Assembly (NCBI GenBank): GCA_951406725.2
Contig: OX597819.1
Span: 132,122,001-132,186,000, forward strand
Source of the DNA: Octopus vulgaris
Taxonomy: Eukaryota
Direction: 5' to 3'
Length of the DNA stretch: 64,000 bases
Below the pieces are notes generated by a model. The model did not search any database. It was not told the DNA's origin and saw only the letters and a program-made list of their open reading frames with translations. Made by a program: the position numbers and the translations under genes. How positions within the stretch are numbered: the first letter of the stretch is position 1; each line of letters starts with the position of its first letter. Below, in pieces: positions 1-64,000 of this stretch.

Positions 1-152
1 ACAGTCATAGTTGATGCATGCAGATGTATAGACTTGCACACTGCTCCAGAAAATATCGTTTTGGACTTGGGTTCCACTGAGCAACACCATGGGCTTCTAT
101 ATAACCTCAGGTCAATCAGATCATTGTGAGTAGATTTGGTGAAGAGACAATG

Positions 153-541
153 AATGGTGGATGGTCTACCTGATCGCTCTTTATCAATAAAGCTACAATC
201 TCCAGCTCGGAACCTTGTGAACCACTTCCATACAGTTCTTTCAGATAAAGTAACATCTCCGTAAACTGTGCATATTTCTTTGGTTGCTTGTGACACATTT
301 TTCCCTTTACGGAAAAAGAAAAGCATCAAGTGTCGAAAATGAACTTTCTTGTCTTCCATTTTAAAGGGTTACAGAATTAACACAGGTTATAGGAACATAA
401 ACCCTTTTCCATGAAAAGATAGCTTAAACTGTGCTCTAAATGGAAGTGAAGTCAAATCCTATTTTATGGACTCAACCATGTTCTAAAATAAGTTGAAAGG
501 TAAGCTACTATAAATCAGCTCGAACTTTCCGGACAACCCAA
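153..541 (-). mobile_element. Mariner transposon 5' fragment (TIR plus transposase N-terminal HTH)
   Basis: Minus-strand ATG at 359 gives MEDKKVHFRHLMLFFFRKGKNVSQATKEICTVYGDVTLSERTVWKWFTRFRAGDCSFIDKERSGRPST. TIR-like end TTGGGTTGTCCGGAAAGTTCG at 521-541. Confidence 0.85.
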
Positions 542-548
542 AATACAT

Positions 549-772
549 ATTCTGTTGTGTCTGGGGAGGGTCATTTTCTTTTTGTGCCTTATAATTTAAC
601 ACACTCACCGGTAAAATTTCCACATATTTCTTATATTTATTTTCCTAAAATTTCCATTGCATCTTGCAATCTTTTCAGTAGTCAAGGCTATTGAAGAAGT
701 TGCAAGACGCAATGAAAATTTTAGGAAAATAAAAAGAAGGAATTAGTGGAAATTTTACCGGTGAGTGTGTTT
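549..772. mobile_element. Palindromic (foldback/MITE-like) element
   Basis: aacacactcaccggtaaaatttccac...cttgcaa at about 598-680 is reverse-complementary to ttgcaag...gtggaaattttaccggtgagtgtgtt at about 686-771. A related copy is at 13191. Confidence 0.8.
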
Positions 773-1482
773 ATATAAATTATGTATAATACACACGCAC
801 ACACACTTATATAGAATGCTGTATTCACGTTCATCTTCGTGAGATTTACTGTGTTTCCCAGTTATTTATATCATTAATTTTTCTTTCTCTATTATTTCTG
901 ACATTTACATCAAAGCCTCATATCTTAATTACTATTTATAAAGGTTGGTAGAGCTCATCTGCTCAGCACACAATGAATGAAATTTATTCTTCTCCATAAT
1001 TGCACCCTTTTCTGCTTTGTTTTATCCGAGGCCAGACCTATGAACACCCTCAGTTCCTGCTCCACGCTGCAGTCTTTTCTCTCTTAATGTTATTTTAAAT
1101 TCAATATCGATGCTAAAATATTAAATTGTTTTACTAAGTCTGCTGTTGGTTGGGTTTTCCTTTCTAATTTATTCCTGCAGCTCCATTTACATGTAAGTAG
1201 TTTAAAGAACAATAAAAAGCTTAACCTGTAATTCTTTAATTACTACCTTCAGTGACTTCAGAGTCACCTGTTAATTAGTTTACTCTGATCTCAATGACTT
1301 CATTGACTTTTAAATCCAGCAATTTTATTCAAACCAATTCTATTCTTCTCATTTCTAATGCAAAAATCTCTATAAGAAAAAAATAAAGTAATCTTTGAGT
1401 AGCTGTGATTTTTTTTTTTTACAGTGTCTGCCCATAGCTTCTGTTTTCTTTCAATACTAAATCTAACTACCCCTGAGTTTGT

Positions 1483-1664
1483 TTAACCCTTTAACATTGA
1501 AACTAGCCAGATCAGGCCTCTCACACCTATCCTACAATGTCATTCTAGAAATATGCAATCTCATCATTGAAATCTCCAAACTGAGATAATGCATGATTAA
1601 TCCAAAGCAATGGGAATAAATAAGGATTACATTTGACCGAATAGTCTGAATGCTAAAGGATTAA
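1483..1664. mobile_element. piggyBac-like MITE family (further copies at about 16815-17050, 20675-20894, 32945-33058)
   Basis: TTAA-CCCTTTAACATT ... AATGCTAAAGGA-TTAA ends. The internal sequence ggcctctcacacctatcctacaatgtcattct recurs in the other copies. Confidence 0.6.
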
Positions 1665-2679
1665 TCTTTGTTTCAGAAAAAAACCAAACAAGCAAAGCAA
1701 AACATTCTGTTATCAAGGTGAAAGAATCCTAGAGATAACGATTGTTTTTGGCATTGCTGCCTCTTTTAATGAAAGTCTTGTAGTCTTCATGGCATCAACT
1801 GATTCTTGTATGTCTTTATGAATTTCCTTCCGTCATATCCGAGTTGTATTTGATGATCAGATGATGTATATTTTGATTCAGCATCGGTGATGGTGGTCGT
1901 CGTTTAAATGTGACCTTTTTGTTTTCCCAGCTGGAAACGGTTTGTTTCATTCTTCGTTGTGTAAACTTTGCGATGCTTACAGACTTGCAGCTGTTCCTTG
2001 TTCCCTTCGCCATGTTCAGCTGGTGGAAAGTGGCAGCGTTTTAGTTTTTTATTTTAGATTTCTTTCACTACAACCAAAATAATTGTTTATTACATAATTA
2101 TCTGCAAAAGTAAACTTCTTTTCCTCTCTTCTCTTAATTTGTCTTGGGAAGAACTGTTATAATTTTCTCCAGATTGTTTGAATTATGGAATTTTAACATT
2201 TCTTTGGTTTGTTTATACATCGTATTTGTTAGAAAGTTTTGCTAAGCATCTGCCTCTTAAGTACATCACTGTTTCTCTGCTCCATACTTAATTCCATATT
2301 TCTCAAGTGCAGACAAAAAGTTGCTTTTATCTTTGCATTTGGTTTTTGTGTAAAACTTTTATATACTCCAACTGGGAGGCCACTATTTTTGCAAGGATTG
2401 TCTCTTGTGCCTGGTACTATTATGATTTTTCTTGCCTTTGCTTGGAATTTAAATATTTTTTTTTTGTTTTAAAACTATTAATTTTTTAGTTTACACTTTT
2501 TCTCCATGTTGCATCTTGTATTTCAACAATTTGATTATCTTCTTTTGGGTATTGTTCCAGTCATGACAGGGTGGTGGAACTTGAGGGGTCAGCAAAGGCA
2601 TTCTTTTTGTAATTCGGTCTTTTAGTAACGATGGCTTTTGTACTTGTTGTCAATAATAATAATAACAATGATGATTTTA

Positions 2680-2870
2680 AATTTTGGCACAAGGCCAGCA
2701 ATTTTCGAATATATTGATTACACTGACCCCCAGTGTCCAACTGGTACTTATCAGCCCCAAAGGGATGAGAGGTAAAGTTGACCTTGGTGGAATTTGAACT
2801 TGGAACTTAAAGGCAGACAAAATGCTGCTGAGTATTTTGTCTGGTATGCCTGTGATTCTGCTAGTTTGCC
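2680..2870 (-). mobile_element. SINE family 2 (other copies at about 4280-4480, 7970-8140, 12680-12870 minus; 15850-16030, 56110-56290 plus)
   Basis: Recurrent ttttggcacaaggccagcaattt...caactggtactt...ggaatttgaact... with (AAT)n tails. The B-box-like GAGTTCAAATTCC reads on the opposite strand. Confidence 0.75.
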
Positions 2871-5800
2871 AACAACAACAACAACAATAATGTGATTTAA
2901 AATTTTGACTCAGAGCCAGCTGTTCGAGGGGAGGGGATGTTTATGTTGATCCCACTGCTTAACTGATACTTATTCTATCAACCCTTTCTATAACCTTGGG
3001 CTGACCAAAGCCTTGAGAGTGGATTTGGTAGAAACTGAAAGAAGCCCATCGCATATTTGTATATATATATTTGTATATATATATATATATATGTGTGTGT
3101 GAACTTCTTTCAGTTTCTGTCTTTCAAATTCACTCACAAGGCTTTGGTGAGCCCGAGGCTATAGAACGAGACACTTGCCCAAGGTGCCACACAGTGGGAC
3201 AGAACTTGTAACCATGTGGTTGGGAGGTAAGCTTCTTACCACACAGCCATGCCTGCAAATAATTAAAAGAAAAAAAAAACATTAATAATCCTCTGTTTTT
3301 GATAAAAGTGATTGAATTATTAATTGATTGGAAACTCATTATCATTCATCTGTTAAGTATCTGCAGCTTTTAAAAAAAAATTTTGTATTTCAGTCATCTG
3401 TCTGTGAAATTTTTTTTGTTTTCTAGTAATTTCAATAACATAGTATTAACTTGAAGAATACCAGTGATTCTATTTAGAAACTGAATATTGATTCAAAAAC
3501 AAAACGGAATTTAATCCTGTCAGCCATTAAAAAACAAAAACAACAAAAACATTCATTTATGAGATTTAATTTTAATTCTTTTGTGATTGTAGTCCTTTAA
3601 AATCTAGATTATTGAGTCTAATCTGGAATATCAATATGAAATGTGGTATCCCTTTTTTTAAATTTAATATTTCTGTTTTTATAAAAATGAAAGGTGTCAA
3701 TTTATACTTTAATTAAACCGAATTTGATGCATAGTTAAAATTTTATTAAAAACTTAATTTATTTGGAAGTTGTAGTAATTACTACATACTAGTAGTAGCA
3801 GTATGGAGTCTTGTATTGTAACAGTGCATCATTACTGCAGTTACCAATTTATTGGGGATTCCCTACTACACTTGGTAGGTCACACCTTTGTGCCACTCAG
3901 GCAACAACCCTCCAACCCGTGGGTCTGTTTTCTGGCTAGTTGTTGCTGGTGAGGGTTTTTATGGGGTTGGCATGCGAACCCTAATTCAACCTTCTTTAGT
4001 TGACTTTTACAACATAGAGAGGAAACGTTGGGCCTGTTCTTTGTCATGCCAGTCTCCACGCAGCAAACTACATAATGGTCTCTAATTTGGGTGGTACCTG
4101 ACCAACAATTTCGAGGGTAGGGGTTTAGTAGATTCTGTTGAGTCCAGTGCTTGCCGGGTACTTCTTTGTATCACTTCTGAAGGGATGAAAGCCAGAGTTG
4201 ACCCTGTGGAGGATTTGAACAATGGAACTAATGGCTTATCACCTTTTAATAATAATAATAATAATAATAATAACGGCTTCAAATTCTGGCACAAGGCCAG
4301 CAATTTCAGAGGTGGGGGCTAGTTGATTACATCGATTGACTGGTATTTATTTTATTGATGCTGAAGGGAAGGGATGAAAGGCAAAGCCAACCTTGGCTGA
4401 ATTTGAACTCAGAACATGAAGACGGAAGAAATGCTGTTAAGCATTTGCCCAGCATGCTAACAATCCTGCCAGCTTGCTGCCTTTATAATAATAATAATCC
4501 CTTCTACTTAAGGCACAAGGCCTTAAATAGATGGATATCATCATCATCATCATCGTTTAACGTCTGTTTTCCATGCTGGCATGGGTTGGACAGTTTGACT
4601 GAGGTCTGGGAAGACAGTGGCTGCATCAGGCTTCAATCTGATCTGGCAGTGTTTCTACAGCTGGATGTCCTTCCTAATGCCAACCACTCTGAGAGTGTAG
4701 TGAGTGCTTTTTACGTGCTGCTGGCACAGGGGCCAGTTAGGCGGGCCTGTCATCGATCACATTTGGATGGTGCTTCTTATGTGCCATCTGCACAGGAGCC
4801 AGTTACGGGGCACTGGCATCGATCATGTTTGGATGGTACTTTTTATGTTCCACTGGCACGGGAGCCAGCCAGGGGAAACTAGCATTGACCACGTGGCACT
4901 ATTATTTATTATGTTCCTTATTGCAAGGGCAGCAATCTTAATGAGAAGGATTGAGTTGACTTTATTGGCCTCAGTACTTTTATTTCATTGACCATGAAAG
5001 GTGAAGTTGATGCTGGTATGGTTTGAACTTAGAATCTCAATAACCAGAACTAAATACTTCAAGTCATTTCATTTTCTGCTTTAACAATTCTACCAATCCA
5101 CCCTCTCTTGTTTTTACCAATAATAATAATTTCTTTATTAGTGCCACCAAGGCCCTTTTGTACAAAGTTATGAAAGCGTGTGCAGGTACAGTTGTTGAAA
5201 AGTGAGAGGAGGGGCCCAGGACAGTCTGCAGTCCCTCCCCCCCTCATTCAGATGCATATGTCATCACTGTTGGACAGTTTGACAGGATCTGATGGGTCTG
5301 GTGACAGCATCAGCATGGTTTCTACTGCTGGATGACCTTCGTATTGCTTTCCTGTATGTATTGAGTGCTTTTTTTTCATGGCACCAGTGAGTTGTTGCTT
5401 TCACTGTTGAAACTCAAAATGTTTGATTTACTTTAAAGGAAAAACACCAGTCAGAATCACTGCTTCGGTTAAAGGGAAACTGGGGTCCAGGTTTTCTGCC
5501 ATAAAAAAAGCCACACAGTTTAATAGTTACAATAGCGATATTCTTTTGTTTCAGTCATTTGACTGTGGCCATGCTGGAGTACCTACCCCCTTTAGTTGAA
5601 CAAATCGACCCCAGGATGTATTCTTTGTTAGCCTGGTACTTATTCTGTTGGTCTCTTTTGCTGAACCACTAAGTTATGGGGATGTAAACACACCAACATT
5701 GGTTGTCAGTTGATGGTGGGGGGGGATAAACACAAGCACACACACACACACACGTATTATGACGAGCTTCTTTCAGGTTCCGTCTACCAAATCCACTCAC

Positions 5801-8587
5801 AAGGCTTTGGTTGGGCCGAGGTTATAGTAGAAGACACTTGCCCAAGGTGCCACACAGCCACTCCTGCAGCTAAGGGGGAGGGGAATGTTGTAGGACGCAA
5901 GTCTCACATTAAAAGGTGTGGTGCAATGTAAAGCAACAGTGAAGCCTTGTTTTCATGGAAAGAGTAACGAGATTTTCATTAAAGCTCTCATTTAAATTGA
6001 AGAGCCTATTCCAGTTCATTTGGTATGATAAACCATTAAAAACAAGCTTCCCCAAAAAACATTGGTGCAGGTTGAGGGGGTTAAGTTATTTTCTTTGAGT
6101 TTTATTAAAATATAAGTTAATATACTTAGATTAATATATAATTTTTTTTATCTCCTTTTACCATATTTATTTCTGTATAATACACCTAAATTTGGAATGT
6201 GGTGCACCATATACTCAACAAACTAAATATCATCTGTTCCCCTCCCCTAATATTGTATAATTATATTTGGGACAATGTGACCAGAAATCTATTTCCCAAG
6301 TTAACTGTTGTGTAACAAACTATTTAAATTACTACAATAGCAATACAGTTCTTATATGAGACATCAATTAGATTCCCTATGTCTGCCTATGTCAGGGATT
6401 GTTTCCACCAAGTTTGTTTCTTATTTTAGGATTATAATAAAATAATTCGGCAGCAGAAACCGTCCTCATTTTTTCCATTTCTGTTTGGGTTTCATGGAGG
6501 TTACTGAGGCAGACTCTTCCATGGCCAGATGTGGTTTTCTAGAAAATTGGAAACGAATGACATTCATTACATGAATCCTGCAATCTCAAGACAGGGAGGC
6601 ACAATCCTCTACATACAAGACTGTGTGTGCGGATATATATATGTATATGCATCATCATCATCATTTAATGTCCGTTAAATGATGATGACGACATATATAT
6701 ATATATATATATTTCCTTGTTTCAGTCATTTGACTCTGGCCATGCTGGAGTGCTGCCATAAAGGGTTTTTAAGTCAAAGAAATCAACCCCAGGAGTTATT
6801 CTTTGTAAGCCTAGTACTTATTCTATCAATCCCTTTTGCTGAACCACTAAGTTACAGGGACGTAAACTCACCGACATCAGTTGTCAAGCAATGGTGGGGA
6901 TACACACACATATAGACGGGCTTTTATCAGTTTCCATCTACCAGATCCACTTTGGTTGGCCTGAGGCTATAGTAGGAGACACTTACCCAAGGTGCCACGC
7001 AGTGGGACTGAACCTGGAAACCATGTGGTTGGGAAGCAAACTTCTCAAGAACACTGCCATTCCAGCATCTTTAATTTTGCCAAACCCAATAGCATGACTG
7101 TGATGCCAATCTGAGGAATTGCCACTCCGATGCCTAAAACTGCAAATAGTTTGTAATTTGTTTTCTTTTGGACTTTTCATGTAAAACTGTCGTTGCAAAT
7201 GGAGATGGTACGAAAACATTTGTAACTTATAATTAAAGATGTGTTAAAGAATTTTCTTAGTAATACACTTGTGTCTATACTTTAGTGTATATACAATGCT
7301 ACAAGAACATGTGTTTTAGATAATCCACTGTAAGAAATAACATGCAGCTGGTCCAGTCGCAGCCATCCAAGCAGTATATTAATCTGTTAAGATTCTGATT
7401 AAAACAATGTTTTTTAATTAAAAAAATGTTGCCAGATCCTGAATATTTGATGTTTAAAATATAAAATTAGTCATTAAAAAAAGTACTTTGAAAAGTTGGA
7501 GGGATTTAAAAAAATTTCAGCTTGAAAACACAGCAGCCATGAATCCCATCAGACTGAATGTTGACTTAATCACACTTGCACAATCCAAATCCTAATGATT
7601 TTCTAAATATCATTTCTACAATAACGACTTTACAACAGGTGTACTTTTTTTTAATGTGCACCACACTCGAACGGTGCTTTTTATATGCCACTGGCACGGG
7701 GGGAGTCAGTCATTGCCAGTGCTGTCTGACTGGCCTTCGTGCTGGTGGCACGTAAAAAGCACTATTTGAGCATGGTAGTTGCCAGTGCCACCTGACTGGC
7801 TCCTGTGCCAGTGGAACGTAAAAAGGACCTACTATATACTTTGGGAGTGGTTGGCATTAGGAAGGGTATCCAGTCTCCTGGCTTGCCAGTCCGCAGTCAA
7901 ACTATCCAACCTATGCCAGCATGGAAAGCGGATGTTAAACGATGATGTTAATTAATAAGATTGGTTTCAAATTTTGGCACAAGGGGAAGTGGGGGGTGGG
8001 TGGTGGCAGATAGGTAAATTACGTCAACCCCCAGCTCTCAACTGGTACTTATTCTATCAACCCCAAAATGGTGAAAGATAAGGTTGACCTATGCCAGGGT
8101 TTGAACTTGCAACGTAAAGACAGAATACCACCAAACATTTTGGTAGTAATACGAAAGTTTTTAGCTCTTTTGTCTGCATTCTATTTTTTTTTTTTTTCTA
8201 TTACAGCAATCAAATAATCCGACTAAACTCTTTTTTTCTATACATTGTCACACTAAAGGAAAGTCGGTGTTTATCCTATACAAGAAATGTTTTTCTGGAA
8301 CTTCCTTGCCATAATTAGTGTTACACATAAACCCAGTCTGCTAAATGAGGTCAAAAGGAGTAATAGTATCATAAGAACCATAAGCTTGATAGGAAATATA
8401 TTCCACATTTCGATTCAGCATACAACACACTTAGAACTGACTATTAACACACTTAGAAGGAGGCAATCATTGTTGCCCAGTGATATACTCAGAAATATCT
8501 GCCTGGCAATCCCTAAAATCTAGTTCAAATAAATATGTTCCTGATATTTGTATTGTGATTGTGGTGTTCAGTATTATTGAAGTGGTG

Positions 8588-8950
8588 GCAGCACAATGGT
8601 CCAGTGGTTAGGGCAGTGGACTCGCGGTTATAGGATCGCTGTTTCAATCCCCAAACTGGGCGCTGTGAGTGTTTATTGAACGAAAACACCTAAAGCTCCA
8701 CAAGGCTCCGGCAGGGGGTGGCGACGAACCCGGCTGTACTCTTTCACCACAACTTTCTCTCTTCCTGTTTCTGTTGTGAGTGTATTTCAAAGGCCAACCT
8801 TGTCACGCTCTGTGTTGCACTGAATCACCCCGAGAACTACGTTAAGGGTACACGTGTCTGTGGAGTGCTCAGCCACTTACACGTTAATTTCACAAGCAGG
8901 CTGTTCCGTTAATCGGATCAACTGGAACCCTCGTCGTAACCAGAGTGCCA
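8588..8950 (+). mobile_element. tRNA-derived SINE family 3 (second copy at about 37378-37672)
   Basis: tggtccagtggttagggcag A-box and gtttcaatccc B-box. The 3' part gagaactacgttaagggtaca...cggatcaactggaa...ctcgtcgtaacc is shared with the second copy. Confidence 0.75.
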
Positions 8951-9959
8951 CAATTATTGAAGTCTTGGGGTTTGAGTGGTGAAACTCAATGCTCTGTCCA
9001 TGAGTTTATAGATCGTTGTTGTTGTTGTTGTTTTACTATAAAAAGAAAGAAAAGAAAAGGTCACATGGTAGACATGACATCATCATCATCATCATCATTG
9101 TTTAACGTCCGTTTTCCATGCTGGCATGGGTTGGACGGTTTGGCCGGGGTTTGGGAAGTCAGGAGGCTCCAGTCTGATCTGGCAGTGTTTCTACAGCTGG
9201 ATGCCCTTCCTAACGCTAACCACTCTGAGAGTGTAGTGGGTGCTTTTTACGTGCCACTGGCACAGGGCCAGAGGGGGCTGGCAATGACGATGATTGGTTG
9301 GTGCTTTTAACGTGCCACTGGCACAGGGATCACAGCTGCAATTTCCATTTGATTTTGATGTACTCGACTCAATAGGTCCCCTCAAGCACGGCATGTCACC
9401 CTACGATCCAAGGTACTTTTGAGTGGGTTGGTTATGTGACACTGGTGTAGGTTACATTAGTTTCTTAACATTTAAGCAGAAACCAGATTGTCATAAAGTG
9501 GAAGAGAAATTCTAGGAATTGGTTAGTTACTGCTTTCCTCATCTTAATAGGAGAGTAATTGGAAAAGTGAAAAAGGAATGGAACCTCTTACCATAACATT
9601 GTGCAGTATTGGGAAAGACTGAAAGCTTGGTGAGAATTGTTGCTAATTTTGGGGGATTTTCTGCTCGTAGTAGGTCTATTCCTAAAGGGATTATGAATTA
9701 TGCAAAGAAGTGGTATAAACTGGAAAAAACTGGATTTTGGAATGAAAGCTTATGGAAAATGTTGAACAGAACAAATTTGTTTTCTTTCTGAGAAATCTAC
9801 AAGTCGACCATTCATGTTGTATATGGAAGCTCCATCGTTTAGCAAATGAGTCATTTCTATTATTTGCATTTTTGGTGTTGGTGGTTTGCTCTCCATTTGT
9901 ATAATTTAAAAGATATTGTGAGGAAAGTATAACCCTGCTTCTCCCCCACATAAAAATAG

Positions 9960-10330
9960 GTGCAGGAATTGCTGTGGGCTAAGAAGCTTGCTTCCCAACT
10001 ACATGGTTCTGGGTTCAACCCTACTTGTGGCACCTTGGGTAAGTGTCTTCTACTATAGCCTCAGGCCAGCCAAAACCTTGTGAGTGAATTTGGTGGATGG
10101 AAACTGAAAAGAAGCCCATCGTATGTGTTTCTCTTTGTTTCTCCCCCACAACCACTTGACAATCAGTGTTGTTGTCTTCTTGTCTCTAACTTAACGGTTT
10201 GACAAAAGAGATTGGTGGAATAAGTACTTGACTTAAAAAAAAAAGTAATGGCGTTGATTTGCTTGACTAAAATTCTTTTAGGGTGGTGCCTCAGCATGGC
10301 TAAAGTCTGATGACTGAAACAAATAAAAGA
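9960..10330 (+). mobile_element. tRNA-derived SINE family 1, full-length plus-strand copy
   Basis: A/B-box-like head (gctgtgggctaag, gggttcaacccta) followed by CORE-like caccttgggtaagtgtcttc. Minus-strand copies at about 3100-3255, 5545-5870, 6718-7060, 11525-11680, 17800-17920, 27345-27675, 35535-35670, 37870-38020, 38190-38325, 40300-40625, 44920-45210, 45790-45885 and 56725-56860. Confidence 0.8.
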
Positions 10331-10396
10331 TACACAATTTACTAGGAAGTTGGCTTTAGCTCTATAGAAAAGATTTAGCAGTATTCTTATAATTGA

Positions 10397-10781
10397 CTAG
10401 CAGTGTTGCTTGGCGTTGCTCGGGTTTGTTTCAACCCTTTAGAATTGGAATTTTTGAAAAGTAAAAATTTTGCATTATGTAGCTTGTTATTCTCTTTAAG
10501 TGAACATTTTTATGGTTGAAATACACCGTAAAACGGCGACACAGCAGTAAAAAAATCCTAAAAAATAGGGATTTTCATAGAAAAAAAGCACCTTTTTGAT
10601 GTAAATAATTTTTGGTGTTAACATGGTCCGATTTGAATTTTATCTTCTACGGAAGGAAGAGCAAGCCTTCTTCTATCATACTCTCAATTTTGGTCAACTT
10701 GCGCCACAGGGTCTTGTAGTTAGTTGAAGGCTACCAAACCTGCCATACACAGACAACTTCAGCTTTATATATATATATATA
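10397..10781 (-). mobile_element. Non-autonomous Helitron-like element
   Basis: On the minus strand it ends ...CCCGAGCAACGCCAAGCAACACTGCTAG|T (subterminal hairpin plus CTAG). The terminus is shared with the element at 36912. Confidence 0.65.
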
Positions 10782-13190
10782 ATGTGAGTTTAGTGGGTTT
10801 TATCTCAGATCTAAAATTCTTTTTGTCATTATCACTGTTTGGCAGTTCTTTCTGTATTTATTGTGATGAATATGTCGTATTATTATTAGAGTTTCATATT
10901 GAAGGTGTGTATCAATAGATAAGGTGGTTTTTAAACAAGACTGTTCTGCTGTTCTGACATTAATGGTTTAGAGAGGAATCTTATTAAACCACAGACCATT
11001 AATTCTTTTATCATGTGAGATGATTTAATCTTGGTATTGTAAGTTTTGAAATTCTTTAACAGTGGAAATTCAAGACTATGCTGTGACCTTTCTCTTTTTC
11101 TGACTTGCTTTTATTGCAGAGAGAGAGAGAGAGAGATATGAAGGATTTAGTTCCTTGTCCAAGACATAGCATTGCAACAACGTTAGAAATCTAAACTTAG
11201 AATCGGTTCCATTGAGCGGCTGATGCCTGGACTTTGTGAATCTTCAATTCTGATTGTTGCATGGCTTTATGTTCATCAACATTGTTTTAGCATCCAGTTT
11301 TCCATGTTTGCATGGGTTGAACGGATTTTGCTGATGGCACATTTTCTACCACTGGATGCCCTTCCAGTTGCCAACTCTTGCCTGTTTCCAAGTATGATAA
11401 TATCCCTCAGACATTTTCATGGATGATTGGAACAAACAACACCTCTTGTATGATGGTGACATTTGTTTACAGCCATCATATGAAGTCAAGACAAGATGAC
11501 AGAACACAAACGCACACACATGATGGGCTTCTTTTTAGTTTCCATCTATCAAATCCACTCACAAGGCTTTGATCAGCTTGAGACTATAATAGAAGACACT
11601 TGCCCAAGGTGTCACACAATGGGACGGAACCTAGAACCATGTGATTGGACATCAAACTTCTTACCATACAACCACACCTGCACCCTTGTGCAGGATTGTT
11701 CTCTTGCTGTATTTAGCCATTGCGTTGGTGCCGAAAAAAAAAGAAGAAAAAAAATACACTAGATTGACAATTCTGAGTTTGAGTTTTTTCATGTCGCTTT
11801 CTCCATCTCCATAAATGAGGATCGATTTAATTGACTTTGTGGAATTGGTTTTGTACTTAGTTATAAGAAATCAATATATTTAGTTCAGTTTAACAACTCT
11901 TTGACATGTATCAATAATTCCGATAAGTTATATCAAAATTGATTTCTTGTTAGCATCTCCTTCAAATAAAACAATAAAAATGTGACTTTTCCCTCTATTA
12001 ATGAAGTTCTATGTTTTTTTAAATACTCTGTTTCCAGTGAAAATTTGGTAATACAATTTTAAGTATCACCATATATTGACTATAGAAAATAGTTTAATAT
12101 TTTCCCAATGGAAAAAAAAAATGGGTATTTGTCTGCATGGGAATTGAACTCCCACCTCTTATTTTCATGATAAATGTGCTAACCGATTACACTAACATAA
12201 GCCATTTATTTTTGTCCTTTAAATTTAAGAACTATGATTTCATGGTGCTGTTTAAACGTGTGTATTCTGTGTAAGTTAAGAAATGGTGTCAAGTGAAAAT
12301 TTTGTAAAGATAAGTTTTCACCATATCTATTCAACGACCAAATAATCTGATGTTGGGGTGTATAAACCCCTGCTGAAAGAAGTGGGAATGTATTTTGAGT
12401 GTTTGGTGGAATTATTTTTTTCTTGGGGCTCTTATTCCACTTTCCCTCCTGCCTTTTTACCCATTAAATCCATTATACTCTGCTCTTTCATAATCCTAAG
12501 GGTCTTCTTGGTTTCCTGTGTCCCCATTTTATCATTGATGCAGCAACAGTTGCTGCTTATGTAGTTTTTATGCTTTTTACCATGTCGGACATGATTTGTA
12601 TTTTTCAGTTTTACAGTTTAAAAAAGCAAGTTTAAATTTGCTTTGTCATGTATGAAAGGTTTATAAAGTGTTGGCTTTAAATTTTGGCACAAGGCCAACA
12701 ATTATAGGAGGGGGGGTCAGGTCGATTAACATTGACCTCAGTGTTCAACTGGTAATTTATCAACTTTGAAAGGTGAAGCCACTGTTGGTGGAATTTGAAC
12801 TCAGGACGTACAGATGAACAAAATGCCATTAACCATTTTGTCTGGCATGCTAACAATTCTGCCAATTTGCTGCTTATTTGATATTCAAGACTAAATATTC
12901 ACTACAAACTCCTTTACTAATATGGATTGAGTATTATACAGAAATTCTTGAAATATGTATTTTGATTCCAGATAACTAACCTTGCACCATTCCAACTTAA
13001 TGTTTTCCCTTTTCCACATTATTACGATATTATTGTAGTCTAACATAGATTTTTGCATTGGTTTTATTTATATTATTTTGTTTCGAGTGTTTAATCAATG
13101 ATTTCTTTACATCACTGAAGAATCCTCAATCTTGGAAAGAGTGCTATTTTGATTAATTAAAAACAAAAAATTATATGAAAATACAATGAA

Positions 13191-13385
13191 ATTCTGTTGT
13201 GTCTGGGGAGAGTCATTTTCTTTTTGTGCCTTATAATTTAACACACTCACCGGTAAAATTTCCACTTTTTTTCTTATTTTTATTTTCCTAAAATTTTCGT
13301 TGCGTCTTGCAACCTTTTCAATAGTTTTGAGTGTGTTATATTATAAGGCATGAAAAGAAAATGACTCTCCCCAGACAACAGAATA
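13191..13385. mobile_element. Second, internally deleted copy of the palindromic element
   Basis: Ends attctgttgtgtctggggagagtcattttc ... gaaaatgactctccccagacaacagaat are inverted. The left arm is near-identical to 549-680. Confidence 0.8.
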
Positions 13386-14075
13386 TGCTTCAACACACAA
13401 ACTCATATAAAGAATCTTGCAAACGAAATACAATGAAATTGTTTTTCATAAATTCAAAGGAGTACTCTCCTTAAACCAAACCATGACAATTTCTATCTTC
13501 ACCCGTAACTTCTTAAATTATTGGTGTAGGTTCTTAGGGAACTCTAAGGTTCATGCTGTGGCTTATAACCTGAACTTGGTAAATAGTAACAATTTTTCAC
13601 TTTTAACCTCCTGGTTGATTAATTAGTTCAACTTTTAATGTGGCTTATTAAGAAATCAATCATATTCAGTTACTTATGTATCAAATGTATTGATATATCA
13701 TTGGCTGGTGTTAATGAAATTGAGGCTGATGTACCAAATATCTTGTGCAAACAAAGCAGCAGGGTGTGTGCGTGTGCGTTTCTCCACGGCCAGACAACAA
13801 AATTGCATATTGTCACCTTGATATTTTGAAAAGTTAAGTTTTCAAATTCCGCAGCATTCATTTGTTTGTTCATGATGACCTGAAATATAACCAACTTTTA
13901 AAGTTTTGTGGATGATATTTCAATTCTCTCTGTTAACATTTGTTAGCATTTATTATCTGGTTTATTTAACATATCTGACAGAGCAACTATTAATCTAATG
14001 TTCCTCATAGTCACTAGAAATAATTTCCTATCAAACTGAAGAGGTTCTGGTGTCCTTCGTGGTCAGACGACTGTC

Positions 14076-14296
14076 TAACCCTTTCGTTACCAAACCGGCT
14101 GAAACTGGCTCCGAGTACAAATGTTTTCTTTTCATAAGTTTTGAATTAAAATCTTCCACCAAACCTTAGTCACAATTTATGTTCTTAACACTAGCTGAAT
14201 GATAACCAAGTTATTTTACTAAATTCTTTGTTATATTTAAAGTAATTGAAAGAAACACAAAGCATCTCAAAATAAATACAGTAACGAAAGGGTTAA
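14076..14296. mobile_element. piggyBac-like MITE, copy 1
   Basis: TIRs CCCTTTCGTTAC / GTAACGAAAGGG, right end followed by TTAA. Confidence 0.8.
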
Positions 14297-16299
14297 TGGA
14301 CATGGATGAAGTGTTCAGATCTGTCGGTCAACTTGCTGTCATAATGGAATTGGTAATTTCTTCATCTGCAGCATTAAATAATGGCTGAGATGATGCAATG
14401 CTAGATGTTTCTTTTACATCTTGGGATAAACTTTCTGAACCCTAACAATTCAGGAATGGGGGAATCTTTTGTTAGACTGAAGCAAGAATTCTCTAGAACA
14501 GTCGTTCTCAACCATTTTTGGCCCTTGGATCTCTTTGATTCCTGTTTTACTTGACTGGACCTCCATAGCCATTCACCATATATAAAACAAAAAAGAAGAA
14601 AATCTTACTAATCAAATATTATTGGGAATTGGATTTAAAAAATTAATATTTTGTGTATTGTAGAAGTATAACTGATTTATTTCAGATGAGTTTTAATAAG
14701 ATCTTCTCTGGGTCTCAGTTGAATGCCACTGAATCTAGAATAAGGAGATCTGAGTTCCTGGTCATGGAATTACTAGTTCAGCCAATTACTAAGAATTTTC
14801 AACTTGTAAATGTATTTCTTCAGGTTTCTCAAAGAATAAACAGGAGCTTATTAAGTTGAGCAAGGGATGGGAAATAATTGCTTAATTAAACTAAAAGGAT
14901 GCAGTAGGTTATCTTTTTGAGATAAAGGGCCGGAATGGTCTTTCACACATTGCCTCCCTATGGCCTTCTTCAGCTTTCACCTCAACCCTACAATGACCCA
15001 CAAGCTACAATAGTGGCTTAAAAGTAATGTGGTCATCATTGATATCATTTAATTGGGTGTAAACTGTTGGTCAGTGGGCTTAGCACTCTTTCAACCGGCC
15101 TCTCTTTACCTGAAAGTATTTATAGTAATACACCTCTGCCCCTCCCCGACCCAAACACAGAGTTGTTGATGTGATTGATTGAGGAATGGAATAAAAAACT
15201 CCATAAATGCCATCCGATGATCTGATGGTTGTTCACTCGCAAAGCAGGTCATTCAGCTGTGAAAACGTTTACTTATAAATTTATTCATGAACCAGAATTT
15301 ATGGAAGTATCTTTTATAATTAGAAAAACATTGTAAAATAGGAGGTGGGGGTGGGGAGGGAGGAGGAAATCTTCTTAGAATTATTTATAGATTATGTAAG
15401 AAATGTTTTAAGAAAACTGAAATTCTTCACTGACTGTAGATTCGTGGTGGAGAGAGTCGGTCTGCAAACCAGCTGCTGCTGCCGCCTTTTTGCAACTGAT
15501 CTGTTTGTTGTATTATTGATTCGCTACCAAAATGATGTTTCTAATAATTTGGACAGTTAGGAATAAAATCTAAAAAACATTGTTGGAACGACCTTTTCTG
15601 TTGTTCTCTTTGTCTTTTATACTTTACCGTTCTCTTCATATTATCGGCGTCCGTATTTACCCTGCCTGTGGACGTCTAGCGGTTAAACTTCATTTCACTC
15701 TCATCTATTAGTTAATGTATTAGATGAGTCACAGAATACATCAATAACAATTTTAACACCTGATAACAAAGGTTGTGTGTGTGTATACCTGCATAGTTAA
15801 CGGGCATATTTTATTGGCCACATTATTATTATTATTATTATTATTATTAAGGTGGAAAGCTGGCAGTATTGTTAGCATGCCAGGCAACTCGCTCAGTGGC
15901 ATTTTGCCTGTCTTTTCATTTTGAGTTCAAATCCTGCTGGGGTCTATAAAAGAAGGACCAGTGGATCACTGGTGTCAATATAATTGACTTATCTCTCCAC
16001 TCAAATTCTTGACTTTGTGCCAAAATTTGAAACTATCATCATCATCATTATTATTATCATTATTTCAAATGTATTCTCTGTTTGCAAAATTCCTTAATGT
16101 CTACGACTCTAATATTTGGCTTTTTTTTCTTCTTTTCATGAACATAAGGAACATTTTGAAGATATCACTTTTTTGCATATTATTTCTATAAGACTTTGTT
16201 TAAACTCTTTTCTTACCATTTTTCTGTTGAAAACCACTGCCTTTGTTTTATCTAAGTTTGAAAATTAACAAAGAATTCAGTAAAATAACATTATTATTA

Positions 16300-16521
16300 T
16301 TAACCCTTTCGTTACTGTATTTATTTTGAGATGTTCTGTGTTTCTTTCAATTATTTAAAATATAACAAAGAATTTAGTAAAATAACTTAGTTATCATTGA
16401 GCTAGTGTCAGGAACATAAATTGTGACTAAGGTTTGGTGGAAGATTTTAATTCAAAACTTATGAAAACAAGACATTTGTACTCAGAGCTGGTTTCAGCCG
16501 GGTTGGTAACAAAAGGGTTAA
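16300..16521. mobile_element. piggyBac-like MITE, copy 2 (inverted relative to copy 1)
   Basis: TTAA-CCCTTTCGTTAC ... GTAACAAAAGGG-TTAA. The body is the reverse complement of 14076-14296. Confidence 0.8.
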
Positions 16522-19500
16522 GCTGATGTCTGGAACCTGAAATTTTGATGGAAGATTTTAATTTAGATTACCTGTTAAAATGGAAGGTTGTATCATAGAA
16601 CCAGGAGTAGTCTCAGGCTGTATTTAAAAAAGGATTTGTTCTTAAAAAAACCCCAAAAAACCTATGACTATCAACCCTGTGCTTTTTAAGGGGTAACCCT
16701 GTAGAAGAATCACTAGAATTTTCTGGGGTGGGTGGGGTGGGGTGGAATACAATGTAACCCATTTTTGGTGCCCTTTGCTGATAAATTATTGAAATATTTG
16801 TCCAATCTCCATTTAATATGTCCATTTAGTATTCAAACTGGCCAAATCAGGTCCAAATATATTCTCCCTGTTTTATGTTCAAACCTACCAGATCTGGCTT
16901 CTTACACTAGCCCTACCATGTCATTCTAAGGAATAAGCAAACAACATCTTTGAAATTGTTGAAGCTGCACGACAATGCATGGTTAATTCCAAACCATGTG
17001 AATAAATAAAGATTAGATTTGACAGAAATGAATTGAATGGTAAGCGTTAAGGAGTTTGATCTAGCAACAAAGGCCAAGTATTTTGGTCAGAGACACAGCC
17101 TACCTTTAGAACCATTGATCTAGAATTCTTGGGGAAAACAATGGAATTAAAGAAATGAGACTTTCAGGGGGAGGTTTGTTATACTTTTTGCTGATTTAAA
17201 TGTATTTCTTTCCAATAATACCTGGATTTATCCCAAACTAATTTATAAACAATGCTACTCACAAAATTATTTTCATGCAGCACTGTAATTTCTACCATTT
17301 TTTTTTTACACATCTACAGGTATTTTATAAAAAAAAAAAATTACTAACATTTTCTTTGTGAGATGAATATAGAGATAACAGTTTTCAGGATTCTATTCCA
17401 GACCAAGTTTCAAGCAGCACATTTGGATTAATCAGATGTTTTTCTTCTTCTTCTTTGGTTTAAATATTTCTCAGAACTTTTAATAAGACTAACGAACATA
17501 ACCATTTTCAGTTTCTCCTCTAACCAATATCCATCATCGTTGTTTTAATGTCCACTTTTTCCATTCTTGCCTGGGTCATATGGTCTCCATTGAAGAACAT
17601 TTTCTATGGCTTGTTGCCCCATCCCGTTGCAAACCTTTGTTTCTAAATGATATTTCTCCATGGCCAGACATGTTTCATGGAAAACTGCAAATAAATAACA
17701 TCACTAGTTTGATGGGATGCTCATTGACAACCATGTGGTGTCAGGTGATTGGCTCACGCATGCATGCATACATCCATCCATCCATCCATCCATCATGGAC
17801 TTCTTTCAGTTTCTGTCTACCAAACCTGCTCACAAGGCTTTGGTTGGCCTAGGGTTATAGTAAAAGACACTTGCCCAAGGTGCCATGCCATGGGACGGAA
17901 CTCAAAGTTGTGTGGGGAGAGAAGCTCGTTGACCCTACAGTTTGTAACTGTTTTAAAATGATTCCTAGAACATAATGTGACATTTTAGGACTGAAAACAT
18001 CAAAATCAGAGGGAAACGAACACGGGCAAAGTTTTAATAGTCAAAATTTGAGAACTGAATTTTGTTTTTAGCAAATAAATTTATAAACAAATTGATGCGA
18101 ACAGATTTAATACATGGAATGTTAAAGGCTAAAAATATGAAGTTAGAAAAACAAAAAAAGCAATGTTATTTTCATTCCAGTATAATATGGTAGACAGGTT
18201 TCAGTATTATACTGACCTCATCAACCAGCATAACTTTACTCTACTTGCCAACATAGGGATTAAAATATGCAATGATATAGTAAGAAAATGTACAAAATTG
18301 TTCATCTATTGACATAGGAAAATAAATTTGTTTAGATATGAAATAATTCAAAATGCCATCAGCATATAAACCATTTAAATTAGTTTTCTCATAGAAAGCT
18401 AACTTGAGATGAAGGTATCAGTGAGCGACTGATATTATTCCATTATGAGAAATGTAAACTTCTAAGTATTCTGTGTTCCACAATTAGGATTTAGATTCTG
18501 CTAATCCTAACTTCGTTCTTAATCTTGTCAGCTTTAAAGTATATTACTGGCAATGTGTTTTAAATCCTAATTTTTCAATCTGCATTCTTTCACTAAAGAT
18601 GTCTGGCCATTAATTCCAACATAATTCACTTAAGTGATGGCTTACCAAAACCTGGCATGATGGACATCTTAAGTCTGGAGAATGTGGTGATGGAATGGCA
18701 GTAATGGTAGTGTCAGACTTGATGGATTACAGTATTTAGCTCCTCCATTTCTTTGTTCCATGTTCAAATCCTCCTGACAGATGGAATTTGTCTTGTGTTC
18801 TTCAGAGGTGAATCAAATAAGCACCCACAATTAATTCAACTACAAATTGCTGGCTTTTAGTAGTTCTCTGATTTGTAATTTCGTCTAAATGTTAAGACAA
18901 GGAATGAACCAGAGCGGAGGATTAGTGCTATGGCTACAGTCACAACTGTTTGCATAGAAATGCATTTTGTTTAGTCAAGCAAGCAGTGGAGGAGGTGAGT
19001 GTATGTAGGTAATGGTTATATAAAACATGGCATGCAGAAATTGATGGAAGTCTTTGAGTGAAATATTTAAAAACATTTAGAGTTGAAGATCTGAAGATTG
19101 CCAGAGATTGAATGAATTTCTTCAGTAGTCACAGTAGTCATTGAATTCCTTGATATCCAAGCACTCAAACATGTCTGGTTTTAGCTTGAAACAGTCACAA
19201 ATCAGAAGAGGGGTGGGAGGTTACTAAGGATTTAAATATGTCTTAATATGGAGTCTTTCCCTATCGTCTGTGTCCACGTTCTTTCAGGAGTAAAGTGACT
19301 TTGTGTAGAGACTTTGCAAGAGTAACTTTCAAAATTAGGTTTTAACAATTTTTCTTATCAATTTGATGGAAGCTCTTCAAGTGTTGGAGTCTAGGATAAC
19401 ATGTTCAGCGAATATTTATAGGCACAAGCTGAATTGATAATTCCAAATTAGATCAGTATTAGCGGAGATGTGTTTCTTCAGAACAAGTGGATTACTAAAA

Positions 19501-21560
19501 GTAGCACTGGTAGTTAGGGGTACCATTCAAAATTTTTGACACCCTTTTTTGTTGATATATAAACTAAGGAAGTCTGCTTGCTTTCTCTGGTCTCAACTTA
19601 TAAAAGGGAGTGGCCTGGTTCTATTGGATATTCAAAATGGTTTTAATTATATTTATTCTTTTTCAAGTTTTTTACATAATGTTCAGAAATATTCGTGTGT
19701 GCTCTTGCTCCACTTATTCCATTCTGCCCTTCTGTGATATGTACCCTTATGATGTGCACATAAGGATACACATCAGTAGAAGAACAGGATGAAATAAGTT
19801 GGGAATATTTTTGTAAATAAATTTCGTTTTGATTGATTTGCTAAGGAATGGTATTGCAAGTGTTTCATTCTGTCTTGACGAAGATTTACCTTGAAACCTT
19901 GTAGGAATTTGTTAATTTGTTTTAAAAACTTACAAAAACTATTAATTTTATATCTGGTGGTGCATATTTTTATGGTCATTACAAGATATTGAAATGTAAA
20001 TATGTACTTGAATATTTTACCTTATTTTTACTGAAATACACTCATTTTATTTTTGTTAATTTTGAAAAATAATGAAAAATTTAAGTGAAATAACTTTGTC
20101 ATTATTAATCTAGTGTTTGGAACAAATTAACCTGAAATTTTCTTGGAAGAAATTTTTTAATTTAGATCACTCTAAACCCAGAAGTTTGCATTATAGAATT
20201 GGGTGTTTTCATGTGGTTTGGTATTAAAAAAGTTAAAGAGAACTTTTATTTTAAATTTCATTATTCACCAAAGAATGAAAGAAACCAATTTTCTTTTTAA
20301 AAAAACCCCCAAAAAACTACCAATTCTATTTTTGAACTTTTTTTATTTCAGTTTAATTTAATTTTTTTTTCTGAATTCAGTCAAAACCAGGAGCAATACA
20401 AGAATAATCATGCTTTATATTTGGATAAGGCAATCCAAATATAAAACTGGAACCAAAATGTCTTCTATTGGTTTCTTTCTATTGTCTTGGAATGTCAGAA
20501 TATGTGTTGGGTTAAACTGTAAAGAATTGTTTCCACAAATAATTGGCGCAACAACCAAAGCCCAGGCGCTGGATCGTTGGCCACAAGTTTACTTAATATC
20601 ACAGCTTAGATGAATTACACGACTTGCTAGAAATAATGGCCAAATCTCCCTCACACCCTACTGTCTTTTAAGTATTTAAACTAGCCATATCCAGGGTCCA
20701 AATATTCTACCTGTTTTATGTTCAAACTGGCCAGATCCAGCCTCTCACACCTACCCTTTAATGTCATTCTAAAAATATACAATCACATCATTGAAATCTC
20801 AACGCTATGAGATGATGCATAATTAATTTGAAACAATATGAATAAATAAGGATTAGGATTAGACTACGAAATAATCTGAATGTTAACGGGTTAATTAAAA
20901 AGATTAATTTGAATGTAGTTCCTCCTCTCCAAAAAAGACAGGATTCTCATAACTGGAGCACTTTTCATCATTGGTCTGATAGTAACTAAACAACAACAAC
21001 AACAACAACAATTTGTTCCAGAAGTTGAATTGCCAAAAATATGTTAGAAAATTTGAAATTCAAAGGAAAAAATGGGAGAAAAAAGTAAAAGAAAAAATGC
21101 TACAAAATTTTGTTTTTAGAGAATCTTAGCCAATGATTTTCTTTCCTTGGTTACAAGTATTAGGTTGAAACCATGCTTCAGCTTTGCTTTAAATTGTATT
21201 GACCGAGTTCTTAGTTTGGCACCGATTAACCTTGATATGAAGAATCAGAAAGAATGGGGGATGTGATTGAGGTGGAGCTAAATATGGAATTCTTAGACCA
21301 GTGAACCAATTCTGCCCTTTTCCTGATATAGGATAAGTTGCTTCCATCCAGATTTTGCCTACTCAAACATCTCGTACAAGATTTTGGTCAATCCTGAGCT
21401 AATGGTAGGTGAAAAAAAATAAATACTTTTAAGTTGCCAGAGAATGGGTTTGAACCTGGAACCACCGTGATTATGAAATGATCTTCTAAAGCATATGGTC
21501 ATAGCTGATTTTATGCTGATTTTTCTAGGCTTGTGTATTGGTATTCTTGCTGTTTTCTAG

Positions 21561-21655
21561 CATAGTTAATGGTCAGGTTAAGGCCGTAGAAGTATTGGAA
21601 TATCTGCGAAAGTGGTCAAGTTCTCTGAAACTGAACAAATCTTTAGGATCTCCAG
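21561..21655 (+). other. Possible small upstream exon (IVNGQVKAVEVLEYLRKWSSSLKLNKSLGSPG)
   Basis: ctgttttctag| acceptor, open frame, and CCAG|gtaaaa phase-1 donor compatible with both dsRBD exons. No recognisable homology. Confidence 0.25.
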
Positions 21656-22465
21656 GTAAAAAAAAATCAATTTAAAATATTTTGTTTCTTTTTCCTTTCT
21701 CCATTTTTACAGCTGATGCCATCCTGTAGGTGACAGCTCCCCAGATTCAGTACAATATTAGTTTTATAAATAAAGATTTACTTGGAAAAAAAAAAACAAT
21801 AAAAAAACCATTGTTTTTGACTTTTTTTTTTTCTCTAATTACCTTCAGGTAATATTGGAAGTATCACTGATTCCATTTTGGAAAATTTTGGCTTCTAGGT
21901 GTTGGATTCAATTATGTTATCTTTTGTGGCAAAATTCAAACAAATTATTTTGTCTTCAGGTTTTCATATGGAGGTATCGGCTGAATTATGTTGAAGATTT
22001 AGACAGATTCTTGGAGCATGTTCTTCCTAATACATTTTTGTTGTAGCCTACTGTTCCGTCTAGTTATCTTATCGACTCTTATACTTGTCTATGATTTAAT
22101 AGCTTGAAATGGTGGTTTCTCTTGACTTGGCATAAGGCCTAATTAAAGAGGGAAAGTTAGATGTAATCTACAAGTTTTGAAAGAAATTAGCGATGAAAGC
22201 CAAAGGAAATGACTTTAGTTGAGAATTGAAACTTGGCATCTTTGTTTACCAGCAGTTTACCTTGTTTTTTTGAAGGATTCTTAGACGTTTTTAATGTTCC
22301 AAGCTACATAATCTGAAACTAGTCCATGTGGTGTGCCCTGTGTATGTGTGTTTATACATGTACACACTCGTGTGTCCAACCTGGCACTTTTCTTGACCAT
22401 TCTCTGGCTCACTGGAATTTCTATGTAGAATCAGATTCAAATTCATTTCTTTATGCTGAGACTTA

Positions 22466-23645
22466 TGTGGGTTGGCTGAAAAGTTCATTGGCTGAACTCT
22501 CATGGAATGGGACCAAACGAGGTTTATTCCCCCCCCCCCCTCTGCAGTTCTTGCACTTCTTTCATTGGTGTTGCAGTGCTTGAATCCCTTTGGTGAGGAA
22601 ACCCTCATCCTGTTGATCAAAAGCGGATGTGACAACATCATCACTTTGATACTGGTTCCCAGCCAAGTGTTTTTCCTGTTAGGGGACAGATGATAGCCAA
22701 ATGAGGCCAATCAACCAGTTCAAGGGGACAGTTATGCACAGCAGCCATTTAACCAAGGACTTGTGGCTGTAGCATTGTCCTCATGAAGCAAGATCCCTTT
22801 CCTCAGTTTTCCTGGGTGATTGGTCATGATAGCTTTTCATAACCACCGCAGCAAGTTGGCCGAGTACTCTTTGTTGATGGTGTGGCCCTTTCGAAGGCAG
22901 TCAATAAACACAATGCCTTTTTGCACCCCAAAAACCTGAGGCCATCACCTTCCTTGCAGATGAAATGACCTTGGCCTTCTTTGGAGCAGTTGAGGAGGAG
23001 TGTTTCCCACTGCATGGATTGTCTCAAAGTGATGAACCCAACACTGATGCTGGGTTAGGAAATGTTCAAGGATATCAGCTGGATCTGCCTCAGACAATGT
23101 CGGATTTCTCCAAGCAGAAACCTTTGTCATGCCAGGTTCCTTGTGCAGAATATTCTCAACTCTGTCAAGGGATATGCTAATAGCATTGGCTATTTGATTT
23201 CTGGTCAATCACCTGTCGTCCATCACCATGTGGTGGACACAATCAAGGTTTTCCTCGGTGGTGGCAGTTGCAGGATGTCCAGACATTGGGTCATCTTCAA
23301 AACACTCCCTTCATCTCCTAAATTCTGCTCCCCACTTTTGGACTGTTGATAAAGCTGGAGCATCATCCTCTAATGTAGCAACCATGTCAGCATGAATGCT
23401 ATTGGGGGCCGAACCCTTTTCCTGCAAGTACTTGATAATATCATGATGCCAGATTTTGTCTATTTCCAAGAGAAGTCACTACCAGTTACTCTTGAAGTCT
23501 TTTTTGAAAGGTCAGATGTCAGTTTACCTGGAAAGAAACAATGCAGTAATTAATAAGAAGGGTTGAAATTAATGAATGCAAGATTTCACAGCACTTCTTA
23601 GTCACTCCTTCATAGTCAGCCTATGAACTTTTCAGCCCACCCTTA
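22466..23645 (-). mobile_element. Near full-length decayed mariner transposon
   Basis: TIRs gggttggctgaaaagttcattggctga and tcagcctatgaacttttcagcccaccc with TA on both flanks. Frameshifted transposase pieces on the minus strand (QIANAISISLDRVENILHK..GMTKVSA, QSMQW, KAKVISSA.KVMASGFWG). Confidence 0.88.
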
Positions 23646-24781
23646 TACACTGCAATATTTTGTTCAAAATATGGATTTGAAAAAACCCCACAAAGGAACC
23701 TAGATTTCTGTCAGTTTTTTTACTAGTCTCAGCTTTCGCTCTGGGGCCATTAGAATACATTTGTGGGTCTTTACTAATTAAAAACGAGGGAATGCAGTAT
23801 TTCATCATTGTCCGAAAGGTCAGAGGTTAGCAAATGGAATTAGCTCGTTCAACCACCAGAAGCTAAGGGTATTTCATTTGAATCCAGCTGTTGTCTGTTT
23901 TTCTTTTCCATTCTGAATTTGGGAAAAGTGCCAAAATCTGTTCAAAAAACGAAACCTATTTTTTTCAACATTTGGAGCTTAAACTAAAATCCAAAACAAT
24001 TAAATTCTCTGCTGAGAATAATTTGATGCGATATTCTAATTCCATCAACAGATTCAGTTTTTCATTTGTTCCCCCTTTATATTTATGATAATTATTATTA
24101 ATTTTTTTTTTTTTTTGGTCAAATAAGGTTCTTAGTTTTATAACGAACATGAAAACAATGTTGTTGTTTTTCTGTAAGTATTAGGGTTAATAATTCCCAT
24201 GTTGTATATATTTCGATTGAACTTGATCTTCTAAGAACACTTGTCGACTGTTGCTGTATTAACATCTCAATTCCACAATCCAGTTATAAATGGCATTTTC
24301 AGTAATCATGAAACAATGTTTTTCCAGTTTTGAGAGCTTTTTCCAGATATTTTTAGTATGAAATTTTGTTTCTTTATTAGAAATGCTTGTCTCAGTTTTC
24401 TTTTCTGTTTGTTTCGTATTTGTGCTTCATATCTGCTTTTGTTTGAATTCAGTTTTTGTAGTAAAATTAGTTGATATCACATTGTTCCTTATGGTATATA
24501 TTTCATTTACTGCTACCTAACATAGTAGTAATTGGACACCTGAATTTGATTCAGTGAATGTTTGCTGTCACATGCTTTGTGTTTGCAGTAGATTCTTAGA
24601 TTTTGATCATCTGTTGAGTAGATTTAGCAGGATTTGTTTAAATGGTAGAGTTCTTTTGGAATGGTTCTGCTTAATTTGTTAGTTGCTTGCGATAAGTAGT
24701 TGTCGTAATCAGTTATGTAGAGGTAGGAAATGTTTCGTGTCCTATTCTCTAATTACTTTGTTTTCAACTGTTTTTATTTAG

Positions 24782-25102
24782 GAAACTCCACTGAAGATCC
24801 TAATGTTATAATTGAAACTGTTGAAGACAATGCTGACAATGAGAACAAAGGAACGCAGTCTCTTAAACCAACTCTTACAACCAAAAACCCGGTTATGTAT
24901 CTAAATGAATTGTTGCCCGAACCTTTGGTTTATGAACTGATGTCAGAATCTGGTCCTCCTCATGATAGGAATTTTGTCATGTCGGTAAAGGCTAATGACC
25001 AAACGGTGCAGGGGGCTGGTCGCAGCAAGAAACTTGCCAAGGCAGCGGCTGCCCAGGTAGCTTTGTTTAAGCTTTTCAACATCGTCTACATCTCAGAACC
25101 AG
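24782..25102 (+). CDS. ADAR2: ADAR2 optional (cassette) exon encoding an extra N-terminal dsRNA-binding domain
   Basis: Translation has a full dsRBM (KNPVMYLNEL...YELMSESGPPHDRNFVMSV...GAGRSKKLAKAAAAQVALFKLF). Acceptor tttttatttag|GAAACT at 24781/24782 and donor CCAG|gtcagt at 25102/25103. 321 nt = 107 codons, phase 1 at both ends, in frame with the 58582 exon. Matches the known extra-dsRBD exon of squid ADAR2a. Confidence 0.9.
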
Positions 25103-27279
25103 GTCAGTTGATCTAATTTCCCATCTACAGCCATACAATTCTTCACGAAAATTTAGATTTAGTTCATCAGAATCAAGCTACATCTAAAAGAATTTTTGTA
25201 ATAATCACCGATGTTGTCATTAGTCAACAATTATAAGGTCCAATGCTAACTGTTTGCTCCTCTGATCGGATCTTGTTTTTCTAGTTTCTTTTTATCGTTT
25301 TTGATGTTGTTTGTGTTTAATATCTTTTGTAGAACCAAATTTATTTGGTTGAATTGTGTTTCCTTTGTGTCATTGAAATAACATTTTAGGGTAAAAATTA
25401 GAAACTGGCATGTGACATTCAATAGCTCTGGTTAATCTTTCTTTTTTTTTTTTTGTGTGATATTTTCTGTTGATCGTTATTTTAAAATCAGGTTCTTCTT
25501 TTGGTATGCCTTTTGTTTTCCAAGTGTTGATATTTTTGTTGAATTGACTAAAATGTGTGTTGTGCTGTTGTCTTTCATAATCTATTGCTTAATTCTAAAA
25601 CTAAGTTTTGCTCATCTTGGTGTTGCTTACATAAACGCGTTGTTATAGAATTATAAAAAAAGAAATAGGCAGATTGGGTGGAGGATTTTCGGAATTCCTG
25701 TTTGTGAAGGAGCTTAAGCTGACCTGTTTGACACAATTTTGGTCTTAGCCCCTGTCCAAATACAAGAAATGTTTCATATTACATCAAATACTCTACAATC
25801 TGTGATGAACCATTCCATCTGAAGTTGTAGAAAACAATAGGAGAAATTTTAAACTGGAAAGACCCAACGGGGCCACTGAAAGGCCCGTTGCTTTTTTCCA
25901 TCTTTCACCTGGCTATTTATAATGTGTCTCATTAAAATATTTAATTAACATTGTTTATTTTCAGCTGATACTTGCATGTTTGTAATTAATATATTAAAAC
26001 TGCATTTTATTTAGATTTATTATTATTATTATTATTCTATAGTCTTCTCCATATTTTGTTGTTTGTTTTCCTGATTTGATTATAAGTTAATGTATTGTTA
26101 TTTCAAATATTTGCAGATATTAATCTTTCCAAAAAAGGCAAAAAATTCTAGAAGCAACAAAAGATTTTGAAATGTATTTTTGTTGGTAAAAACAAATATT
26201 GTATAACCTCTAAACATTTGAAATTAGTTTCTATTTAAAATTTCACCGAGGATCTTATAACTAATAACTTCATTCTTTATTTAGGAGCATAGAAACACTT
26301 TGTGGGTTTTCTTTTATTCTTTCTAAATCCTAAAATCACAAAAATCTTAACATTTTCCTTTGTTTGAAGGTGGCTTTCCCGTAAGAGATTCGTTTTTACA
26401 GCCTTAAAGTGTAGGGGAGATAACTGCCTACTCTGTATTCGAAATAAACTTTGTCTAGAGAAATAATTTTTTAACAGGATTTTTTATTTTCCGTACCAGG
26501 ATCTCTACCTGAAAATTTATAGCATTTGGAACAACAACAACAACAATAATAAATTTGTTTCTTTTAAGCAACAGCTATGATAAGAAAAAGAATGTTTAAA
26601 AAAATGAGTTTTTAGGTAAGCTGAAAATTAAACAACTTAATTTCTTCGTTCAAGACATTCCAACATTCTCAATAATCCAGTCTTTTTGTAAAGGAAATTA
26701 TTTTAGGCAGATACTGTGTAGTTTAAGGAAAACGGATTAACTGATCAATCAAATGTTGGATTTTAAAAAACTTTTTGAGTCCTTTTTTTCCCTGTTACTC
26801 TAACTTGCATTGCATGAAACTGTCAAGCATAACATTTTTGCTTTTCCGACTGCAAATTTTTTATTCTGCAACCCTGGCTGCTTTTAACTTTAATCAATGT
26901 TGTTTTGCTTTTATGTGGAGAAAATTTAGAATTTTTTTCTTTTTTCTCATTACCTTATTGTTTCACATTCCATCAAGTTAATTTCAGAATTGTAAGGCAC
27001 CAAACTTATTTACATGTAGTTTTCCCCACAAATCATTTATGTCTATGTGCTGCTTTTTTTCATTGTTACATTTTTTTTTAGTTAAGATTGTTAACAAATA
27101 TATAAAAAACAAGTTACACCGTTGCTACAGGCAACCTCCCCTGAGCAACAGTGTCTTCATGTCTTTTTTTGTGCAAGTATATTCTCTGTCACACAAAACG
27201 ACTGACCTAGTTTTAAATTTCTTAACTCCTTTCACCTCTTTCTTTCTATTTGCTAAATCACAACAGCCATATGCATCGT

Positions 27280-27317
<38 letters not shown>

Positions 27318-28011
27318 AGGAGAGATCCAGATTGATATTTTATCCTTTGCTTGCTTCAGTCATTGGACTGCAGTCATGCTGGATTACTGCTTTGAAGAAC
27401 TTTTAGTCGGACTCCAACCCAGGACTTATTTCTCTTTCCATTTCTGATACTTGTTCTGTTGGTCTGTTTTGTGAAACTGCTAATTTATGGGGGACATAAA
27501 TACACTGACACTAGTTGTTAAGTGGTGGTCACATACACACAGTCACACACACATACAGTCACTCCCCCACACACAGGCTTGTTTCAGTTTCTGTCTACCA
27601 AATCCACTCACAGACTTTGGTTGGCTTGAGGCTATAGTAGAAGACACCAGCAGTGGGACTGAACCTGGAACCACATATCTATATTTTTTGCTTTCTCTTC
27701 ATACAAATTAAGATAAATTTAAAATAATAAATTAATTTGTGCAGCAGCAGCAATAATAATTGGAGTTAATATTTTTAAGGGATCATATCATCAACGAATG
27801 TTATGGTAATGTGAATCCCCTAATTTACTGCAGTTGCTGTTTAAAGTTTAGTCATTTAACTTCATCGTTGTCCTATTAACAGGAAAATTTAAAAATTAAT
27901 TCTGAAGCGATGATGAAGCTAAATTACTTTGTGAAGTTGCCTGATATTGAAACTGTAACCTAGAGTATTATTTACATTTGACAGATATTTGTCCTCATCT
28001 TGTTTGTTGCT

Positions 28012-28057
28012 AACACAACATTTCGGCTGATATACCCTCCAGCCTTCATCAGGTGTC
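28012..28057 (-). ncRNA. Minimal type I hammerhead ribozyme motif of Penelope-like element type
   Basis: Minus strand: GACAC CUGAUGA A GGCUG-loop-CAGCC GAAA UGUU GUGUU. Stem I GACAC/GUGUU and a 5-bp stem II. Stem III palindrome ACGU appears mutated to AUGU. Confidence 0.65.
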
Positions 28058-29136
28058 TTGGGGAAATTTCGAACCTGGGTTCTCATTCCTAAGGTATTTT
28101 TCAATGTTATTATTATTATTCAGGTCACTACCTGGAATCAAACTCGGAATCTTGGGGTTAGTAGCCCATGCTCTTAACCACTACACTATATGCCCGTGGG
28201 CAATTATGGAGTGAATTTTAGAGCTTATAAATCTAATATTCTCCTATCCTTCCTTAATACTGGTTCCCATATGCTATTCAAACCTGCACTCAGTCTGCTT
28301 AGGAGGTTGTTGTGTCCTAGCATATGTGCTGCTTCTTATTTTCCAGTGGTGTTCTCGTATTTTCCAGTGGTGTTCTCTGTCTATTATTTTAACTTCATTC
28401 CACAGGGGCAGGTGGTCTCCATTTTTATATAGAACTGTGTAATCTAGTGCTACACAAAATGGATGGCACTTGGTGGTGGGTGGGGTTGGGGGAAAATTGC
28501 ACATCGGTGTGGTGGGTGGGGAGAGGGACAGACTTTGTTTTTCCGTCTTAAACTTTGAATATATATTTGGATTTTGTTGTTCATAATCACAATGGCAGTA
28601 ATTATAAACTTGAAAGTATGTAAACAAAGCCAAATGTGTGTGTGTGTGTGTGTATATGTATATATATATATATATATGATACATGCAAGGAAATTATAAG
28701 CCATAAATTAAAGTATATTTTGGCATTAGAAAAGGGCACCCAGCCATAGACACCATGCCACAACAGACAGTCTGGGCCCCTTCCTGGCTGGCCAGCTTCT
28801 GTCAAACTGTCCAACCTATTCCGATGTTAAACAACAATAATAATGATGATGATGTTGAGTTTAAAAGATATTGTCCAAATTTGTGGGCATTTCCATACAT
28901 GTACCTGTAGCATCAGCTAATATCTTGACTTTGTGTGTTCATATACGTGTAAATGTACCTGGTTGAACATAGTTGATTCTAGCTGTGAGGAGGGTGGGTG
29001 TGCTCATTTGTTAAATGTCATAATCTGTGTCTAACCAGGTGTGTAAACTGATCCATGAGCAGTGAATTCAAGATGTATGAACACCTCCAACTATAAATTG
29101 GAATATACAACTATAAATTTCAACTGGTAGCTACAG

Positions 29137-29197
<61 letters not shown>

Positions 29198-29199
29198 AT

Positions 29200-29450
29200 G
29201 TAAAAAAATACAAACTGTGACAAGAACGCAAAACATTTAGAGGACGATACAAAAAACACGGACAGGACATTCGAAGCCTTCAATCTTCAGTCAAGAACCA
29301 GATCGTCCTCGCAATTTTGGCTGATTAATCTTGAGATTGCTCCGACCTGGCCAGCCCCAAGGCTTCGAAGGCTTCGAATGTCCCGTCCGTGTTTTTTGCA
29401 TCGTCCTCTAAATGTTTTGCGTTCTTGTCCCAGTTTGTATTTTTCTACAT
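29200..29450. repeat. Inverted repeat with about 80-bp arms inserted in a (TA)n tract
   Basis: aaaaatacaaactgtgacaagaacgcaaaacatttagaggacgat...cattcgaagccttc pairs with gaaggcttcgaatgtcc...atcgtcctctaaatgttttgcgttcttgtcccagtttgtattttt. Confidence 0.85.
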
Positions 29451-29499
29451 ATACATATATATATAGCGGCACCCGTACCCTTTTTGGTCTTGGATGTAA

Positions 29500-29541
<42 letters not shown>

Positions 29542-31449
29542 AGGTGGGGAAAAAAAGGATATGTGCTCCTTTTAGATGAAGCCATGGGAATATGAGTCAG
29601 GTCAAGAGGGATAGCACTCTTGTGGTAAGAAGGAGATTTAGCGATCTAAAAAGTTGAGCTATTTCCTGCGTCAAATTATATTTTCTGATTATTATTTACT
29701 GAAAACCACTTTGGGATGTACATTTTGAAAATCAAATCTGTTTTTTTTTTCCCCTCAAGGAAACAGTTTCAGATATTTTGTTGGGTATACACACATACAT
29801 ACATATATACACTCCTACTTTACAGAAACACACACACACACACACTCACACACACACATATAGTGTGATCGTTGCCAGAGTGACTAACTGGCTTCCGTGT
29901 CGGTGGCACGTAAAAGGGCACTATTCGAGTGTGATCGTTACCAACATCGCCTTACTGGCACCTGTGCCGGTGGCATATGTAAAATGATTTGAGCGAGGTC
30001 ATTGCCAGTACCGCCTGACTGGCCCCCGTACCAGTGGCACATAAAAAGCACCCACTATACTCTCAGAGTGGTTGGCGTTAGGAAGGGCATCCAGCTGTAG
30101 AAACTCTGCCAGATTAAGATTGGAGCCTGGTGCAGCCATCTGGTTCACCAGCCCACAGTCAAATCGCCCAACCCATGCTAGCATGGAAAGAGGACGTTAA
30201 ATGATGATGATGATGATACTTTGTGTTTGTACTCCACTTCTTGACAACTGGTGACAGTGTAATTTGTGTCCCTGTGACTTAGCAGTTCAGCAAAATAGAA
30301 TAAGTACCAGGCTTTAAAAAAAAAAAAGTACTGGGGTTGATTTGTTTCACTTAAGAGATTCTTGAAGGCGGTGCCACAGCATGGCCACAGTCTAATGTCT
30401 GAGACAAGTAAAAGAGAAATATTCTTAGAGATAAAATGTGAAATTTCATTTCTGTTGGATTCTCTTCCTTTCTCATTTGGCCGGCAATTACTGCAAGTTT
30501 TCCTCTAATTTATTTCCTTTTCTCGTTTATAAATTTATTCTTCATAGGTTTATCATTAATTACTGTGATATATTAATGAGTAACAGTTTCTAATTGGAAA
30601 AAAGCAAAACACAAGCCCAGTGTTTCTAAACAGAACATTTGTTTCTCCTCAAGTCTCTGTAGTAAAGAGAATGATTTCATTAATTGGTTTGTTAATTAGA
30701 AGCTACCGAGAACAGAGATGGATAAAAACCAGCCATGGATTTAGATTGAGGAATTGGGATTTTATTACGAGGATTCAAGGGGTAACATGGCTGCAGCTTC
30801 ATGCGGTGGGGTGGTGGGGGAATGTGCTGCTACTGTTGTTCATTTTCTTTCGGAATAAATCTGATTGCAGAGTGATTTAATTTCGCCAGCTTTATGGAAT
30901 GAGCTTGAATTTATTAAGCTGTCCTTCTTCTCTACACCAGCATGGGTTGGATTGTTTACCAGGAGCCACATAAGGATATATTGTCTGTTTTGGCATGGTT
31001 TCTATGGCTGGGGGCCCATCCCAATGCCAACCACATCACAGAGTGTTCTGGCTTTTTTTCTTGTGTGGTGCCAGCATCCACAGTCACCCAACAGTGGTGA
31101 GTGTAATTCCTCATTGTATTAGTGTGTAATTCCAGTGGTTGTGTGTGTTTGATATGGTGGGGGTAGTTCTTTATAAGCATTTAGGGATTTGATGAAATCT
31201 TCATCCCCTACAGATGTCACCCCTACCACTTGTATTCACCTTCCTCTGTCTTGAGGCCATGTCCTGACACATCACCACCACCACCTGCTTTCTTTTCCAA
31301 CTGGGGTAACTGTGTGTCTCTCCCTTCCACCATGATACTCACTCCTGTTCCCCAATCATACTCGAATCTCTCACCTCTTGATGCAAAGTCATCTCAATTC
31401 TACTACTACTACTACTCCTTTTCTCAGTTGAGCAATTTTGTCTTGCAAG

Positions 31450-31714
31450 CAGGGTCGTGGAGTCAGAGTCAGAAACAATTAAGGGGTAGCTGGAGTCTGA
31501 GTCAGTAAAACTATACCGACTCTGACTCCGACTCACAATGCCTTTATTCTTTAATATAAACCAGTTATAACATATAGGCCTACTCAGAGTATGCTTTATG
31601 AGATGTGTAGACCACAATCACTTGATTACATAAAGAGGAGTCGGAGTTGGAGGTGCCAATAGTAGAGGAGTCAGAATCGGAGTCTAAGTTGTTTGTTTTG
31701 ACTCCAGAGCCTTG
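31450..31714. mobile_element. hAT-like MITE with GGAGTC/GACTCC subterminal repeats
   Basis: Ends CAGGGTCGTGGAGTC ... GACTCCAGAGCCTTG with multiple internal GAGTC(A/G)G motifs. Confidence 0.55.
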
Positions 31715-32491
31715 CTGATCCCGCTGGTGCTGGTACCCTCATAATTAAGGAGGGCATCCAACCTAGAAACCATGCCAAAGCAGACATTGGCGCATCATTC
31801 AGGCCAGTGACTCAATAGCTCGTGTCAGATCCATCCATGCCAGCATAGAAAAGGGGATGTTAAATGATGATGATGAATGGCATCAATATTACCATTCCAG
31901 TAACAGTGTATGGAGAGAATGAATGGATGCCAGGCGGCAACTGTAATCCTCATGGCATTCCCCCATCTCCCTTTCCCAATAGAATTTTGTTTCTAATGAA
32001 ATATGTCTCACTAAAATAAAGTTTCTAAACATCAGAATTTCAGGAAAATCTTTAATACCAAAACATTGTTATTCAACCATTTTTTTTTTTTTTTTAGATC
32101 TGAAAAAAAAACAAAAAAAATCAGTATATCAAGAGTGGGACATATTTAAACCCTGTGCTGGTGGCACGTAAAAAGCACCATCTGAATATGATCGTTGCCA
32201 GGCCCGTCTTACTGGTTCCTGTGCTGGTGGCACGTAAAAAGCACCCACTACACTCTTGGAGTGGTTGGCATTAGGAAGGGCGGCATCCAGCTGTAGAAAC
32301 TCTGCCAGATCAAGATTGGAGCCTGGTGCAGCCACTGGCTCTCCAAACCTCAGTCAAACCATCCCACCCATGCCAGCATGGAAAACGGATGTTGATTCAT
32401 GATGATGATGATTTCTCTATCAAATGCTTATTTGTTCATATTGCTTTTAGTTAATCTTGTATTATCTCATAGCTTTGGGATTTTGTGAGTT

Positions 32492-32943
32492 ACCAGTGCC
32501 GGTGGCACGTAAGACAACCGTCCGAACGTGGCCGTTGCCAGCGCCGCCCCGACTGACCTCGTGCCGGTGGCATGTAAAAAGCACCATCCATTCGTGGCCG
32601 TTGCCAGCCCCGCCCCGACTGGCCTCGTGCTGGTGGCACGTAAAAAGCACCATCCGTTCGTGGCCGTTGCCAGCCTCGCCTGGCCCCCATGCTGGTGGAA
32701 CATAAAAAGCACCATCCGATCGTGGCCGTTTGCCAGACTCGTCTGGCACTTGTGCCGGTGGCACGTAAAAAGCACCCACTACACTCTCGGAGTGGTTGGC
32801 GTTAGGAAGGGCATCCAGCCGTAGAAACATTGCCAGATCAAACTGGGTCTGGTGCAGCCTTCTGGCTTCCCAGACCCCAGTTGAACTGTCCAACCCATGC
32901 TAGCATGGAAAGCGGACGCTAAACAATGATGATGATGATGATG
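32492..32943 (+). mobile_element. Retroposon family 4 with (GAT)n tail and internal tandem repeats of about 54 bp
   Basis: Five GTG(C)CGGTGGCACGTAAAAAGCACC units, then ...ccaacccatgctagcatggaaagcggacg..aaac(GAT)n. Same-strand copies at about 7660-7948, 29865-30217, 32150-32411 and 57195-57232. Opposite-strand copies at about 4538-4890, 9078-9330, 33965-34020, 51255-51304 and 63240-63445. Confidence 0.8.
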
Positions 32944-34339
32944 TTGAATTTTAGAATGGTATTGTAAACAACGTGTGAGAGGCTGGATCTGGCTGCTTTG
33001 AACATAAAGCAGAAATATTTGGGCCAAATATGGGCGGCTGAAATGCTAAAGAGTTAAATTTTAGTCCTGATTTCCAAAGTTGTTCCTGAATGTCAATTAT
33101 AAAGTGTGATTGTTGTGAGACAGAAAGGTGGGGGGGGGGGAGGGGGGTGGCAGGTTTGTGTTATAAAGACTTTTGTCTCATCATGTGTTTTTTAGAGAAG
33201 CCATTCTTTCATTCCACGCTTCTCATTAAAGCTTTATGAGGTCATTGCCATTTTAGATAATAAAAGCCAAAGAAGAAAAAAAGAAAAAAAAAACATTCTC
33301 TCCTATTTTCTCCCTGTCATGGGACCCAAATGATACAGTTCCTGTTTTTATTGAAATATTGATGGATGGAAGCTTTTTATCTGTGAATGATATAATGTCA
33401 TTCAACACTCTTCTTTATTGTTATTGTTCAAATCCATTGTAGCTCCTGCTTGCATAGAAAGTCTGTTTAACTAAACAATTATTCTATTTAGAATAAGCAA
33501 AGACAAATTAGAGAATTATATATGTGCTTCAAATATGTGTGTGTATGGGATTTGGTAAACAATCACAGTATGCCGTTCTTTATAAATGAAAGATAAGGCA
33601 ATATTTAGATATTAAAATTCTAGTTCTACATTTTGTTTCCCACGGACTTTAATATAACCTTTTCGATTATTAAGCAAAGATAATCCAGTAGATTGCTGGC
33701 TGCTGATCTTAAAGTTCACCTTCAGTTCTATTGTAAATGCTGCATTTTATCTTTGAGCAAGATATTTCACTCTCCCAGTGGCACGGTCCACCTAAGTGTA
33801 ATTAGATACAAAACACATCAGTTGGAGTACAGTTCCGTCAGTTTGCAGTCGCTAGTTGGAATACTGCTGTGTCTGTAGCTAGGAGGCTATTCAGACATTC
33901 CGTTCTCAAGTTTTCAAATAATGCGTCCACAAGGTATTTATTTAACCTGTTTTTCTTTTCTTTTTCATCATCATCATCATCGTTTAACGTCCGTTTTCCA
34001 TGCTAGCATGGGTTGGACGGCTTTTGTTTCTAATTAATTGGCTACAGTCATTATCATTACTCATTTTAAACGTCGACCCTTCCAGGCTTGCATAGGTCAG
34101 ATGAAGTTTAGTGAGGCTGGTTCTTCTTCTTTTTTGGTCTTCTTTCGCATCCAGATCTCCTCCCTGTCACTGACCCATACTTGTTCCAAACAAGGTGGTA
34201 TTTCCCCATGGCCAGACAGGAATATTGGAAATGAATTGTATTTATTTACAACACTCAGGTGTTGTGAAGACAAGGAGATGTAAACGTGAACACACACCTG
34301 GTGGAATAGGATATGGTCTAGTCACCTGAACAGTTAATC

Positions 34340-35430
34340 AGGTTATTCAGGAAAGGTGTGATCCCTAATGATTGGAGCGGATTATGAAAGTTAGAGAGTT
34401 AGTTATTGTCTTATTAATTAGGAGCAGAATCAGATTAGATGGAATGCAGTCTGGCTTTGTGCTGGGGAGAAGCACGACTGACATTGTCTTTACAATCAGA
34501 CAACTGCTGGAGAATTATTTGGCCATGGGTAAAGCATTGTACTTGGCGTTTGTTGACTTAGAGAGAAAGCCTTTGACAGAGAAGTACCCTACTGTGTGAT
34601 ATGGTGGGCTCTGAGGAAGCTAGGGGTTGAAGAGTGGTGTGTGAAAGCCATATACAGAGGTTCTGCTAGTAAGGTGATAGTGATGAATTTAGTGTACAAA
34701 CAGGTGTTTATCAGGGTTTTGTTCTCAGTGCCCTCCTATTTATCGTCGTCCTCTAGGCCATAAGAGGAAATCAAGACTGGCTGCCCCTGGGAACTACTAT
34801 ATACTGATGATCTTACCCTCGTATAAGATTCTGTAACAACTAGAAAAGAAATTCCAGGTGTGGGAGCAAAACCTGGAATCGAAGGGCCTTAAGGTTAACT
34901 TAGCAAATTCCCTGGAGGCTCTTTACAGATAGAGAATAATTTTCTGCTACCTAGGGGACCTAATTAGCTGTAGGGGAGGCTGCACGGAAAGGATGGAGGA
35001 AATTTAGAGAGCTTTTACATCTGTTAGCAGCCAAAGGTCTGTCTCTTTCCGAATAAAAGGAAGATTGTATGATGTACCATGGTAGTGAGACATGGGTCCC
35101 GAATGCAGAGAACATGTGAAAGCTAGTATGCTCTGCTGGATGTGCAATATCAGTGTGCATGTGCAACGGCGTTATAGTGTACTGAGTGAAAAGCTGGGTG
35201 TAAGAATCAGATGCGGTGTGCAAGAGAGAAGACTGCACTGGTTTGGTCATGTGATGATTATGGATGTAGACAGTTGCATACAGAAGTGTTGATCACTTAA
35301 AGCCGATGGGAGACCTAGGAAGACATGAGACGAAGTACTGTGGACTGATCTCAAGGCTCTGAGCCTTACGATAGAGATGGCTAAGGGCTAAGATATCTGA
35401 CACATTGCTATATTCAAGAAGACCCCTCCA
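34340..35430 (+). mobile_element. Decayed RTE-clade LINE, reverse transcriptase and 3' region
   Basis: MQSGFVLGRSTTDIVFTIRQLLENY...LYLAFVDLE(K)AFD, IWWALRKLGVEEW, LLYTDDL and QERRLHWFGHV, with frameshifts and stops. Confidence 0.88.
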
Positions 35431-35450
35431 CCCTAGCAGAAATGATACCT

Positions 35451-35519
<69 letters not shown>

Positions 35520-36015
35520 TGTGTGAGAGACAAGCTTTCAGTTTTCATCTATCAAATCCTTGTCACCAGGCTTTGGTTGGCCGAGGGCTAGAGCAAGTGG
35601 TATTTGTTTAAAGTGCCCCACGGTGGGACCAAACCTGAAGCCGTGTGTTTTGGCAAACCAACTTCTCCACCACCTTGCCCTGCAGCAAGAGAGAATGTCT
35701 GTTTGAGAGACAGTCTCTGTGTTGTTGTGGTTGCTACAAGCGTATTATAGTATAAGCTCTAAAAACCATTTTGAAACTATTCAGGAGTTCCCTCCAGATA
35801 TACATCAACTTTTGGGATTGTCTTTGTGTGATTCTCTGCCCATTTTATGCCATCTTCTTTCTCTCCGTTCTTCGTCATCTCTCCACTTCTCTTCACTCTC
35901 TTCTCTCTAAATTTCCTCTTCTCCTCCCTCAACCTTTTCTCTCCATTTGTCTTTGCTCTCTCTTATTTTCTCATTCTCTCTTTCTAGTTTCCCTCCCTTC
36001 TCTACTTTGCCTCTG

Positions 36016-36059
<44 letters not shown>

Positions 36060-36452
36060 TGTGCTTCCTTTCGCCAACCCTAACTTGTTTCCTAGAAAAG
36101 TAAGATTTCTCTGTGGCAAGATATGTTTCCACCGAAGATTAGAAACGGAGGACACTGCTTGTATAACGGTGACGCTCATTTACAACTGTTACATGTCGAA
36201 ACATGGGAGACAATTGAAGACACGAGCTTATAGCGTGGTGGCTGTGTGGTTGAGAGGTTCGCTTCCCAACCATATTGTCTTGGTTTCAGTCCCATTGTAT
36301 GGCATGAGATGAGCGTCTTCTTTCATAATCATGGGCCAACCAAAACCCTTGTTAGTGGATTTGGTACACGGAAACCGAAAAAAACCCGTTGTGTGTGTAT
36401 ATACACAAATGTATGTGTGTGTATATATACACACACACACAATTGCGCGTGT

Positions 36453-36495
<43 letters not shown>

Positions 36496-36911
36496 TACAT
36501 ATATATATATTATGTATATATATATATACATACACACACACGTGTGCATGTGTAATCTTGATATCACTTGATGGTCGTAAACAAACATCACCGTCATACA
36601 AGCAACGTTTTCCGTGGGGAACCTTTCTGGTCATGGGGTGGGGGTGGGATATTCCGTTGCCTATAAACAGGTGACGGTTGGCAACAGGAATGGCATCTGG
36701 GTCAACAAATTCTGCCCGACTCCTGCAATCAGGGAAAAGTGGATGTTTAGTGAAGTTGCTTCTTCCATTCTCTGCTCACAAGAACTTAGGTTGACCCGGG
36801 GTTTGTTGCAGAAGACACTCTTGCAAGGTGTTGCATGGTGGAATCGAAATCAAGCTTACGCACACTCGTGTCCATCACATGAGGATTATTGTCTAATTTC
36901 TCTTTGTTTAA

Positions 36912-37301
36912 TCTTTATATATAAAAGAGAGGTTGTGTGTCTGTCTGTCTCCTACGATTTAGATTCCTAACTACTCCCACATTTTGCGGTGCAGTTTAAC
37001 CAAAACCGGGTATCTTATAGTCGTGATTCATATCGAGCCCTTCTGAGTATTAGCGTGAGTCTACAATAAAAAAAAAAAATTACCATCATTTTTTTCCATT
37101 TTAATGCATTTTTTCGCTATTATATAAGGGAAGTAATTCTCTAAAAATGTCTACGATGAGTCAACGATTTAAAAAAAAATCTACCATCATTTTCCCCCCA
37201 TTTTTAATGCATTTTTTGCTATTTTTTGGCTATAACTCTCTAAAAATGCTTATATAGTTATTTCCCTTACAAACCCGAGCAACGCCGGGCGATACTGCTA
37301 G
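36912..37301 (+). mobile_element. Non-autonomous Helitron
   Basis: A|TCTTTATATATAAAA 5' end, 3' hairpin CCCGAGCAACGCCGGG then CTAG|T, inserted at an AT dinucleotide with no TSD. Confidence 0.75.
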
Positions 37302-38325
37302 TATTTCATAAAATACATAATTATCATTTTTACTTATTCTTCAACATGAATAATTTCACTTCTTGTGTCTGTGTGTCTTTGTGGTTAGGGGCATTCGGCA
37401 CACGATCGCAAGGTCAAGAATTCCGATTCCTCTCCTTGAGCAAGACACTCTATTTCACATTGCCCCAGTCCACTCAGCTGGCTAAAATGAGTTTCACCTG
37501 TATTTCAAAGGGGCCAGCCGTGTCACATTCTGTGTCACTTTGAATCTCCCCAAGAACTACGTTAAGGGTACATTTGTGTCTGCGGAGTACTCAGCCATTT
37601 TCATGTTAATTACACGAGCAGGTTGTTCCGTTGATCGGATCAACTGGAAGACTCGTCGTCGTAACCGACGGAGGCCCTATTATAAGTCTTAGTTTAATAA
37701 CTCGTATGTAGGCATTAGTTTGATCTTTATGTCATTTCACTCAGGCATAATTCTACTTAGGATGCTACGACTCAGTATTCTTTGTCTCAGAATAAAGCAT
37801 CAGCCGAGTACAGAGTGTAATATGAAATGAAATTAATTGCGAAGGTCTTTGTGTGTTATATACATGGCAGGCTTCTTTCAGTTTCCGTCTGCCAAATCCA
37901 CTCACATGGCTTTGGTCGGCTCGAGGTTATAGTAGAAGAGACTTGCCCAAGGTGCCGTGCAACGGGACTGAACCCCATGTGGTTGGTAAGCAAGCTACTT
38001 ACCACACAGCCACTCTCCTGCGCCTAGTCTTCTAAAACCTGTATATACATATGTGCGGCACTATTCGTGTGGAAAGTTTTCTACAGCCGGATGCCCCTCC
38101 TGACACCAACACCCAGGAGTGGGGTAGTCCCCCCCCCTCTTTGTTAGGAGACACAAGTACTTACACATGTACACCCACGGCAGTAATTTCCGCCTACCAA
38201 ATTCAATTACAAAACTTCGGTCGGCCCGAGGCTATAGCAGAACACACTCGCCCAAGGTTCCACGCAGTGGGACTGAACCCGGAACCATGTAGCTGGGAAG
38301 TAAGTTTCCTAACCACACAGCCGCG

Positions 38326-38395
<70 letters not shown>

Positions 38396-38989
38396 GTAAT
38401 TTTGTTTCTAATGATGTCCTTATTTTATGTAATTCTTTCGCATGATCTCTTGTAAGTATATCCGATAAATCGCTCTCTCCGCATATAACGCACGCATATA
38501 CTTTAAGGAATTTGGTAAACGGAAACTGTACGAAGCGTCTGTGTTGTGGAAGGCGTAAGTACCATCGGCTCGGTAAGAGAATGGGTTTGAGCGCTAACAT
38601 CCGGCCAAGCTGGAGTTTTCTGATACTGGGCACAGTGCACCACCTTATCGTCTCTCTACACTGTCGAGACAACAGCGACACACTCCTCATTTCTAACAAT
38701 TGTAATGTGGAAGAGGTGAGAGAGTAAACCAGTTTCTCTCAGAAACTGAGTCTTTCTAAATACTCATTTCAGTCTCCATACGAAGGTCCTCGTCTATCTC
38801 TCCCGCCCCAGTCTTTCCTTCCGATTCCCTCTTCGAGAGCGGGAAACGAACGAGACAGGGGTGTAGCCGACGCCTTTAACACGAAGGGAGAATATTGCAC
38901 AAACAGAAACCCTTCCAGCAGCATTTGAAGTCCCATACCCTATAAGTATCATCTGAAGTGATTCAGACATAGAGAACCGTCTAAGTTCA

Positions 38990-39290
38990 GCTGATGTCAG
39001 GGTCAACACTTACCTGGGGATGTGGCTGCGAACCCGGGTATCGCCGCCCGCCTTGCAGAGGCGAGGAAGTTAAAACAAAGAACACAGGAGCCTGACGGCC
39101 CGCTATCAGTTTGTGCTGGTCGCCTTCGTAACCTTAGGTGCTCTGCAAGTCCGCACTACTGATTTCCTCAGCAGAATTGAGATGACTGCGGCCCATCTGA
39201 GAAATGAGTCCCGCGAGGTGGGGGTTGTTGTAGCGAATGTCTCGGGGCCATTCTCTGCGGCAATGCCATTGCAGTTATATCCGTGAGGTG
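38990..39290 (+). mobile_element. Fragment of a CRE-like non-LTR retrotransposon (restriction-like endonuclease C-terminus)
   Basis: Frameshifted plus-strand translation AANPGIAARLAEARK / HRSLTARYQFVLVAFVTLGA...DFLSRI...NESRE / AILCGNAIAV resembles the AE..K..KY..L...F.P.A.ETLG...QRGNA signature. Confidence 0.6.
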
Positions 39291-39756
39291 TGGCCAAACA
39301 CGCCATTTGTTCCTGGGATGTGCAACCCGTTACTCCCCCCTCCCATCTTCCGCTGCTTAATTTCTCTCCTTTTCTTTTTCATTTTTTTTTGGGGGGGGGG
39401 GTAGTTCTGGGCTTTTCCCCTGATAATTTGATCTTTTATAATTTTTAATGCTTTTTCCCTTTTACTTGTGAGGGAAAAAATGAAATGCTTTTTGAGAACG
39501 AAATTAAACTGGAAGGCCGTGGTCGGATTTTTTGAAAGCGAATTACTCGTCTGCCATAAGAGAAGAGAATTGAAACAAGAAGCGACCTCGACACACTCTC
39601 TTATAACTTGGTCTCTCTCTCTCTCTCTCTTCGACCAAACTTTTGCTGGTATTTCTTGTGTCCGATTTTCATCAACTGATTATAGAAATGAAGAACCCTA
39701 ATCGGATTGATGGACACCAGTGGCTGTAGACATTACATACAGATGACGTGTGTATG

Positions 39757-39790
<34 letters not shown>

Positions 39791-40004
39791 CGCGCACACA
39801 CATATGCATTAATATAGGATGATACACATGTACACGCACAAACGCACGTCCCTTAAGTTAGCGGTTGGTCAAACAAGAATGACAGAATAAGTATGAAAAA
39901 AACCCTTCAAGCAGGTGCCCCAGCATGGCCTCTATCCGATGGCTGTTCACAAGTAAAAGATATATGCGCGCATCTATCTACTATATATAAGTATGTGTGT
40001 GTGT

Positions 40005-40056
<52 letters not shown>

Positions 40057-40140
40057 TATGGGGACTTGTAGACCCACAGTATTTATTTTATAATTATATA
40101 CAGTGTGTGTGTATATATATATATATATATGTATGTGTGA

Positions 40141-40191
<51 letters not shown>

Positions 40192-40869
40192 GTACATACA
40201 AACATGTACGTATGTAGATACACCTACACGTGTGTATATGCATAATTGTACACACACACATCTATACACATTCATACATGTATACTTGTGTGTTTATCTT
40301 GTTTCAGTTATTGCACTGTGGCCATGCTGGAGCACCGCCTTAAAGGGATTTTAGTTGAACAAATCGAATCCAGGACGTAGTTCTTTTTTTTTAAAGCTTG
40401 TTACTTATTCTATCAGTCGGTCTCTAAGCTACGGGGACGTAAACAAACCAACACAGGTTCTCAAGCGGTGGTGGTGGACAAAGGCACACACACACACGAC
40501 GGGCTTCTTTCAGTTTCCACCTACGAAATGCACTCAAGGCTTTAGTCGGTTCGAGGCTATTGTTGAAAACACTTACCCTAGGTGCTACGCAGTGGGACTG
40601 AACCTGGAACCATGTGGTTGGGAAAGAATCGCAAATGTGAATCGGTAACGTAGGATGCCTTTACGGGTAGCTTTAGGTGGTTGTGTGGTCGGGAAGGGAC
40701 ACGATTGTAGTCAGGGGCCGCGCGCGTGTGTGTGTGTGTGTGTGGAGAGAGAGAGAGATGAGGAAAGGTTGGTACCCACTATCAGCTGAGAAGACGGGAA
40801 TAATAAAGTACCCTGCCTGTTCATGGTAACAATGCTCTGTCCAGAATCGAACCCGTTATCCAGCTGTAC

Positions 40870-40911
<42 letters not shown>

Positions 40912-40985
40912 GTAAATATGTGTGTGTGTACATAACACGTACATTTAATGTTATTTTATCCTGTTGGCATAGGTTGGATTCTGGC

Positions 40986-41016
<31 letters not shown>

Positions 41017-41449
41017 TGCATATATATGAATATTTGCGTGTGTATAAATATGCATGTAGCTATCTTTTTCGCTCGCCCTACCCCCCCTCCCGTGTGTGTG
41101 TGTCTCTCATTTGGCTGCGCCATGCTTCCACTCGTTTCACTATATTCTCTCTCTCATCACCGTAACGTTTGTTTCTTTAATTTACTACTACTACTACTAC
41201 TGCTGCTGTTGCTACTGCTACTGGGAAATAGCAGCAGCGAAATTAGTAATAGGTGAGTGGGAAACTGATATTCTTTATGTCACAGTCTTTTCCTCTCTCT
41301 CTCTCTCTCCCTCTCCCTCTCTACCACTCTCTCCATCTTACTCATCTGTCTGTCTGTGGTTTTAGACAAGTTACCCTCCACCCATTTCTCTCTCTCTCTC
41401 TCTCCCGAACGAACACATTACCATCGCGAAGTTGGGCAAAAGACTGCCT

Positions 41450-41970
41450 GTCATGTCTGTCTGTCTGTCTTCTCCAACATTTCATCCGTTTTCTCTCCAC
41501 TTTACCAACCAACGACGATGCCCTCCTCCCCCCCTCTTCTGTCACAGAGAAACCACCGCACATTGGTTTGTTGCAGTACGACGGAACGGGAGCCAAGTTT
41601 GCTGGTCGTTTCTCCCGTCCTTCAATGTATATATGTGTGGCTAGATCGATGCGATTCTCTGTTCTCGTTACTCGCAATGCATAAACATTAATCATTTTGA
41701 TGGAGAAAATAGCTCGGGGAATGACTTGCGCTTCGATGCACGGCAAACCTTGCAGTCGAAGGCGGCGGCGAGGAAGGCGGCATTGGAGAGAATCTGCACA
41801 TATTTGTCTGTCTGTCTGCTCATCCATTCCCCCATCCTGACAGGAACTAAACAAGAAGGTACACTCGTCCATATTTTCGTTAGGGAACCCTCTCTCCACT
41901 CGTTAACGAGAGGCGAATGCAGATGGACATATTCGCGAATAGATGCACAAAACACTGCACGAAAGAATGT

Positions 41971-42012
<42 letters not shown>

Positions 42013-42420
42013 GCACACACATATGGATGAACGATACCACACATTAACAAATGATAGCATTTACAAACACACACACACACATCGAAGAGTGTGTGCGCGC
42101 ACATGGACGAGAAGGGCGTACGCGCGCCCACGCACTGGTGAGAGCGCGCACACGCACACACGCACTTGCATTGTTGGAGGTGAAGACATCCTCCCCCCCC
42201 TACATAAACGCGCACTGGCGTGCGTATAACAGAGAGCGGGTTGGGCGCGCATGTGCATATCTACATACATACACTTTAACCCCCCCCTTCCTCCCTTCCT
42301 CCCCTCTCTCGCTTCTGCACGCGCGCGCACTCTGACGTGTGTGCTTCTAAGGTAAAGACCTTTCTCTCTCTCTCTCATAAAAAGCGCATCGTTGCGCCGC
42401 CTGTGTTGATGATACCTAGT
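41450..42420. promoter_or_regulatory. CpG-island-like segment, possible internal promoter or enhancer
   Basis: High CpG density with (CG)n runs, a TGACGT CRE half-site near 42333, and a donor-like CTAAG|gtaaag near 42351. Confidence 0.35.
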
Positions 42421-44348
42421 AGTACGAATGATACGTGTGTGTTTGTTTGATATTAGATTTCTAGAAATGAAATTACTAAATTAAACGGTGGGGAGGGGGG
42501 AAAGAAATTAAAAAATGTCAGCAGAGATTCCTGTGTCTCTTCACCAATTTCTCTGCCGTTCTTTACATTTATATTAATTTTATTAAAAAGTGGTCCCCCC
42601 CCCCCCAGCTACTCTGCTGATTAAAGGTAGCAGTTTGTTGTTAAAAGACATTCTTCTTTGATTTAGAGTGAAATTATTCAGAATATCACGATAGAAAGGT
42701 TTTCCATTTTTTTTAAGGCGTTGGAGGAAAGTAAAAGATATTTGATAAAAAAGAAAAGAAAGAAAAAAACCCCTCAAGATGGTTTCATGTTCCGTTATAT
42801 AATTATTTTCCAATCGATATTTACCTCATCCTTTGATCACTTTGCCTCAACAACCGCGTCTGGCGAATTTCAGAAGTGAAATTTCTTTCGCTACCCGACC
42901 TACCCTCGCATTTTCCTTTTTCACGTATTTCTGAGTATTGTAGCTTTGAAGCAAAACTAATAATGGCATAACAATATGAAATTGTGTGATTTTCCATCCT
43001 TTATCGTTATTTCTCGTCAGAAATTTTTTTGCTTAAAGATACGGCCAAAAAAACTGCACCCTTGAAGTGATTAAATATAATTAGCGGGTTCAGTGCGGTG
43101 ATCCGATTGCCACAACCAAAGTTGGTTGTGGAATTGTTTACACAGAAAATCAAACCACCAAAATCCTGCTTTTTTTTTTAACCCAAACCACATTGTCGAA
43201 GGAGGTGTGTGGAGGATATGAACCTATCAGTATGTTTTTTTTTTTTATTATTTGCATCTTTTCTTTTTGAATGATTTTGAGTGATCGATAATATAAGGAG
43301 CAGATTTTCGCGTTGAGCCAAAACTAGTAACGAGGGATTAGACTCAAAGAGTTTTACCGTGTGACAAAAATGCCAAACTGCCAGCGAATTAGTGTACAGC
43401 TGGGTTTCGATTCCTGACTAATTACATATTTCTACTTTGGAGGAAGGACCCCCCCCCCCTCACACAACCTCCTTCCAAATTGCGAGCTTCGTATCGAGGC
43501 AAACAAGGTGTTATTTCAGTCCGAAGCGATTTTAGTTGTGATTTGACCGCCTTGTGGAGGATGTGATGGCATTGATTCAGTTTACGTGATCATGGGGTGG
43601 TTGAAGTATCCAGACCCCCGGGAAATGTATGTGTGTGTGTGTGTGTGAGTGAAAAGAGTTTAAGCCGGGATAGTCTGTTGCACAAGTTTGGTTGCTGTGA
43701 TTTGGTCGAAGCCCTTCAATTGGTCCTAGTTTGAAGTGACAGATATTTCCTCTCCCCGAAACTCGACCCTGGGGCTGAATATTAACGAAACTATCGACTG
43801 ATTTTACGGAACGGACTGACTTTCTTTTGGTTGGCGGGGTGAAGGTGGGGTTCATTTCAGTGTTGTCTTATGAAGGACATGGCACTATCACGACTGGGAT
43901 TCGAACCCCAGATCTTTCTGTCGGTTTCCTTTTATCAGTTTAAGGAAAATAACGAGAGCTGCATGAGACGGGAGGAGAAAGTGAGTGTAGATCTTTCCAG
44001 TAGCAACGTTTTCCTTTGATGACAATGATGATGATGATGATGAAAGCGACAAAGGGCGGTGGTGGTGGGGGGGTCAAGGTGCAACCGAGTCGTTTCACTG
44101 TTTGGACAGTGGTGGTGGGAAGGGGAGGAGAGGGAAGAAGAAGTGAAATAGCAGCAGAGGCTTTTAACATTAAGGAAGAAATGAAGTTGGAAATATAATA
44201 TAATGTATTGGTACGGGAGAGGGACTGGTATATTACTGGTATAATATGGCGTTGGCATTGTTTTTATGCCAAGTTATAATAAAAATTATACATTAAATGT
44301 TTTTTTATTTTTGTAGAGTAGGTATTTATTTTACTCTTAAAAGAGGGC

Positions 44349-44410
44349 TGACAGTGACTTCGGAGTTTTGGTCACCGATGAAGGTTACCGGGACTTCGAA
44401 GTCACTGTCA
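44349..44410 (+). ncRNA. pre-miRNA-like hairpin (candidate intronic small RNA)
   Basis: 28-bp stem with one mismatch and four G-U pairs, plus a 6-nt loop: TGACAGTGACTTCGGAGTTTTGGTCACC-GATGAA-GGTTACCGGGACTTCGAAGTCACTGTCA. Confidence 0.4.
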
Positions 44411-44421
44411 CTTCTGTAAAA

Positions 44422-44462
<41 letters not shown>

Positions 44463-45023
44463 GTAGTGTCCACTACATGAAAATCAATTCATTATGGTCA
44501 TCTGTTACCAAAAGGCATTTTCTAACTTCTACATATAAAAAAAACATCCCCAATTAATGACTGGTAACCTTATTTTCACTCCTCCTAGGAATAAAGCCAG
44601 TCTGTGTGTGTGTGTGTTGGTTTTTATGCTGTCCACCTCGGCAGGGCGTCTCTTCAGAGGACAGTAATCTGGTTGTTTTAGATGATGAAACTAAATTTCT
44701 TTGGTTGTTTGTGCTGTGGTTATCTTAACCGTGACGGGTTCGGCTTAATCTCTGTAATCTAGATACTCCACACCCCCACGGCCTGCGAACGACGCACGCA
44801 CACCTCCTTCAAGCTACACACACACACACACGTTCTTCAAGTTACACACACACACTCGTTCTTCAAGTTACACACACACACACACACACATTTAAAAAAT
44901 CTTTCTTCAATTTTTAGTCGAATCAGCCCAAGTTTTTTTTAAAACCTGGTGCGTATTCTGTCGATCTTTTGCTGAACCACCACGTTCCGAGGATGTAAAC
45001 ACACCAATGCCGGATGTCAACCG

Positions 45024-45058
<35 letters not shown>

Positions 45059-46091
45059 ACGATGGGCTTCTTTTCCCGCCCGTCAAATCTACTCCCAAGG
45101 CCTTGGTTTACGGGAGGCTATAGCAGAAGACACTTGGCCAAGGTGCCTTGCAGTGGGACTGAACCTGAAACAATGTGGTCGGGAAGCCAACTTCTTACCC
45201 CACAGCCACGCCCACGCATTCTTCACCGTGACTGGTGCAACCTTACACACCCACCAAGAACCTGTCGAAGCCATATGCACGGCTCCTTATGAATGAATAA
45301 CGTATAAAAGTGGCAGGGGCGTCTCAGACGCACCCCAGTTTCATCAGCTCGTATTCGGGGGGGGGGGGGACAGAAAGGGGCAGATGCAACTTCGCATCTA
45401 GGACCCGGCTTCTGTGTTGTATTTGGCACCCAAAAAACGGGGAATAAAAAATATAATGGAATTCGGTGGAAATGTGAGAGAATGATTAGACATTTAAAAA
45501 GTGTAACGAAACACTTTGGCACTTCATAATAGACCGAAGAACTATTACAAAATACACAAGTAATCATAACTTTAAACTGTTTAAACTGATTCTTCTACGA
45601 TGTTTCATTGTTGGATAACTGTCCGCAGAAGTAGTACTCAATACCAACGCTTTGCAGTTGTACTTTTAAGCAGGCACCGGCTTACTCTCTTTACCTCTCT
45701 CTCATATATATACACACACACACTGAAAGAAGGCCGTCGTGTATGTGTGTGTGTATCTATATACACACACACACACATATATACACGACGGCCTTCTTTC
45801 ACTTTTCGTCTATCGTTTACTCACAAGGCTTTGGACGGCCCGAAAGTTACAGCAGAAGAAACTTGTTACCTCACAGCCACGCCTGCGCCATCCCCCACTC
45901 TCTCGGTCTGTCTGTCTCTCTCTCTACACACACACACTCTCGCGCGCGCGGGGAGAGAGTGAGCTCTAATGTGCGGCACGAACGTTTGATCCCTATAAAC
46001 ATTTCATTTGCAATGGTCGTTCGGCAAAAGTTGAACGCTAATATTTCGTCTTTGACGGGAGAGTTCATTGTGTGTGTGTGTGTGTGTGTAA

Positions 46092-46093
<2 letters not shown>

Positions 46094-46134
<41 letters not shown>

Positions 46135-46491
46135 ATATATATGTATGTATATATATGTGTATGTATATATATATCTATGTATGTATATATATATGTATGT
46201 ATGTATATATATATCTATGTATGTATATATATATGTATGTATGTATATATATATGTATGTATATATATATGTATGTATGTATATATATATATGTATGTAT
46301 GTATATATATATATATGTATATATATGTATATATATATGTATGTATGTATGTATGTGTGTATATATGTATGTATATATGTATGTATATATATATGTATGT
46401 ATATATGTATGTATGTATATATGTATGTATATATATATGTATGTATGTATATATATATGTATGTATGTATATATATATGTATATATATATG

Positions 46492-46525
<34 letters not shown>

Positions 46526-46929
46526 TATGTATGTATATATATATATGTATATATATATGTATGTATATATGTATGTATATATATATGTATGTATATATAT
46601 ATGTATATATATATGTATGTATATATATATGTATGTATATATATATGTATGTATATATATATGTATGTATATATATATGTATGTATGTATATATGTATGT
46701 ATGTATATATGTATGTATGTATATATATATGTATGTATATATATATGTATGTATATATATATGTATATATATATGTATGTATATATATATGTATGTATAT
46801 ATATATGTATGTATATATATATGTATGTATATATATATGTATATATATATGTATATATATATGTATGTATATATATATGTATGTATGTATATATGTATGT
46901 ATGTATATATGTATGTATATATATATGTA

Positions 46930-46962
<33 letters not shown>

Positions 46963-47127
46963 ATATGTATGTATGTATATATGTATGTATGTATATATGT
47001 ATGTATGTATATATGTATGTATGTATATGTATGTATGTATGTATATATGTATGTATATATATATGTATGTATATATATATATATGTATATATGTATATGT
47101 ATGTATGTATATATATATGTATATATG

Positions 47128-47158
<31 letters not shown>

Positions 47159-47370
47159 GTATGTATATGTATATGTATGTATATGTATATGTATGTATAT
47201 GTATATGTATGTATATATATATGTATGTATATATATATATATATGTATGTATGTATATATGTATGTATATATATATGTATGTATATATATATGTATGTAT
47301 ATATATATGTATGTATATATATATGTATGTATATATATATATGTATGTATATATATATATGTATGTATGT

Positions 47371-47425
<55 letters not shown>

Positions 47426-47799
47426 TATGTATGTATATATATATATGTATGTATGTATATATATGTATGTATGTATATATGTATGTATGTATATATATAT
47501 ATGTATGTATGTATATATATATATGTATGTATGTATATATATGTATGTATGTATATATATGTATGTATGTATATATATGTATGTATGTATGTATATATAT
47601 ATGTATGTATATATGTATGTATGTATGTATATATATATGTATGTATGTATGTATATATATATGTATGTATATATGTATGTATGTATGTATATATATATGT
47701 ATGTATATATATATGTATGTATATATATATGTATGTATATATATATGTATGTATATATATATGTATGTATATATATATGTATGTATGTATATATATATG

Positions 47800-47833
<34 letters not shown>

Positions 47834-47911
47834 TATATATATATATGTATGTATGTATGTATATATATATATATGTATGTATATATGTATGTATATATAT
47901 ATGTATGTATG

Positions 47912-47973
<62 letters not shown>

Positions 47974-48620
47974 TGTATGTATGTATGTATATATGTGTAT
48001 GTATGTATATATATATATGTATATATATATATGTATGTATATATATATGTATGTATATATATATGTATGTATATATATATGTATGTATATATATATGTAT
48101 GTATATATATATGTATGTATATATATATGTATGTATATATATATGTATGTATATATATATGTATGTATATATATATGTATGTATATATATATGTATGTAT
48201 ATATATATATGTATATATATGTATATATGTATGTATATATATATGTATGTATGTATATATATGTATGTATGTATATATGTATGTATGTATATATATATGT
48301 ATATATATATATATGTATGTATATATATATGTATGTATATATATATATGTATGTATATATATATATGTATGTATATATATATGTATGTATATATATATAT
48401 GTATGTATATATGTATGTATGTATATATATATGTATGTATGTATATATATATGTATGTATGTATATATGTATGTATGTATATATATATGTATGTATTTAT
48501 ATATGTATTTATGTATGTATATATGTATATGTATGTATGTATATATATATGTATGTATGTATATATGTATGTATGTATGTATATATATATGTATGTATGT
48601 ATATATATATGTATGTATGT

Positions 48621-48654
<34 letters not shown>

Positions 48655-48801
48655 GTATATATATGTATGTATGTAAATATATATGTATGTATGTATGTAT
48701 ATATATATGTATGTATATATATATATGTATGTATATATATATATGTATGTATGTATGTATATATATGTATGTATGTATGTATATATATGTATGTATGTAT
48801 G

Positions 48802-48837
<36 letters not shown>

Positions 48838-49057
48838 TATATATGTATGTATGTATATATATATGTATGTATGTATATATGTATGCATGTATGCATGAAT
48901 GTATGTATGTATATATATATATGTATGTATGTATATATGTATGTATGTATGTATATATGTATGTATGTATATATGTATGTATGTATGTATATATATATGT
49001 ATGTATGTATGTATGTATATGTATATATGTATGTATGTATGTATATATGTATGTATG

Positions 49058-49091
<34 letters not shown>

Positions 49092-49179
49092 TGTATGTAT
49101 GTATGTATATATGTATGTATGTATATATATATGTATGTATGTATATATATATGTATATATGTATGTATGTATGTATATA
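46094..49179. repeat. About 3.1-kb compound (TA)n/(TATG)n microsatellite
   Basis: Direct reading: near-strict alternation of T with A or G, with only a handful of interruptions. Confidence 0.98.
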
Positions 49180-49211
49180 CTTTATTTAAAGCAGCAGAAA
49201 ATTCAACAAAA

Positions 49212-49252
49212 CCTGTTACTCTGAGTTTCCCGTTGCCGTTCATCGGACAGTT
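49212..49252 (-). ncRNA. Hammerhead ribozyme-like motif (variant core) in a Penelope-like remnant
   Basis: Minus strand: CUGU CCGAUGA A CG GCAA CG G GAAA CUC A GAG UA ACAG. Stems I and III pair, with a GUA cleavage triplet and U4 to C in the core. Confidence 0.55.
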
Positions 49253-49349
49253 TTTGCTAGCAAAAACTGCTTTAAATAAAGCATATTACTCTACCACTGG
49301 TATTTGAGTACTCTTTTTCCACCTTGTTTCACATTTATGTGTTTACTCC

Positions 49350-49383
<34 letters not shown>

Positions 49384-50014
49384 TATATCGTAGCCCGGCC
49401 CTCTTCCTCGAGTAATGTCTGCGGTCGTGTCGAGCTCCCAACATTTCGTCTTTGTCCACGTCATTATCCTCCCACCAGAAACAAACAAAAAAATATACCA
49501 ATTCCATTTGTTGGGTGCATCTTATGGCACCACCTTCATGCCACAGAATTTGTCTGACACCATTTCCAAATTTCCCTTTACATCCTGTAATTGTTCTTAG
49601 ACGAGGTGCCCGCCTTTGCTAAACCGATAGTTAACCTGTCGCATACAGGGTGCGGCAGGGAAGGAAAAGAACCCCCCAAAACCTTAAATTTCTAATGGCC
49701 TCTGGCGTGTGAAGGTGGGGAAGCTGTCTTCCTACAGCTGGTGGTGTATCGTTTTATCTCTTTTTTCCTGCTCAATTCTCATCATAGTTTGGACGGGTGC
49801 AAACCACGCGTTTTGCTTTTCTAACGTTTATCAAGCTGTAAAATGTGGCAGTTTTTAAAAGTTTTATTTACTTTTTGCTGCTGCACTCCGTGTGTGTGTT
49901 GCAAGATTGCCGACAGGAAATGGTGTGTGCGAATTTATTGTATCAAGGGGCGTATTATCAACAGTGCACACACAACACACACACACACTGCATGTTTTGT
50001 AGAGAGAAAGAGAT

Positions 50015-50059
<45 letters not shown>

Positions 50060-51208
50060 CAGAGTAAGCACATAAATGCGAAACTAGTTGGAAAAATGGT
50101 ACTCGAATACCCGAGGTAGAGTAATATGCTTTATTAAAAAGCAACAAAGATATCACAGGAACCGTTAACCAGTTTTTGTGATATTTTTGCTGATTTTTAA
50201 TAAAGTGTGTGTGTATGTGTGTGTATATATATATATATGTCATGTAGTTCCCCACTATAGAATTGTCGATGTGTGGTTGTTGCCTGTATAGAAGTGTTGG
50301 AGCGAATCGTTCAAATAGATAATGATATACTCTTAGCAGGTATTGAGTATACTTTCTTTCGTCTGTTAAAGCGAAGCGTGTGTTTACCAAAGTTTTCCAA
50401 TATCGATCCCTTTGTCACTGATGATTTATACATCGAAAAAATGCAGAGTTGTATGTGTGGAACACACACACACTCGCACAATGTAGACTGCTGTATGCGT
50501 GTGTTTCTGTGTATATTGTGTCTGTATGTATGTGTGTGTGTGTGTGTGTGTGTATAGTATTATCTGTATTCTATAGAAAACATTTACGGTATAGGTTCTG
50601 TGTGAAGGTATACAAATATAATAATAATATACGGTTCGGTAAAAGTAGCTTTCAATATTGGGAGATGATTGAAATGTGAGGGTGGAGACGCATGTTTTCG
50701 TCTCAAACTTTCTGCTGCGACTGTTTAGGTCTACGCACCGGTTTAAGTCTAAACATTGGTGTTATGTTGCATCCATTTGTGCTCCATCCACGACTTAGCG
50801 GTTCGACAGAAGGCCAATATAAAATCCTGGGTTCAGTATGAAGACAAGTCGCAGACAACTCGTTTTAGCCCTCGCCCCGCCTCGACTTTGTTTCCTCATA
50901 ACTTTGCGCTAGAGCTGTTGATGAAAATTCTTAGGTCCGTTTTCGAGGGTCGGCATTGCGATTATGTTGAAAACATACTCCCCTCCCGGGGGGCGGGGGA
51001 ATGTTCGGATCATCTCTCCCACTCCGACACTGAATTTTCTTTTCAAAATGTGTATTTTGCAGAAATAGATTTTCGACGGTGTAGATTATGTTTGAAACCA
51101 ACAACGGGTTCGCAGTCAACATCCCCGAAAATGTGTCCTTACAAAATTTCATTCGGGAAAATAATGCAGTTTTCAGAAAAAGAATAGGGACATCGACTTA
51201 CATTTATG

Positions 51209-51258
<50 letters not shown>

Positions 51259-51330
51259 TCATCATCATCGTTTAACGTCCGCTTTCCATGCTAGCATGGG
51301 TTGGAATATATATATATACATCTGTTTGTC

Positions 51331-51364
<34 letters not shown>

Positions 51365-53362
51365 CTGTTTGTCTTGTACACCACCTGTCTTCGTCTTTTG
51401 TTTTTTTCGTAAACTTTCCCTATATATATATATATATATTTCGATAGGTGAATGAATTATCCTATGTTTACCGTTAACATGGAAAATTCAATATACACGC
51501 ACACACCACACCCAGTGTATAAATATAGTAAGTGTATATATAATCAGCTTGTGTGTATAATGTATGCACGTATATATGTGTGTGCCTACGCTTGCGCGTT
51601 CTCGCCTAGCAAGTGCCCGTCTTGGTAGACGCTGGCCAAACTAAGATTCTGTTCGTGAACGTGTCTGTCTGTCCTTCCCTGTTCTTAAATAATTCTGACA
51701 GGCCGTGGATTCAGAGAAGTTCACTTGTTTCTCTGTAGTTGGGCTTTATTTTAGTTGTGTGTGTGTGCGCATTGGTGGGTGTGTACTCGCGTGTGCCGCC
51801 CTGTTTAGTGCTGTTGGTGTCACAGATCTCCTCACGCACTCATTCATATCATAACTACTGCCATACCCCCACCCCGTTCATGAGTACTCTTATTTTTATT
51901 GTCTTTTGAGACGTTACGATTTGATTTGCAGGAGATTAGGCTGCTATTTTTAGCAAGCAGAAAGCCTTCTTCATGCCTCGTGAATACTCGCACGATTTGT
52001 GTTATTGTGTCTGTGTGTGCGTGCGCTAAATACGTGTGCGTGTGTGTGTGTTAAATATGCGCGCGTGTGTGATCGTTAAATACATGTGTGTGTGTGTGTG
52101 TGTGTTAAACATTGTATGTGTGTATGCACGCGTGTTACGTTTATGTGTGTGTGTTTGTGCTTGCGCGCAGGAATGTGTGTGTGCGTGTGTCCGTTGCGTT
52201 TGTGCGCGCACGCAAGTCAGGTGTGTGTGTGTGTGCGCTCTTTTAGTTCCAACACGATGGTCGGGTTTGTGTATTAATCGCCGAATAATTTTTCTAAATA
52301 TATTTTACTTAAAAGAAAGAAAAAAAAAAAAGATTTAATACTTTTGTTAACCTTTCTCAGTTCCAAATGAGTTTTCTGTGTAGTTTTCCAACAGACGATC
52401 TTTCTATTTCGGCTTTCCTGAAGAATCAAATCGTAGAAATTTAATAAATCACTCGTTCCGCCAAACCTAAAAACTCCAGTCGGCAGAGCAACGCTGCCGT
52501 AGTTAGTCCTTTTTACAACCTGAGTTCGAATCTTGACTAGGTCGATAAAGCATGGCCCTTGGTCTTGTGGTCAGACTTTAACCCCCCCCCCCGCAGAACT
52601 GGATTTCTTAAAATTATTTGCAAATCTAGTGTTTCTGTTTTAATTTTATCCTCTCCAACTTTCCTGTGGTTTGGTGGTGGTGGTCGTTCCATAAAACTGG
52701 TAATTCTTTGGGATTCCATGAAGATGGTAAATTCTCTCGCCGTTGGAATATTTTGCATTGGAATTCCATTGTGGACACTGGACAGAAAACTACTTTGAAT
52801 AACCACAGAATATTCACTTTTAGCGTGTGTTTTGGACGTGTGTCTGGGTGTGCGTGCGTTGGATGTCTGTGTCTGTGTGTCTGTCTGTGTGTGTGTGTGT
52901 GCACGTGCGTGCGTGTTAGCTATCTGCGCGCGCGCGCGCGCTTGTTATCGTTTTCAGAGAGAGTAAATATGTATGGTGTAGTGTCACTTTTTACGAGGAG
53001 GAGGAGGGGGTGGAGGAGGAGGAGGTGGCGGTGACGGAGTGATGTGGATATAGATAAAGAGGAGGAGGAAGAGGAGGAGTGGGGGGGGGGGGTTGTGTGT
53101 AGTGGTGGTAGTGTGAGATGCTTTCAGTGCAGTCTATTGATCTGTTGCAATTGTAAAGTTACCTGCTACTCCTCCTCCTCCTCCCCCCATCCATCCAACC
53201 AGCCGCCGCTGCCACCACCACCACCACCACCACCGCTACTTTTCTGCTGCTGTTGTTGTTGTTGTTGTTGTTGTTGTCGGCTTGCCGCAACATTTTACTG
53301 GTTCCAGCAGTGAGCACCAGTTGTCGGAATAAGATTCACCAGAACAACACACAGCAGTTCCA

Positions 53363-53474
53363 ATGATGTTGGCTTACTCGCGAGTTCCTTTCACACATGC
53401 TTACCATAATGCCTACAGAGAACGTCGCAGAATGAAACACAGGAATGGTTGGAGCCATCACATATTACAATATT
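53363..53474 (+). CDS. Candidate alternative first coding exon of ADAR2 (MMLAYSRVPFTHAYHNAYRERRRMKHRNG...)
   Basis: ATG at 53363 in complex, non-repeat sequence. Two possible donors (AATG|gttgga after 53447 and TATT|gttagt after 53474) are both phase 1, in frame with the 58582 exon. No transcript evidence. Confidence 0.4.
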
Positions 53475-54294
53475 GTTAGTTAGATATTTTCTATCGCTTT
53501 CTTCCATCATGTTCTTTCTTTTCTTTCTTTTCACAATTTCACCCCCACCCCCCACAAATCCTCTTAAAATTTATTTTCTGAAGGCCACCCTGTCTTCCTG
53601 TAACTATTGCATTTCTTTACAGCTTTTTTTTTTTGTTGTAATTAGCTAAACCAAATATGAAATATTACTTTGGTTATCTTTAATTATATTTTATTGTTGA
53701 AAGTGAATTCTTAGAGTTTTAAAAGAATTTTAACTTGGGTATGCTCCGATAGACACAACACACACACACACATAGTGCATGCATACACGTATGTATATGT
53801 ACATGCATTACATATATATATATATACATATATACACACATACACGTTGCGTATGTCGTTATATACACATTGTACTTGTACATGCATGATGTGCACACAC
53901 GCACACACAAATCTCTGTACATATGCATGTGTGTGTCTTGATGTATGTATTTATATGGGTGTGTGTGTGTGTGTGTGTTATATTTTTTATTAGCTAGGAG
54001 TACTGAAACCCAACCCCTAGAGTCTTGTGCCAGGAACACCTTAGACACTTTGACAAGTGCCATGACACCAACACCTCTACACCCATAACTTTCCCAGTTA
54101 ATTAAACATTATATACACCCTCTGTTGGAATTATTAAGATCTTTTCACCCTTTGAAAACCAAATGTATCTAATTTGCACGCATACAGACAAATGAGTGTG
54201 TGTGTGTGTGTGTGTGTGTGCGCACATATATATTTATATATACCTTTCAAATATTGTATAAATATATTGCAGATTTACATATATATATACATTG

Positions 54295-54333
<39 letters not shown>

Positions 54334-55856
54334 CGTGTGTGTGTTTATTGTATATCTGCATATAGTATGTATATATGCTTTGTGTGTGTGTGTGTGTGCA
54401 CATGCACTCACTTTGTGGATGGTTGCAAGACAGCACCCATTATTTGGTTTGTTGCTTCTTCCCTGTCACACACACACACCCACGCCCACCACTGCTGAAA
54501 GTTGTGTTGAGGTTAATATTCGGATGACATGCAGCACTACTAAATGCTTTCTCTTGTAGGTTGTCTTCATTATATTCTGTGAGTGCATAATATAATCAGG
54601 GGCTGAGAGGGAGGGGAATTCCTCTTGTACATTCTGCCCCCTTGATTCTTTTTCTCCCCTGTAAAATCATGGAATTGTGGCACTTTGTAATTAGAACCAT
54701 TTCAAAACCATACAGTTTGAGACTGCTCCTGTTTCTCTCTGGGGTGGGGTGGTGGTGGTGGTGTCTCATTTTAAAGTCTTCCTGATTTAAAAAGAAAAAA
54801 AAAGAAGCATGCATTATAATTCAATAGAGGAATATTTTCGCTTTGTTCCAATCAGTTTGATAAAAAAAAAATATATAAAAAAAAACTTGTTTTACTAAAA
54901 TCCCTCTGAATTCTTAATTATTTTCAAAATTTATTGAGACCCTTAAGCAGTGTATATTTTAATTGAAATATGCTAACGAAAGATTTAATAAGTGTTTCTG
55001 TGGGTGATACCTTGGTTTTGGTGATTCTGTTTTGTGATTAAATCCTGCCAGGATCAATAAAAAAAAAAAAAAAAAAGGGACTTGTGAGGTAGGTGAGTGT
55101 GGTGGTGGACTAGTGCAATCAGAATGGGCCTCAACTTTAATTACTAGAAACAGCAGGAGTGGAAACGTTTTTTTCCCCTTTCTGTGGTGGGTCTCAAGAG
55201 AAACTGCTTTCAACGCATTCTCTCCCCACTTACAAATTGGAATCCCACCTGTAAGAAATTATTACCAGTTATATACTAGGGTCAGTGAAATTGACTTACC
55301 CCCCTCCCACTTTTCTTTTTAAAAAATTTCTGGCCTTTTACCAATATTAGAAACATTATATTATTATTATTATTTCTGTATGGCCCCATAGGAACTGTTT
55401 TGTTTGTGATATCCTAATTTCTCTCTTTCCTTGATTTAAGTTAAAATTGCTTCTTATTTAGGTTTGGAGTTTGGTTTTTGCCGAATTCTTTACTTTGAAA
55501 AACATAAGAAGAACAGTAACGATGGACAGTGTGTTGTCAGTATTATTATTATTATTATGTAAGATTTCCTCCAATGGTGATGTCTACCAAAATATGAAAG
55601 GGGAACACCCAACAGCAGGGATCTGTTTTTAGCTCATTTCGAAACTCTGGTGATTTTTACAGTTTGGCAGTTTTTTTTGTTTTTTGTTTTAATTTAAAAA
55701 CCTTATTGAAATGCTGAATTGATGTTTCAATATACTTGTTATACTTCGTTAGCTTGATTGATGATCTGTAAATTATTCTGTATAGAAAGCAAAGAAGCTC
55801 TATATGGTGGCTTGACATCCTAGAAATAGCAACCAAGGCTTCTCTGAATATCACTT

Positions 55857-55889
<33 letters not shown>

Positions 55890-56683
55890 GACAGTCTTAA
55901 AAATGGAAAAGACATATGTAAAGCTACATTCTCTTAAAAAGATGAGGTGGTCACAACTGGACTACTGATTAAAGGTTGACCTAATCTATCTTGGGGTTAA
56001 ATAACAAGTTTTATTTTTTCCCCCATTCCATACATAGATTCAGTTTTAGTTAAGATTTTATTTAGAAGAAACAAAGCACAATATATTTTCTAAATTTTTG
56101 AACCACCCCCAGGCAAAGTGCATTGTGGCATTTTGTCAGTCTTTACGTTCTGGGTTCAAATTCTGCTCAAGTTGACTTTGTTCTTCACCCTTTTGCAGTC
56201 GATTAATTAAGTACAATTTGAGCACTAGGGGAGCTGATGTAATCAACACCCTCCCCCGATCTTGCTGGCCTTGTGCCACAAATTTGAAACCGAAGTATAA
56301 GCTATTTTATATTATGTGTATAAATTGTTTTATATAATATCATTTTTGTATAAAATATTTTTCATTACTGGTTTATTAGTTCTAACCCAAGGAAGGCTTC
56401 AGATATGCTGGTTTATGTAATACCACACACACACACACACCTTTTAAATACATTTCATTTTAATCTCTATTTGTCTGTGCTTCAAATGAAAATCCTTAAG
56501 GCCAATTTCTTTATGGCTGGATGCCTTTGTTTTGCTAAACCTCACCAGTTTCCACCTAAGGAAATGTTTTCTCTAGTCTTTGAAGCATGAAGAGCCCAAT
56601 GGCTGGACACGTTCTCACAGAATATTGCAAACAACCCCTAGTACAATAGTGACATTTGTTTATAATTGGCAAGCGATGCCAAG

Positions 56684-56719
<36 letters not shown>

Positions 56720-57111
56720 CAAACTTGTTTCAGTTTCTGCCTACCAAATCCATTCAAGGCTTTCATTAGAAGACATTTGCCTTGGAGGTACCCAGGAGCG
56801 GGAGTGTATGTCAAACCCTTTGGTTACAAAGTGAACTCCTTAACCACCCAGATGTGCCTCTGCCTCACATATGCGCGTGCACACACACACACACACACAC
56901 ACACGCTTGTTCAAAAGTTCGTAACACAGCTGGATTCCTTTAGTAATGTCTGGAAATATGTTTTAATCTATTTACATTAACCTATGTGTGCATGCATTTA
57001 TATGTAAAGTGCCTATATAATATATATATTTCTATATTTGTGTGTGTGTATATATATCTGCCCCCCCCCCCTCTATATACATAAAAATAATGTATATGTA
57101 TGTATATATGT

Positions 57112-57146
<35 letters not shown>

Positions 57147-57157
57147 GTGTATGTATA

Positions 57158-57195
<38 letters not shown>

Positions 57196-57230
57196 ATGCT
57201 AGCATGGAAAGCGGACGTTAAATGATGATG

Positions 57231-57262
<32 letters not shown>

Positions 57263-57427
57263 TGTATGTGTGTGTGTATGTGTGTGTGTATATATATATA
57301 TATATACATACATACATACATACATATTATAATGTATATTTCCATATTTGTGTGTATGCATCTGCCCCTCTCTCTCTCTCTCTGTATATATATATATATA
57401 TATTTATATAATGTATGTGTGTGTATG

Positions 57428-57471
<44 letters not shown>

Positions 57472-57527
57472 TAATGTGTGTGTATGTATGTATGTGTATA
57501 TATATATATAATGTATGTGTGTGTATG

Positions 57528-57571
<44 letters not shown>

Positions 57572-57625
57572 TAATGTGTGTGTATGTATGTATGTGTATA
57601 TATATATATAATGTGTGTGTATGTA

Positions 57626-57679
<54 letters not shown>

Positions 57680-58581
57680 TTAGTTGTTTGCCGGAAGCAG
57701 TGGAATCTTGTCTTCAAGCACTGCCAATATATGGTGTGTGTAGACAACAGAGGTTCCCTTTAAGAAAAGAAGCCAGCTGCTTATTTTCTGGTTAGCTGTG
57801 GAAGTCGCATCACTCATTGCTTTTGAAATGGGTGGTTTTTAGGGAAGAGCATTTCAACACTTTGGTATCTAATGGAATTTATCATGGATATTATCTTGAT
57901 ATTTCTCCGTTATGCAACGAAGGAACATTTGATAGAATTTGGGTTTGCTTGTGGATATTGATGTTGATAACAGCAGAAAAATGGTTGGAGCATTTTGGCA
58001 TCACAGTTATATATAAATGTTTTTATCCACTGAACAATTTAGAGGAAAAAAGAAACTCCAACCATTTTTGTAATATTCTTGATTTTGTTCTCCCCTTCAA
58101 TATTTTATTTATCGTTAGTGAAATTTAAGTTTATAAATAAATTCATAATTAAAAAAAAAAATTATGTTTCTTACATTGATTTCCTTTACTTATTTAACCT
58201 GATATGATGTTCATATTTTAAATTTATTCTGTATTAACATCATCATATTTTTCCTTGTTTTTTACCTGTAAACACCTGACATTTGTGTAGATGTATTCCT
58301 CACTTATATAGCAGCAGAATTCTTGTGATGCACAAAATGTCTTATGTGGTTTCATTACATATCTCTAGGTTCTGGCTTCAAAGTTCAATGATAAATGACT
58401 ATACCTGTATGTTGAAAACTTGTGCTGGTGGTGGGTGAGCTAACCCTGCAAAGTTTGCCCTATGTCAATGTTTAGAAGAATTTTAAGTGATTTGCAAAAA
58501 TATTGGTTGTAAGATTTTTTTCTTTTTAACTGATTTTAACAAGAGTTAAATAAATCCATAATTTTTTTTCTTTTCATTTAG

Positions 58582-59343
58582 ACGGTGAACAAGATGTGAA
58601 ATCTGAAGAGGGTGAGAATAAAGACGGCAAAGGAGAAATGTCAGCCCAGAAGCGCTCGTTTCCTTGGAATGGTGAAAATGGTCGTCCATCAAACAAAAAA
58701 AAGAAAGCTCATGGTCCTACCCTTCCCAAGAATGCATTAATGCAACTCAATGAAATTAAACCGGGTTTGGAATTTCAATTAATGGGTCAAACTGGACCCG
58801 TTCATGCTCCGACATTTAACATGAAAGTGGAGGTGAATGGCGAAATCTTTGAAGGAGCCGGTCCAACCAAAAAGAAAGCCAAACTTCAGGCTGCTGAGAA
58901 AGCTCTGAGATCTTTTGTTCAGTTCCGTAATGCATCCGAAGCTTACCAGGCGATGGGCAAAAAAGTGAATTCGTTAGATTTTACATCAGATACGGCAGAT
59001 ATCGGTACTTTTATCAATGATTTTGAAGACAAAATTGAAGGGGAGAATAACGAAGTAGCACAAGGGGTTTCCAAAGCCAATGGCTCGCATACAAACCAGA
59101 AAGCTACATTAACACCCCAGCCTGCAGGTAAAAACCCTGTGATGATTTTGAACGAGTTAAGGCCAGGCTCAAAGTATGAATTTGTTTCTGAATCAGGTGA
59201 GAGCCATACGAAAACATTTGTGATGCAGATTACAGTGGATGGCATTGATTTTGAAGGTACTGGCCGCAATAAGAAGCAAGCAAAAGCAAGGGCTGCCCAG
59301 GCTGCCCTTGCACAGGTTTTCAATATGCAACTTTTCCCACCTG
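58582..59343 (+). CDS. ADAR2: ADAR2 (double-stranded RNA-specific editase 1) exon encoding NLS, dsRBD1 and dsRBD2
   Basis: [19 protein letters not shown]...[10 protein letters not shown]...[35 protein letters not shown]...DFTSD...[14 protein letters not shown]...SESGESH...[16 protein letters not shown] closely follows vertebrate ADARB1. Acceptor ttttcttttcatttag|AC and donor CCTG|gtaagt. 762 nt, phase 1-1. Confidence 0.96.
58647..58708 (+). other. Bipartite nuclear localisation signal ([20 protein letters not shown])
   Basis: KR-x13-KKKK directly before dsRBD1, at the same position as the basic NLS of vertebrate ADAR2. Confidence 0.7.
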
Positions 59344-59782
59344 GTAAGTACCTTGATGAGTCATCTCTTTTCATTCTTGTTTATGACTGACAACTCGACT
59401 TAATGATCTTCTCGATTTCCCTTTAATATCTTTTCAACTACATTTGTTGATGATCATAAGAACTTCTAATGTAAAGACTTGATATTTCAAATGTTAGTTT
59501 ATGTTGTAGCTATTAACCCTTTCACCGGTATCTACATGTGTGTGTGTATGTGTGTACGCACAAACTCACTCACCACACACACACACACACACACACAGGT
59601 GTGTCCATATACACACACATACACACCTACACTATATATGCACATATATAATCATATATATATATATATATTGATGTGTATATATATATATATATATACT
59701 TAAATGTATAAATATGTTGGTATGTGTATATATTTGTTAATACATCTATAATATTAGTGTTTGTATATATGTATTTTTTTTT

Positions 59783-59815
<33 letters not shown>

Positions 59816-60748
59816 TTGTGTGTATATATATATATATATATATATACACACGTATATATAATATACATGTTTGTATTTTATATAATGTAGATATATGTAC
59901 ACGCCTTTCTAATTATATGCATATATATATATATATATATAAGTAGATGTGCATTTGTGTATGTATAACTGTATTATAATATATTGTTTGTGTTTGTTAT
60001 GCTTGCTCCCTTGTGTATATTTAGGTATATGTATATCAAGATAACACAAGTGTGTGTCTGTGATATAATTTCTGTGTGTGTGTGTGTGTGTGTGTGTGCA
60101 GGGAATGGCATTGAGTATTTTGGTGACCTTTTGCTTGCTCTTGAGGTCACGATGCTCCTGTATTGCTGAGTTTACCATCCTTGTTGGCATTGGATATCTT
60201 GCCCTGAATTATCCCAGGGTCATTCCAGCAGGGTGGGAGAGGGTCTGTGAGGTGTTGTGCAATCACTGGCATGGCAACCATCTGATGCCTAGTTGAGCTG
60301 GAGGGTGTCACAGTGTGCCTGGAAGCAGTGGACATGAACCCAGATGAAACCAACCTTATGCTTGGGCATTGCAGGCATTTTACATGGGCAATGGTCAGTG
60401 ATGGTCTTCCTCGGTTACGAGTGGACAGCCATCATCAATCCATAGAAGTGAAGCCAAATGATATGTGTGAGTGCTTAGTCTTTGTCAGGTGGAGCTCACC
60501 ATGGGTGGTTTCTCTGACTGTGATGACCTGTCCAACCCATGTCAGCATGGAAAACAGGTGGGAAATGATGATACATATGTATGGATGTACATTATATGTG
60601 TATAGATGTGTACATATGGATATGGGCTTTGTATGTAGGTATGGATATAGGTATGTATGCATGGCTATATAGATAAGTATATATATGTATGTACAGAATG
60701 CATATATATATATATTTGTGTATGTGCATAAATATATAGCAACATGTG

Positions 60749-60786
<38 letters not shown>

Positions 60787-63700
60787 TAAATGTATATGTA
60801 TTTGTGAGTGTGTGTGTGTATATGTTTGTGTATACATATATTTGTTAGTATATATATTGATTTGTGTATGTCTATATATATATATATCGTTGCTATTATG
60901 CTAAAGTGTCATTAGTCCAAAACGTAGCTTTTTCAGAAAAGGAAAAAATAGTTTCACCATTCCATAGCAAAACCATTCTACTACACTTTGACAGTTTTTG
61001 ATATCTTGGCATCTGAAGCAGCTGGAGATACGATAGTTTGACCAAAAGGACCGGCTATTGCAAGCAAAAATAAGTATTGAAAAAGACAAAAAAAAAAATG
61101 CATTTGGCCAAATTTGGACACACCACACTCTAACATAATAGCAACGGTGTGTATGTGTGTGTATGTATGTGTGTGTGTATTGATAAATTTCTGTGATTGT
61201 GTATGTGTGTTTAAATGAAGATGTGTATGTATAGACATATGTAACCAAGCGTGTTTGTATATGTGCATGTGTGTGTGTATATATATACATATATATGTAT
61301 GTACACACACACACACACACAAATGCATAGTTGTGTTTGTATATATGTGTGCACAGTTATATATGAATGCATATATAGTATCCACACACACACACACACA
61401 CACACACTTATTCCCAAGCTTTCTGACTTTGCCATTCCTTTTTGACTTCTTTCTTTCCCGTGTCAATCCATGATCGTTGTTTGTTTTCAATGTTGTTACT
61501 TTGGAAATTCCGATCCAGTTTCGGTGCCATGTTGATGCTGAAAAGGAATGAAGTCAGGTGTTCTCTTAGACTGCAGTCAGAAAGTTGCAAATTTCTTTTT
61601 TTTATTTTTTTCCCCCCGCCTCCTTTCCTATTTTTTTCTCTTATGTTTCAGTTCTGTTGGTATCATTACCGATGGAAGGGTTAAAGTCATTTATTGTTTT
61701 TTTTTCTTTTTTGTCATTAGTCTTTTAAATCATTATTCATAAACCTCTAAGGATTAGTTTAAAATTTAGTGACTTAGCCATACTGAATACCTTAACTGTC
61801 GTGCTTTTATATGTAAACCTGTTTAAAAAAAGAAAAGAAAAGAGAACGTCTGCACCCAATGTAATCTTAATTTACTTCCTCTTCTGACGAAATCACGACA
61901 GATTCTCTGATTAAATGGACAGAGTGTTATTTCTTATGAAATGTTGAAGTGGCAAAATGTTGGAAGAGCAACTTGTCAAAGGAGAGTCTTTTTGGACTCG
62001 AATGTTTGGTCCTTTGGCATGAAGTTCTTTCACCATTATGTCACTTTGCCATTTCACAGAATATAACTTGAAAAACTGACCGAGTGAAGGTACCGACACA
62101 CCCATACACACCGAAAGATTCAGTATCATGTTGTTAGTTGTACTGATGATGAGGTACCTGTCTGCTGGTCAGTGGCAATAATCTGTGGAGTGGCAAAGTG
62201 AGGGAATGGTGTCAAGACATCCTGCTGCTATTGTGAGAACCACAGTGCACTGTATGAGCTTGTGTTTATATACCATTTCGACACTTTGCTTGTCTTTATA
62301 TATATAACATTGCTTTATTTCTTTTTTTTTTTTTTTATTTTTTTTTGCTATTCTCCAGAGAATGAGCAATCCCGGAATTGATTGGTCCTCAGAAACAAGC
62401 TGGGAACATAAAAAAGTCTGACCAGCTAATCCTCCGGGGCTTTTTCTGTGATACTAGCTTTTGCAGGTCAGCTCTGATGGATATTTCACTTCCAAATAAG
62501 CTGATTTATTATCACATTTCAGTTCTAGGAACACCTGTGCAGGTACTCCACACATTTCTGATAATGCTACCTTTTTGTGAAGAAAAAAAAAAACAAACAA
62601 ACTTACTCATTTTCCCCCACAACTCATAACCACTTTGCCAACTCTAATTTATGATAGGGGAAAAATGGGTGGTGGAAAAACCCACATACATACACATATA
62701 TATATATGTATATGTATATATATATGCATATATATGTATACATGCACACATTTGTGTATAGAAAGAAGCCAGAGGAAGGAATTACTCAATCTAAACAAAT
62801 AGTAATATATTATTTATTAGAAGCTGAAACTTCACAAATTGTTACTTCTGAGTTTCACCTTGCCAGTAGAATTGTTCCAAGATTGGCAAGGTGAAACTTG
62901 GAGGAACACCTTGTGAAACTTCATTTTCTAATAAATAATATATTTAGAAAACCTGAAAGTTGGTCTTTCTGAATATCTTCAAATCTAGGTGCTGCCATTT
63001 GTTTTTTCCATTAACCAAGTTTACTTGTCTTTCTTTCTAAACCTTGTTCTCTTGTTTTTATGTTTCATGTTTTTTTTTTCCCTTTTGTTTTATTTCCTGC
63101 CTTAGGAGGGAGAGAGAGGGAGAGGAGAGTGGAGGTGTTTTTCTGTCTTTTTTTTAAATGTCTTTGCAGAAATGAGTAAATTCCATGTAGTGTGGGTGGA
63201 AATCGAAGTTCCTTACCTGCCTTCCTGGTTATTATGGAATCATCATCATCATCATCATCATCATTTAGCGTCCGTTTTCCATGCTAGCATGGGTTGGACG
63301 GTTCTGCTGGGGTCTGTGAAGCCAGAAGGCTTCATCAGGCCCAGTCAAATCTGGCAGTGTTTCTACGGCTGGATGCCCTTCCTAACGCCAACCACTCCGT
63401 GAGTGTAGTGGGTGCTTTTTACGTGCCACCCGCACTGGTGCCAGCCCTAAGAATTCAACTGTTGTAAAACCCCAACAGGTGATGACTAATCTGGAAATCT
63501 CTTGTACGAGATTCATAGTTTTCACTAATAACACAAAAAATTCTTCCCCATAGAAGCTTGATTCTCTTTGGCATAATTGCAGAGGAAGTTGTCAAAGATC
63601 AAAATATTTGAAGTGAAGATTTTTTTCTCAAACTTTAATTCCAATCCTCCGTCCACGGAAATGAACCAAGTCTCTGCTTTATTGTGACACCACCAACCAG

Positions 63701-63911
63701 TGATCGGAACCTTTTTCAAGGGCTTTGCTTGAATTCTGGGCAAATACACCTCATTTACCCCTCAATCTTTTCTCATGTCCAATGAATTTATATTCGGCAA
63801 AGGCCAGAGATAGGTGTGGTGTTCTGTTACCTGTTTAATCCTTTTGATTATATAAAACCACTTCATTTAATTCCATAGAAATACTTTGATAGGTTTAGAT
63901 TCTGAATAACA

Positions 63912-63952
<41 letters not shown>

Positions 63953-64000
63953 TATTGAAGTATGAAGACTGACTATGACCATAGAGGACCAAAGAGTGCA

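What the first reader, a model, noticed from the sequence alone, without database searches (positions are those of the whole stretch)
24800..25108. The extra dsRBD exon looks like a partial duplicate of the 3' end of the main exon (linker, dsRBD2 and splice donor)
Seen, by manual alignment over about 66 aa: about 35 identities to dsRBD2 versus about 28 to dsRBD1. It shares the dsRBD2-specific words KNPVM, YE..SESG, FVM, GR.KK.AKA.AAQ.AL...FN. Both exons end seven to eight residues after FN with P-G|gt in phase 1 (IVYISEPG versus MQLFPPG). The upstream linker also aligns (VEDNADNENK versus [10 protein letters not shown]). Inference: an intragenic duplication carried dsRBD2 with its 5' splice site into an upstream intron and recruited a new acceptor. 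This gives a concrete origin for the cephalopod innovation.
Basis: partly seen in the sequence, partly recalled or inferred. Interest (0 to 1): 0.75.

Follow-up and report, generated by a model that had tools for sequence, protein, structure and literature searches.

The report
Mollusc-wide extra ADAR2 RNA-binding exon
This optional exon gives the octopus RNA-editing enzyme ADAR2 a third RNA-gripping domain already known from squid; it is likely an old copy of the enzyme's second domain, and because clams, oysters, scallops and snails carry a matching extra domain it is probably not a cephalopod invention.

Summary
The exon is real: 24782-25102, 321 nt, phase 1-1, joined to the main ADAR2 exon (58582-59343) in contigs of 4 of 4 runs laid; a skipped form also exists. 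It is the octopus counterpart of the squid ADAR2a extra dsRBD. It is closer to dsRBD2 (35/66) than to dsRBD1 (29/66). That grouping was published in 2023; my 110-domain tree agrees (99/90), but AU tests on smaller sets cannot reject the alternatives. The donor argument gains support: the exon ends 7 codons + 1 base after helix 2, the same place as the dsRBD2 donor in five non-cephalopod molluscs (cephalopod dsRBD2 has 6). The linker alignment fails in squid (p 0.97). 'Cephalopod innovation' is not supported: ADAR2 records of 20 of 27 named bivalve and gastropod species carry an extra N-terminal dsRBD2-like domain (two in some scallops), ending at the same exon position. One origin before these classes split is likely (about 70%), not shown. 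What looks cephalopod-specific is upkeep: the RNA-contact histidine is present in 3 of 3 cephalopod but 1 of 20 other mollusc extra domains.

The parts
24770..24781 (+). Acceptor (pyrimidine tract + AG) of the extra exon, phase 1
   Evidence: Sequence; contigs continue upstream into two different first exons
24782..25102 (+). Optional ADAR2 exon, 321 nt = 107 codons, phase 1-1; acidic lead-in plus one dsRBD
   Evidence: named Octopus isoforms with and without it differ by exactly these 107 residues
24883..25080 (+). Extra dsRBD core (KNP to FN) with helix-1 Glu, loop GPPH and KKLAK
   Evidence: Pfam dsrm 47.3 bits, cut-off 23; alpha-beta-beta-beta-alpha in the model, pLDDT 81-91 by block; motifs counted
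25103..25108 (+). Donor GTCAGT, 7 codons + 1 base after FN
53363..53474 (+). Coding part of an internal first exon (5' end not mapped); transcripts starting here cannot include the extra exon
   Evidence: Matches the N-terminus of P0012; joined to 58582 in 3 of 4 runs; donor read
58582..59343 (+). Main ADAR2 exon, 762 nt, phase 1-1, with dsRBD1 (58728-58919) and dsRBD2 (59130-59324)
59130..59324 (+). dsRBD2, the inferred parent of the extra domain
59344..59349 (+). Donor GTAAGT, 6 codons + 1 base after FN (7 + 1 in non-cephalopod molluscs)

Best explanation
The exon is a skippable in-frame cassette that adds a third double-stranded-RNA-binding domain to octopus ADAR2, and it likely arose once, before cephalopods, snails and bivalves split, as a copy of the dsRBD2 end of the main exon together with its splice donor. 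Shown here: exon bounds, phase 1-1, included and skipped forms, dsRBD fold and motifs, closer likeness to dsRBD2, extra domains in bivalve and gastropod ADAR2 records. Inferred: that the donor came with the copy; that all mollusc extra domains share one origin; exon ends in other species (from isoform pairs and read-through ORFs, not from their DNA). Not resolved: whether the acceptor is new or left over from a whole-exon copy. Function: inclusion would raise RNA-binding avidity and editing, as reported for squid ADAR2a (cited; not tested here). Cephalopods kept the full RNA-contact set and conserve the domain as strictly as the two standard ones; in other molluscs it drifts and mostly lacks the loop histidine, so it is predicted to bind RNA less well there.
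For: Parent: local profiles score the octopus domain 79 bits on dsRBD2 and 49 on dsRBD1; every mollusc extra domain printed but one (Babylonia, 30 vs 33) prefers dsRBD2, while the three shark ADAR1 domains prefer dsRBD1. Best single-domain PDB matches are ADAR2 dsRBM2 (64.5 bits) over dsRBM1 (46.2). In the 110-row mixture-model tree all 23 extra and 41 dsRBD2 rows are split from dsRBD1 and ADAR1 at 99/90, in 992 of 1000 bootstrap trees. Donor: the main exon ends 7 codons + G after helix 2 in chiton, Pomacea, a venerid clam, oyster and Pecten (5 of 5 non-cephalopods checked), 6 in cephalopods; the extra exon ends at 7 codons + a split codon in Octopus, Doryteuthis, Haliotis, Gigantopelta, Littorina and Pomacea and at 5 in Patella (6 of 7 genera). 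Age: 10 bivalve and 10 gastropod named species have the extra domain, also full-length unnamed contigs of about 3 kb (P0022, P0026, P0040, P0061), which must be spliced. Cephalopod extra + cephalopod dsRBD2 group in 0 of 1000 bootstrap trees; three class-by-class origins are rejected (AU p 0.016 and 0.008). At sites where cephalopod dsRBD2 changed, the extra domain keeps the older state at 3 and shares the new one at 1 of 7. Its flanks match the other extra domains (shuffle p 0.0008 and 0.0002); the 5' flank scores +1.8/+4.0 on them and -5.4/-8.4 on dsRBD2. Upkeep: octopus-squid identity 67/73 (extra), 71/72, 64/72; Haliotis-Gigantopelta 29/72, 58/72, 62/72; His in 3 of 3 vs 1 of 20.
Against: Trees of 65-79 columns are weak. 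With 46 rows no AU test rejects cephalopod extra + dsRBD1 (p 0.57, 0.36, 0.74), all extra + dsRBD1 (0.22, 0.23, 0.75) or cephalopod extra + cephalopod dsRBD2 (0.38, 0.34, 0.79). The quick tree that showed all extra domains as one clade (86) was beaten by about 10 log-likelihood units by each of three rival trees, so it is no support. On the core alone all extra domains group in only 25 of 1000 bootstrap trees, while the non-cephalopod ones group without the cephalopod ones in 997; that bootstrap had not settled. Diagnostic sites give 4:1 or 6:2 for dsRBD2, not significant. The GPPH loop resembles dsRBD1 and ADAR1 more than dsRBD2 (GESH). Extra dsRBDs arise repeatedly (two beetle ADARs; some sponge/ctenophore ADAR2s). 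A shared exon end would also follow from two separate copies that each took the donor. No non-cephalopod genomic DNA was read.
Confidence: 0.6

Rival explanations
1. Two separate copies of dsRBD2: one on the cephalopod stem, another in the ancestor of bivalves and gastropods; the architecture converged.
For: Non-cephalopod extra domains form their own group (99/94; 997 of 1000) that excludes the cephalopod ones; cephalopod extra + cephalopod dsRBD2 is not rejected by AU; beetles gained an extra dsRBD separately; cephalopod domains share only 4 of 10 residues typical of other extra domains.
Against: 0 of 1000 bootstrap trees join cephalopod extra with cephalopod dsRBD2; older dsRBD2 states and the 7-codon tail are kept; flanks match other extra domains; one gain is simpler than two at the same place. 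A long shared stem for bivalves and gastropods also explains their group.
Confidence: 0.22
2. Same parent and age, other mechanics: the whole 1-1 main exon was copied in tandem and later lost its dsRBD1 part, so both splice sites are original and no acceptor was recruited. Overlaps with the best explanation.
For: The main exon is symmetric 1-1, so a whole copy is in frame at once; the lead-in matches the main exon's acidic start about as poorly as it matches the linker (p 0.11 vs 0.03 in octopus, 0.93 vs 0.97 in squid).
Against: No dsRBD1 remnant in any extra region; needs a second event.
Confidence: 0.25
3. The domain came from dsRBD1, from ADAR1 or from a non-ADAR dsRBD protein, and its likeness to dsRBD2 is old shared character or convergence.
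For: GPPH loop; AU tests do not reject it; ILF3 dsRBD2 scores 54.7-59.1 bits, near ADAR2 dsRBM2; DNA shows no preference.
Against: 99/90 split; 30-bit profile preference for dsRBD2 that ADAR1 domains lack; exon end equals the dsRBD2 donor while no intron follows dsRBD1 here; the only matches at E<=0.001 in this genome are the two ADAR2 domains, of 10 candidates scored. That ILF3 is confined to vertebrates is recalled, not tested; Staufen and ILF3 were not in my trees.
Confidence: 0.08

Closest known systems
Squid ADAR2a optional exon 2 (Doryteuthis; ACO52474.1 = P0004 vs ACO52475.1 = P0005)
   Same: Same place, phase 1-1 cassette, domain 67/73 identical, same 7-codon tail. PMC10278661 describes the exon and groups the domain with dsRBM2.
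   Different: Octopus exon is 107 codons against 99, with a different lead-in. [quoted passage not shown]
ADAR2 dsRBM2 (PDB 2b7v, 2l3j, 6vff)
   Same: Best structural relatives by sequence; same fold and helix-1 Glu, loop His, KKxxK.
   Different: GPPH instead of GESH loop, one extra residue after helix 1, own flanks that form short strands in the model (residues 44-46, 114-116), N-terminal position.
Bivalve and gastropod three- and four-dsRBD ADAR2 records (e.g. P0017 Haliotis, P0019 Crassostrea, P0015 Argopecten)
   Same: Extra N-terminal dsRBD2-like domain, matching flanks and exon end, isoforms without it.
   Different: Fast divergence, loop His in 1 of 20, KKxxK in 13 of 20; two extra copies in Argopecten and Mizuhopecten.
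Tandem exon/domain duplication of symmetric phase-1 exons (general mechanism; established knowledge, recalled)
   Same: In-frame 1-1 cassette that repeats a domain of the same gene.
   Different: The copy lies upstream of dsRBD1, so the order is 2'-1-2, not adjacent; only part of the parent exon is recognisable.

Membership tests
dsRBD (Pfam PF00035) | Profile match over the curated cut-off | tested here: met
   47.3 bits vs 23
dsRBD (Pfam PF00035) | alpha-beta-beta-beta-alpha fold | tested here: met
   Model from 45-row alignment: H50-57, E64-70, E77-84, E87-93, H96-112, block pLDDT 81-91; single-sequence model failed
dsRBD (Pfam PF00035) | RNA contacts: helix-1 Glu, loop His, KKxxK | tested here: met
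   All three in 3 of 3 cephalopod extra domains (features from PMC11334849)
dsRBD (Pfam PF00035) | Binds dsRNA | not testable with these tools
   Reported for the squid domain in papers cited; originals not held
sqADAR2a-type optional exon of ADAR2 | Lies in an ADAR2 gene upstream of the dsRBD1-dsRBD2 exon | tested here: met
sqADAR2a-type optional exon of ADAR2 | Both included and skipped, in frame | tested here: met
   Included in 4 of 4 runs; exon-1-to-main join in 2 of 4; internal first exon join in 3 of 4 (runs are RNA by guess)
ADAR2 dsRBD2-derived duplicate | Groups with dsRBD2, not dsRBD1/ADAR1 | tested here: inconclusive
   99/90 in the 110-row tree but not significant in AU tests on 46 rows
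ADAR2 dsRBD2-derived duplicate | Shares the dsRBD2 donor position | tested here: met
   7 codons + 1 base, equal to 5 of 5 non-cephalopod main exons (inferred from proteins)
ADAR2 dsRBD2-derived duplicate | Carries the dsRBD1-dsRBD2 linker | tested here: not met
   Marginal in octopus, absent in squid
Cephalopod-specific innovation | Absent from other molluscs | tested here: not met
   Present in records of 20 of 27 named bivalve and gastropod species
Single conchiferan origin of the extra domain | All mollusc extra domains form one clade | tested here: inconclusive
   Not rejected (AU 0.26-0.53), 25 of 1000 bootstrap trees on the core; flanks favour it
Single conchiferan origin of the extra domain | Absent in chitons and non-molluscs; present in Nautilus and scaphopods | tested here: inconclusive
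   No extra domain in 3 of 3 Liolophura isoforms or in Tubulanus, but gene models often miss this exon; no Nautilus or scaphopod record came up

The most novel reading that the evidence does not exclude
The third ADAR2 domain, often cited as a cephalopod trait behind their heavy RNA recoding, is a Cambrian-age mollusc exon made from dsRBD2 and its donor. Bivalves and snails kept it but let its RNA-contact surface decay (scallops even doubled it), while coleoids alone held it under full constraint as an RNA clamp. The cephalopod novelty would then be a few residues and splicing control, testable by domain swaps between oyster, abalone and squid ADAR2.
Probability: 0.5. Interest if true: 0.6.

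Novelty: new member of a known kind. Interest (0 to 1): 0.45.

Why it matters
Why coleoid cephalopods recode so many mRNAs is open, and the extra ADAR2 domain is one of the few candidate enzyme features on the list. If oysters, mussels, abalones and limpets have it too, its presence cannot be the explanation; published tables that list oyster ADAR2 with two dsRBDs rest on truncated models. The contrast in the loop histidine and in conservation gives a direct experiment, and a panel of natural third domains for editing-enzyme work. The duplication mechanism itself is ordinary.

Tried and rejected
Linker co-duplication: rejected as unsupported. DNA-level dating or breakpoint search: saturated. 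Shared phase 1 as evidence: discounted, it is forced by the host intron. Quick tree with all extra domains as one clade: set aside after constrained searches beat it. A mixture-model AU run on my own tree set timed out. Single-sequence fold: pLDDT 46, unusable. Metagenome scan for genomic DNA of a bivalve extra exon: 1 locus of 590 candidate stretches, an unrelated dsRBD protein (L015). First protein search with the exon alone found only 3 proteins among 128 candidates. The run finder listed no holder on record as RNA; the four runs laid are RNA by guess, though their contigs join exons 33 kb apart. Contig depths (extra/main: 58.9/596.8, 5.7/131.6, 26.3/366.6, 6.3/51.9) hint at a minor form but are a poor measure. 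The 50%-cluster search gave 15 of 150 listed proteins with three or more dsRBDs; I named 3 of them by look-up attempt (two beetles, one unnamed), so the non-mollusc range is thinly checked. P0013 (flycatcher, exact dsRBD1 repeat) was left out as a likely assembly error; P0014 was left out of the trees because its spacer looks copied from the squid protein by a guided gene model. Palavicini 2009 and 2012 are not held. Earlier scan notes: none.

Full report
What is there. The window holds part of an ADAR2 gene; both exons translate letter for letter to proteins named Octopus vulgaris and O. sinensis ADAR2. The extra exon runs 24782-25102 (321 nt) and the main exon 58582-59343 (762 nt); both are phase 1-1. 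Contigs of 4 of 4 runs laid cover exactly the extra exon, continue into the main exon behind it and into two different first exons before it. On the main exon, contigs also show a direct join from exon 1 (2 of 4 runs) and from an internal first exon near 53363-53474 (3 of 4). Exon 1 lies about 13.4 kb upstream of the window and the next constant exon about 34 kb downstream of it. The runs are RNA by guess only. The domain passes Pfam dsrm and folds as a dsRBD in a model built on 45 sequences.

What was known. The squid proteins ADAR2a and ADAR2b differ by the 99-residue counterpart of this exon. PMC10278661 (passages, sections 17 and 22 read; figures not seen) says the optional first dsRBM is exon 2, that it groups with dsRBM2 of human and fly ADAR2, and that such features appear unique to cephalopods; the word 'duplicat' does not occur in it. 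Higher affinity and activity of ADAR2a are taken from citing passages (PMC4384741; PMC5705066); the two Palavicini papers were not held, so I saw only their titles and cannot exclude that they discuss the origin.

Identities are 35/66 to dsRBD2 and 29/66 to dsRBD1. The shared words separate dsRBD2 from dsRBD1 but are not unique to it. The linker match is marginal in octopus and absent in squid. DNA is saturated. The shared phase is forced. The donor position, however, is informative. In cephalopods the main exon ends 6 codons + G after FN, one less than the extra exon. ORFs that read through into the intron, or isoform pairs, put the main-exon end at 7 codons + G in chiton, Pomacea, a venerid clam, oyster and Pecten, and the alignment shows a one-residue gap in the squid row at this spot. 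So the extra exon keeps the older dsRBD2 donor position exactly. This is inferred from proteins, not from those genomes.

The unexpected result. A search with the three-domain protein returned bivalve and gastropod ADAR2s with full coverage. Domain scans show an extra N-terminal dsRBD in 10 bivalve species (Ylistrum, Argopecten, Mizuhopecten, Crassostrea, Saccostrea, two Mytilus, Dreissena, Potamilus, Ruditapes) and 10 gastropod species (Gigantopelta, five Haliotis, Patella vulgata, Littorina, Babylonia, Pomacea); 7 further named species showed only two-domain models (Sinanodonta, M. galloprovincialis, Pecten, Mercenaria, Lottia, P. caerulea, Nucella), several starting at a methionine just before dsRBD1. 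Argopecten and Mizuhopecten have two extra domains. Isoform pairs place the end of the extra exon 7 codons after helix 2 in 6 of 7 genera, with junction residues that fit phase 1 in Haliotis, Gigantopelta and Littorina. The chiton Liolophura (3 of 3 isoforms) and the nemertean Tubulanus show two domains only; absence from gene models is weak evidence, since the O. bimaculoides model also lacks the exon. In print: Table S2 of PMC9989829 (rows seen) lists two dsRBDs for the ADAR2 rows that follow the oyster and octopus entries; PMC6651903 (passages) defines lophotrochozoan ADAR2 as having two, and its domain figure S1 was not among the text I could see. Eight full-text searches gave no paper whose listing or passages report a third ADAR2 dsRBD in bivalves or gastropods; I also read passages of PMC4323055, PMC9068888, PMC11334849 and one bioRxiv preprint.

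Which parent, how many origins. Profiles built from 13 mollusc proteins score the octopus extra domain 79 bits on dsRBD2 and 49 on dsRBD1; ADAR1 domains lean the other way. A 110-row tree (72 columns, mixture model, bootstrap not fully settled) separates all extra and dsRBD2 rows from dsRBD1 and ADAR1 at 99/90, 992 of 1000; cephalopod extra never joins cephalopod dsRBD2; non-cephalopod extra domains group in 997 and all extra domains together in 25 (two long dsRBD2 rows ignored). On 46 rows, AU tests reject only three class-by-class origins (p 0.016, 0.008) and leave dsRBD1, ADAR1, a cephalopod-only copy and a single origin all open. A quick tree with a single clade of extra domains proved not to be the best tree. 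Character evidence tips it: flanks shared with the other extra domains and not with dsRBD2's 5' flank, older dsRBD2 states kept, same place in the protein. I put origin from dsRBD2 at about 0.9, donor carried along at about 0.8, one origin at about 0.7. Staufen and ILF3 were not in the trees.

How it likely works. Inclusion adds a third dsRBD in frame; skipping or the internal start gives the standard enzyme. The three RNA-contact features named in PMC11334849 are complete in 3 of 3 cephalopod extra domains; among 20 other mollusc extra domains the Glu is in 20, KKxxK in 13, the loop His in 1, against 27 of 38 for non-cephalopod dsRBD2 and 37 of 38 for dsRBD1. The cephalopod domain is as conserved as its neighbours, the others much less. 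The inference is that cephalopods use it as a full RNA-binding module and that elsewhere it binds more weakly or does another job; no binding was tested. Freshwater species (Dreissena, Potamilus, Pomacea; habitat recalled) keep it, so salt tolerance alone would not explain its retention.

Verdict. A real, known exon; an ordinary duplication origin that is likely right and half published; a wrong 'cephalopod innovation' label whose correction is the part a specialist would care about. Interest 0.45.

Noticed in passing
window 59343 joined to L012:1501 (G000:C6:132191672, 5.7 kb past the window end): In 3 of 4 runs the main exon is also joined to an alternative exon that gives nine codons and a stop, predicting an ADAR2 form with dsRBDs but no deaminase. 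Contig depths are 164.5 vs 361, 37.6 vs 90.9 and 125.4 vs 220.7 against the normal join (rough). It could act as an inhibitor or be a way to turn the enzyme down. A Sepia model (P0138) also ends just after this donor, with a different tail.
   Followed up: partly
window 53363-53474: Internal first exon inside the intron between the extra and main exons, joined to the main exon in 3 of 4 runs; a second way to leave the extra domain out.
   Followed up: partly
P0015, P0403 (Argopecten), P0018 (Mizuhopecten): Scallop ADAR2 with four dsRBDs: the extra domain is itself doubled.
   Followed up: partly
P0236 (Henosepilachna), P0242 (Ceutorhynchus): Two beetle ADARs carry an extra N-terminal dsRBD that falls outside the mollusc/dsRBD2 group, a likely separate gain.
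   Followed up: partly
P0179 (Pecten X1), P0018 (Mizuhopecten X2): A lysine-rich insert is spliced in at the donor after dsRBD2 in scallop models, the same junction as the octopus stop exon.
   Followed up: no
P0014 (Ylistrum), P0013 (Ficedula): Likely annotation artefacts: a scallop spacer that mirrors the squid protein, and an exact tandem repeat of dsRBD1 in a bird model.
   Followed up: no
window 46000-49300: About 3 kb of TA/TG-rich simple repeat with almost no C on the + strand (GC 15%, skew near 1) inside the ADAR2 intron.
   Followed up: no
L015:2929-4230: Unrelated 433-residue frame with dsRBD-like stretches at its N-terminus in a metagenome contig; not examined further.
   Followed up: no
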